A stretch of DNA of 63,322 bases, the filler included, from Lenisia limosa (taxonomy: Eukaryota > Protista > Breviatea): the NCBI GenBank assembly GCA_001655205.1. It is 8 parts of 8 records of this genome, joined end to end, with 100 filler letters (N's around TTAATTAATTAA, not from the genome) between each part and the next. Parts side by side here need not be neighbours in the genome. Positions count along the whole stretch, not along the records: positions 3,331 to 30,524 come from LPNZ01010688.1; 7 more parts are not named here. One strand, written 5' to 3'. The notes under the pieces are model-generated. The model was not told the DNA's origin and searched no databases. It saw only the letters and a list, made by a program, of their open reading frames with translations. Below are positions 1 through 63,322 of this stretch, piece by piece (the stretch's first letter is position 1; every line of letters starts with the position of its first letter). Position numbers and translations under genes: made by a program.

Positions 1-3000
1 GATAGGCTCAACTCCAACCTGGGAAAGGGTAAGTAGTCATAGTAGTACAATTAATAATAATAGTCCAGTATTAATAGTCCAGTATTAATAATAATAATAA
101 AAAAAAGACACAATAGCCCCTCACAATAAATGTTCCAGGTATAATCTTCAAACCAAAAGAACAAAAAAAAATTTTCGGGTTTTATCGGGTTTACCCGTCC
201 AGGCATATATACATGTATATAGCAATGAGAAATAAAAATAAGGTTGAATCTGGCTGAAGCCGTCCACACTATCACGCTTAGAACAGATATTGGATTATAG
301 TATCATATTAATTCACCCAATCATATGATTTATTACCCCTGCCACACACAACTAATACGTATAATATATATATTATATCGTTATATATTTACTATATTAT
401 GACATGCAAACCCCGTCTCCCATACATAGAATAAAAAGAAAGCACACTCACAACTACATATCATAAATAAACCCCGCCACTTACGGTGGTTTCATCGAGG
501 TACACGACTCCGCATCTCGAGACAGTCGCGGGCGACGCGTTGGAAAGGTCCTGGAAAGGGTGAATTGAAAACCTAGTTGGAAAGGTCCTTAACCGATGAA
601 CGATATTATTGGGGGGTAGATCCTAATGTCTTCTTAAGGGCATTATGGGAGTTGGAAAGGGCCTGAAACGGGTAAATGTAATGGCTTGAAGAATGTAAAT
701 TTTGGGCGTAGGAAAGGTCATAAGAAGGTTAGTATTATTCGTTGAAGGTCTTAAAAAAGTGAATTGTTGAACTTTTGAAGAATGTTTATTCCTTTCATTT
801 CTTGCTAGCAGACCTGTAGTTCGAAGATGAAACGGCAGCGATGGTCAACCGGGACTCTTTCACCTACAAAGTTGGAGATGGAATAAATATGACATAATTC
901 GAGCAAGAAAGCAACAACAACAACAATCTTCAACAAACATACCATTAGCGAGGAAAAGAAGCCTCGAATCATCCAGAACAGTATTGAGCGATTCAGCCCA
1001 GCCCGCATCCACAGGGCCGTCAAAGACGACTACGTGCTGGCAAGAGAGCCTGGAGGGGGGTGAGAATACACACACACACACAGAGAGGGGGAATGAATAG
1101 GGGTTCTTTTTTGGTTTTATTTTAATTTTGAAGGGTGGTTGGGAGTGAAATTGAAAAATTTATGAAACGAAAAGCCAAATCAACTTTGTTGGCTGATAAC
1201 ACAACGGCTGACAACAACAAAACAAATAAAGCCCCAGGCCTGTCGCTTCTGCAGGGTAAATGAAAAAAAATAAAAAATGATGGGGTGGGGTTCTCTTTTT
1301 GTTTCTCTTTTTGATTTTTGGAGGGTGGCGGAAGTGGGAAATTTCGATGAATATCTAAATCACATCCCTTCCCCTACTCAGATTTAACGTTGTCTTCATC
1401 TTCGAGGGTTCTGAGCACTGGAGCAGCACGGATGTTGGCAATGGTGGTCTCTGTAGGTGTAAAATAAACACATAATAATAAAATAATCATAAAATAAAAT
1501 ATAATAATATTAAAAACAATCAAATAAATAAATGAAGCATCATAATTCTAATAAAGATTAGAATAAAAAAAAAATAGGGGGGGGGGCAACAAAAATGCGA
1601 ATTGGTGATGGTTGTTTCTGGGAGTTTAACAATAACATTCATAATAAGAATAATATAGTAATAATAAAATAAGGGATGCCTCCACCCCCCACCAAGGCTA
1701 GGCATCTGATACTTGTCAGCCATAGTATTACGAACAGTGGATGACAGCAGCCCGTCTTCCCAAGCCGCAGTCTCGGCGTTCACAGTTCCGAACAAGCGTT
1801 CAACTGATATACTCTTCGGAAAGATTCGGTGGCAGAGGAGGGGGAGAGCTGAGTTGGTGCGCGCAAGTACTCTCGATGCTAAAGGGGTCATATTAGAAAA
1901 TTTATGAAACAACAAAAACAAAAAAAAAACACAAAATCAACTCTGCTGGCTGACTGCACCTAAGCATATCAAGCTCATATATATTTCCCCAACATGCCCA
2001 GGATATATTAATAATCAAGGAACCAGTTTTCTCGATAAATCATCGAAGTATTTTGATAGTTTCCTAATCTATTTCGGACCTGAGTGGGCATATTGGATAT
2101 ATCATATTATTCTATGTGAATACATCCCGATATACCCAGGATAAGACTGTCAATCACAGTACTTTTGCCGACTCCCGTCGGGCCGAAAACCATGACTCCC
2201 TGGGAGGGGGGGGGTAAATTAGAAAATTTATGAAACAAAAAGCCCAAATCAAAATTGGATATAATTATGATAAAAACACATACACACAACACAAAAAAAT
2301 ATTTAAAAAACAGAACATCACCCCCCCCCCCCNNNNNNNNNNNNNNNNNNNNNNNNNNNNNNNNNNNNNNNNNNNNNNNNNNNNNNNNNNNNNNNNNNNN
2401 NNNNNNNNNNNNNNNNNNNNNNNNNNNNNNNNNNNNNNNNNNNNNNNNNNNNNNNNNNNNNNNNNNNNNNNNNNNNNNNNNNNNNNNNNNNNNNNNNNNN
2501 NNNNNNNNNNNNNNNNNNNNNNNNNNNNNNNNNNNNNNNNNNNNNNNNNNNNNNNNNNNNNNNNNNNNNNNNNNNNNNNNNNNNNNNNNNNNTAATAATA
2601 ATCAATATCGGTTTTATATTTTTAGAAGAAGATAACGCCCTCACAGTAGTTGGAGTAGCCTCATTGGTGTTCTGGAAGAGGTCTGCTAACAACGCCATGA
2701 AAGTTTTCCTGTCTTCTCCGGTCAGTTTTGGCGAGACCGCGCGATCCACTGCTGTTCGCACAGCACTGAGCTCATCGTGGCATGTGAGGCCTGGAGGGGA
2801 GGGGGGGGGGGNNNNNNNNNNNNNNNNNNNNNNNNNNNNNNNNNNNNNNNNNNNNNNNNNNNNNNNNNNNNNNNNNNNNNNNNNNNNNNNNNNNNNNNNN
2901 NNNNNNNNNNNNNNNNNNNNNNNNNNNNNNNNNNNNNNNNNNNNNNNNNNNNNNNNNNNNNNNNNNNNNNNNNNNNNNNNNNNNNNNNNNNNNNNNNNNN

Positions 3001-3210
3001 NNNNNNNNNNNNNNNNNNNNNNNNNNNNNNNNNNNNNCTTAATGTTATAAAGTAATTTACCGCAAACCGTCAAAGACGCCCGATTGCTTAGACTCAACAG
3101 GGGCAAGGGACCGAATAGGGACGTCATTCTGCGACTGTGGAGAGAACCCGGGGGTATTCGGGGTACTCGGTTTGTTGTTGGGGGTACCCGGGGTATTTGG
3201 GGTTTCAACA
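1..3210 (-). CDS. Dynein heavy chain, partial, multi-exon (end of AAA1 region through AAA2); continues past window start
   Basis: Spliced exons give [33 protein letters not shown] (~2640-2790), Walker [15 protein letters not shown] (~2110-2200), [25 protein letters not shown] (~1700-1875), [30 protein letters not shown] (~942-1049), [16 protein letters not shown] (~814-867) and [17 protein letters not shown] (~485-550). These are diagnostic dynein motifs with GT-AG junctions. Dynein class not determined. Confidence 0.92.
221..325. repeat. ~100-bp dispersed intronic repeat, family R1 (representative copy)
   Basis: AGCAATGAGAAATAAAAATAAGGTTG(T/A)ATCTGGCTGAAGCCGTCCACACTATCACGCTTA...ATTCACCCAATCAT. 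Copies at ~6463, 19969, 21290, 26268 and 51873, and reversed at ~42645, 54265 and 59140. Confidence 0.85.
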
Positions 3211-3275
3211 GGAGTGATAGAGGCAGGTGANNNNNNNNNNNNNNNNNNNNNNNNNNNNNNNNNNNNNNNNNNNNT

Positions 3276-3287
3276 TAATTAATTAAN
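3276..3287. other. Artificial scaffold linker TTAATTAATTAA inside N runs (also ~30569, 40838, 50076, 51962, 58276, 61153)
   Basis: An identical six-frame-stop 12-mer flanked by N runs occurs seven times. Confidence 0.95.
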
Positions 3288-3329
3288 NNNNNNNNNNNNN
3301 NNNNNNNNNNNNNNNNNNNNNNNNNNNNN

Positions 3330-6300
3330 NTCGGGGTCGAAGTTAACACTCCGATGATAAAGACCACTTCCTTGGTCCAGAGTCGCGTCACCAACCTTCG
3401 ATGTAAAAGCAAGTGCGGTTGGAGAACCTGGCTCAGTCGAAGGACAAAAAGAACCGTAAACGAGCACAACTTGCGTGATTTAGAGTAGTAAAAGTAATTA
3501 TTATTGAGATAAGAGAACAATAACAATTATGATTTTCATAATGAGCAAAAACTTCCTTAAATTCTAGTAAAAAGTAGTTTAAATAGTAAAAAGTAGTTAA
3601 AAGATGACGTTATCAAAACTGTTTTTTCGGATATGCGTGACAATCTTCTGGTTTGGCACCCTGCTTTAAGGGTGGTGGGAAACTATGAAGGGTGGGGTGT
3701 CTTTTCGCGAGAAAATCAGTTTGTCCANNNNNNNNNNNNNNNNNNNNNNNNNNNNNNNNNNNNNNNNNNNNNNNNNNNNNNNNNNNNNNNNNNNNNNNNN
3801 NNNGTTCCCAATGAGCTTGTTGAGGTGTGAACTGGATTGTGGGGTAATAATTGCTATTATTTGACAAATGAATTTCAAAATTTTAAGCAGAACATACATA
3901 TGTAACGAGAACCCCATTTTTGACAGACATTTTAAGTTCAAATTTTTTCCATTAATTTTTAATTGCACGGAGCCCAAGCTAAAGTGCTTCCTAGAACTGC
4001 CTCTATCTCAAGTCTTTGGTGTTGACCCTCAGAAATAGTAGCATGTAATATGTTTTCTTTTCCAATTTTGAAAATCAACAATATTTAAGCAAGAAAACCA
4101 AAAACCAAAAGTCCATATTCCACCCCGAAGCTTCCCACGTGAAGTGTTACGTTGAATGGAGTAAGTAATGGGCTGGACAGCTGAGGGTTGTGGTACCTGG
4201 TACACCTGAACGGGGGGGGGGGTCAGAACAGTCCAAACAATTATCCTTTGAATAAACATGATATTATACATTTTTCTTCCATCCAAGGAAACCAAAATAG
4301 TGGTAGCCCATATTAAGACCGAAATGGTGATACATAGGGTATCGCTTCGGTTCAAAAAAAGTCTGAATTTCTCGATAAATCCTCGAAAACTATCGATATT
4401 TTGCCAGTCTTCTTCGAACCGAAGTGAAGCCCAAGTGATACAACATCAGACCCACATTTGATCTCTGTGACTCTGAGCTGGAATTCTGAAAAATGAGGGG
4501 AGAAAACAAAAGATAAATTATTGAGATTAAGATCTGTTTCGCATCAACAATAATCAAGGTGGAATCTTGCTAAATCCCCCGCCCCTCCCAAAGCTACATA
4601 TGCATGTAGCGGGTTTAATTACTTTATATCATAGGCCTCTTGCTAACAAAAAAAAACATAGTATCACCAAATATGAAACTTTTCGCGTATCAAAATAATC
4701 TGAGTCCAGGGAATGCTAGTCAAGAAGCCCACCCACTCCCGAAGAGTCGTAATCCGAGTCTGAAGGCCANNNNNNNNNNNNNNNNNNNNNNNNNNNNNNN
4801 NNNNNNNNNNNNNNNNNNNCAAACAACTTGTCTGGGGGGGGGGGTAAAATTGGTTATGACACAAAAAAGCCCAAATCAACTATGTTGGCTGTTGGCTGAC
4901 TGATAACAACAAAACAAACAAATCCCAGGCCAGTCGCTTCTGCAGCACCCCATTCCATCGTAAATACATGTTATGAATGGGGAAACAAACAGAGAGAAAC
5001 ACAGCCCTGAGATAACACAAAACATTAAACGGCTCCAGTAAGAGCGAAGAGGGAGAGAGAGCAGCAGGAGGGGGGGGGGGAGTAAAAAAACAAAAAAGAT
5101 NNNNNNNNNNNNNNNNNNNNNNNNNNNNNNNNNNNNNNNNNNNNNNNNNNNNNNNNNNNNNNNNNNNNNNNNNNNNNNNNNNNNNNNNNNNNNNNNNNNN
5201 NNNNNNNNNNNNNNNNNNNNNNNNNAAAAAAAATCCAGATACGCATACGCTGCGGACAAGAAAGCATGCACAAAAATGATACTACACTAAAATTTTGAGT
5301 ATAACGGCGGTAAGACAAACCGATGTGAAGCCAAGAAGAGCCAGTTGAACTTTCCACTTTGTGAAGACTTGGCCAACAAAATAAATCTGTGGAGTAATCA
5401 AAAACCAAACCAGTATGGCTAAACTTCGATTACAACCGTCAACACCATGGATACCACCTCTCAATCAGCTTACCTTGAGATGATAAAGTCCGCGTGGAAG
5501 GTTCATCATTGTCGACGGGTAATAGTAGGATGCAAGATAGCGGAGGTGGAGAATTCGGGCAACAACTAGGGAAGGGGTTAGAAGAGAGGCTGTTAATCAA
5601 GGTAATCAAGATAGTGTAAGGAAACAATGGGTGAAATCGACAACGAGTTTAATAAGTCATTTGGATGGCTTCCTTCTGGTACTGAACATAGTTTTGCTTT
5701 TGAATATTTTTAATTTAAGAAATACTATATCTTCTGCGCTCTCTTGCCACAACTACGTCAATGTCTACATACAGGGAGCTGTTGGGCTAGTGGTTCAATA
5801 AACAAGGCGTGAGATCTTAGCATGTTAAACCACTGACGCCTATTGTACGCGGTAATCTGGTGCTAAGGGTGCACAGACCCCAGGTTTCCGAAGGCAGCAT
5901 TTCGGCAAGGAGTATCTAAGATAGTCCAGTACGGGCCCTCAGCTTCCTCTTCACAGGAGCATCCGAAGAAGTCCAAGCAATGGCCGTGATGCTTCCTGGC
6001 TCGAGGAAGAAAACGAAAATTTGCACCAAGGTGGGTATGGTGTTTGTTCAGAGTATCGGACTAACTATTTGATATCGTTAAAAAACATTTTGCTTCAGCA
6101 CCTGAGGGAAGCACAAAAATATCAAAAGCAAAGTGCAGATAAAACAAAGGAATGTGCGAGAATTACCCCCCCCCCCACNNNNNNNNNNNNNNNNNNNNNN
6201 NNNNNNNNNNNNNNNNNNNNNNNNNNNNNNNNNNNNNNNNNNNNNNNNNNNNNNNNNNNNNCTATGTCTGCCCAGGAAACCATGGAAAACATCCGTAAAT

Positions 6301-9300
6301 TGCTTGGGGTGTCCTTGTACATCTAAAAGCGGTTATAGCGGTGACGCTTGACATAGCATTCTCTCCTCCGACCAAATTCTCCATGCCAATAACTCTTCGC
6401 TTACCCCCGCCAGTCACCACCTCGAAAAGGCATGTTTCCCAACCATAAGTGTACCATAATATAGCAACGAGAAATAAAAAAGTAGTTGTATCTTGCCGAA
6501 GCCATCCACACCATCAGGCTTATAAGAGATATTGGATTATTGTATAATATTAACTCACCCAATCATTTTCCTTTCAACTAAGTGTACCATACCTACCCTG
6601 TACTGAGAAATGAAGGCACATTCAGACTTGGGGATGATATTGGTGTGGAAAGGGCTGAGTCTTGGGTGGTCAGGGTCGCCGTTGTAACAGTCTTGCATGG
6701 ACCCTAGAACTGTCAGAATATTAACGTTGTCACGTGAAATATAAAAGGTAGTCAGATGTGCGCAGTTGCATCCTTTGTGGTGATAAATAATATGCATCTA
6801 TGTGACACAGATGGATCTAGTCTACACGTCAATATAATTCCCTCAACCATCCCCCCCTCCCCCCATAACCCGTAAATCACTCCACAAGAATGCAACTTGT
6901 ATGTAAGTCCGCCCCCAACCCAATTTGACAGGAAGGGCACAGCCTGTTTGCTTCCACGTGGGATGGTCCTGAAAATAAAATCACTACAAGGGGTGGGGGG
7001 GTCTAGTTCTGGGAAATATGAATACTTATGAAGTAGAAATGAGATATAAAACAAGGTAGTATCTAGTAATCATCTTATCTTGGAAAAGGAAAAATTGCTT
7101 ACAACACCATTAGAGTGTAGAAGAATCACTCATAAAGAAGAGCCACCCCTACCTGTTTCCCAAAGCAAAACACGACATCATCTCTCCATGAAATCTCAGG
7201 ACGGGATTTACTACGTAACATAATAACACAGATAAGGGAATCAAAAAGAAGATCCCATGGTGAAGACTCAGCACTTTTAGGTCTACTCTTGCTCTTTAAT
7301 CATACACATATCATAGAGCTATAAGATATGATATATAGTACAAGAAAAGATACATTTCTGCAATAGTATATCATATAGTATCATATCCTTGATATATGTA
7401 ACAGGTGCTTTCTGAATACAGCTGCTCACGTGACAACGTCGTATGTGTCAGTACAGTCTCTGAAGGTCGTGCATATGGACCCTTCGACAAAGTTCAGCAG
7501 GAGTACTTCGAAAGACTGTTCATTAGAAAAGGTATCACAACGGTCATATTAAGATAAACGATGAAGGTATGGGGCGGGGGCAACAGTAGGTGAAAAACTA
7601 TCATAGTATCTTATGACATACTCACAACAATTTTAATAAAACCCAATAATACCGTTTTTGTCGCCAATTCAACTGATTCAAAAGAAGTGACAGGGTTGAA
7701 TTCTGAAGAAATTATGAATGCGGGGAGTGCTTACGGTCACAAAATAGCTCATCTATACCCCTTGATGGAACCCCATCCACCCACCCAAAGCCGCGTAGTC
7801 TTCAGTTTTGATGTCGACAGTGTGGCTGAATAGCACCGTGGATCGCTAACTCATCAAAACAGTCAACACTCCATGCTCCATCCAATCTGTCTTGCCCATC
7901 TTGATTCAGCTATTTGATTGCATTATCGTAGCATCAGAACCCATTACCCCTTTGCTCACCTCTCGGGGGCCATGGTAGTCCGGGAATTCCTCGTATTCTT
8001 CAGGTACAAAGGGAAGGAAAGGCAGGCCAAACTGCTCGTGCCACATGCAAACCCTGCTGTGTGAAGACCGGCGGGACATGAGTTGGTCAAACAGTGGCCA
8101 GGATATGACCGATTTGCAATGTGATTTCCCAAGGAAAATCGGTAAAGATTTTCCCAGTCACTATCATATATAATATACTATAACAATATATTATCTTGAA
8201 AAAAAATTTTTTCTTATCACAAGAGCTCGAGTTAAAAAGCTTCAACAACTTACGAAGAGTTGGTCCGCTCGGAGGTTTCCATTGTATACGGCTCAGGGCA
8301 TGTGAGGACACCATCTGAACTGTCATGTATGATGGGGGGGGGGGGNNNNNNNNNNNNNNNNNNNNNNNNNNNNNNNNNNNNNNNNNNNNNNNNNNNNNNN
8401 NNNNNNNNNNNNNNNNNNNNNNNNNNNNNNNNNNNNNNNNNNNNNNNNNNNNNNNNNNNACATTCGAGAAACATATCTAAGGGTCTTGAAAACAAAAAAA
8501 CACAAACCTAATTCTGCGATAAAATATATTAGAATCATATCTAGCCAAAGCTGAACTCTATTACGTACACTACTATCACCAAACCCTTCATGGCTTCTAT
8601 TTANNNNNNNNNNNNNNNNNNNNNNNNNNNNNNNNNNNNNNNNNNNNNNNNNNNNNNNNNNNNNNNNNNNNNNNNNNNNNNNNNNNNNNNNNNNNNNNNN
8701 NNNNNNNNNNNNNNNNNNNNNNNNNNNNNNNNNNNNNNNNNNNNNNNNNNNNNNNNTTGCCGAAAGCTGCATCGGTTATGATATTTTCCCTTCACAACGC
8801 GATATTGCGATATATCAAGGATGTATTGACACCAGTTCGTTCGACAAAAATAAATCAACCAAAGGCATAAATACTATTCCAACAAGACAATTCAGGTTCT
8901 TTGTTGAGAAGATGAAACATAGAGAAAGAATGCTTATCAATTGAAGAAGAGTATTTCACTAAATCTTGCGTAGAAACCAGAAGCAGAGTAAAACCTGTGG
9001 ATGCCTTGATATGAATGTCATAAGTGCCGGGGTAGAGGTCTGCCGAAACGGGTCCTGCAAGCAAAGTTGACACTCCCTGGGAAAATAAATGGAAAAATAC
9101 AAATGGGCAAAACATTGAAGGGTATCAGGGATCTCAAAAAAAAAGTATTTCTGACTCAAATATACACAGAAATACGGTATCGGAGTTGAATATTCTGTCT
9201 AAAGCCGTCCAAGGTAAAGAGCAGTTTTTTGAAAAAATAAATGTTGTTCTGGCTTTAACACACTTCCTCTGAGACCTAGAGTCCAGACCCCCCCACAAGC

Positions 9301-11090
9301 ACGCAGTAATACGGAAGGAGGTAGAAGAAAGGCGAACACAACAGGGACGACACGAACGTGATGGTGAAGGCAGCCTGCATGATTAATGGAGGTTGGTGGG
9401 ACGAAATATGAGAGAGGAAATGTGAATGCAGAAACATCACTACAAACCACTCTTTCAAAGTAACGGGATATAAACATCACTACAGACCACTCTTTCAAAG
9501 TAACGGATATAAACATCACTACAGACCACTCTTTCAAAGTAATGGGATATAAAAAAAATTATGTTGTGATTCACCCTGTCATTAACAACCCTTGCCCCCG
9601 CAAACAACCAAGGAGAAGTATAGAATATGTAATATCAAAACTCATTCTAGACCCAACAAGCCTGGTATTAAATAAACAGGATGATTTACTCAAAAACAAA
9701 CACCACTTACACAGAGCAAAGGATGCCTCCTTGAGAAGGATATCATTGAGTGCCTCTTTGAAACAGCAGGAAGAAAAGGGGAAGAAGAAGGAGACCCTCT
9801 CGAGGCTGCACTTGCCCTCTATGCCATCAAGGAAGCCCTTAGAGGAAGTGGCAGCTCGGTTGCGCGGGCAAACATGGCAATTCCGCTCAACTCACATCGC
9901 AGTTCCTGTCTCTATTACTTCTTAGCTCTGGTTCTGCTCTGTTTCGTGAATCTTTGTGAGATCTTTGTTCTGCAATATAGCAATATAATTTATAATTACG
10001 AGAGAATAATCAGTGTTGGATTTTTTAAAATTCTGAAATTTCGGATGATTTTCTGCTCATGCGGCCGGAAATTTCAGTCACTCAAGTGGGGGTGACAACA
10101 AAATATCAGGTTTTCCTCTTTGGTGTTTCATGTTTTCTTCAATTATCACTGAACTATCTTCCTCAAATAATCTATAAACTTAAACATTGCCAGTTTGCCA
10201 ATTTGAATGGAATCCGTGTCAGTTTCCTTGAATTTGTGTTAAGTAGTTCCCATAAAACAAAAGACAAACATAAATATCAAAAGACTAAAAAAATATAACA
10301 CAAGACTATACCACACACAAAAAAAACCTATTGTCTATTGTCACCCTTCGAACTCCTTTCAAAAGTCCTCACTTATCTCGATTCTGGTTAATAATAACAA
10401 TTACCTTTGTGAATAAATCATCTCCCAGTGTTCCTAAAGCTAAATACGTTACTTGAGGGTCCGATGAAAGACTAATAGCCTCAAGGTGAACCCAATAGCT
10501 GCAAAATACGTTGAAATTGAAGGTGATTTCAGTGTACTTGTTTATCTTGCCATTTAACATGATACCAAACACAAAGTGTTAGTGATGTCAAGTTGTAAGT
10601 GATGTGAGTTTGCCAATGTGGATTTGACCTGACTGTTAACTCCTGGTTTCACTAACAAATTTGTGACACCTCATTAGACCAGCAATTATTTGAACGAAAA
10701 AGCTGAGAACTTTTCCTAAAAGAAAGAACTTTTATTCTTTGAGAATGCATTGTGGCAATTCAAATGGATTTGGAAAGGTGACCATTATGAAACCTGTAAA
10801 AAGAATCGGAAGTGTTCCCAAAAGCAACATTACTCCTGAAAAAGTCATTCATATCTTGAATTGCAGACAATGGACTTGTCAAGCTATGGTATTGCACCAG
10901 CCTACCAGCCACCCGACACACGGAAATGATTGCCGCACCCTTTTGCCTCTACAATGGAATGAAGAAAACAGCCAGTGTTAACCAACCCAGTGAAAATGGC
11001 GGAAGTCATTTTCAAGTCTTTTGTCCTTGAAGCAGTGCGTCTTTGAGGCAATTCTGGTAAAGGTAACAATCCACTTGCCCATGTCACCAT
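3330..11090 (-). CDS. Multi-exon coding region, product unresolved; possibly the N-terminal tail of the dynein gene across the scaffold gap
   Basis: About 20 open exon-like segments with acceptors/donors, e.g. ~5473-5565 VARILHLRYLASYYYPSTMMNLPRGLYHLK, ~8860-9080 GVSTLLAGPVSADLYPGTYDIHIK, ~10415-10500 YWVHLEAISLSSDPQVTYLALG. No AAA1 motif found. Separated from the dynein exons by the linker at 3276-3287. Confidence 0.45.
9431..9550. repeat. ~40-bp tandem repeat x3 (intronic)
   Basis: Unit AAACATCACTACAGACCACTCTTTCAAAGTAACGGGATAT repeated three times. Confidence 0.9.
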
Positions 11091-11422
11091 TAGGGGCTGA
11101 TATTGAGGGTAGTACTGAGAATCATGAAGATGGGGAAAGTAAGTTGTGAGTATTAGTGTATTGGGAGAGGAAAATGAAAGGTTAGTTGCAAAACAGGAGC
11201 TTGAAAGAGGAGGAGGGCGAGAAATTGGTGAAACTTGCCTTATTCTTGTTTTCCCAACCCTATCAGACTCAGAGCACCAATAAAATCATGTGACAGAATC
11301 CAAAGAAATAATGATAAAAAAATGTATTGAAACATGACAAGTCCAAGTCTTAATGGGCGCAAACGGCTGGAGGACCTGAAGTGTGAGAAGAGTTAACAAA
11401 GAAAAGAAACATAAAAGGAGGT

Positions 11423-11505
11423 GTGTTCAGTCAACTCTTTCTCGGCACTGTGATTTTTTCACTTGGAAACTCTAGTCCGTTTTAATGAGAGGGTCATCAC
11501 CACAA
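11423..11505 (-). ncRNA. Box C/D snoRNA, single-copy family E
   Basis: C box GTGATGA (11494-11500), D box CTGA (11427-11430) and terminal stem TGTG/CACA. The D guide CGAGAAAGAGTT is complementary (one G-U) to conserved SSU rRNA AGCUCUUUCUCG. Confidence 0.75.
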
Positions 11506-11630
11506 GCAAAACAAAGACATCTTGTAGTCCCAACTCACCATCATGAGAAGTTTGAAGAGAGTAGAGCGGACAGCCCTCAATCTAAAAAGTAAGAATAAGC
11601 TGTGAAAGAAAAGCGAAAAATGGGAAGAGT

Positions 11631-11709
11631 ATCTCAGAGGGAAGTCGAGCGAGTTATCATCACGGACTGATACAGATGTACTTTGGGAAGTAAGTTTTTC
11701 TTCACTGAT
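11631..11709 (-). ncRNA. Box C/D snoRNA family C, copy 1
   Basis: ATC/GAT terminal stem, variant C box GTGAAGA, C' GTGATGA and D CTGA. The D guide CGACTTCCCT is complementary to LSU rRNA AGGGAAGUCG. Confidence 0.75.
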
Positions 11710-11850
11710 GGAAAATGATGGGGCATTAGAATTTCATTCAACATACCTTAAAAAGATTGTTGCCACACTGAAGCCGAAGGACTCATAGGGGATCAGATCC
11801 TGAAAGGGTCAATATGGAAAGTAAAAGTTGAAAAGCAGCTACGAAAACGA

Positions 11851-11941
11851 AAAGCCTCATTTTCAGCCTGTTTTTTCAACATAACAGCAAGAGCGAGTAA
11901 CCCAAGCGTCAGCCGGTAATTCCAATGTGTTCATCGACAGA
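11851..11941 (-). ncRNA. Box C/D snoRNA family B, copy 1 (snR77/SNORD65-like)
   Basis: Variant C box TCGATGA, D' CTGA preceded by TGGAATTACCG (complementary to SSU CGGUAAUUCCA), and terminal D CTGA. Confidence 0.8.
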
Positions 11942-12084
11942 TAGTAATAATAAGTGCAAATATAATCTCTCTTCAACTCACCTTGAAGAAAGCCTTCACA
12001 GAAGATGACAGAACGAGAGATAAGGATGAGCTCTGGGGAAAGTAAGAAAGGTTTTGACTTGATTGTCAACAAAGAAACAATAAT

Positions 12085-12158
12085 ATCTCAGACAAGGTTG
12101 AATCAGCGTATGGTGTTGTCATCAAAGGATTCAGTGGAAAGAACGAATCATCATCGAT
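12085..12158 (-). ncRNA. Box C/D snoRNA family A, copy 1
   Basis: atcg-ATGATGA(C)...CTGA(D')...TTGATGA(C')...CTGA(D)-gat, with all four boxes and a terminal stem. Confidence 0.85.
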
Positions 12159-12293
12159 ACGGGGAGAAATGACACATTAGTACTATGATCTAACCTTCAA
12201 CCTTCATAAAATGCAGCCTCATTGCAGCGGTTCAGGACGAAAACTAAGAAGTGAAAAGAGGACATGAGGATAAACAAGAAAATGGCAGTAAAT

Positions 12294-12350
12294 ATCTCAG
12301 ACAAGGTTGAATCAGCGTATGGTGTTGTCATCAAAGGATTCAGTGGAAAG
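12294..12350 (-). ncRNA. Box C/D snoRNA family A, copy 2 (5' end lost in 10-N gap)
   Basis: Identical to copy 1 over the visible 57 nt. Confidence 0.75.
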
Positions 12351-12514
12351 NNNNNNNNNNAGAGCCAGGGAGAGTAGCATTGAAGGAGGTTATTGCTTAC
12401 CATGAAGAATGAAGGTGCTGAAGACAGGCGACAGGCAACTCTGATGGGCTTATTTGCGATTCCTATAAGATGAGAAAAGGGAAAGTAGGTTGAAGGATGT
12501 GTATGAAAGCAAAT

Positions 12515-12588
12515 ATCTCAGACAAGGTTGAATCAGCGTTTGGTGTTGTCATCAAAAAGTTCAGTGGAAAGAACGAATCATCATCGAT
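12515..12588 (-). ncRNA. Box C/D snoRNA family A, copy 3
   Basis: Same boxes, with substitutions mainly in the D'-C' loop. Confidence 0.85.
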
Positions 12589-12721
12589 ATAGGAGGATAG
12601 GTTTCATCTTGCTCAAATTTGCATACCTTGATAGTGCGTATACTGAGCAGACGTGACAAGAAAGATATGAATCTAAGGCGTAAAAAGGGACGTGACGATA
12701 AAAAAGAAAAATCAAGTAAAT

Positions 12722-12795
12722 ATCTCAGACAAGGTTGAATCAGCGTATGGTGTTGTCATCAAAAGATTCAGTGGAAAGAACGAATCATCATCGAT
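12722..12795 (-). ncRNA. Box C/D snoRNA family A, copy 4
   Basis: Same boxes, lying in the intron between exons ~12628-12672 and ~12830-12878. Confidence 0.85.
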
Positions 12796-12926
12796 ATGAT
12801 AAGGTTGTAAATTGAAGTAGAAGCTCACCATGATAAGGAAGTAACCTGCTTATGGGACTGCATTTGCTTCAAATGTCTAAACAAGTTAGTAAAGAAAAAC
12901 TAAGTGTATGGGTCAAAAAGTGAATG

Positions 12927-13017
12927 AAAAGCCTCACTTTCAGCCTGTTTTTTCAACATAACAGCAAGAGCGAGTAACCCAAGCGTCAGCCGGTAATTCC
13001 AATGTGTTCATCGACAG
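12927..13017 (-). ncRNA. Box C/D snoRNA family B, copy 2
   Basis: Near-identical to 11851-11941. Confidence 0.8.
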
Positions 13018-13149
13018 ATAAGAAAATGTGTTCCATTCAAACATACCAAAGACGGGTCCCGATGGCACGTGAGTTCATAACGACTAACAAGCGGTAAACT
13101 GAAAACGTAAGTATGGGTTTGGGGATGCCGAGCATGCAGGAACAAATGA

Positions 13150-13228
13150 ATCTCAGAGGGAAGTCGAGCGAGTTATCATCACGGACTAATACAGATGTAC
13201 TTTGGGAAGTAAAATTTTCTTCACTGAT
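13150..13228 (-). ncRNA. Box C/D snoRNA family C, copy 2
   Basis: Near-identical to 11631-11709. Confidence 0.75.
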
Positions 13229-13360
13229 GGAAATTACGAAGGGCAAGCGCAACAACTAACCTTAGAAGTTGTCAATCGAACTAGGCGCGAGAGTGATGGT
13301 GTTGTTGAGCTCTAAAGAAATGAGGGAGGTTTGAGTGATAAAAATCACAGGAAAGAAGTG

Positions 13361-13436
13361 AAAAGCCTCATTTTCAGCCTGTTTTTTCAACATAACAGCA
13401 AGAGCGAGTAACCCAAGCGNNNNNNNNNNTGACAGA
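13361..13436 (-). ncRNA. Box C/D snoRNA family B, copy 3 (interrupted by 10-N gap)
   Basis: D-box half is identical to the other B copies, and GACAG resumes after the gap. Confidence 0.7.
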
Positions 13437-13560
13437 CTCAAGCAAGTGAATACTCACCGTTCAGCGTAGAACTACAACGACTCCCTTCATTGTCATGTCA
13501 CTCGGGGAATCTGAATATGTGAGGAGCGATCAGAAGAATTTTGTTGATCAAGTAAAAAGA

Positions 13561-13639
13561 ATCTCAGAGGGAAGTCGAGCGAGTTATCATCACGGACTAA
13601 TACAGATGTACTTTGGGAAGTAAGTTTTTCTTCACTGAT
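13561..13639 (-). ncRNA. Box C/D snoRNA family C, copy 3
   Basis: Near-identical to the other C copies. Confidence 0.75.
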
Positions 13640-13778
13640 TCAAAATGACAAATTAGAAGCAGCTTCAGCTAACCGTAAAGACACCATAGCTAGGTCATCA
13701 GAATAACCAAAGAATTCTCGTGAAGGGTCTAAAGAGTCAATTCCGGTAAATCGGGGATAGGAAGGGGAAATGGTGTAT

Positions 13779-13869
13779 AAAAAGCCTCATTTTCAGCCTG
13801 TTTTTTCAACATAACAGCAAGAGCGAGTAACCCAAGCGTCAGCCGGTAATTCCAATGTGTTCATCGACA
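13779..13869 (-). ncRNA. Box C/D snoRNA family B, copy 4
   Basis: Near-identical to the other B copies. Confidence 0.8.
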
Positions 13870-14597
13870 AGTGCGGCAGAAATCAGGTTTCTCCACTGAC
13901 CTTTGGGGGACGAGCATGTGTTACTTGCCTTAGTGTCATGGAGTGAAAAGGAGAACCTAGGAGAGTCAGAGTTGAAAAGGAGAACCGGGAGGATCAGCTG
14001 ATCTCAACTGATTCAAGCAGCAATCCTTTTGTGGATTGATACTGATTGATGCCATGATAGTTGAAACCTCATATAATGAAGTGCACACACCCGAAAATTT
14101 AGAGGGGGAAACCGTATTCTGGGCTCCATCTGCTGACATTGCGAGCTCTGAAGCGTGAGAAAAGTAAAAAAGGGAAGTGGTGGGTGACCAAAAAAGAAAT
14201 GCTTCTTTGAAGCCAATTTCCCCCCCAAGAGTGATAGATGAGCGCAATTTTATTCAAAAGGATGATTCAGATCAGCAACTGAAAAAGAAACCCACAGAAA
14301 AGCTGCATAACTCACCTTAAAGAGCGAGATGAAAGAGCTGGACCATCAAAGACTTTTATGAAGATCATCATTTCAAAAGGGGAAAATAGAAAAAAATTAT
14401 CCTGCAAAAAGGGAAAGTTCGGTTCATTTCACATGTCATTACGATATTAGAATTGATGCATTTCTTTTACTTGGGTTAACCCCTTTTCCCTCTCTCCTCT
14501 TGCTTGTAATATTACTTACTTAAATGTAGTATTTCATATCTAAAATAAAAAATCAGATAAGCGCGTTAGCTACTCTGTTTTTGTGTGATCATGAATC

Positions 14598-17500
14598 ATG
14601 ATAGACTGTTTGTTGAGGCGTAATATCTCACAGTTTAGGCCACCAAAGAACCATAAAAATACTCTTTTGGTATCAAGCAGACAGGTAATTGTTTTCGTAC
14701 TTGACCGCTCAGAAAGGAAACCCACTGTTGAACTTCCTTCGTGTGAAGTGGCAGTTTTCTGACACAATCGAAGCAGATTTCCATGTCGCCAATAGCACCC
14801 TTGCGATCGCCTATCTCACGTGAGCCTTGTGAAAGTTTATTTGGATGACTAGAATTCTGAGCACTGGACAAATAAACATAACACTGGTCATATACTCATA
14901 AGTAATGGTAATAGAATGCATGTCATCTCATGCAGTCCTTTCGTCTTGTCGAATGCTTCGACANNNNNNNNNNNNNNNNNNNNNNNNNNNNNNNNNNNNN
15001 NNNNNNNNNNNNNNNNNNNNNNNNNNNNNNNNNNNNNNNNNNNNNNNNNNNNNNNNNNNNNNNNNNNNNNNNNNNNNNNNNNNNNNNNNNNNNNNNNNNN
15101 NNNNNNNNNNNNNNNNNNNNNNNNNNNNNNNNNNNNNNNNNNNNNNNATCCCTTTTCATTGAATTATAGGATGAGGGCAAGCTCAGACAAGAGGTGCTAC
15201 TGGATCTGAACTTGATTCAAATGAACATCAAATGCCAGTTTTGGCCATTCGTATCGTAGGCTTGGCTGTGAACATCAAATAATCCCAAATTAATAATGGA
15301 ATCGTTTTTTTTTGTTATAAAAATTATTAATCTTTCCTCTTTAGGATGAGTAATTGTGGAGACTTCATCTCAACCAGTTGTGAGTATGATGGTTTAGACT
15401 GGGGACCTTATCTGAAGAAGGCGTCATCACCAAGGGAGAAGGTGAGTATTATGTGTTTTTCAATCTTTGTATCAGCTTGTTTGGCAGCTTACTCCTTTTG
15501 AAGCAAGTTAATTTGATTTAAAGTATTCTCTGTCCTCAATATTTCATGTTGATCCTTTAGGTTTATGAATTTTTTAATGAAATTCGGGGTATCAACCGTG
15601 AAGACACCAGGAACCTGATGAGGGAGTTCAAAGTGAGAGGTTATCCACTAATTTCAATTTAGTTAAGCTACTAGATTTGATTTTCTGCTGTTTGCTTCTT
15701 ACCCCCCTCCCCGCAGACAGTAGCCCGAGTCATAGTAGCGACCAAAGATGAGCTTGAACTGGTCCAGGGGATTGGGCCAAAAAAAGCCTCCTACCTATAC
15801 ACGTATTTCCGAATGTCGAAGCAGTCGAGCGATGAGGCATTCATGAAAAGGTCGCGAGAGGAACTCAAGGCTATTCTGGACTATGTTGGAGGAGGCACAG
15901 CAAAAGATGAACATGTTTTTTGGAATATACCATAGCTAATTAATTTGACAATCTCTATATTGACAATACATGTACATAATATATTGACAATCTTGTCAAT
16001 CTCATGGTCTCAGGCGCTTGCCCCAGCCAATCCTGATTCCCGTATGCCTTTGTCAGAACAGGTTTCAGGCCTACCGCTAACTCATCTTGACTACATCAAA
16101 TCAAGAATGAAGAAGAGGGAAAAGGTGGGTTCTATTGACAGTTTTGGTGGTGTTCCATTTGTTAATGTTCTTCTGACAAGTTCAGGACGAGGCTATTGCG
16201 ATTCTCAAGTCTATCTACCTGAATGTCCCCCTGAAAGTTGGTAATTAGTAGGATTATTCAGTATTGTTTTTGAGTTTCTTCGATTTCTCACACCATAGGA
16301 AGCTTCACCCGTTCAAGCTGGGAAGAGAATGAAGAGAGTTGATGACTCGCCATACTATATACCATTCAGCCGAGAAAGTGACACTGACTCGGATGTTGAA
16401 CAAAAGGTTCGAATCAGAGTCACCTTTTCATCCCCTTAGGTTTTATTGTCATCAGTTTTCCTTCACAGTACTGTTCACTCATCTGTAAAATGGTGAATAG
16501 TTTTCATTCCGAATTGCAATATTTTTTAAGATCATCTAACACGATAGACCCCAACTTGCTTAACATAGCAGGCTCCAAGACCCCAGGCCGACCCTTATGC
16601 AACATTTGAGCCTCCTGAAGTGTTCCAAGACGAATATGCTCCAATAAACGTTGAGAACTTGTTCTATTTCCCTTTTAAGGCTGAAATGCCACGTGAAGAA
16701 ACAGCAAGGTTTGGGTATTCCTGAATTGTTTTGAAGATATTGGTTAGTTCTGACTCTAATTTATATTACTTAGTCGATCTTTGCTTGCTCACTTGTCACC
16801 AAAGTAGATTTCGGTTTATTTCAGCTGATGAGCTTTCTAAAGCCAATAAATCGCTGGTCTCTCAAATGGAAGACCCGGTACTCAAAAACCTCCCGAAAGG
16901 TTTGTCTATATCTGTAATTGATAGGAGTGATAGGAGTGATTGTGGACATAGGAGTGATGAGTGATAGGGTGGTAGGGTGGTAGTCACTTCTTTGTGATGA
17001 TACATTTCGTTGCAGTAAATAGAAACATCTTACCTCCATCACAGGTGCAATTCTTCCTTCAGAGCAAGAGGGCGATGGTGAGTCGACTGTTAACAAGGCG
17101 CTATCAAGAAAGAACAGACTTTTGTGAGCCCTGGTGCTCATATAATATGACTTCTCAGAAGTTGTATTTCGTTCAATATTATTATTGTAATGTTGTAGAA
17201 AGGCAATGGAGAGGGACAAAGACCTGGAAGCGGTTGAGGTGTGCATAAGAATCAGAAGCTTCAATTCCTAGTTTCTGATTGTCTCAATCTTTCATCGATA
17301 TGCAGTTTTATTCCAGTCATTCCCATCACCTTACTCCTCCATAGGTTCCTGAGGGCAGTAACTTGAGTTTGCTGGAGGAACATCGAAAAAGCGTATTGAG
17401 GGATCGGAACGTCGAGAACTCCCCCGAAGCCAAGGCTGTTAGGGATAAGGTATGGATGGAGTATCAGAGTGTATTAACAAATTATACTGCATTCCACTCT

Positions 17501-19352
17501 ATTAACACCCCATTTTTGAGTCGCTAACACTATAGGCCCGCGCGTTAGGACGCAAACCTGCGGATGATTGGCGCAAAGATGCTGGCATCTTCCCATTTGG
17601 CCCCATGGCCCCTTGGCAGGTACAGGAAGCGAAAATACGGCTGCTGAAAGAACGAAAATGGAAACAGTAATGGGGCATCAAATCAGGTTCATATTCTTGT
17701 CACACTTCTTTGACATTGCTTGTGATAAAATCTACTCTGTACTCTTTAATGAAAAACGTAGTAAAAGAGGTATTCTTACCCACATTTTTTTAGAAAAAAA
17801 GACTCATATGACTGTAGAGAGAATAAACGGCTTGAAGAGCTCTTTGATCCTGAGACAACCATCTTCCCAAAACACGTCATCACGGACTTCATGATCGATA
17901 GGGAAGTGAAGGCTGTGGGAGGGGGCGAAGCAGACTTTGGTAACAATTTAAAATTTGACAGTATGTGATTTACTAATATTGTAGTCTCATAACGTGAAGA
18001 CGCGCGACCAGGCGTATCACGACTTACGAGTGGACATTGACCTCACCGTGGCTGCACAAAGGTGCTGGGTTGTGTTTTCATTATTCTGGAATGCGTGGAT
18101 TGTATCTATTTGAAAGAGCTGATTATTGTACCCAGTTACTGCCCTGAGTTTTGTTTTCTTTTTGTATCATTTCCCCCTTTCACCCCCCCCCNNNNNNNNN
18201 NNNNNNNNNNNNNNNNNNNNNNNNNNNNNNNNNNNNNNNNNNNNNNNNNNNNNNNNNNNNNNNNNNNNNNNNNNNNNNNNNNCAACATCGCATCCGATGC
18301 ATCAAGGCTGAGAGAGACAATGTAGCGCAGCCGGCATTGGAGGGTGAGGCTGCGTTCATCCCCTCGAAGGAGAAATATGTCGAACTTCACCAGGTCCGCA
18401 CCACTGCCTGTTTTCGAGGTCTTTTGTCCAGCCTTTGTAATAGACAGCTTCATTTCTACTTTTTTTTGTTCTCATTTCCTGTTTTAATCCAATATTTGCT
18501 TTGATGTTGATTCAATTTTCGTTTCTTCCGATACTATTATTGAGTTACATCTTACCCCACCCAATGTTGTCAACAGAGTTGTTTGGGCTTTGTTTGTTTC
18601 AAAAATTGTCCAATTTTACTCCCTCCCCCAGGCGGTATGCAGCAAATACGAGGCCATTGTCTCAACCGGGGTGCCAAAGCCACGGAAAGCCCTCAAGAAA
18701 TGGGTGACCTCCATTGCAGGACCTGAGCGCAAGGTTCAATGGAACAATCTCCCGCATATTGTCTTGAGAGAAAAAGGTCTGTTATACACAACGATAAATC
18801 TGGGTAAATTAGGAGAATTTTAATACGATTGCACAATACATAAATTTCTCTGATGTTCAAGTTGACTATGGTGGGGGACACATCAAACCAGAAGTTCGGC
18901 AAGTCAAAATTGACGAAGTAAAAGTGAGGCTTGCTGGTTCTACCATCTACTGTATATTTGAGGAAAATTGTTAAACTCTGTTTCTTTCATTGTTAGCGAT
19001 TCTATTTACCATAATGCCTCTTACTTGATAGGCGCTGTATGGTCTTGATGACATTACGGATGATTTGTATCGACAGATGAACCACACTGTTGCGAGACCT
19101 CAAAACGGTTGGCTTGTGACATGAACAATATTTTCTTTCATTTTACTGAGTCAGATATCGTATGATATAACATGTCATATTCATCTTCTGTCCCAATGTC
19201 ACTCTCTAGATGGCACCACCGAAGAGGACCATGTGTTTGACGAGCAATACGACCGAATAAGGGAATCAGAGCGAAGGCGAGGGGAACGCGAGTTGAGACG
19301 ACTTGAGGAGAGTCTTGACCCCATATCTGGCCCGAAGAAGACAAGAAGATGA
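14598..19352 (+). CDS. ERCC1: ERCC1-like excision repair protein, apparently with a long C-terminal extension (multi-exon)
   Basis: SRQ|KGNPLLNFLRVKWQF (28-nt intron 14685-14712), VYEFFNEIRGINREDTRNLMREFK and HhH TVARVIVATKDELELVQGIGPKKASYL match ERCC1. About 13 further open exons (16014-19352) follow with no upstream ATG. Some exons are hidden in N at 14963-15148. Confidence 0.8.
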
Positions 19353-19792
19353 CAGAAGGAAGGATTCCAATAATATTTATATTACTACTGTACAACAACA
19401 AAACAGTGATACTGTAGCGTCCTGTCTTTTTGTATGGTATTTTCCTTGTTGAACAGGAGAGATGTTCAGAGTAGATTGTCGGTAATGGAACCTTTATTAG
19501 GACTACAGCGGGTGAGATGAAATGATAATAGAGCCGATATTGAACCCTAAAAGTTGGGATAGTACGTGATAGGGGGTACGGGAGTAGCCTGAGATTTAAA
19601 CGCACCCGCCTGAACCCCTTTCATCGAATATTCACAACCCAAACCTGTAAACCCCCTTATATCAATAATCCCCACCATCATAAGCATCCCCCCCCCCTGT
19701 GTGTGTTGTTCATGTCATGTTTATTTCGCTTTTTCAGTGATTGTGGTTCGTGATTAGTACCTTCGCAAATATTCATCATCGACATCCCCCCC

Positions 19793-22700
19793 TCACATTC
19801 TTGTCGGTGTGGCAGATGGTCGTCTTGGTGAGGGGGACACAAACGGTGACGCGAATCGCATAGATGTTGACCGCAAAATACTGTTAGGTGTTGAGCCTAA
19901 TACTCCTGTGGGGGTTAATGATGGTTAGACTCCTCCTTCATAACCGGTCCATTCACCTCCAATGTATAGCAATGATAAATAAAAAATAAGGTTGTATCCA
20001 GCCGAAGCCGTCCACACCATTACGCTTATATAAGATAATGGATTATAGTATCATATTTATTCACCCAATCATTTGCCTTAAAACTCTGTATACACAGTGT
20101 TCTGCTTGCCTCAATACCCAATCATTTCGCAGAGTCCTGTATACCAGAGGATGCTCTACTTGGGGTGTTCCTCTTGAGAAGGGCGGATGCAGCTGGTGAG
20201 AGCCCTATTGCAGGTTAATCCCATCCGGGCAAGTTTTATCATATCATATCATGAAGTAGGGTGAACTGCCTCTTCCCACCACATCCTTTGAGCACCCCCA
20301 ACCCCCACCTATTTTACCGTCAGCACTCCTATCCCGTGCTTTCATGCGCTGTTTATTGCGCTTTTTAGCGATGTTTTCCTGGGCCAATCGATGGGCTACT
20401 ACCTCTCGTCTGGAGAGTAAATGGGAATTTAGTACCCATCCCCCACCCCAAAAAAACAAAAAAAAAACAATTGAGATGCACACGAGTAGGGGCTGTACAA
20501 AGCTGCGTGAATGGTTGTGGCAACAAACAAGCACAATAATATTATATCACATTTCCACCTTTCAATATAATATTATAATCCAAAGCATCAACGGTGAAAT
20601 CTCGCTTGAATAATGATATTAAATGCTTGTACTTTATACTTTTCTAAGATCTGCGCCTTCCAGCCACCCCGCACCCTGTTTGTTGTGGGACCTTAAAAGC
20701 GTTCTTCGGTGGCGGGCCTGCATTGACTCGGATTGGCGTCGCAGCGACCTCACCCCATGTCATACCGGGGGCAAAACTGGCATCCTGGGGAATGGGGTCA
20801 ATGAAATGGTAGGTTAATGAGACATCAACTCCGAAAGCGCAGAAGTAGATACCAGTCTTATGCTGCTCAAAGTATGTCCAAACTCAACATTTGTTCCTGA
20901 AAATTTAGGGCTTCACTTCGGTAAATAGATCCCTCGAAATTTATCGAACCGGTATTTTTCGAACCAGCCCCCTGGAAATCCCAACGCACCTCAAGTTCAC
21001 TCCGAGACGGGGTGTTGAGAACATCATCCGGGTTGACCACCAGCTCTCCCTTGATTTCTTGGGGTACAGCTGGGTGAGAGAGGGGGGGGGGGTAAAACGA
21101 AAGGAGACTTGATGNNNNNNNNNNNNNNNNNNNNNNNNNNNNNNNNNNNNNNNNNNNNNNNNNNNNNNNNNNNNNNNNNNNNNNNNNNNNNNNNNNATGG
21201 GATGTTGTCGTTAACATCTGATCAACTGATTCAATGTCTTGATAAAGAGAGGGAGTAGACCGGAGAAATGGAGTAAGTAGAGTTGGATCTAGACGAAGCT
21301 GTCCACACTATTATGAATAAGCAAATATTATAACACATAATGTAATGTTGTGTTAAGTAGGAGTAATTTGATTTATAGTTGCAATGAATCTCCTCTCACT
21401 CAGCTGTTTGTGGTAAACTTCAAGATCCACCCTTGTGTTCTCCCTGTTAATAACTTTAGGAGCACGCTGACTCTAAAGAGAACGTCAGAACTCGACCAGA
21501 AGATCTTTTTGAAACAAGACACCCAAGAACTGTATCTGTTACACACCCCACTCACAACATCCAGCTTATCTGCCTCGAGAGAGAGCACACCGTCCGGGTT
21601 GAACATCAAATTACTCCGTGCAGCGTAATCCCATCCCAGGTAACTTGCTGCGCAGTCAGTTGTAATCTGAGATCAATTTTATGTTGAAAAGAAAGCAACT
21701 AATCTAACTTTCTACTTCACAATCATCTTTTACTATTAACTCAGGGAAGATAATTCGTTCAGTTGTTATTGTCTTTGAATGTGCTTCCCCCCTCACAGCC
21801 CGGCTTGTTCACTTTTGCTGCATTAGTTCCGGTCAGAGCAAGCATGTTCTTATGGTGCTCCAGATACTTCAGTCTAAAGGGTCATAAATAGATACACAAA
21901 TATTGATTGAAAATTGAAAGACTATAATAAGTAACACGAATTTTACCCTCTCCCACTCTCTATCTCTGAAGTGCTTCCGCAGCTCTCCACCTTCGCGGAC
22001 TTTCTTCTCCGCCAGCATGACGCCTGAGAACGCAGCGTTGTCCTCCGATGTGTACTTACGCATGAAGGAGTCGAGCCTCATATCCTTGGTGTCAACTGAA
22101 CGCAGCGGCCGAAGATCGGTGCCCTGCGAAGTCAAATATCGTCTTTTCTCAGCGGAAGTTTGAGGGACCACAGTACAGAACATAAGTGAGGTGTTCTTCA
22201 GTTCAAAGTGAAACCTGATGAACTGCAACAATAATCTTGGCAATACCCCCCACCCACAGCATCCTCTTCATCTGCACCGTCGTCTTCTTTCGGTTCCAAT
22301 GTTCTATCGTCCACCTCCAGGGACACTATTGAAGACTTGCTATCCTGCGGATTCTGATAGGGTTAATAAAAAGGGTATCTAATTTTTACTTAATATATAA
22401 CAAGAAAAAGCTACAGAATGATCAGAGGCTGATACTGTTCTCATCATTGTTTCATACACGCAATCATTGACTCTCTATCCCCATACATGTCCATTCAACG
22501 CCGCAAGATCCGGGAAGTAGTCCCTTTCAATGATCTTCTCTACCGCAGCCGTAAAGACATCCTCGTCGAGGACCTTTGAGCACGTCTTTTCTCGTATCTC
22601 TATTGCCACTTTCTTCTGGGCTTGTAGGGCTGCCAAGGCTCCAGCCCCGGGACGCTGGAGGGTTAAACAAGAAAAATAGAAATATTCAACTTGGTTTTGA

Positions 22701-23125
22701 TGTTGGACTGAACTGGCGAAAGAAAAGCCAACTTTGAATCAGTGGTGAAGATTTTCAAAAGATGTATCATAAAATAATATTCTTATAAGAAGCCAGAGAA
22801 AGGAGGAGTACCTTGTAGGCCATTATCTCTTTATGAAGCTCCTTTTCTCGGTCCTCAATTCTGTCAATGTGGACCTCCCGATACCGGGCGGGCTGTGACT
22901 AAAAGATCAAATCAGAGAGATCCAGAAAAGCGCTTCAATGCTCTCAACAGGTTCAAAACAAGCTAATAAAACAGAGCCCATTTGCACTTTGATCGAGGAA
23001 TTGAGAGGTTATGAATGATAGCCTTGAGTAATTTTTCACCTCATCATCCAACGAACCTTTGGTGCTTCAATAATTGCTCCATTTTGATCAGGGGTTGAAG
23101 CGACAATCGCAGATTTCTTCTCCAT
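19793..23125 (-). CDS. ESS2: Splicing factor ESS-2/DGCR14 homolog (multi-exon)
   Basis: KVLDEDVFTAAVEKIIERDYFPDL, RLDSFMRKYTSEDNAAF, WDYAARSNLMFNPDG, VINRENTR, MTWGEVAATPIR and LSPAASALL motifs in the correct order. The last exon is tentative. Confidence 0.9.
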
Positions 23126-23316
23126 TGTGACAGTGCTTTCAAGACAACGTGCTATATGTTTTGTGACCACTTTATTTGATATCTACACAGAATAATACAT
23201 TAAAATCGAGCCAAGAGGGACAAAAAGGGCAAAAAAGAAAACTAAAAGGCAATCATATAATGGGGACAGGTAACAGTGAGTTATACAGTGTTTTCTAGGC
23301 AAGCTAAGCACGCCTG

Positions 23317-26300
23317 ATGACACTTCTCCCCTTAAAACATTATATATTACAAAGATGTACTTTATTCCAAGGGGCCCTCCGATTTAGCCCTCTTTCCTTT
23401 TCCGGACCTCGATCACTATTGTCATCATTGAGCAGACTGCCTTTTGGAAGAGTTTGGGGGAGTCTTCGCAGTTATTCCACGCTATTTTATATTATTATAG
23501 AATAATTGTTAAATTGGACCAAAATTGGTCAGAAATTAATCTGTGCAAGATTCTGTGGGTTCATTGTTTTCATGTACAACAAATTTGAATGTGACCAAAA
23601 TTTGACATTGAAACTGACAAAGGACAATAGCATATTGCCAAGAATCTTGAAAGCATTCATCTTCTGGCTTTCCTGTGATGTTTTAGAATATATGTTATTT
23701 AAATTTACTGGGTTAAGAGTGATAGTGAGTCCTAATTTTGCAGGTTACTGAAGGGTTACGAGAAGAGTTTTCATCAATTGTTGGACCATCCGGTGTTCTC
23801 ACAGGTAACACTGGAACATGTGACCAAATCTAGAAATGAAACTATCTTTCTCATCCACTAAGATGTGCTGAAACGCCCAAAATCTTTATTACATGAATAG
23901 ACAATTTATTTCCAGGGGATGACATAAGCGGCTTTGATGAAGATTGGCTGGCTAAATACAAAGGAAGCCCACAATGTGTAGTTTTGCCATCAACAACAGA
24001 CCAAGTGAGCTGTCATCTTGTTTTTTTTACGTTTTAGGTATCTGACATATTGGCAACATGTTATAATCACAAGTAGGTCTTTTGAAATAATACCGTGAAC
24101 GGGATTGTCCTTCATTTGTTCGCTACATGTCAAAACTTGAATGTGTTTGGAAATTGGAGTGCCAGTTTGAAATATTCACCTCCCTAGCCTCGCGGTTGTT
24201 CCCCAGGGAGGTAACACCGGACTTGTCGGGGGATCCGTACCGGTCTTCGATGAAATAGTTCTGAGCACCAGAAGGCTCAATAGAATCATAAACGTTGACC
24301 CAACTACGGGAGCTGTCACCGCTCAAGTGAGAGGATTGTAATTACTTTAACATCAAAGGTCACCAATTCCTACTCATATCGGTGGCTTCATAGTAAATAA
24401 AAGTCAGTTTGAATCATGAGATAACCGTGACACGTTCTATCTGATTGTCAATCTGAAAAAGTTGACAACCATTAGGCTGGAGTGATTTTGGGTGCTCTTG
24501 ACGACTATTTAGCTGATTATGACATGACAATTCCAATTGACCTTGGTAAAGGGGTCATGTAATGGGAAGTTGTTTTGGAATCTAACAAATGTACAGGGGC
24601 GAAAAACTCTTGCACTATTGGCGGTAACATTTCCACCAATGCAGGGGGGATCCGACTCCTTCGCTACGGTTCGCTTCATGGAAGCACCTTGGGACTTGAA
24701 GTGGTATGTAACGGCAATTCATAAAATGGTAGATAACTTCATGGTAAAACATTGATACCCCCCTTTAGCTGTGATTTATTTATTTGTATTTTGTGTTTTC
24801 AAAATAATCTCCAAGGTACTTGCTGATGGAACTGTTATTTCGAATCTCAACACCAATCGCAAGGATAACACCGGGTGGGTAACACTGCTGAGATTCCTAA
24901 TAATCACATTGACACTGATCGGTCTTTGTATGTAACCTCCCAGCTATGACCTGAAGCATCTCTTTATTGGCTCAGAAGGGACTCTTGGAGTGGTTACAGC
25001 ATGTAGCATTCTAGCTCCGCCTAAACCATCGGTAATTTGTTCTTTCTTATTTGTCTGTTCAAGTGGCATTGTTGGCTGTCAACTCTTACAGTGATATTTT
25101 GGCCTTATTCACCAAAGCAAAGAAACAACTTGGTGAAATTCTCTCAGGTGCTCTCTCCAATTTATAATGATCTCGATTAATCACCCAGCTTTTGAATTCT
25201 TGGATGGACCATCTTTTGATCTTGTAACGCAACACATGGAAAATACCAGCAATCCCTTGGAACAAAGTTACCCGTTTTTTGCTGTTGTGGAAACCTCAGG
25301 AATGCACATGGACCATGATATTGAGGTGAGAACTCGGGACTCTGAAATGTCATTTCAAGGGTTAAAAAATGTCTTGTATAATCTCTCGTGTTTTGCACAA
25401 GTTGTAATTGTGAGTCATCTCTTGTAGAAAATGGCAGCCTTCCTTGAAGATGCCATGACAGAAGGGCCACTGGTTGATGGGGTCATTGCTGAATCATCCA
25501 GTCAAGCTGAGAATATCTGGGCTCTTAGGGAGCAGGTAAGTATCCCACATACAAATGCATTTGGAAATCGCTTATATGGCTTCCCCTCCCCCCAAAAGTC
25601 CTTTTAGAAGACTTAATTTATTGATTACAGATGTGCTGTTACTATATACTATATCATATATAGCTATGATTATGTTAAGGTGGCCGAGGCAGCCCAGCGA
25701 CATGGCCGAGCTTTCAAATGTGAGCCTGATGTAAAATCAATTATGAAAGAACAAATGAAATTATGGTTTTCAAACAATAATAACTTCAAAGATGACGTGT
25801 CACTTCCGACATCCGACTTTTACGCCCTCGTGAACCAGACAAAGAAGATGGTTACGGATCACAAGATCGATGCGATGACAATTGGCTACGGACATGTTGG
25901 TGACGGTATGCTTTTGCCTTTCTTGCTCTAATTATTCTGAGTTGTCCAATTATTTTTGTCCTTTTNNNNNNNNNNNNNNNNNNNNNNNNNNNNNNNNNNN
26001 NNNNNNNNNNNNNNNNNNNNNNNNNNNNNNNNNNNNNNNNNNNNNNNNNNNNNNNNNNNNNNNNNNNNNNNNNNNNNNNNNNNNNNNNNNNCCTATGACT
26101 CTCCAATTGAAGAGGTATGCAAATTCAGATATGATGTTTTACCCTTGAAGCTACAACCTTGTTGTATTTCTCATCAACAAAATTGGCAATATCAAGTTTA
26201 ATGGGTATAGCAGGATCCCCCCCCCCCCCNNNNNNNNNNNNNNNNNNNNNNNNNNNNNNNNNNNNNCCGAAGCCGTCCACACTATCACGCTTATACACTG

Positions 26301-26782
26301 CTTACTCCCCCCAGCTACTTGATGAATCCATCTACCAGTTCATTGAGGACCATAAGGGCAGTGTCTCGGCTGAACACGGTAGACTTGTCTTAGAACATAT
26401 GATATGATATGCATGATACGTATATATATGGACAGATAATACTATTATTGTTAATCTCCCCCTCTCAATACCTTTTTTGTTGCCCACATCACTCTTTAAC
26501 TTTGAAGGAGTTGGTGTCATGAAGCCCCGATATATTCACCACTCAAAATCAGAGGTAAGTAGGAATACTCTTGTTCAAAAAGAAAATCCCTTCTATCCTC
26601 CCCTTATCTTCTCAACTAAGCTATTAGGAGGAGATTGACCTCATGAAATCAATAAAAGATCTCTTAGATCCCAAGGTGAGCCTATCCATTCACTTATATT
26701 GTGGAACCAGGACCTACCTACCTTCAATCTCCGATTAACATTGTAGGGCATTCTCAACCCATACAAAGTACTTCCCCTTTGA
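23317..26782 (+). CDS. D2HGDH: D-2-hydroxyglutarate dehydrogenase (FAD-linked oxidase), probable mitochondrial presequence; start approximate
   Basis: [97 protein letters not shown] and [16 protein letters not shown]. An upstream Arg/Ser/Leu-rich exon lies at ~23370-23480. Confidence 0.95.
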
Positions 26783-26877
26783 TGATAATATTCTTCCCCA
26801 TTATTTGTGGCAATGCACCTTTTGTTTAACACCGAGTTAGCGGCTATTAAATAAATAAATCACAAAACCCAACCCCA

Positions 26878-27556
26878 CTACCAAACAATACGAACAACTG
26901 CTGCCTAATCCACTTCAACAATGAACTGAAAATGGTTAATTGAAGGAATTGAAGGGGGTAGGGGGGTGGGAGGACAATTTAGCTCCAATAGAAAAGGAAG
27001 GTTGTTATCCTTCCCCCATTTCTCTTTCTTAGCTTTATCAATCCTGAATTATTCGGTCCCTAAATACGAAAGAAGAAATCGGCGAATCTTTGTCTAAGAA
27101 ATTGGCGAATCTTTGTCTTGAAGGGACAGGACGCAAGTAAAGAAATACTCACCTTGGGAGGGAAAGCTCCGTAGACACCCTTACACTCGCCTTCCATCAT
27201 TCCTGGACGCTCCTCGGACTCCATCTTGAAGACATAGACAAGTTCGTCTGTGAAGAGTGAGGGAGGAAAGGAAGTCACTGCTCCGGAATCAAGCCACCGT
27301 GTAGCACTATATATGTCGATTTCAATGCTTACCAAGGACAAGAGGGAGGATGAAGTCGTCAGGCTTCTATGGAGAGAATAAAAACAAAAATGTTACAGAA
27401 ATTCAAACCTTTGGGTCCCATGTCGGCATTTCCTCGGGTTTAAAGTCCTTGATCTGGAGGGTTAGCGAGGCAAAAGGGTTCACAAACGCAGCGTCCAGTC
27501 ATCAGAACTTTTGGTGCTTCAAGCTGATCATCATCACTCCATCCATCATCACTCAT
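26878..27556 (-). CDS. Small SH3-domain protein (3' end uncertain)
   Basis: MSDDGWSDDDQLEAPK|IKDFKPEEMPTWDPK|KPDDFILPLVL|DELVYVFKMESEERPGMMEGECKGVYGAFPPK fits the SH3 pattern (DF..., V.V, G.EG...G.FP). Confidence 0.6.
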
Positions 27557-27863
27557 ATTGCTCTTATTAAAACCTATTAAGCGGGTTTTCATTTCACAAA
27601 TTTGAGATAGTAAATTATTTCATGGGGAAAAGTTTATCCGTGGCATCCACCTTTTCTAAAATTTGCAAGGAGCACAACAAGCCTTTCTCTGCTTCCTGTC
27701 CTTTGAAGTTAATTTCAGCAACTATTGGACCAATATCAAGCGCCACAGTCCCCAATTTTTAATCTTTTCTCTTTTTCTCCTTTTTCATCGGCAAAATTGT
27801 CACATTTCCATTGATGCCTTGAGAATTTGAAGAAAGAAACACAGTCACCAACAAATCAGCAAG

Positions 27864-30470
27864 ATGCCTGATTATCCCGTGGTCAATGAGCCGATAGAGG
27901 AATCACCCCCTGCAAAGATCAAGAAGAAATCTTCTTCAGTATGCAATTCCAACAAAATTGTGTTTCGTTGATATTATTTGTGATTCCTTACCCCCCCCCC
28001 CTTGTAGAAGAAGAAAGCCAAGAAGAAGAAGGAGACTCCAAAGCTTGTTGTTCCAGAACAGCTCCTTCAAGGTTTGAAGGAAAGGGCGCAAAAGAATCGG
28101 TATCGCTTAGTTTGGTCTGTTTACTCCCCAACGTCACTGAGGGATTGAACGTTGGGCTGTGATGGAATATTTAAGACAATAATATTAACAAAACAAGAGT
28201 CAAGTCTGCGAACCTTTGATTTTATATTCTCAAAAAGCGATTTTCTTCTTTGAATTATTGATTTTGTTCAAGCTTCTTTTTCGAGCGGCCATTATTCTTT
28301 GTTCTTTGTTACCTTGGAGAAACATAAACATTTTATCTTTCTTGTTTTTGTTTTTTTTCCCCATTCATTCTTCTTTTTTTCAACCGCCCAGAAACGTCCG
28401 AACGGGACCCTACTCTTGTATATAATGTCAAAGAGGTTCTTGGAAGAGGGTTGGTGGTGGTGGGTAAAGTAGTACGAAGTCATTTCAACTTATTTCTTAT
28501 TTTACTCAATTTATGAACGAATGTTATTGTGTTGTTGTTGTTTTCAACCCGCGAATAATTTTTTGAATTGACCATTCCTACCCCCTGGCGGTATTAATAC
28601 CCCTCCCCTATCCCCTGACTTTTTTAAGAGCGTTCGGTTCTGTGTTCCGGGCCGGTCTTCGGACAACCGGGCGCGATGTTGCCGTCAAACAGATGAAGGT
28701 GGGTGGGTGTTATTTTTCTTCTGAAAAATAAGGGGTTTTTTATTTTTATTGATCATTGGCGATGATAGGATATTTTTGGGAGTTTTTTTTTTTACTTTTC
28801 AGCTTCGTCAAGACAATATGGAGACGATAAGAGCGGAGGTGGGCTGCTGTGCGTAAAATACAAACTAAGCAAATGATATGCTCACAAAATGATGCATACA
28901 TTTAAACTTGACTCTTGTTTTGTTAATATTATTGTCTTAAATATTCCATCACAGCCCAACGTTCAATCCCTCGGTGACTCCAAAATATCACAGTTTAAGA
29001 TGATGGTAAAACAGTCAATAGTATCTTTCCAGAACAATTTAAGCCTACGTAGCATCATATCGCGTCTCCCTGTTAATGCTAAGCTTGTGTTGTTAAAATA
29101 TTAGAGAATGATAAATCAATCCCTCTCTTGAGTTTACCTCCCCCCCCCCTCCTCAGGTTGCGATTATGAAGAAGTTGAGATCGCCATACATTGTCCCGTA
29201 CCATGGATCCTATATCCACGGTGGCATGCTCTGGATTGCAATGGAATTGGTGGGGCTTTGAAAGTGTTAATATAATGCATTGCCATTATGTAATTGATAT
29301 ACTACTAGTTGTTTCATAAAATGTCCAATTTTACTCCCGCCTCCCCCCCAAAGGTTGACGCGGGTTCGATCGGAGATCTAATATCCAACCGAAAACTCTC
29401 GGAAGAAGAAATCGCGGTCATTGCTGTCAACCTCCTTCGCGGTCTTGACTACCTTCATAGTCTCAATATGGTGCACAGGTGGGATGGGCGATAAGAGCCG
29501 AAGAGTGATAAGTCTGAACATTTATTGAATCAAAACACATGCTTCTATATAGCTAATATATAAAGGATGTTTTTTTTGTTTTTACTTGTTTAGGGACATT
29601 AAAGCTGCCAATATCCTGCTTTCTTCGTCTGGACGTGCCAAAATAGGTCCGTGGGTTGAGGGCCACAAACAGTTAATGAAACAAACCTCTTAACCGAGGG
29701 CATTCAAATGACATGTTCTTTTGATATAGTATTCCAACGACTTGGTCTATGATTCAACATATCGCCTGGGCCACGATACCCCAGCGTGTCACCCTCCAGC
29801 TGACTTCGGAATTACTCTGGACGCTTCATCCAAAGAAGAAGATTGTGCTGAGGCTACTGGGTCTCCTTACTGGATGGTTGGAGGGGTGCTCATCTAGAAT
29901 GAGAGCCAAGCGCCACCGCCACCCACACCTGATTTTGTAGTCCCCCGAGGCAGTCAACCATGAGCCCGTCACGGCCGCATCTGATATTTGGTCCGTCGGT
30001 GTGACCATGATCGAAATGGCCACAAAAGACCCGGTATGCGATTTTGGTCACTCGGATCTGTTAATCGAAAAGAACCTTTTGTTGTGATGTTTTGAAAAGC
30101 ATAACAGAGTTGATTTTGGGTTTTACATAAAGTCTCCATTTCACCCCCCCCCCCTCACAGNNNNNNNNNNNNNNNNNNNNNNNNNNNNNNNNNNNNNNNN
30201 NNNNNNNNNNNNNNNNNNNNNNNNNNNNNNNNNNNNNNNNNNNNNNNNNNNNNNNNNNNNNNNNNNNNNNNTCAATGAGGCCCCACCAAGGCTTCCGCAG
30301 GTACTATTGGCGGCTGTTATCTCCCTCTTTGATCTCTTTTGTCCCATAAAGTTGGACAAATTTCACCCACCACACAGTCCCTGGACGCCTCACCTGAATT
30401 CAACGACTTCATCAGCCGTTGTCTCGTCAAAGATCCCCTCAGACGGTCATCAGTACAGGAACTGCTCCAG
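27864..30470 (+). CDS. STE20-family Ser/Thr kinase, partial at 3' end
   Basis: RDPTLVYNVKEVLGRGAFGSV, VAVKQM, LWIAMEL, HRDIKAANILL, ADFG, GSPYWMSPE, DIWSVG and SPEFNDFISRCLVKDP. One exon is in N at 30161-30271, and the gene runs into the linker at 30569. Confidence 0.93.
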
Positions 30471-30789
30471 GTAGGCCTTGAATTTACTACGACATAAGTG
30501 TCCCGGACATAAGAACTGCTAAGCNNNNNNNNNNNNNNNNNNNNNNNNNNNNNNNNNNNNNNNNNNNNTTAATTAATTAANNNNNNNNNNNNNNNNNNNN
30601 NNNNNNNNNNNNNNNNNNNNNNNNGTTATGCATGGTCACCTACTACATATCATATGCTATACTCTACATTCGCTGACATTGGGTTGATTGTCACCCCAAG
30701 AGTTCTACAAGCCTAAATGATGTTAAAGTAGGTCTGATCTAGAAGGATAATTGTTAAAATTGCAAGCCAAATATTTTACATTATTTTTG

Positions 30790-33700
30790 TGGTTACCTCA
30801 TGTAGTTGATTGCTGTCGGGATCAAGGCATTTCCTACAAAGTCAAAACGATGAACGGTTGATATCTGCTAATATGAGAAGGTAAATAATATTCAGAAGTT
30901 AAAAATTATTAATTATCTGTACAAAGTTTTTACATAAGTAAGTCCACATACTGTGACGTATAACTTCCAAGAGGAGGAGGAAGGGCAACCTTCCCGTCAA
31001 ATATCGAAAACAGGGTTCTATGTCTGTAAATGGTCAATTGATTATTTGAATTTCATGAAATAATGTTGAAAATATATAGCTATTTAGTTGCGAACAACAC
31101 GGAATATTGACTTAGGATTCTTTTCAAAATGTTTGAAAATGTTTGAATTCGTACTATTTATATTAAATAGAAATGAAAGTCAGGAAAATTCTGGGAAAGC
31201 CAAATACTAAAAGTAAGGCATGAGCCGAAATTCAATGGATACCTCAAGTGTAAGATACTTTGTACCATTTTTGTTACGAACATTCTAGTAACTTTTGGAC
31301 ATTTTCAATAGGTCCCCCTTCCCTATGTTATGCTACCTCAATTTTCCACCTTTTTGTGTCCATTTTGAAAGATATAAGTTTCAAAAATAAGAGTAGAGTG
31401 ATTTAAGTGGGAGTTGAAAGAAGTTGGACCCCAACCTTCTGAACATTCAAAAAACAGTATTTCACTAGGCTTGAACCACGCATTATGATGGGTTGATAGG
31501 GCTTCACTTCGATTCGAAAAAAAGACTGAAAAAACTATCAATATTTTACCAGTATTTTTCGAACCGAAGTGAAGCCCTATGATCATTAAAACGAAGACTC
31601 TTTTTGAAAAATTGTATAAGATATCATATGTATTATATATCCGACATAACCTTTTACATAAATCGTCACATTACACTGCCGATCATTACACGATTCTAAA
31701 ATTTCATTTCGCAATAAAGAACTTATTTTATGATACTAGAGACTTATCTAATAAGAGAAAACTTGAAAGTGGCATGTATTATAGTAACAATGGATTTATA
31801 ACTATAAAAAAACAAACCCTTTTTTGTAAAACTGTAAAGAAAACACAAGTCAATATGATCATAATTGTGCATAGATGTTTACGGTATTTCACAGAATAGT
31901 TTGATATTACCTTTGTTCTTTTTCAGGAAGGGGTCTAGTTTGATCTTCAGCCTTCTTCACTCTGGTGGGTGTAATAATCGGGATTGAAATTTATGTATCT
32001 GTGATTCAATAAAATATACTATATCGATATGAGTAGTATTAGGGGACTTAATTGGTTGTGGATTTATTATTAAGAATTTAATCTATGTACATCTGTTGTA
32101 TTTACAGGACACCACTAGGAATATGTACATATTATATTATATCATATCATATGTGTTGTCAAAGAAAACGAAGTTGTACGATTGAATTACCAAAAAAAAA
32201 AATATTTAGGTGCAATTAATTGAAAAATTAATTTCAAAATTTGAAGTTGGACATATTATGACGAAAATCCGACACTTTAAATTATATTTTTTCAAAAAAT
32301 TAATTGCACGGAGCCCTGCTGATATTGATTGGATTTTACAAGTACATAATGTGTTAATTGGTCCTAGATGGTGTATTGTTGTATTGTTGATGGAATACTC
32401 ATACATAGTGTGGTGCTGATTGAATCACCAAAATATGATATATTGACAGTATTTGCCAACATAGTGTGGTGTTGGGCAGAACAAACTGACGGAGCCATTA
32501 TCTCCGAGTCGTTTTGGAACAATCGGTTTGTTAGTTCGCGAATCTAAAAGAAATTAATACTTAACTACAATGCATTGACTTGGAATCATTATGCGAAGTT
32601 GGGATTGTCATTAGTCCATGCCATGTAACTGCATGGAAATTGTAAGAATTACGGGATTCCTAATACTAGAAGGGAATCCCAAGTCAATGCTCTCTACAAT
32701 GGGCAAGTAGTTTATAATAAAGATTCAAATACGAACGTCGCCAAATATGTCAACATCATACCGAGTAGAATGTTTCAAAGTCATTGAGGGATTTTTCCTC
32801 ATCAACTGGGGCTGAAATGTTATTGAAATATGTATGTAACCTAAAATATTTTCAATTTTTAACTGTTATATTTCAAGTGACATATTGAACAAAACTGACA
32901 ACTAAAATTTTAAATCCCAAACACTCACAAAAAGGGGTCTTTTGTCTGTCTGGGATAGGAATTGACAAACACGTAGTTTCTCCCAACAACTCCATCTAAA
33001 CAGCATAAAATATTGGAATCTTAATAAACCATTAAATTGAAATCATGTTGATTATTAGCTGTTTCTACTCATCTCTACACAAATGCTTACATTAGTTATA
33101 GGCTCATCTTGGTTGAAGTTGTTGTGAGAGCTGTGACATGACCATACCGGAATCTTCCCAACTCCTTTCGCATCAATCTGATTTTATAAGATAAATTACT
33201 CAATAGGCATCAAATTTCAACATATTGACGCACCGCTGCAAATATTCTGAATAGGAAGTGTGAATATTCAGATGAGTGTAATAAGTATTACATTGGCAAT
33301 TTTATATTATATATATTTATAATACGTCACTTCTTAACCACCCCAACTAACATATCGGTCAAATTTACAGACCCAGTTTTCGTCATGAGATGCGATGCAC
33401 AACCGAGTATCAACGTCCCTAATTAAATTAGGATATTTCGATGAGAATATTGCCGTGAAATACTATCTCAAACAGAAGAATCTGAAACTCCAAATAAACA
33501 AAAACTAAAGAACCAAGCAATACATACCACGATCAAAAATAGTTGAAACTAGAAAAACAAATAGGATAATGCCGTTAAATTTTGGTATTTCCAACTTTCT
33601 CATAAGAATACAATTTCAATGCGCAGTGCATAGTCAGCTTACAAGTTTTTGTATTTTTTGTTTTCAGGAAATGACACAATTGTACCGTAGGCCAATCTAG

Positions 33701-36700
33701 AGTGATTAATAGAAAGGGAGGAGGAAAACAGGCATTGTTTTCCATTTATTATATCGGTCGACACAGAAGATTATTTCGCCAATTTAGATCATCAAGAGTA
33801 ATTTATTATGAGAGAACTGTCATTGGCTATTTTCTTGACACTAATAATAAAAGTATTCTATCAAAATGTTAATGTATAAACAGAGTTGGTTTGACAGAGT
33901 GTCCAACGTAATATCGTCTTTCTATATGCGATAATTAATTGAATTTGGCCAAAACAACGGGACATTTTGCGAGAAAATGCAGTACTATTGTTGTAACACT
34001 CAACATTTAACAGCCCCACGTGAATATGATTGAGTGAGACATAGAGACATATATTTGCTTGTACCATAATACGAAGCTTATTAGAATCATTTAACAGCCC
34101 CACGTTAACATAATAAAACATTTTCTATATATTACTAATAATACAACCAATTAAGTCCCCTAATACTACTTATCTCGATATTTGTATATTGAAATTGTTT
34201 TTTATGTAACATTTGTGAGATAAATTATGACATATAACAGCCCCACGTTATAACGTTTTCTTTTGCATGAGTACAAACTCTGGAGGCCGTATTGAGAACG
34301 TCACCAATGATACACCATTGGTAAGTTGAAGTACCTAAGATGGGTAGCTGTGAACAGAATAAGTGTATTTAAAATTAATTTGTCAAATTCTGGTACGCTG
34401 TGATATTCAGCAAATATTTTAAACAGATATATTTAGTATTGTCTATAACCATAAATGGCTCATCTAAAAAGGGGTTGGCAGCGTCTGTAGTTAAAAAATG
34501 CTAAAAGTGGTATTTCTTAGAACACAATTAAAAAATAAAAGGTTTATTTTTGCTCAGACGTTTTTTGAAAGAGCCAACCCATTTTGAGATAAGCTCATGA
34601 AAATGAGTCATTCATTAACCTACTCAGAAGGCCTGAAACTGCAGAACCTGAGTTCATCCCTATTTTACTCCCAATTCCAAAAGTTAGCAGCTGAAAACGT
34701 GAAAATGTAATTAGGCTTCAGAAGTTTAACACATTCTCAAAAACTGAAATGATATCTTTGATAACATAACACTATATCTCAAAAGCAAAGACAATACATC
34801 TGAATTTCAACACAATAGATGTGAACATCTCTAATATCGACAGTAGCAACAAGAACACGGTAATAATTACACAATGATTTTTGTGATTACTTGTACATCT
34901 ATTTACCAAATCAGACATACCATATTTCGTAAGGCAATTGCCAAGCCAATACTTTGAAACACGCCGCTCGGATCCCTGCTCCCTGATTGTAATTGGAACT
35001 ATTGAGATATGAGAAACTTAATAAATGCCAAACTTCTTCCACACAACTTAACGTATCACGATTAAAACATACCATTAAATATTAACGTCGTAATCTCAAC
35101 TTAAGATATAATATTGACAATAAACACCTAAATATCGAAAAATCCTCGATAAATTTCGATATTTTATTTTATCTGGCTTTGTCAGACGGAAGTGAAGACC
35201 TAGCTGTCATTCACCAAATTATACTGTATTAATCTATAAATCACTGTTTACCTCTTTTTGGATGAACATTTGAGACGATGACGTAACTGAAGTTCACCTG
35301 CTCGTATTTGAAGCTAAAACCATAAATTGATTACGATTGTTTTGCTTGGAATTTGATGAAAATAAACTATAAACAAAACGATATTTCAGTATTTCATTTA
35401 ATTATACTCAATGAGGGAAGTAAAAGCTATCTGGATAACAAGCGACTAAGGTTTAGCATAATGACACATTTCACTTGTGTTCATGAAATAAAAGAAGAGT
35501 TCGATATCAATTTGTCAATATCCCATCAAACTGTCTTCGATTAAGTTAATGTCAAACTCAAGCAAACCATCCTCTGAGAATGATCAGTTGATCAATTTTC
35601 TTTGTAACCTGCATGACCAAATTTGCCACCTAAATCATCACCAAATTTGCCACCTAAATTATAGCTAATTGATCAGTGTAATATTGCAAAACGATACTAT
35701 GAAGCTCTGTTCAAAGCGTGTTTCACTAAATAACAAGCATTTAGTTTCCAGTTTCAGCAAACCTCTATTGGTTGACTGATAGCCAATGTTGCAGAAATTG
35801 TCATCTAATGGAGATGAAAAAAGCTTTTCATTTTGGCTTCCGTAAGGTGTGGAAAATACCAGGAACAATCAGATTATATCATATATAGAAGATTGACCAA
35901 AAAATTTAGTCCATTTTTGGGACTGTAGGGAATTCATATTAATAAGGAAATTTAGTCAGATAGTCCCATACTGAAAAGAGGCCATTCATATGAAATAGTA
36001 ATTAAGTATTTACTTCGGTACAAGAAAAGACTGAATTTCACAATAAATCATCAAAAACTGTCGATTTTGTCGCTATTTGCAAACCGGAGTGACCGAGTGA
36101 TGCATAGTGTAATTTGCATCTTGCTTACTTCAACAAATTGAACTGTCAAATTTGGAAGGATTGTAGGTTCATCAATATCTGGCTTGTATTCTTGACAGAT
36201 AAGTAATGGTATAAAAATGAAAAACTATGTATATATTAGGGAAACAATGTAATAAAACCGCCTATAAACCTCATTATAATCAATAGTTTAAAATATCAAG
36301 TAGATTCATAAGGACAAAACATCATATGACTTCAATTACAAAATTTAATTGTAAATATATCCACAATTGTATTTTATTGGTATGCACAAGTAGAAGTCCT
36401 TACATAATTTGTCTTGCCGAACATAATCGTAGTAAATATATTTTCTTATAATATCATATCTAGTATTTATTGTATTATTGTTCTGAACAATCACGATTCC
36501 CTGTAAACATGATTCATGTTTGCTCCTCATCCCAATCTACTCAGTTTGTCCTGCCAAATATGACGCGCCATCGAAGGCATCATGTGATCGCCAAGGTTAT
36601 CTACAGACTTGTTAAAATGGTACAATACTCAAATGTGATTTGACATAACCTTATTAAGACTTCCCTACGGACCAAAAAATACCGGAAAATGTTGATATTG

Positions 36701-39700
36701 ATTAAAGATATTTTGATAATCTGTCTCTTATGGACCGAAGGGAAGCCTTACTTAGACCTGATATACATAAGATATGATGGGGTGGGTCAAAATTAACCAA
36801 TCGTATAGTGCCTTCCAATAATTTATTTTTACTAGGGTTTCAATTCGGTTCAATAAAAGACTGAATTTATCGATAAATCCTCGAAAATTATTGATATTTT
36901 ACCTGACTGTTTCGAACCGAAATGAATACCTTATTTTAGCTGATTTACACAAGAATTTTAGATACGAATCATTAGTTTCAAATTAAAGTCCCCATACCTA
37001 GTAGTAATGTCTGTTTGTTTGAGTTGTGAAGGTATTTGATAATGCTTCTTGAACCAATAACTTCATGCTAAGTTGTCACGTTATGCATAACACACAGAAT
37101 ATGTGATATAATACATATGATAGGTAGAGTATAGTATATGCGTATCTCTGTTTTGGGTGTTGGATGGAAATATATGATATAGTGTAATTAATCATGATGA
37201 AATAAGAATTTACTATCAAGAAAGGTTTTGCTTGTCAACATTTGAGAACGGTTTTCTCGTAGTATGATATTCATATAGCATTTTTGCAAAGGGTAGTTCG
37301 CAAACTATTTATCAAATAACCATGTAGCCGTATCGATATGCATACAGTTGCAACAAACAAGCCCAAAGTGATTCAAACAGCCACAGTTACCTTTTTGAAA
37401 TAATGGTGGACGAAAGGAAGGAAAATTGAGACTTGTCCAAGTAACATTATGTGGCCTGTTTCTACAAAAAGTGACAAATAAAACACCAATACGGTGCAGC
37501 GCATTGAACTTCAGATTTTCATACAATTAGGGCAGTGTCTCATACCAGTAACATAATATGAATAGTTTCCTGAACAGCCGAACTCACCATCAGGTACATT
37601 TAACCAGATATAGTACACGTAGGTCCAAATTGTGACAATGTGAAAATGAACACCCGTAAGTCCATTGAATGATTCTAAATTATGAGTGTTCGAATTCATT
37701 TAATACGCTAACACATTATCCAAAAATATCTTCCAGATATAATACTGTACCCACGTCCGAGATATGCAAAAATTACGAAGATTGAAATCACAAGATGGCT
37801 CTTCGGGGAAACGTTATCCATGGAGTTGAGGAAGTTTACAAAACCTAGGTCAAGAGATATAAACAACTTGTTGTGACGCATACTCCTAAAACGAAAAACA
37901 CCCAGGTGTAATAAATTTGAAACGTGACAAGGTAGTTACTGAGAGACTAGATGGTTAGTTCTCTTATATCTCACAGATGGTTCCGTTTCCGACTCTGGCG
38001 ACTCTATATACTCCAAATGAAGCCATAGAACCAGGCAAGCAGCTAGCTCTAAAGAGTTGGATTGCAATAAAAGTCCGTAAATAACTTTCATTTTGGCACA
38101 GAAGCCCCCATAAGTTCATTGTAAAAGATGATGAAAGAAAGGTATTGAATAACCTTCAAAGTCCCCCACCAAGTCCGGAGAAGAAAACGAAAGCCAGGAA
38201 GTGGGTGTAGTTTTGAGTTAGTAAACACTGAGAGCCACAGTATGAGACCAAGGAAGCAAGCCCCAGAATCGGCATAATGAAGATCAGAATAGCCCGGGAT
38301 ATCTACAAGTGAAAGAATAAAACTGCTTATGAAAACGAGTTAGGTTATAAAAATGAATAAGGTCTAACAATTACCAAGGTACAAGGGGAGAAGCATTTAA
38401 ATATATATTGTAATTATTAGGGAAAGCGTTTAAACATGTGCCCAAAAGATTTAGACAGCATAACAATATTTGTGCAGCTATATTACACTATTTCAAAGTC
38501 GATATGAGAAATAAAACTATGGCATCTCTGGTCATCACGATTTTAAATGTACGTATAATAGTAATCAAGCCATCTAGTGTTTAATTCAATCTAATCAATC
38601 ATACAGTGTGATAGTAAACACGTCGCTTGAGGAGTACTTCTTGAGCAAATGTATTCTAATGGAATAAAATAATTGTATTACAATCTTATGTTTTATTAGA
38701 ATAAAAATACCTGAAATTTCACTTAAATTACGAAAACAATGTTTTTTTTGGAATTTCGCCCACATTTCCTTGAATATTGCAAGAAATATGTACTTTTCTG
38801 AGTCAACTCCAAAATTGTGATTGGCCTCAAAATATTAATGTTTTGTCGTTTTCTAGGTTTTATCCTGAAATATTGGTCAAATCGTATAGTTGTCAAGTCT
38901 AAAATCACTCATAGAAAGTGCTTAATCCTATTAACCCAGATGATGACCTCACAAAATGGTGTAAAACAGAGACATCACTGTGCCCTATAAAGGAATTCAG
39001 CTAATAATTTCACGGAAACGATTAAACTCAAAATTATACATTTTGTCCGCCCTAGGCTCCAAATCGTATAATCTAGGTTACAAACATTTAATTGGACCTC
39101 GCTTTTAAAGAGAGGGTTAAGCTAACACTTTGTTCATGACTATTACTTTTCAGATGTTGGAAATAAATGAGTTAATCTTAAAACAAGATACAAACATATT
39201 TAGCATGAAATGAAATTTATTGACGATGATAAAGGGAGAAACTGTTTTAGTAGATTCTCATATAATATTGGAGATGGAATAAACTGCAGATTTTATAGAA
39301 AAGAAATACACACTGCATATTGATGCTCACAACAAAGTCATGGTACTCTTCCTCGGAACTTAGTTGGGCGTTTCGCTCCAGTTCCATTGCTTGGGCTGTG
39401 TGGTAAATGAGTAACCAAGTTTATTTCTCGTTTATTAGCATGTTGCTAAGAATCACTACTTCACCCGGCTTTTGGAGCCGAAAGAGATCCTCATAGTAAC
39501 TTCGGTTGAGGTTATATTTAGTCTGAAATGAATCTTAAGATGTAAATGTCTGAGATCTAATTATGATACTGGTGAGATTAGAGTTCCATAAAGAAAATTC
39601 TTGAAAAATATCACAGAATCAATTTTCCAATTCTTGTCATTCGTAAATATTTATAACAAGCGAGTGAAGCTCTAGCTTAGACCTCTCTCCCCACAATATA

Positions 39701-39930
39701 ACAAAATACCCCTCCCCCACACACAATAGTTTTCTGTACCCCGGACGTTCCTTGGTATACTTCCTTTTCAGTCTGTAGGACGGTATTTCGGGAAAACAAA
39801 AGAATCCCCAATCCACAATCCCCAATCCCCAATCTCCAATCCCAATCCACATACCAAAGGAGTTTGGGTAGCGATCCTTTTCCATCTGTATGGAGTCGGC
39901 ATAGTTTGACCCATTTTGAGGGAATTCCAT
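30790..39930 (-). CDS. Large multi-exon gene (or genes), possibly polycystin/TRP-like membrane channel
   Basis: More than 20 open minus-strand exons with good donors, e.g. LSSEEEYHDFV (~39340-39400), FLGLILWLSVFTNSKLHPLPGFRFLLRTWWGTLK (~38155-38310) and HLVISIFVIFAYLG (~37755-37850). The family call rests on weak motif resemblance only. Confidence 0.35.
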
Positions 39931-40331
39931 TTTATTGACACGGTGCAATAAATCACTTGGCAGGAAACAAGGTAGTGTTAATCTTTCTTAGAGATGATGA
40001 TGGTGATCATTTGTATTATGGGAAAACTCTCATTTCCATCTCAAAAACTCTTCAATTAAGAAGACAATACAATAAATTAAACAATAATAAAAAAATATAG
40101 TTGAATAATAATAAATGATTTATATCTTTGTTTAAGATTTATGGCCTTGATGTCAATTATGTCAATCACTAATCCAAATTAGGAAACTCCTTACATTAGT
40201 TACAGTGATTACATTTATACATCTTTGTTCGCTTTCAAGCACTTCAAGCCTTCAAGCAAGAACCATCTTTAATCATTTTCGTTTATCGTTCAGTTATTGT
40301 TGCAATATTGTTGCTCTATATTTGATTATAG

Positions 40332-42572
40332 GAGGCTTTGAGTCTGATATCCGAGATCCTGCCGAAGGGTAAGCTTGTACCTTGTTCTTTGTTGTTATCT
40401 GTGGTACAGTCCTGGAGACATTATTACCTCAGCCTTATTCCGAGAAGGTTCACCCCCACCCCTATTTCCTTCGTTTCAATGCTAAAGTGATGGCTACTTG
40501 CATGGCTTAAGGCTTTGTTTTGCTGTTTCCAACCCTAGTGTGTTCAAATACTCTCTCAACACAGTTGATTATGCGTTATTTTGATTCATACATAAATTTT
40601 CTTTGTTTTACCCCCACCCCAGGCGCCTCCATCCCCTCTGGCATTGTATGTTGCTGACCCCTTGTTCCACCCCTACGCCTATATCCTATATTTTTGTTCC
40701 ACCTCTACTTGTCATTTGAGACTGTATGTTAATAAGGATCGTGTTTTGGCACACAAGATTCACTGTTGTGGCTTACATTATCCACATTTACATNNNNNNN
40801 NNNNNNNNNNNNNNNNNNNNNNNNNNNNNNNNNNNNNTTAATTAATTAANNNNNNNNNNNNNNNNNNNNNNNNNNNNNNNNNNNNNNNNNNNNAGAATCG
40901 CGCCCCCTCCTGGTTAGCGTTCATTATTACTACGCCTTCCCTACGGTCCGAAAAAGACTGTTTAAATATTTATCGAGAGATTCAGTCTTTTCTGGATTGT
41001 AGGGAAGCCTTAATTATTATCTAATCTCTACATTTTGGTTCAATATCAATGTGCCCTCCCCCCTCCTCCCATCAGCCCCCTTCTTATTATCAATGTGTCC
41101 TCCCCNNNNNNNNNNNNNNNNNNNNNNNNNNNNNNNNNNNNNNNNNNNNNNNNNNNNNNNNNNNNNNNNNNNNNNNNNNNNNNNNNNNNNNNNNNNNNNN
41201 NNNNNNNNNNNNNNNNNNNNNNNNNNNNNNNNNNNNNNNNNNNNNNNNNNTCTAGGCACAATTGTCCCACCCCCTGCTCAGTATCGAAATGTGGCTCCTC
41301 CCCCTACTGGTAGGCTTTTTAACAGGTCCCAAAAGACGTTTAAATTATCGGTATCAGATATATACAGTGACTGGGATAAGTCTTGTCCGATTTTCCTTGG
41401 GAAATCATAGAGCAAATCGGTCACCCCAATCACTCTATATATTGAGATTTCAATCTTTTTTTTTTATTTAGTGTTGAAGATTTATTATGGGCAGGAATTT
41501 TTTTGAGGGCACTTTGTTGTGTTGTTTTCAACCTTCGTGTGTTTCCAGCCGACAATTTTTTGTTTTTGTTTCCAATTACCACCTCTCCTACCCCAGCGAT
41601 ACTTCTGTGCAACCTGTGCTCTTATTTTGAATCATTAACTTCCAAGGCACAATTGTCCCACCCCCCGCTCAGTATCGAAACGTGGCTCCTCCCCCTACTG
41701 GTAGGCTTTTTATGACAAGAGCGTCACCTCAGTTCTAAAAGAGACAGAATTCACGATAAATATCAGGACTGTGAAGCTTGAATATTACGGGCCGGATAAG
41801 TCTTGTCCTAGTTACCTTGGGAAATCACATTGTAAATCGGTCAAGACTTATCCCGGTCACTGTACATATTATGTATATTCTCAAAAAATATTGGTGCGGT
41901 CCTGGCGATCTTTCACTCCAACATAAAAACAAACACTAAATGTTTAGGCGGTGCCCCCTTGATTGACCTCATGGACGGACCCCCTCCGGCCAGTTCAGGT
42001 TTGTGGGGGGGGGNNNNNNNNNNNNNNNNNNNNNNNNNNNNNNNNNNNNNNNNNNNNNNNNNNNNNNNNNNNNNNNNNNNNNNNNNNNNNNNNNNNNNNN
42101 NNNNNNNNNNNNNNGATGGCTTTGGCCAGACCTTGTTTATTTCTCATTTCTTACTATTCAGGGCCTCCTCTTGTCCCCTCTGCCTCCCCCTCTCAACTCT
42201 ACCCTCAAGCTAACGTGAGCCTCTGCTTTCTAAGGTTATGAAGAGATTGAAACCATATTTGACACTCATTCAATGGTTGTTGACCGTAATTTTTGAAGCA
42301 GACATATGATATAGTTGCGAGAAGTCCTGATACAGATATTGAGTTTTCCTATATCAGGATTTATCGTGGTCACTGTATTTAAGTGCCAGTAAATTGAGTG
42401 TTTATCATTCTTTCCATCAGACACGCCCTTTTTCTCACACGTTTCAGCAGCCTTCTGTAGCTCTCATGTCCAACAACGTTGGTGGAATGGCTATGGCACC
42501 TCCCCCTGCAAACTCGCTCCCCCCAGTGCAGCTTAGGTTAGCAGGTTTTAGGAAAGGAGTTGCGCATTTCTG
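40332..42572 (+). CDS. Proline-rich protein, partial, gap-interrupted
   Basis: Exons GGFESDIRDPAEG, PGDIITSALFRE, GTIVPPPAQYRNVAPPPTG (x2), LIDLMDGPPPASS, GPPLVPSASPSQLYPQAN and MAMAPPPANSLPP. Confidence 0.5.
41786..41864. mobile_element. Tc1/mariner-like MITE, family R3 (representative copy)
   Basis: TIR consensus TA-CAGTGACCGGGATAAGTCTTGACCGATTT. Copies at ~41363, 41786, 46818 and 59022. Confidence 0.7.
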
Positions 42573-44750
42573 ATCAACCTCTCAAAATTTTGACGTTCTT
42601 TTTCGGACAGCCCTGGTTATGACTCCTGGGTGCACAGAGTTGTAAGGCAAATGATTGGGTGAATTTATTATTATACTCTTATCAGCGTGATGGTGTGGAA
42701 GGCTTTGGCCAGATACAACCTTTTTTATTCTCATTGCTGTAATGTATACATAATATGTATATATCATAGTATTATATGACTCGTGCCTCACCCCCAAACA
42801 GAAGAGGTGACATGACTGCAGCACAGAAGCCCCTTCCCCCCACCCAGCAACAGCAGCCAGCTGAAAGAGACCCGGTAAACGGGTGGATTATGAATAGGGA
42901 GGGACTTATGTGTATTGAAAATGTTCGCCAATAAAGTTAATTCTGGCTTCTGATCTGTTTTTTCTCAAAAAATTTCCATCCCTGCGCAATATTTCTACAT
43001 ATGGTATCCTTAAACTGGATTGGATTTAATAGGGCTCCCTGAGGTCGGAAAAAGAATTGTCAAATATTATCTCTAATCTGTCGAGACAATCTTTTCTTTT
43101 CTGCGTCTGCTGGTGCCCCCCCCCCTTTATGTATTCCTTGTGTCGAGAAAATTAGAGATAATATCGATAATTGACAATTCTGTTTCGGACCGCAGGGAAC
43201 CCTATTAAAATCCAGTGCCCATATTTATAACACATTCTTTTTAGCCCGTATCTTACACCCCAGTTCGATGAATTTGACCTCCTCGCTCGTGCTTAATTTC
43301 AGCCCATTATTTATTCGCATTTTGATACACGTTCTTTCATCCGCTTTGGGGAATTCGATTCAGGACAATAGCAACACTTCAAAAGGATATCTTGAATTTT
43401 TGTAACCATAGGGCCTCAACCCTCGAGCATCATTCCGGTTTAAAGAAAATATACATTGAGGATTTATCGAGTTCATTATCATGAACCATGGAAGTGAAGC
43501 TTTATTGAATCAGAAACTAATTATCTATTTCTTGTATCTCAGATGCATAGCTTTCAATAAATATTTGAACATAGATTGGCAATATCTTGTATTATTGGTG
43601 TTGTAAAAGTGACAATATTTATATTTGGACATAAATTGGGATAATGTTCGGGTACTCCTTACAGCTTTCAGACCTTTCAAAGACACTGTGATTAAGAAAG
43701 AAGTCTCGAGAAAGAAGTATATCAGAAAAAAATACTTAAATAATTAGCCCAACGACGGCAAGCGAGTTAGAAAACACAGAGTGGTAATTGAAATACTGTT
43801 ACGACCTTCAGCCACCTTTCTCCAGAGCAGAAATCAAGCAAGAATCACAACAAAGGTAACTCGTTAATCGTATCGTCACAGTTCTGAAAGAGCAGGGCAA
43901 TATCAACGAAGGTCGTATACCAGAACAGCTGGGTTGGAACCGAAAGAAAGCTGCTGAGAATCGGGATCATTGCCCCCGCTTCCAGGAGTCCACATGGCTG
44001 TTTCTGAAGAAGAGTGTGCATAGTGGACATTTGCAGGAAGATCCGAAGGGAGTAACTTGACGCCAAAAGGTCCAAGTAGGACTTTCTTTCAAAGAGGAGA
44101 TTTCGAAGCAATATGTCTCCCACGTCCAAAAGAATGATGTTGATTTTAAATCCATATTTGAGAAGGAACAAGGGGAGCGAACAAATTACTAATAATTAAA
44201 CAAACCTATTGAGCTCTCGTGAGTCCACAATAATACTTTGACTCTGGGTGACAGGAAACTTGGACAACTGCGGTTCTAGACGATCTTGGATTTCGGAGAC
44301 GATCAAGTCTGGTGTTTGCAGCAAGTGTTTGTCAAAAACGAATACTATGTCTCTCGGCGAGATGGAAAAGGAGGAATCCGTGAAAAAGAGGTCATGAGAA
44401 AACGTGATATTGGAGTTGGCATACTTATTGTAAGTCACACAAATTCGGGCAAAATACTGAGAGAAAAGGGAAGTTGCCATTTTCAAGACTTACAGCGATA
44501 AAAGGATGCTGCGAGGTAACTCATAACTGAGATAATTAGTGAGAATAAACAAAATTTGTAATGACAAAAGCTACTACAAAATATCATATCACTTTTTGAA
44601 ACATTTTCACACGTGTGAACTATCATTTTCCACGCAGTGATATATCCACTGTATGATAATTGACCGACAAGTCTCAAAGATACTCTGATACACTCGGGAT
44701 TAACCCTGGCGTTATCTTCGTTCATCATTTTGACTCGAAAGTCGGGCATA
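42570..44750 (-). CDS. Uncharacterised multi-exon protein
   Basis: Open segments at 43845-44171 and 44196-44486 (RDIVFVFDKHLLQTPDLIVSEIQDRLEPQL) plus smaller exons. No family recognised. Confidence 0.4.
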
Positions 44751-44986
44751 TGATCATATCACTAGGAAAGGGGTTAACATTCTCAGAAATTTGCTTCTGG
44801 CATCCCTTTGTTTTCTTCTTGCTCTCACAAAAAGCCTTCACATTCTTTCTGATATCTTGCATGATTACAATTGGAAAATTGACCAAATATTACCTAGTCA
44901 GATATATAGAAATGAGAAGGGTTTATTTCAAACAAAAGTTATCAAGGTATAGTAGATATCATATGATAAGTGTTAATCGCAAACCT

Positions 44987-44988
44987 TC

Positions 44989-45020
<32 letters not shown>

Positions 45021-45036
45021 ACACACACACACACAC
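44987..45036. repeat. (CA)n microsatellite
   Basis: Interrupted CA dinucleotide run. Confidence 0.95.
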
Positions 45037-45528
45037 GTAATACAAACATACAAATGCTTGTAGAAGGTAGAGGGCATCATATCATATACAGATGATACAC
45101 ACATTCGCTGATAGAGATGGCAAACTAACATCATTTGGTATTAATCTGCAACTTGGTTACAATAAAAATTCAAATCGGCAATACCCTAACAAAGACCTAT
45201 GTCAACAACACCATCGTAAACAATAATCTTTACACCTCCAGAATCATGCCATACTATACATAACTACAACAACTATTATTTGAGTAATTAAACACCCAAA
45301 AATTGGTAAATTAAATATCAACAAAGAAGCCCTGCCAACATCAGAAAAAGGAGGAGGTGTCTTTTCAATTTCCAATTTTCTCGAATTTGTACATGATAAC
45401 TGCATCCTGCTTATTCATTTCCCACCTAACAAAAGAAAAACATTACAATGACAGAATGAACGGGGATAGCTGAAAAAAAAAAGGAAGTGAAAAGCGAAAA
45501 AAAGAAGACAATTTCTGAGAAAAAAAGT

Positions 45529-45600
45529 GGGCCTGACCGGGATTCGAACCCGGGACCTCTTGCACCCAAAGCAAGAATCATACCCCTAGACCACCAGGCC
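45529..45600 (-). tRNA. tRNA-Pro (UGG)
   Basis: GGCCTGG/TCAGGCC acceptor stem, CTTGC-TT-TGG-GT-GCAAG anticodon arm and GGTTCGAATCC T-loop, followed by an oligo-T Pol III terminator. Confidence 0.97.
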
Positions 45601-45971
45601 GACAAATATAGAACAAACAAATTAACTACCGATCCTAATTATTCCAAAATTTTCGATATTTTTCGATATTTTTCGATAAATATATATTTTTCTATTTCAG
45701 CTTTCAGTCTCAGTCCTTTGAAACCCTTCTTCCATTCATTTTATAGTATATGTGTATATAAAGATAAAACTCGAAACTATTTTAGTTTTTACGCTTTCAC
45801 TTCCAGAAAGGATATCGATCAAACTCCGCTCAGCTTTGCTGGAAGCTGAGAAGGATAATCAAGTAGCACAGCAGTAACCAAATAATCAAGTGTAATACAT
45901 AGAATTTAAAGAAGAAGACTTGAAGAAGAAACAAATTTCCCCCCTTTACGTTCGCCAGCCTGATCAGTGTG

Positions 45972-48900
45972 ATGAAAAAGATCTCACTGAGTCGGTATCA
46001 TGACATTGTCAGCCGACTGCCGAACCGAGAGTCCATTTATGACATCATCGATACATANNNNNNNNNNNNNNNNNNNNNNNNNNNNNNNNNNNNNNNNNNN
46101 NNNNNNNNNNNNNNNNNNNNNNNNNNNNNNNNNNNNNNNNNNNNNNNNNNNNNNNNNNNNNNNNNGAAATACGACACGCTCTTTTCGATTTTGAGCCTGA
46201 AATACCAGCGGGAAATGTCGGTTCGCTTCGTGAGAATCAAGGCTCTGGATCTCTACAAAAGGTGGGGGGGATCTGCGATGTTTTTGCCCAAACAGATGAC
46301 ATTTGATACTCGATATAACATAGAAATTACTATTACTATACATGTATATCATATATATATACACCATAAAACAAGATGGTAGGCTCTTGATTGTAAATAT
46401 GCATGGAATGAATAAAATGAGAGAATACAGAGGGCCATAGAACAAGATTGGTATGGGGTTGATTTTATTAAGGCATTCAGTACAGTACAAGAGATAAATA
46501 AACTACTTAGGGATTCCATTAGGCAGGGTTTAAAGTGGGTTGACTGCAAGGAAACATTCTGTAAAACATAGTCTTGCTACGAAAATAATACATACAAGAG
46601 AGGATTGTCTTTCACCTCTCCCCCCCCCCCCNNNNNNNNNNNNNNNNNNNNNNNNNNNNNNNNNNNNNNNNNNNNNNNNNNNNNNNNNNNNNNNNNNNNN
46701 NNNNNNNNNNNNNNNNNNNNNNNNNNNNNNNNNNNNNNNNNNNNNNNNNNNTGTTATCAACCCTCATGTGTTGTCAGCCAACAGAGCTGATTTGGGCTTT
46801 TTTTTGTTTCATATGTTTACAGTGACGGGATAAGTGTTGACCTATTTTCATTGGGGAAATCCTATAGCAAATTGGTCTGTACTGTATACATATGATATAT
46901 AGTAATACATTCATATAATATACTGATATATAGTGTGAAATTGTTTTAATCCAATATCTCTGATAATAGCTGATGGTGAGGCTGCTTCGGCTAACCCCCA
47001 CTTATTTTTCATTTCTACATGTATAATACTTTTTATTTAGTATGGCGATTCTTTTTATCTACAATCGAATCCGTGAAACTATAGTCCATCTTCTTCAATT
47101 TGAACACGAAAAAAAGGCAAAAAAAGTGTATTTTCACCGCATTATTGATAATCCTCAGGTATTTGCATGGGGAAAGCATACTGGACTTGGCAGAAGAAAT
47201 GAACATTGCCCCCTGCCTTCTTTGCCGCAAAATCTGTACCTGTTTTGTCGCCGATCAAATCCACAAGCTGTCCCTCCCGGAAAATAGTTTGTTGGGCGAA
47301 GGGTTTCACTCCAGTCTGAAAAAGATTGGATTTTTCGATAAATCCATAGATACTTTACTGGTCTTTGTTGGACTTGTATGAGACCCTAGTTACCCTCTAA
47401 CGCTTCACTCCGGCCGCTATCGATAGCTCTCGAGGATTTATAGATAAATTCTGTCCTTTTTAGGATTGTAACAAAGCCCTGGTAATATTTTAGCCAAACA
47501 ACCTTCTGTGCCTTATCTATAACGAGCGTATATTCCCCACTGACGCTTTTAACTCTTTTAAACCGTTCACCTCTTTATTTCTAATTTCTACATTTCAATT
47601 GAGCCTTGTCTCCTTTATGTTCACCTTGTGCGGAAACCATTTTTGACCATCAGTGGCTTCTGGTCGCAAAATGTCAAAAGAATGGCTCTTGAAGCCGGAT
47701 TTAATTGGTATGATGGATCACCTTTTTATCATTTCAATTGAATTTAATTCTCCTCGGGTTATAAAACCGATTTTTTTTTGTTCATTCTCCAGAAAACGAG
47801 CGACTGCGGACCTGTGTGCTTCAGTGTATCGAATCTGACGAGTTCTATTCTCCCGCTGTTGATCGACAAAAAAGGTCTGTTGGGTTTCACGTCGGTTTGA
47901 ACACGACCGGTCAAATATCGATAGTTTTAACTTTGGCTCACTTGCCTTTAGGGCTGCTGGGTTGCTTTTTGAGTACTACTTGCAGGAAAACTGTTTCCAG
48001 CACAATTTGAGTTTCTTCACTGAAGGTATGATTAGAGCTTCACTTGCGATAACCGGTGAACTATCTCGATATTTATCGAGGGAAATATCGATAATCATAA
48101 ACTGTTTCCAGAAGTGAAGGCCAATGTAGAGGCTTCACTAAGGCACAAAGAATGAAATTCTTGATAAACCCTCGATAATTTCCATATTTACCAGTCTTTT
48201 GATATTTATCGAAAATTATCTAGGATTCAGGAATTTTATCCTCTTGTTTTGGTTTACTTATGCGTTACAGCGGAGTTACGACAAATGAATCTCCATAAAA
48301 CACCAGATGTTCTCTTGAAAACCCCCATTGGTATGCTGCCTTGAGTTGGAACAGTTGAAATGGATGCGAAATTAATTTTTGAAGTGGGGCATATTGAGTC
48401 GAGAATACCATCCAGACCCTTTCATTAAATATAGTCATTTAAGTTCCTTTGTTTTATTCAAACTATTGTTCCCATTGAAATGTGAAAATTTGTATTGTTC
48501 AAATCGGAATAATAATTCCAGTCTTCACTTCCTTCTCTTTAATTGTCATTGTAGTTGTTAACGGGACTCTGATCAACTGGTTTGAGTCGAAGGCGTCATT
48601 TGGAGACATCGAAAACCACACGTAAGCGCCACTTTGCTTGGTACTTGGCCTCAGGGGGTTGGAAATCTTGTAACCAAAAAAGTTCGACGACTTTGCTTCA
48701 GAAAGCAATCAGAAATGGTCTTAAAGGAGGCAATTGAACTATTGGGAGATTCACGAATAACTTTTTTGCTGGGAAAGATTCCTCAACGGCCAAGAACTTT
48801 TCCGAAAAAGACAATATCATGAAATAATATCAAATGATTTTCCCATTTCTACATACTTATTAACTCTGTCAGGCAGAACATGGAGAACCAGCTCCAACCG

Positions 48901-49144
48901 TACACATCACGATATGGACCCGGCGCCGTGATATACTGGCATGGCTTCATTTCTGAGTTTGAACACAACAAAGTGGGATGGGTGGATTATTTGACAACAA
49001 ACCTTATTTTTATTTTTTTTCTGTTGTTTTAACCCTCTATTTGCTCTAATTGTTTACCCTCTTTTTGTAGGTTTTTTTAACCCGCTTTAGGCTGGTGTTC
49101 TTCCGCTGTGTGAGTTTCCCAAACAAATTGAAGCGTGTCGCTGA
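45972..49144 (+). CDS. CDIN1: CDAN1-interacting nuclease 1 (C15orf41) homolog, multi-exon
   Basis: YDTLFSILSLKYQR, RYLHGESILDLAEEMNIAPCLLCRKI, KTPDVLLKTPI, INWFESKASFGD and RYGPGAVIYWHGFI match the human CDIN1 motifs in order. Confidence 0.92.
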
Positions 49145-49757
49145 AGGGAAAAAGTGGTGTGTTTTGTCACTCTCTTCTTAATTTTGTTATTTTTTTATGT
49201 AAACAAAAACCATAGCAGAATGAGTGTTAAGCACCGATGGCAACCTTTTATCCTTTTAGATAGAAATGTATAATTGATCGTCGAACCACTGACAAATATA
49301 TGATGAACAAGGTTGGTTTTCTTCGATGAGTTAAGAATCACTAGGTCTCACTGATAATAAACGGGAATTTGCCTCATTTCTCAATCATTCAGAAAGAAGA
49401 CCACTTTTGTCCCTTATTTATTGTGTTATTTTTGTAATAATGTTGGAAGTTCTTTAATTTATAGAATCTAGTTCTATTATTGACCAAGTAATTAATGGAG
49501 TTCAGTGTTTTTAGGCAGCCGAAGCGCACATAAATGGAAAACAAAACATCAATATGGACAAGTGGAATATTTGAGAATTGGGATCATCTCCAACTGATAA
49601 ATAACCTAAATAATAACAGTATATGATATATATACAACTATTTACCATGAAATAAATGGCAAGTAACCTGATAATAAAAAACAGTTCATAGGGAGTTTCC
49701 ACGGGTTGAACCAAGGGGAAGAAGTGTACATTTACAAAAAAAAAAGATGACCTAGTG

Positions 49758-51850
49758 TTACAAAGTGCTTGCAGCTCTGCGCTCCTCCGCCTCCTTCACA
49801 CGCATGGTTTCCCTATTGAAGAAGGAACGGACGTATTGTGACTATATGGGTCAAAGTGCAAAATGACATCACTGTAATACCTTTTTATCCCATTTCCCAG
49901 TGTTCTTTTAACAATAGGAAGTTCAACACAATAAGCAATAAAAAAGTGATTTGTACGAACCTCGGATTTGGTTGGGATGGCCAGAGCTCGGGGGACGGTT
50001 AAAACGTGGAGAGTTCCCACTGCATCTCCAANNNNNNNNNNNNNNNNNNNNNNNNNNNNNNNNNNNNNNNNNNNNTTAATTAATTAANNNNNNNNNNNNN
50101 NNNNNNNNNNNNNNNNNNNNNNNNNNNNNNNATCAACGCTTCAAGACTAAGCTGTTTACTCAGGGAACGGGAGCAGGCAAGGGGCTGTATCGAAATAAAC
50201 ACCTCGTGCAGAGTCTGCAGAGTTAACATTTGAACACGAGCTTCGCTTTTGATTGAGGCAAACTTGATGATATTTCTTAACACCCTTGCAAAGCCACAAT
50301 TCTTAACACCTTTGCAAAGCCACATATATCACTACTCATATGCAGTAATAGCCAGAGAATATCGATAAGCACATCAATGCAGCCTACTTCAGCGTCAGTT
50401 GAGAGTTTTGACATAGCTCGGTGCACTGAGGATTGGTTGGGAAGACACTGGAGGATGGTAAGTAGGGTATCGGAATATTACAAAAAGTTCTATCGTTCCA
50501 TTTACTATAAAAAGTTCTATTGTTGCTTTATACTATTAATACGATGAGTTAATGTCCACTGTTCGTTAAACCAACCTCTATGGAGACACCCTCGATGAGA
50601 GAAGCCAACATAACCACGCCCGCCGTATAGCCTTGAGTGGCAAGGGCAAACCTGAAATGATGAATACGGAAACAGAAGAGACTAAAAAAAGAAAAAGAAC
50701 ACAAAGAAGTTATTTCAACGCGAGCACAAGATACCCCCTCACTTTTGTGCTTTATCGAGACCTTGGAGAATACTGCTAGGCATTGTGGTTTGAAGGAAAG
50801 AGGCAAGCCAAACCTGTATGGGGGGTGTAAATCAAAATTCACAGAAAACCGAAGTGGTTAGGTATATCAAAAGACACAATGGCAACCTTTTCCTACCTGC
50901 ATGGAAGGTCCCGTCACAGCGCTGCAGAAGAACTCCGATGGTAATGTCGTGACACAGAAACTGAAGATGGCCTGAAAACATCAATCAAAAAACAGAACAC
51001 TGTGTTCTTGACTACTATTCACGAAGGATAAATGAAGAAATACACATTTGTAGAAACAGGATATAAGACACAATAGGAAAAGAGCGTCACTTTAGAACCC
51101 ACAATGGCAGTAGTGGGCTGAAGATTAGTGAGACGAAGACAGTCGTCAACAGAGGTACGCGCTCTTTCAGTCCCAACTGCGCTCTAAAGGGTAATGCATG
51201 GTGCCAACAAACTCCCAAGGGATATCGTAATAATATGGAGTTTTAAGAAGTGTTTCTATGTATATATTATGTTTCAGCGGGTGGTACTTCACCAAAAAAA
51301 AGTAGACAAACACAAACCTCAGCCAATAAGGGAAAAAAGAGCAAACGTGCAGACGCAATTTGATCGTCTACTGCAAGAAGTGAGTAGGAATAAGTCAAAT
51401 GTCGTGGTAACCAAGAAGTATAAAGATCTAACGTAAAATGATAAAGCTAAAACCAAGGCATCTTACATGGGGGGTCAGGGCACGTTTTCTTGACAGGAGT
51501 ACCAGCAGGTACTGGAGCAAATTTCTGCCAATGGTTGAGGCAGGAAAGAAATGCGGTGCGGGATGGGGGAGAAGGCGGAGTGAGAGGAAGCCACATACTG
51601 CCTTCCGGGGCGGGTTTTTCTGGATTTGTCACATGGATGGGCGATATTGGTGTAAAGAAGTACAAAACAAATGTGATTAACTAGTTCGAGCGAGTACGCA
51701 TACATCGGGAGATGATCAATTTATTATAGTACTTCCATACCCGGAGCTTCATACACCCCCAATACCGAGAGCTTCAGCGCTCAGGCCAGCCAGGACAGTT
51801 CTAAGAGGCTTTGGAAGGCGGGTCGGAATAGTGAGAATCTGTTGTGGTAC
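49758..51850 (-). CDS. Multi-exon protein, unresolved; last exons resemble the C-terminus of WD40 dynein intermediate chains
   Basis: GTLHVLTVPRALAIPTKSE (~49970-50020) resembles the WDR63/DNAI3 C-terminus. The upstream exons lie across the linker at 50076 and may be a different gene. Confidence 0.35.
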
Positions 51851-52449
51851 CTACAACATTCAATACGATATATAGCAATGAGAAATAAAAAACAAGGTTG
51901 TATCTGGCTGAAGCCGTNNNNNNNNNNNNNNNNNNNNNNNNNNNNNNNNNNNNNNNNNNNNTTAATTAATTAANNNNNNNNNNNNNNNNNNNNNNNNNNN
52001 NNNNNNNNNNNNNNNNNCGTGGCTTGTGTTATTTTTAGAATGAGAATATGATTATGTTGATGAGCATTAATACTTTTGCTGTATCTTAGAGGTATATATT
52101 CATTTCACAGATTTCCTTTCCCTCAATCTTACAGATGTAAACATACGTGTACAAGAAATACACATAAATATGTAATAGTATACATCATTTTTGATAAAGT
52201 TACTTCAACAACTTAGATGTTCTTTTCTATTTTCTCTTACTTGCTGGTCTTATTTTATGCACAGTTCCTAACAATTACCATTACTCCTGATGGAAAACTT
52301 GAAATTTGGGCTCACCTTAAGTTCAGCTGAACGTGGCTGTCCTCTCATTTGTCAAGTCATTTATTTATCCAGTGTTTGAACCCCCACGAGATCCCTGTCA
52401 ACAGTACCTCTTGGTTGGTTGGGGGGGGGGGGCGTTTTCCTTTAATATG

Positions 52450-52547
52450 TAGGGCTTCACTTCGGTTCAAAAAAGACCGGTAAAATATCGATAGTTTTAG
52501 AGGATTTATCGAGAGATTCAGTCTTTGTTCGAACCGAAGTGAAGCCC
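52450..52547. mobile_element. TA-flanked palindromic MITE, family R2 (representative copy)
   Basis: TIRs GGGCTTCACTTCGGTTC / GAACCGAAGTGAAGCCC. Other full or partial copies at ~2022, 4335, 20906, 31497, 35125, 36833, 40940, 43150, 43440, 47335, 48045, 48160, 53230, 54855, 55210, 56813 and 62822. Confidence 0.8.
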
Positions 52548-53139
52548 AAATTATATGATGATGGATCAGTGTGGGTGATAGTGATGGTCGAAGTCAGTTC
52601 TACATTAAATATAAACCACACGGGTACATTTTTGTTACGTCTTTATGATTCGACCGATCCAGATTTTGGTTATATCCCCACTATGCCCTTCCAACCGTCA
52701 TCTATCAATTCCCCAAATTAATGTGATATTTGTCACTGGTTTTACTGCTCATCTTCTTCATTAGTATTAGTGCTTTCCCTACCGATTGAAGCTAATTAAT
52801 ATTAGTGCTTTCCCTACTGAGGGAAGCTAATTAATATTCCCTGGTATGGTTCGTATCTCATGAAGCCGTTCCCTTCAAACACTTCAGTTTTATCTTACCA
52901 TCACTCCCTCTACCCCTTCCCCTCTTCCTCACCCATTTTGTCTACTCCCTTACTCTACCCCCGTTGCCCTCTACGGTTGATTGTGGGTTTTTTTTGTGAC
53001 GTATTTTTTCCTTTGTTACCCCCCCCCCTCTGACAGCCAAAAGGGATAATTTGGGCTTTTTTGTTTCTTAAATTTTCCAGTTTTACTCCGCGCCCCCATC
53101 TTTCACTCTCCATTTTACCCCCTTCCATCTTATTGACTC

Positions 53140-56100
53140 AGCGAATGCATTGACGGCACCTATCGAAACGCTGGCTTGAGTTGTAGTATATGCCCTGCGG
53201 TAAGGGGGAGTCAGAGATTAGGCTCTAGGTAGGGCATACCGGTAAAATATCGATAGTTTTTCGAGGAAAAATTCAGTCTTTTTTTCGAACCGAAGGTAAG
53301 CCCTAGCTCTAGGCAATGGTTTTTTTTAATTGTCAATTTTCACAATAAATTTCTAAAATGAAATTCTCGTTAGTATTTGTCCCACATCAAATTAATTGCC
53401 CAAATAAATATAATAATACCTAGAACGAAAGGGACAGATTTAACGCATTGTTCAACTAGAACGAAAGGGTCAGATTTGACACATTGTTCAACTAGAACGA
53501 AAGGGTCAGATTTGACGCATTGTTCAACTAGAACGAAAGGGACAGATTTAACCCATTGTTCAACTAGAAGGAAGGATAGATTTAACGCATTGTTCAACTA
53601 GAACGAAAGGGATAGCTTTAACCCATTATTTAACTGGAACGAAAGGAACATATTTAACGCATTAGTTATCAAGAGAGGATATGATTATACCACAAACGTG
53701 GAATGGATAAGAACACATTTGTCTCCTGAGTATATCCTCATTTTTTAAATATTCTTGATTTTAGGACCGTCAGGTCTTTATGATACATTTTCACTCAGGA
53801 ATTTAATGAATCCAGGGGATGATTGGTGATGGGAACGGAGGATGCAAGTCCTGTACAGAAGGCTACACAACCGGAAACACGGTAGAGACCGAATGTCAAA
53901 GTGTTGGTGGCTCTCGTTGTTTGTTTTTGATATTTGTCTGCTTTAAATGCACAATCTTTATGCTGATGAAGTTCAAATAACACATCACTTTTAATTGCCG
54001 TACTCTGGTCTTCAGGGGCTATTATTAGTCTTTTGATACAACGAGCTTTTTACTTCAAGTGTATTTATAACTTTACTGAATCATGATTCTTGTTTCTTTT
54101 TACACCAATTTCATACTATAGTTTTATGTTTTTGTTTTTATTTTGTGTGTACGTTTTATTTGCCTACATAAAATCATGAAAGGCACACAGTAAGCTGTAT
54201 GCATAGTTGTAACGCAGATGACTGGGTGAATATAAATTATACTATAATCCTATATCTTTGAGAAGCGTGATGTTGTTGACGGCTTCAGCCAGATACAATC
54301 GTGTTGTTTACTCATCTCTATTGTCTATAATTTGCGCAACTGCTCAAGTTTTTGTTATTTTTTTTGATAGTACATTACCTAATTTGTTTGACTATTGACA
54401 ATCACGATAATAACGCTTATAGTGTACTGAGCCAAATTCCGAGGTGAACATGATATATACCGGATGCGTCTGTATTCCTGGAACCGAACGCAATGGTACA
54501 AGTATGTTGTTATTTGATAACTATTAATTAGCACTTAATATACAATTTGAAAATAATGTATCTGAAATGGTATTTTCGTACTATATGTCGTACTTCAAAT
54601 TTAGAAATTAATTTCTTCAAATAATTGTTCGTAGTCATAATAATTATACAGAATCCTTGGGATAGGAAAAGGTATAAAAAATATAATTATCATGCGTTTG
54701 CGTCTTGGGTCATGTCAAAAATAGGTAGCAATGTTGTATATTATTCTAAGTGTTATCTATATTGGATGTTCAAGCTAACTTTTAAGGTTGTTTACCTTGC
54801 GGAGTTGGCTTCTACAGGGACGTGACCATGCAAAAATGTTCGGTTTGTGGGTTTTAGGGCTTCACTTCGGTTCGAAAAAAGACGGAGTTTCTCTATTCAC
54901 CTCGAAAACTATCGCGATTTTTTGATGCAATAGTTGTTGGAAATTGTTGGTAATTGTTGGAAATTGTTGGAAAATGTTGGAAAATGTTGGTAGTGGTGGG
55001 GTAAGTAATGTGGTATGCTCGGATGCAATTATTTATCTAAATATGTTTTTCAGGAAATATTAAGTAATGATGGAGTACTTGTGTAATGGGAACATTTGAT
55101 TGAGTGCTTGTGTAATGGGAACATTTGATTGAGCGCTTATGTAATGGGAACATTTGATTGAGTGCGGTGCAAATAATGTATTACTTGTGTTATGGCTTCT
55201 GACTAAGGCTTTTCCGGTACCAAACAAATCGGTATAATATCGGTATCTATCGATGGTTTATCAATATTCAGTTTTTTTTTGTTGCAGAAGGGAAGCACTA
55301 TTTCTGACGTATTTAGGAATGTAATGCCGGGTATTGTGATGAAGCCATCAGTGACCTAATGACTTTGGTGAGTTAACGTTCTACTCAGACATTCTAAGAA
55401 ATGCTGAATCTTTCTCTCCTTGCATGCCAATAAAGGATATGATTGAACCAAAACCTATTTGCCTGAATAGTTTCATTTCGAGGTTCATTTTGAGGTTCAT
55501 ATTATAAGAATATCTCTATGACTGACGATTTTATTTTATGATATTTTGAAGGGAAATTTGACAAATATCAATCGACTAACACCAGAGCCGTTGCAATATG
55601 ATAGTTTTTTAACGAATCTAGTGCCCTTCGTCCTACATGACCGCGAATGCCCCTTATTCCTCAATTGATGATTGGTTGGCTCCGACGAAATAATTCAATT
55701 TTCGAAAAATAGCAACTCATATAGAACAATATTTTCTATCTCAAAGCACATCTACAACAAAATCTCCGATACAATGATGGCTTCAATCACATAAACTTGC
55801 TTAGCAGATAGTTGGTTCAATTCAATTTTTTGCCAATAACTGCTTTCGAAAATCTCTTATATACACTTAGTAAATGCCTGCCACAATACATTCGTCAATC
55901 TCCTACAGTTTGTGCATTGTGTCAAGGGGGAATGTACCCTCAAGACAACGTCTGCACCATTTGCCCTGATAATACCTATTCAACCGGGGAGTTTGCTGAA
56001 TGTAAACCCGTGAGAGGGAAATAGTTGATTTGCACTTATTTTTCCTCATTTGTCTTGTTCATGTTTTTTTTTCCTGATTCAGTTTATTTTTGGTGTTTTC

Positions 56101-57781
56101 ACATTTATGATTATATTGCATCATGACGACACCACTTCCAGTGCCCCGCCGGCAGCGTCACCGTCGGCACCACCGCCAATGAGCGTTATTCATTAAATGA
56201 CTGCTCTTGTCCCGAGCCGGGCTACTTTCTGACTTTGACAAGTTCCGGCTACGTCTGCTCCATGTGTTCCCAGGGTCGGCTTTGGTTGAGTGACGTGTGT
56301 TAAATTTAGTCTTGACCTTTGTCTTGGACTGCAGCATTTCATCACAACGTTATATCGAGGATTTGTCAATGATTAGCTTTTCGGATCTAAAACTAAAGCT
56401 CTTACAAGAATTGCTGAGCTTTCTGCGTTAACCCATTCTATTGTCATTTTCTTATGCATGGATACCGTATTGACCCTTCCCCCAGGCATGGCACCCTTGA
56501 ATGGTACGTGTCAAGTCTGTGATGTCGGCACTTACAGCCCTGTCGGAACAGAATGTATATCCGTGAGGGGTGTCATAAGATTTTAAAATATGTATTGCTG
56601 TGAAAAAAAATAAAGGGGGGGGGGGGTAACAAAAATAAAGCAATCAATGGCANNNNNNNNNNNNNNNNNNNNNNNNNNNNNNNNNNNNNNNNNNNNNNNN
56701 NNNNNNNNNNNNNNNNNNNNNNNNNCAGAGTATTTTTCTGTAGGAGGGAAGCGGGTGCATACTGTACTAAATTTGTAATACACATCATTCTGAAACTGAT
56801 TGAATTGTCGTGGGCTTCGGTTCAAAAAAAAAACTGAATTTCTCGATAATTACTCGAAAATTGTCGATAATTTATGCCCAAGGTATAATATTCATATTGA
56901 CTATAATATCCAATGTATACTATTAGCCAGTATCTGATCATTTAGTGTCCTGGTGACTTGACGACAGTTGGAACCTCACCGGGTGACCACGCGGCTCTCA
57001 GTAACTGGTACGGAGAGGGGGTGACTGAAAGAAGATGATGGAGGAGAGAAGATGACGTGTTGATAGCTAGTTTTCAATAGAGTGAGCGCATTCAGAGCAC
57101 CAAAATTTGTCTAGTATTCGCTGTTTGTAAAAAAAAGGACGAAAAATCTCAAGGAATTCTGATAACAAATATTTCCAGGTTTTACATACGTATTCTTTGA
57201 CCCTTCCAGTGTCTGTGGGGATATGACGGAAGCTTATCCAGATTCCCTTACCTGCCGTCCATGCCCAGGCGCGTCTATTAGAATCGCAGGCGAGGTTGTG
57301 GGGGTTGTGTATCTCTTTTTTTTTGATTGAAGCGTCTACAAATGACATCTTTTACCATAGCATGAAATTTCAACTTCATTTAAAATTTATTGATCGTTTC
57401 AAGTTGACAGTTTTTTGTGGTGTTATTCACTTCTCAGTCTGAGTACTGTGAAGTCCTTCAGAATATGTACTATGATGAGTCAGAAGGTTCAGTCAAATAT
57501 TGCCCTTCATCATCAACGGTAGAGGTGGATTTCAAATAAGTGTGTAATGAAACTGACCTTAAACTCAACAAGATAGAGATAAATAAAACAAGATCTGGTT
57601 GTTGACCAGCTAAACTCTATTTCATATAAGACACTCATTTTCTGAATTGTTTTCCTTCATTTAACAACGTAGCAATTATTACCTATGGTTTACGGCGGTG
57701 ATCAGGCTTGTCACTGTGCCTCTGGAATGGAGTTCAACAGAATTCTTGGATTATGCGTGAACTGTCCTGCTGGCTCCGTGA
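53140..57781 (+). CDS. Cysteine-rich repeat surface/extracellular protein (GCC2/GCC3, ephrin-receptor-like Cys repeats), partial
   Basis: Exons give CIDGTYRNAGLSCSICPAG, CKSCTEGY, CGVGFYRD, CTICPDNTYS, CPAGSVT...CSCPEPGYF, CQVCDVGTYSP and CVNCPAGS. Confidence 0.85.
53419..53665. repeat. 36-bp minisatellite, ~6.5 copies, intronic
   Basis: Unit CTAGAACGAAAGGG(A/T)CAGATTT(A/G)AC(G/A/C)CATTGTTCAA, head-to-tail and decaying 3'. Confidence 0.95.
55079..55165. repeat. 29-bp tandem repeat x3; a 10-bp GTTGGAAATT-type run lies nearby at ~54945-54990
   Basis: GTGTAATGGGAACATTTGATTGAGTGCTT repeated. Confidence 0.9.
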
Positions 57782-58529
57782 GGTATGCTAAAATGTCGAT
57801 ACTGGAGCTGATGTTATGATTTGTTACGTATTCATTTTAATGTTGATATATTGGTGATGAGCTGTTGGGGTATTGAGTTGATATGAGACATTCTTGGAAA
57901 TGGTGAATGTTTTCATGCCCCCTTTCATAGCAATAGCGGTCAAACCAGACTATCTTCCATTAAACAAAAGAAGCTCAATAGTCTAATTTTTGTTTATCCT
58001 ATATTGAAATAAAACTGTTGTTAATCACGCTTCTGCTTCTAGAACTATTTTTATGGCTATTTGAGTTCTTGTTTAAACATTCATGCTGCTGATATGTTGG
58101 AGTCATGTCCATCCATAATTAAATATGTGCTTGGTTAAACAAAAAAAATATATATCTAGATATGTATATAAGCCGAGTTTGGCCTTGACCGCGTATTTGG
58201 CCTTGACCGCGTATCTGGCCTTGACCAGCCTNNNNNNNNNNNNNNNNNNNNNNNNNNNNNNNNNNNNNNNNNNNNTTAATTAATTAANNNNNNNNNNNNN
58301 NNNNNNNNNNNNNNNNNNNNNNNNNNNNNNNGGGGGGGGGGGTTGTGAAGAATTATTGAGGTCAGGGATTTATTGAGATTGTGAAGTATTTATTGAGAAG
58401 GTCAGTCTTTTTCATAATATTTCTTCAATTTATTCATACGATTTATTTTGCGGTGTTCCCTCCCAATCTCATTGGACTAACATGTTCTTTTTTAGTTGAT
58501 TGAACGTTCCTAACTTTTTTCCTGCTTAG

Positions 58530-61404
58530 TGGCTTGGATCCGCGTGTTCGCGCTGTTGTTGCCAACGTCATTCTCAAGAGGAGAGAGGAAGGCGCTGCTG
58601 TATGCTGGTGGTTTGTTGTTTTTTTTCTTTTTCTTTTCTTTCTTTTCCTGTTATTGTTTTTTTTTTGTATTTGTCGAAAATGTCTATTGTTTTGTTTTCA
58701 AATCAAAACTCTCTCCCCCTTCTAATGCCTTCAGATTCTTTATTCCACCCATATCCTCGAAGAAGTCGAGAATCTCGNNNNNNNNNNNNNNNNNNNNNNN
58801 NNNNNNNNNNNNNNNNNNNNNNNNNNNNNNNNNNNNNNNNNNNNNNNNNNNNNNNNNNNNNNNNNNNNNNNNNNNNNNNNNNNNNNNNNNNNNNNNNNNN
58901 NNNNNNTCATTAACATTTACACTGCCAGCACTCCCGCCTGAGAGCCCACGGAACCCCTGTAGAGCTGAAGGCTTCCCACGGTGAGGGGGTAAGTCGTAGA
59001 GAGGAAGGGGTTTTATACAATGACCTGGATAAGGCTTGACCTATTTTCCTTGGGAAATCACATAACAAATCGGGCAAGACTTCTCCCGGTCTATATGCTG
59101 GAGAATTATTCAGAATAATGTACCTCCACCCAGTGTCGGCCAGATACAAACTTCATCTCATCTCTATTTGATTATATTTTATGATGATCTCATTAAAAAT
59201 TAAATGGCATCCCTATGTATTTATTTATTTCCCTATATTTCTAATGGATACTATTTCTCTAGCAAATACAAGTTGTTCAACTCTATTGGCTAAATGGAGG
59301 CTATATGCGACAACTATGAAGCTCCATCCTAATCGTGGTAAAAACTCATATTTCAGGAGGCGAATACGCAGTTACCCTTGGTGTTGACGCGCGTAACCAT
59401 GTTCCCGCCCGCACCGTCATCTCAAAAGTGAGTTGAGGGAGTAGGTTAAAGGAATGAACCGTCCTCGCTGATGTAAGCGGAGATATCTGTGCAGAAACGC
59501 TCATAGTCAAAACACGCCAGTAGTACAACCCCATCATAATTCCGAAAAAAAGATAATTAAGCGAGTAATAAGCGGAGGGTTTGGCGAAATAGATGAAGTA
59601 GGTTAAGGGTGAGAAGAGAATTCCCTTCACTACCCCAGAGTTGATTTGGAACCTTTTTTCAAAAAAATAAATATCATGGTATATACATATATCGTACCCA
59701 AAATAATCATTCTAGATTCTTCCAATCGCCCGTCCTTTCATGGACCCCGGAGAGAACCTGGTTCTGACCCTGGAAAAGGCCGCCATCACCAACCTGCCGA
59801 GGCTCCTCAGAGCTCTTTCCTCCAGAAAGCTTCTCAACGAATGGGTGGGCTTCCATATTTGGCAAAGACTTTCCTTATTTGACAATTCTCTTTTGGCCAC
59901 TTACCATATAGGGTATGTCTCCTCCGTCCCTTCAATCTGTGTTCTTGAACCTCACCGCTGATATGAACGCCTCTGCACCTGCCACTCGATTCTTCAGTAC
60001 CCAAGTGGGGAGGTTCTTAGCGATGGCTGCTGAGCTTTGTTTGTTTTATTGTTCTCAGCCCTCGTGTATTATCGACCAACAGAGTTGATTTTGAGCTATG
60101 TATTTCAGAAATTTTGTGATTTTACTGGGCTTTATTTTGTTGTTATCAACCCTTGTGTGTTGTCAGCCAAGAGAGTTGATTTTCAAATTTTACTCCCACA
60201 CTGCCTTTTCCATCACTTTTCAAAACCAGTAGAGTTAATTTGGGATTTTTTGTTCCATAAATTTCCTTAGTTTTACTCCCCCAGAAGCAAGAGGGCGCCA
60301 AGGGATGCCAGCTGTGCAAGAGACGCGAAGCTGAGAGAGTTCGTGTCAAACTACCGAGTGGAGAAGTCATGTACATTACTGGCGTGTTCTGCGAGGTTTG
60401 TACAGAGTTGATTCTGAGTTTTTTTTTTTGAAGGTTAATGCGGGTAGATGATGGAAAATGGTTCTTTAACAGTTCACCCCCCTCAGCCTTGTGCAAACGA
60501 AGAAAACGAAGTCGACCTTAAGGACGAAGACGCTATTAAGGATACCAAGCCTGTTGACGAAGACGGGATTGAAAACATTGCTATTGAGGAGGAGGTGGGG
60601 GGTGTAATATGTTAAATGAAATTACATATAAATAATTGTGTGCAAGGGGGGTGAAACTGTTAGAGTGAGGGGATTGTAGATGAAGAACAAAAATTTCATT
60701 TAACATCTTTCTTCTATATTTTCTTTAAATTTAACTGATTTAGTTTATTTAATTTCTGTAGTTTATTTCAGCATCTTTAATTTCTTTGGTTTCTTTAATT
60801 TAACATCATATAATATTGACTTACATTTATTTCAACATTTTAATTTTTTTTCATTTCAACATAGCATTTGTTTACAATTTGCCACAACAGCTCTGACGAT
60901 TTCATTGATAATGAATAACAAGAACAGCAACAGCAACAATAGCAAGATGACTTTAATTTGACACTTTTAATTACTACTCTTTAAATTCATCATATGCATG
61001 ATTCCTCTGACGATTTTAGGCTTCTGAGAGAGTAAACCTCCGGCCAAAGGGAGTGGAGTTCAGCAGTGACGTCAGCTGGTAAGGGGGTTATGTTGGTGGT
61101 TGGGGGGGNNNNNNNNNNNNNNNNNNNNNNNNNNNNNNNNNNNNNNNNNNNNTTAATTAATTAANNNNNNNNNNNNNNNNNNNNNNNNNNNNNNNNNNNN
61201 NNNNNNNNAGGGGGGGGGGGGGAAGTTGAAGATTATTACTGCAAAGATACTAGGAGGGGGGTAAGGTTAAATAGTATAAGCATGAACCGAAAGAATGTCC
61301 TGATGAAGGTTCTTGGATATATTATATATTATCATAGGGCACCATCGCCACACATCTTTGAGAAAGCTACAACACAACAGTCAAGACAGATGGAACTGAA
61401 GTGA
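58530..61404 (+). CDS. ABCA-subfamily ABC transporter, C-terminal part
   Basis: GLDPRVRAVVANVIL, ILYSTHILEEVENL, RLRAHGTPVELKASHGGEY and WGMSPPSLQSVFLNL are typical of the ABCA NBD end and regulatory domain, followed by extra exons ending at TGA 61402-61404. Confidence 0.85.
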
Positions 61405-61698
61405 TCCTCGCCTTTATTATAGACTAATATTAGAACTTTCTACACCCAATATTCTACATCAAAATCCCTTTTGTTTACTTCCCCTTTCACAAGTTTTCGG
61501 TTATGGTGACTTTTTTTAGTATCTGTAGTTGAACATTAAAGAAAAGGATAATATTTGTATTAGTAGCTGTAGTTGAAAAATATGTATATAAAGTGATAAA
61601 TCTGGTACTTTTATGAAACAAAATGGTCAGTTTTTGCAAAACGTCTTTTAAACATCCCATTTTTTAAAAGTCAGGTTTTCGAAGTAATTTCACAATGT

Positions 61699-63000
61699 TA
61701 GTGTGAGGAGGCAGGGCCCGCAGAGGACACATCGTTGAAGATGAATTTGGCAGGAATCAAATGCAAGGTAGCAGAGTTGAAATGCTCATACGGCTTCCAG
61801 ATAAAATATTGTTTTAGTTGTCATCTCTACAGATATTTTGCCTGTCATGAATATCTATTCCATTTGGAACAAAACATATCATATGCATATGATATAATAG
61901 CGCATTCTTTACGTATCCTCCTCTCAAATATTTACTTACCTCTGGCATATTACTGGGCTGTAGTTTTATGCGTAGCTCCAAATATTTTAACGCTACTTTC
62001 AATTTTTCCAAGTCTCCGATGCTACTTGAATCCCCCCCTTTCATTATTATATCCCAAGCCGAGATTCAACCAGAAGATAAGTCTTCAATTATTCTTGCTT
62101 CATGAACTATCGATTATAAAGGATAACTCTTCTGACATTCAAGTATTATATAGTTCTCCGTACACTTCATTTGTTGAGGAAATTTGTTTACCCCACTTTT
62201 TGCTCATGTCACCAATTTTCAGATTTGCAAAACGTCAAACTGGGGTGTTAGACCCAACTCTGAGCTCCTCGGCCCTCTTCAAAAAGTGGGTGTTGGGGGG
62301 GGGGGGGNNNNNNNNNNNNNNNNNNNNNNNNNNNNNNNNNNNNNNNNNNNNNNNNNNNNNNNNNNNNNNNNNNNNNNNNNNNNNNNNNNNNNNNNNNNNN
62401 NNNNNNNNNGGAGTAAACTCGATTTTGGAAACATACAGGGCCGAGGTGGTCGGCCAAAACCAGGTGCCGTCTTTTCTAATGGAAGAATCTGGTGCTATCT
62501 GTTCTATATAGCTATAGCTATCTTTTCTATGACTCCACTGCAAAACATCATTTGAGTTTTTTAAACAGCCGCCAGTTTTAGATAAGTCCCTTTGTCTATA
62601 ATACCCTACATGTCATACTGTTATCACGATAAGTCATATTGCGACAACAAAATACAAATGGATACATAGGGTTTTACTTTTTCAGGCAAAGAAAGCTAGT
62701 GGTGCTGAAAAACTCACTCTGGATTTCTGAGCTCCTTCTAAGTCTCGCGCAAATGGTAATTGTTTCCTTATTATGGTCCGTTTTTCTCTACTCTGAATAG
62801 AGTGTTGTTCGAATATTGCGATTAGGGTTTCCAATGGTCGCAAAAAGACTGAATTTATCCTCGATAAATATAGGTGCTTTACTTTTCGTTCGGAGGGTGA
62901 GAAATGCACCTGGTTACTGTTGTCCATGTTGGTGTAACCAGATATACAGAGTTGGAGATCCCTCAGACAGTAGGGGACATCTCATATGGCGATCTTGTCA
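61699..63000 (-). CDS. Uncharacterised multi-exon protein, 3' part
   Basis: Exons KRRHLVLADHLGP, IGDLEKLKVALKYLELRIKLQPSNMPE and a terminal PYEHFNSATLHLIPAKFIFNDVSSAGPASSH-TAA. Confidence 0.45.
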
Positions 63001-63322
63001 TATCCTCGAACAACTACTATTCAATCTATATTTTACCATTTGCGTGGTCCCAACCAACATGATATGCTGTTCCCTTATGAAATTTTTGACACTTAGTCGA
63101 ACTCAATGTTTCCACGGTTTGAAATTTTCTATTTAGTCTCAAGATTCCCTCGCAACCTATTTTTTACAAACGTGCTAGGTTTTCTTCCTCCATTTTTTCT
63201 TTGTCTACCATTTCCCTTGTTTCTTCTGTATTTTATCATATAGCTAATACTTTCAATAGTATTAGGTGGGGGGACATGACCGTGTCCAGGGACATGACCG
63301 TGTCCACTTTTTAAAAAATTCT

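What the first reader, a model, noticed from the sequence alone, without database searches (positions are those of the whole stretch)
11330..14372. Non-coding snoRNA host gene (GAS5/UHG-like) in a protist: 12 intronic box C/D snoRNAs between tiny exons
Seen: a minus-strand chain of 35-62 nt exons with a ~215-bp period. Each intron holds one 73-90 nt element with C and D boxes, placed about 25-40 nt after the donor and about 50-65 nt before the acceptor. Exon 13458-13510 is closed in all three frames, and adjacent exons do not join into an ORF. Known: vertebrate and Drosophila host genes such as GAS5 and UHG have exactly this design, and C/D snoRNAs sit at a constrained distance from the 3' splice site. 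Inferred: this is a dedicated snoRNA carrier transcript, an architecture mostly described in animals and plants, and invisible to ORF-based annotation.
Basis: partly seen in the sequence, partly recalled or inferred. Interest (0 to 1): 0.88.

Follow-up and report, generated by a model that had tools for sequence, protein, structure and literature searches.

The report
Non-coding host gene carrying 13 snoRNAs
This is a real, spliced, polyadenylated RNA gene with no protein-coding capacity; 13 of its 14 introns each carry one small guide RNA for ribosomal RNA methylation, a design already known from animals and fungi.

Summary
One 779-nt contig from a poly(A) RNA library joins the predicted short minus-strand exons through GT..AG introns.

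A gap-free independent assembly of the locus (L122) resolves both N gaps. They hide only the 5' parts of two snoRNA copies: 18 nt and 35 nt, not 10. L122 also shows that the window collapsed one 227-nt unit, a second D copy plus a 52-nt exon.

With that unit, a 15-exon, 14-intron model sums to exactly 779 nt. Thirteen introns hold one box C/D element each, from four families (A x4, B x3, C x4, D x2).

- **Conservation:** copies are 97-100% identical inside sharp 76-86-nt blocks, flanks about 55-65%, and exons are unrelated.
- **Position:** elements lie 31-43 nt after the donor and 45-55 nt before the acceptor.
- **Coding:** the longest ORF in the spliced RNA is 47 aa, below the shuffle median.
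- **Targets:** four guides match conserved rRNA sites. Two use the same guides as snR77/snoR77Y and snR78. Family C resembles snR41.

It is a UHG/GAS5-type host gene, a new member of a known kind. The organism was not identified, so "protist" is untested.

The parts
14091..14149 (-). Exon 1 as seen in RNA. The 5' end is open: the contig starts at 14149, 2 nt before an acceptor-like CAG.
   Evidence: RNA contig record positions 1-61; model
13957..14090 (-). Intron 1, 134 nt, GT..AG, with no recognisable snoRNA
   Evidence: Joint (cut +2); no C/D arrangement; fold z-score -0.48
13901..13956 (-). Exon 2
13784..13869 (-). snoRNA A copy 1 (86 nt) in intron 2 (13729-13900)
   Evidence: the D' guide pairs with 18S GCGGUAAUUCCAG
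13674..13728 (-). Exon 3
13561..13639 (-). snoRNA B copy 1 (79 nt) in intron 3 (13511-13673)
   Evidence: the D guide pairs with LSU AGGGAAGUCGG
13458..13510 (-). Exon 4, closed in all three frames
13365..13429 (-). snoRNA A copy 2 in intron 4 (13312-13457). Its 5' part is hidden by gap 13420-13429, which is really 35 nt.
   Evidence: L122 has 35 nt there; complete 86-nt copy in L122; X1 contig link
13261..13311 (-). Exon 5
13150..13228 (-). snoRNA B copy 2 in intron 5 (13099-13260)
13047..13098 (-). Exon 6
12931..13016 (-). snoRNA A copy 3 in intron 6 (12877-13046). It has the single A-to-G difference, at the first base of the putative AUGA D box.
12829..12876 (-). Exon 7
12721..12796 (-). 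snoRNA C copy 1 (76 nt, snR41-like) in intron 7 (12673-12828)
12627..12672 (-). Exon 8
12514..12589 (-). snoRNA C copy 2 in intron 8 (12463-12626)
12401..12462 (-). Exon 9
12293..12360 (-). snoRNA C copy 3 in intron 9 (12244-12400). Its 5' part is hidden by gap 12351-12360, which is really 18 nt.
   Evidence: L122 shows the 18 nt, minus-strand TATCGATGATGATTCGTT; X1 link
12195..12243 (-). Exon 10
12084..12159 (-). snoRNA C copy 4 in intron 10 (12033-12194)
11982..12032 (-). Exon 11
11854..11939 (-). snoRNA A copy 4 in intron 11 (11800-11981)
11747..11799 (-). Exon 12
11631..11709 (-). snoRNA B copy 3 in intron 12 (11582-11746)
11539..11581 (-). Exon 13
11422..11504 (-). snoRNA D (83 nt). In the window this is a collapse of two identical copies. 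The true locus has intron 13 (D copy 1), a 52-nt exon 14, and intron 14 (D copy 2): L122 12224-11835.
   Evidence: The extra exon makes the model sum to 779 nt and explains the odd GT..TC joint.
11327..11375 (-). Last exon (exon 15 of the true locus). The RNA contig ends at 11327.
   Evidence: Contig length arithmetic and the depth bin 11223-11363

Best explanation
The region is a non-protein-coding snoRNA host gene on the minus strand.

Shown:
- A poly(A) transcript is spliced at 14 GT..AG introns.
- The spliced product of 15 tiny exons has no meaningful ORF.
- Thirteen introns each contain one box C/D element from four families (A x4, B x3, C x4, D x2).
- Those elements are the only conserved parts of the repeated units.

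Inferred:
- After splicing, each lariat is debranched. Exonucleases trim it down to the block protected by the C/D core proteins, giving 76-86-nt snoRNAs.
- The fixed placement of each element (31-43 nt after the donor, 45-55 nt before the acceptor, about 40 nt before a branch-point-like yTnAy motif) is the geometry that lets snoRNP assembly couple to splicing.
- The snoRNAs then guide ribose methylation of rRNA at these predicted sites:
  - A: 18S U in GGUAAUUCC, the site of yeast Um578 / human Um627.
  - B: LSU A in AAGGGAAGUCGG.
  - C: probably the 18S helix-27 G, the site of yeast Gm1126.
  - D: LSU U in GACUCUAG, the site of yeast Um2421, plus 18S C in AGCUCUUUC.
- Multiple copies per family raise the dose from one promoter.
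- The exon RNA is most likely a by-product.
For: **Splicing.** One 779-nt contig from a poly(A) library shows 13 joints in the window, all GT..AG on the minus strand. RNA depth is zero on both flanks while DNA depth is normal there.

**Independent assembly.** The gap-free assembly L122 adds one unit. The 15-exon model then sums to exactly 779 nt.

**No coding capacity.** The longest ATG ORF is 47 aa, against a shuffle median of 52. There are stops in every frame.

**Conserved blocks only.** Cores are 0.97-1.00 identical and 30-nt flanks 0.53-0.67. Block edges are sharp, and the few differences fall mainly in D'-C' spacers. Exons are unrelated to each other.

**Placement.** The distances to donor and acceptor are constrained.

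**rRNA targets.** Guides were tested on 11 foreign eukaryotic rDNAs. The number of 500 shuffles reaching the observed score was 3 for A D', 8 for B D, 4 for D D' and 3 for D D.

**Shared guides with known families.** A has the same guide as Rfam snoR77Y and Afu_300, and D the same as snR78. The 3' half of C matches the snR41 consensus. Site equivalences come from PMC8817022 (Um578/Um627/Um580; Um2421/Um3904) and PMC4344503 (snR41-Gm1126).

**Contrast with a neighbour.** The nine introns of the neighbouring Es2-like coding gene, which are of similar length, hold no such elements.
Against: - No small-RNA data exist, so accumulation of 76-86-nt RNAs and their exact ends are not shown.
- No family reaches its Rfam gathering score. 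The best is 26.9 bits against 50.
- The guides of family C are not significant on foreign rDNA.
- The D box of family A is ambiguous: either CUGA without a terminal stem, or A/GUGA with a 3-bp stem.
- RNA support is a single assembled contig from one run. It is not raw reads and has no strand information.
- The 5' end and promoter are undefined.
- The organism's own rRNA was not available.
Confidence: 0.88

Rival explanations
1. The snoRNAs are released from the primary transcript by endonucleases, independently of splicing, as in plant or yeast polycistronic clusters. Splicing of the spacers would then be incidental.
For: Polycistronic, splicing-independent processing is common outside animals (PMC11028025, PMC3273799). 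No data here show the processing route.
Against: Every spacer has consensus donor, branch-point-like and acceptor signals. All are used in the RNA contig. There is exactly one element per intron, at a tightly fixed distance from both splice sites. That geometry is expected for splicing-coupled assembly and is not needed for endonucleolytic release.
Confidence: 0.08
2. The spliced exon RNA is itself functional, either as a micropeptide mRNA or as a regulatory lncRNA like GAS5. The snoRNAs would be passengers.
For: The spliced RNA is polyadenylated. Its assembler depth is higher than that of the neighbouring Es2-like mRNA (34.6 against 12-18), although depth is a poor measure. Short ORFs of 47 and 40 aa exist.
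Against: The ORFs are shorter than in shuffled sequence. The exons of duplicated units have diverged beyond recognition, while the intronic blocks are 97-100% identical. So selection acts on the introns.
Confidence: 0.05
3. The repeated units are an assembly artefact, that is, duplicated or mis-joined repeats.
For: There are two N gaps inside repeats. The DNA contigs break at every repeat. The window itself is mis-assembled, with one unit collapsed.
Against: A second assembler gives the same order, without gaps and with one more unit. Each unit has unique exons and flanks. An RNA contig from a different sample runs through all unique exons in the same order, including the exon missing from the window. 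The error is a collapse, not an expansion.
Confidence: 0.01

Closest known systems
Drosophila U snoRNA host genes (dUHG/Uhg family, e.g. Uhg4)
   Same: A non-coding, spliced host gene with many short exons, one C/D snoRNA per intron, and several near-identical copies of the same snoRNA in successive introns. Uhg4 is described as a lncRNA hosting seven snoRNAs (10.1101/2022.05.26.493587). The tandem-isoform design is from my own knowledge of the dUHG literature.
   Different: There is no sequence relationship. Here there are 13 copies of only four families. The organism is unknown, and the branch-point motif lies very close (6-10 nt) to the acceptor.
Neurospora crassa box C/D snoRNA clusters I-V (UHG-like hosts)
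   Same: Non-coding hosts with only short ORFs (159-267 bp), one snoRNA per intron, canonical splice sites verified by RT-PCR, and comparable snoRNA-to-splice-site distances (PMC2780460).
   Different: The Neurospora clusters hold different snoRNAs rather than amplified copies, and fewer per host. Alternative splicing is reported there and was not assessable here.
Mammalian GAS5 / UHG (SNHG1)
   Same: The functional product lies in the introns and the exons are poorly constrained. The transcript is polyadenylated and has no long ORF.
   Different: The 5'TOP start and NMD sensitivity that characterise the mammalian genes could not be tested. Mammalian hosts carry different snoRNAs, not tandem copies.
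Rfam snoRNA families snoR77Y/Afu_300 (yeast snR77 site), snR78 and snR41
   Same: Family A has the guide UUGGAAUUACCG-N-CUGA of snoR77Y/Afu_300. The D' guide of family D, ACUAGAGUUU, is that of snR78. Family C shares GACAACACCAU...UUCA-CCUUGU with snR41, in the same register before the D box.
   Different: All scores are far below the gathering thresholds (15-27 bits against 40-52). The second guides differ. The D' box of family D is CCAA, not CUGA. The guide of family C has two mismatches to the usual 18S sequence.

Membership tests
Box C/D snoRNA (class) | C box (RUGAUGA) near the 5' end and D box (CUGA) near the 3' end | tested here: met
   C boxes: A cGAUGA, B GUGAAGA, C AUGAUGA, D GUGAUGA. 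The D box is CUGA in B, C and D. In A it is either CUGA or A/GUGA, which is ambiguous.
Box C/D snoRNA (class) | Short terminal stem joining the 5' and 3' ends | tested here: met
   C: UAUC/GAUA, 4-5 bp, also found by the fold. D: UGUG/CACA. B: AUC/GAU. A: only GUC/GGC, and only if the D box is AUGA.
Box C/D snoRNA (class) | A guide of 10 bp or more complementary to rRNA, ending next to D or D', so that the nucleotide paired five positions upstream of the box is a plausible methylation site | tested here: met
   On 11 foreign rDNAs, 3-8 of 500 shuffles reached the observed score for A D', B D, D D' and D D. The guides of family C and the second guides of A and B were not significant. The organism's own rRNA was not available.
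Box C/D snoRNA (class) | Accumulates as a stable 60-100-nt RNA bound by fibrillarin, Nop56, Nop58 and Snu13 | not testable with these tools
   No small-RNA run was found. Only one poly(A) run holds the locus.
Rfam snR41 / SNORD33 / Afu_300 / snR78 / snoR77Y | Covariance-model score at or above the family's gathering threshold | tested here: not met
   No match at gathering thresholds. Best scores against thresholds: snR41 26.9 vs 50, SNORD33 26.7 vs 44, Afu_300 22.6 vs 40, snR78 21.6 vs 48, snoR77Y 15.3 vs 52.
Non-coding snoRNA host gene (UHG/GAS5/SNHG type) | Spliced, polyadenylated transcript whose introns carry the snoRNAs, one per intron | tested here: met
   Contig from a poly(A) library with all joints GT..AG. 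13 of 14 introns hold exactly one element.
Non-coding snoRNA host gene (UHG/GAS5/SNHG type) | No significant ORF in the spliced RNA | tested here: met
   The longest ATG ORF is 47 aa in 779 nt, against a shuffle median of 52 and a 95th percentile of 106.
Non-coding snoRNA host gene (UHG/GAS5/SNHG type) | Exons evolve freely while the intronic snoRNAs are conserved | tested here: met
   Among paralogous units, cores are 0.97-1.00 identical and flanks 0.53-0.67, and exons show no similarity above shuffles. Comparison across species was not possible.
Non-coding snoRNA host gene (UHG/GAS5/SNHG type) | 5'-terminal oligopyrimidine start and NMD-sensitive, short-lived spliced RNA (vertebrate members) | not testable with these tools
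   The 5' end is not defined, because the contig starts at 14149 next to an acceptor-like site. There are no decay data.

The most novel reading that the evidence does not exclude
If the organism lies outside animals and fungi, this would be an RNA-verified UHG-type host in another eukaryotic supergroup: non-coding exons, one C/D snoRNA per intron, and fixed distances to the splice sites. That would argue that splicing-coupled release of intronic snoRNAs from dedicated carrier transcripts is ancestral to eukaryotes or has evolved repeatedly, rather than being an opisthokont trait.
Probability: 0.3. Interest if true: 0.55.

Novelty: new member of a known kind. Interest (0 to 1): 0.4.

Why it matters
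This is a clean example, supported by RNA data, of a gene whose only selected products lie in its introns. ORF-based annotation misses it. One metagenome gene caller even placed a spurious 280-aa "gene" over its introns.

snoRNA annotation in fungi and protists is acknowledged to be poor (PMC11028025, PMC12309372). Loci like this one give four snoRNA families, five predicted methylation sites, and a template for finding more hosts in the same genome (short exons, introns of about 165 nt, and a C/D block 45-55 nt before the acceptor).

Its evolutionary weight depends on where the organism sits in the eukaryotic tree, and I could not establish that.

Tried and rejected
- **Rfam at gathering thresholds:** nothing found.
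- **Further RNA runs:** only X1 and X2 hold the locus.
no RNA cover, no C/D arrangement, and no stable fold.
- **snoRNA in intron 1:** none found.
- **Strict C/D pattern scan of the whole piece:** the pattern was too strict. It missed family C and gave one unconvincing 55-nt hit at 16336-16390.
- **snoRNAs in the Es2-like gene's introns:** none.
- **First shuffle test:** timed out and was redone vectorised.
- **Organism identification:**
  - An Es2 exon searched against 1.84 billion representative proteins gave only five weak fragments. The best was E = 1e-4, and one named hit was from cassava.
  - The ENA accession is not in the literature library.
  - Joined multi-exon proteins could not be submitted because they have no reference.
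- **Organism's own rRNA:** I did not lay reads on foreign rDNA to recover it. The tool filters human-like conserved sequence, and both read-laying runs were needed elsewhere.
- **Protein-coding reading:** rejected on ORF statistics and on the frame-incompatible repeat periods of 207, 209 and 221 nt.
Full report
**What is there**

On the minus strand, the region reads as a chain of short segments separated by intervals that start with GT and end with a pyrimidine tract plus AG. Repeat finding gave three families of near-identical blocks. Family A has four copies, C has four and B has three. A fourth element, D, sits near 11422-11504.

Each block carries C-box and D-box motifs in the order C-D'-C'-D.

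**Assembly gaps**

These were tested first, as asked. DNA contigs of run X1 link the unique flank at 13430 to 30 nt identical to the 5' part of another A copy. They link the flank at 12361 to the 5' part of another C copy.

An exact-protein look-up of a nearby ORF then found a second, gap-free assembly of the same locus: ENA ERZ3820729, NODE_181, 38.9 kb, locus L122. It is 100% identical to the window in most unique stretches and at least 99.7% in the rest.
- Gap 12351-12360 is 18 nt in L122, the missing 5' end of C copy 3.
- Gap 13420-13429 is 35 nt, the missing 5' end of A copy 2.

So the sequence is continuous across both gaps. Only their lengths were underestimated. The RNA also joins the exons on either side of each gap.

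L122 may derive from the same reads as the window. It is therefore an independent assembler, not independent data.

**RNA evidence**

Run X2 is a poly(A) "metatranscriptomic" library from a different sample of the same study. It holds one 779-nt contig that lies on the region in 14 pieces, with 13 joints. Twelve joints read GT..AG on the minus strand. One, 11538 to 11378, read GT..TC.

RNA depth is zero on both flanks (10800-11222 and 14184-15000) while DNA depth is normal there. The contig is therefore not DNA carry-over.

**A collapsed unit explains the odd joint**

L122 has 227 nt that the window lacks: a second, 100% identical D copy and a 52-nt exon between the two D-bearing introns. The window merged the two D copies.

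With this exon, the model has 15 exons of 43-62 nt and 14 introns of 134-182 nt, all GT..AG. It sums to exactly 779 nt, the length of the RNA contig. The stray "AG" at the odd joint is the end of the missing exon.

The depth in the bin 11223-11363 places the contig's 3' end at 11327.

**Coding potential**

The spliced RNA has stops in all frames. The longest ATG ORF is 47 aa, and shuffled sequences have a median of 52. Exon 13458-13510 is closed in all three frames.

The repeat periods of 207, 209 and 221 nt are not all multiples of three. A 280-aa "gene" placed over the C copies by the ENA gene caller has stops in the standard code. It is spurious.

**What is conserved**

Alignment of the introns of each family shows blocks of 86 nt (A), 79 nt (B), 76 nt (C) and 83 nt (D) with sharp edges.
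- Mean pairwise identity is 0.97-1.00 inside the blocks and 0.53-0.67 in the 30 nt on either side.
- The few differences inside the blocks fall mainly in the D'-C' spacer, with two just after the C box in B and one in C's 3' region. The remaining one is at the first base of A's putative D box.
- The exons of different units show no similarity above shuffles.

Selection, or conversion, therefore acts on snoRNA-sized intronic blocks and not on exons. This also rules out an artefactual duplication.

**Geometry**

The blocks start 31-43 nt after the donor and end 45-55 nt before the acceptor. A yTnAy branch-point-like motif lies 6-10 nt before each AG.

The neighbouring Es2-like coding gene has nine RNA-verified introns of 83-330 nt with the same motif. 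None of them has a C/D element. The one-per-intron arrangement is therefore specific to this gene.

**Predicted targets**

The organism's own rRNA was not available. I fetched 120 eukaryotic rDNA loci from metagenomes using the ITS1 primer region and used the 11 that span 18S to 28S.

| Guide | Predicted target | Shuffles reaching the observed score (of 500) |
|---|---|---|
| A, D' guide | 18S GCGGUAAUUCCAG | 3 |
| B, D guide | LSU AGGGAAGUCGG | 8 |
| D, D' guide | LSU GACUCUAGUC | 4 |
| D, D guide | 18S AGCUCUUUCUUG | 3 |

The other four candidate guides are not significant.

Permissive Rfam alignments show that A carries the guide of snoR77Y and Afu_300, and that D carries the guide of snR78. 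By the comparative table in PMC8817022:
- The A site is the conserved one: yeast Um578, human Um627, Arabidopsis Um580, Dictyostelium Um571.
- The D site is yeast Um2421, human Um3904.

I equate the 18S C site with human Cm1272 (SNORD66, PMC9941101) by counting from memory of the human sequence. That equivalence is an inference.

**Family C**

The 3' half of family C matches the snR41 consensus, including a non-guide stretch GACAACACCAU. Its D guide sits in the same register as that of snR41, which guides yeast Gm1126 (PMC4344503). It has two mismatches to the common GCAAGGCUGAAAC.

One of the two mismatched positions varies between C and U among the fetched rDNAs. The guide therefore predicts a U in this organism.

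No family reaches an Rfam gathering score.

**Mechanism**

Shown: the transcript is spliced, is found in a poly(A) library and has no ORF. It carries one conserved C/D block per intron, in fixed positions, and four guides match rRNA.

Inferred from established knowledge of intronic snoRNAs: release by debranching and exonucleolytic trimming, assembly coupled to splicing, methylation at the named sites, and the exon RNA as a by-product.

**Context**

An ERCC1/Rad10-like gene lies head to head on the plus strand from about 14600. The host gene's promoter must therefore lie within about 14150-14590.

The RNA contig starts at 14149, two bases before a good acceptor with a CTCAC motif. This suggests an unseen upstream exon. 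The 5' end stays open.

**Comparison and novelty**

Non-coding hosts with one snoRNA per intron are known in animals (UHG, GAS5, Drosophila Uhg genes). They are also known in Neurospora crassa, where five clusters are called UHG-like (PMC2780460). This locus works the same way and adds tandem amplification of four families.

It is a new member of a known kind. The organism could not be identified:
- Run and organism names are coded.
- An Es2 exon found no close relative.
- Joined proteins could not be submitted.

The claim "in a protist" is untested, and the evolutionary interest depends on it.

Noticed in passing
window 11378-11538 vs L122 11835-12224: The window assembly collapsed two identical D snoRNA copies and lost 227 nt, including a 52-nt exon. 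The gap-free ENA assembly and the RNA contig length both show the longer form.
   Followed up: yes
L122 12930-13772 (window about 12244-13086), minus strand: The public gene caller placed a 280-residue 'gene' across the introns holding the C copies. The standard code has stops there, so the call is probably a reading that ignores TGA, and the boxes (UGAUGA, CUGA) are full of TGA. It is a spurious protein in public collections.
   Followed up: partly
window 20675-23198, minus strand: An Es2/DGCR14-like nuclear protein gene (Pfam PF09751), expressed in X2. It has nine GT..AG introns of 83-330 nt and exons of 73-170 nt, so the genome is intron-dense with short exons. The branch-point-like TRAC motif lies 5-10 nt before the AG.
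   Followed up: partly
window about 14598-15932, plus strand: An ERCC1/Rad10-like gene lies head to head with the host gene. It has exons with QKGNPLLNF and FKYHAKHRQYIKARL, and an HhH exon at 15681-15932. It is silent in X2. A possible 28-nt intron near 14686-14713 would join two of its exons in frame, but this is unverified.
   Followed up: partly
window 25137-26407, plus strand: Exons of an FAD-linked oxidase (Pfam FAD-oxidase_C, like D-lactate or D-2-hydroxyglutarate dehydrogenase), with no RNA cover in X2.
   Followed up: no
window 26116-26312: DNA contig depth jumps to about 6188, against about 33 elsewhere, next to an assembly gap. This points to a very high-copy short repeat around 26267-26297.
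   Followed up: no
window 3331-30524, many places: Most N gaps border runs of G or C (read as PPPP or GGGG in translations). The gaps seem to be caused by homopolymer tracts, and L122 reads through them.
   Followed up: no
family C copies, e.g. window 12084-12159: Between C' and the D guide, family C has ACCAUAC, which is complementary to the 18S stretch GUAUGGU just upstream of the predicted target. The same region is conserved in the snR41 consensus. It may be an accessory pairing element.
   Followed up: partly
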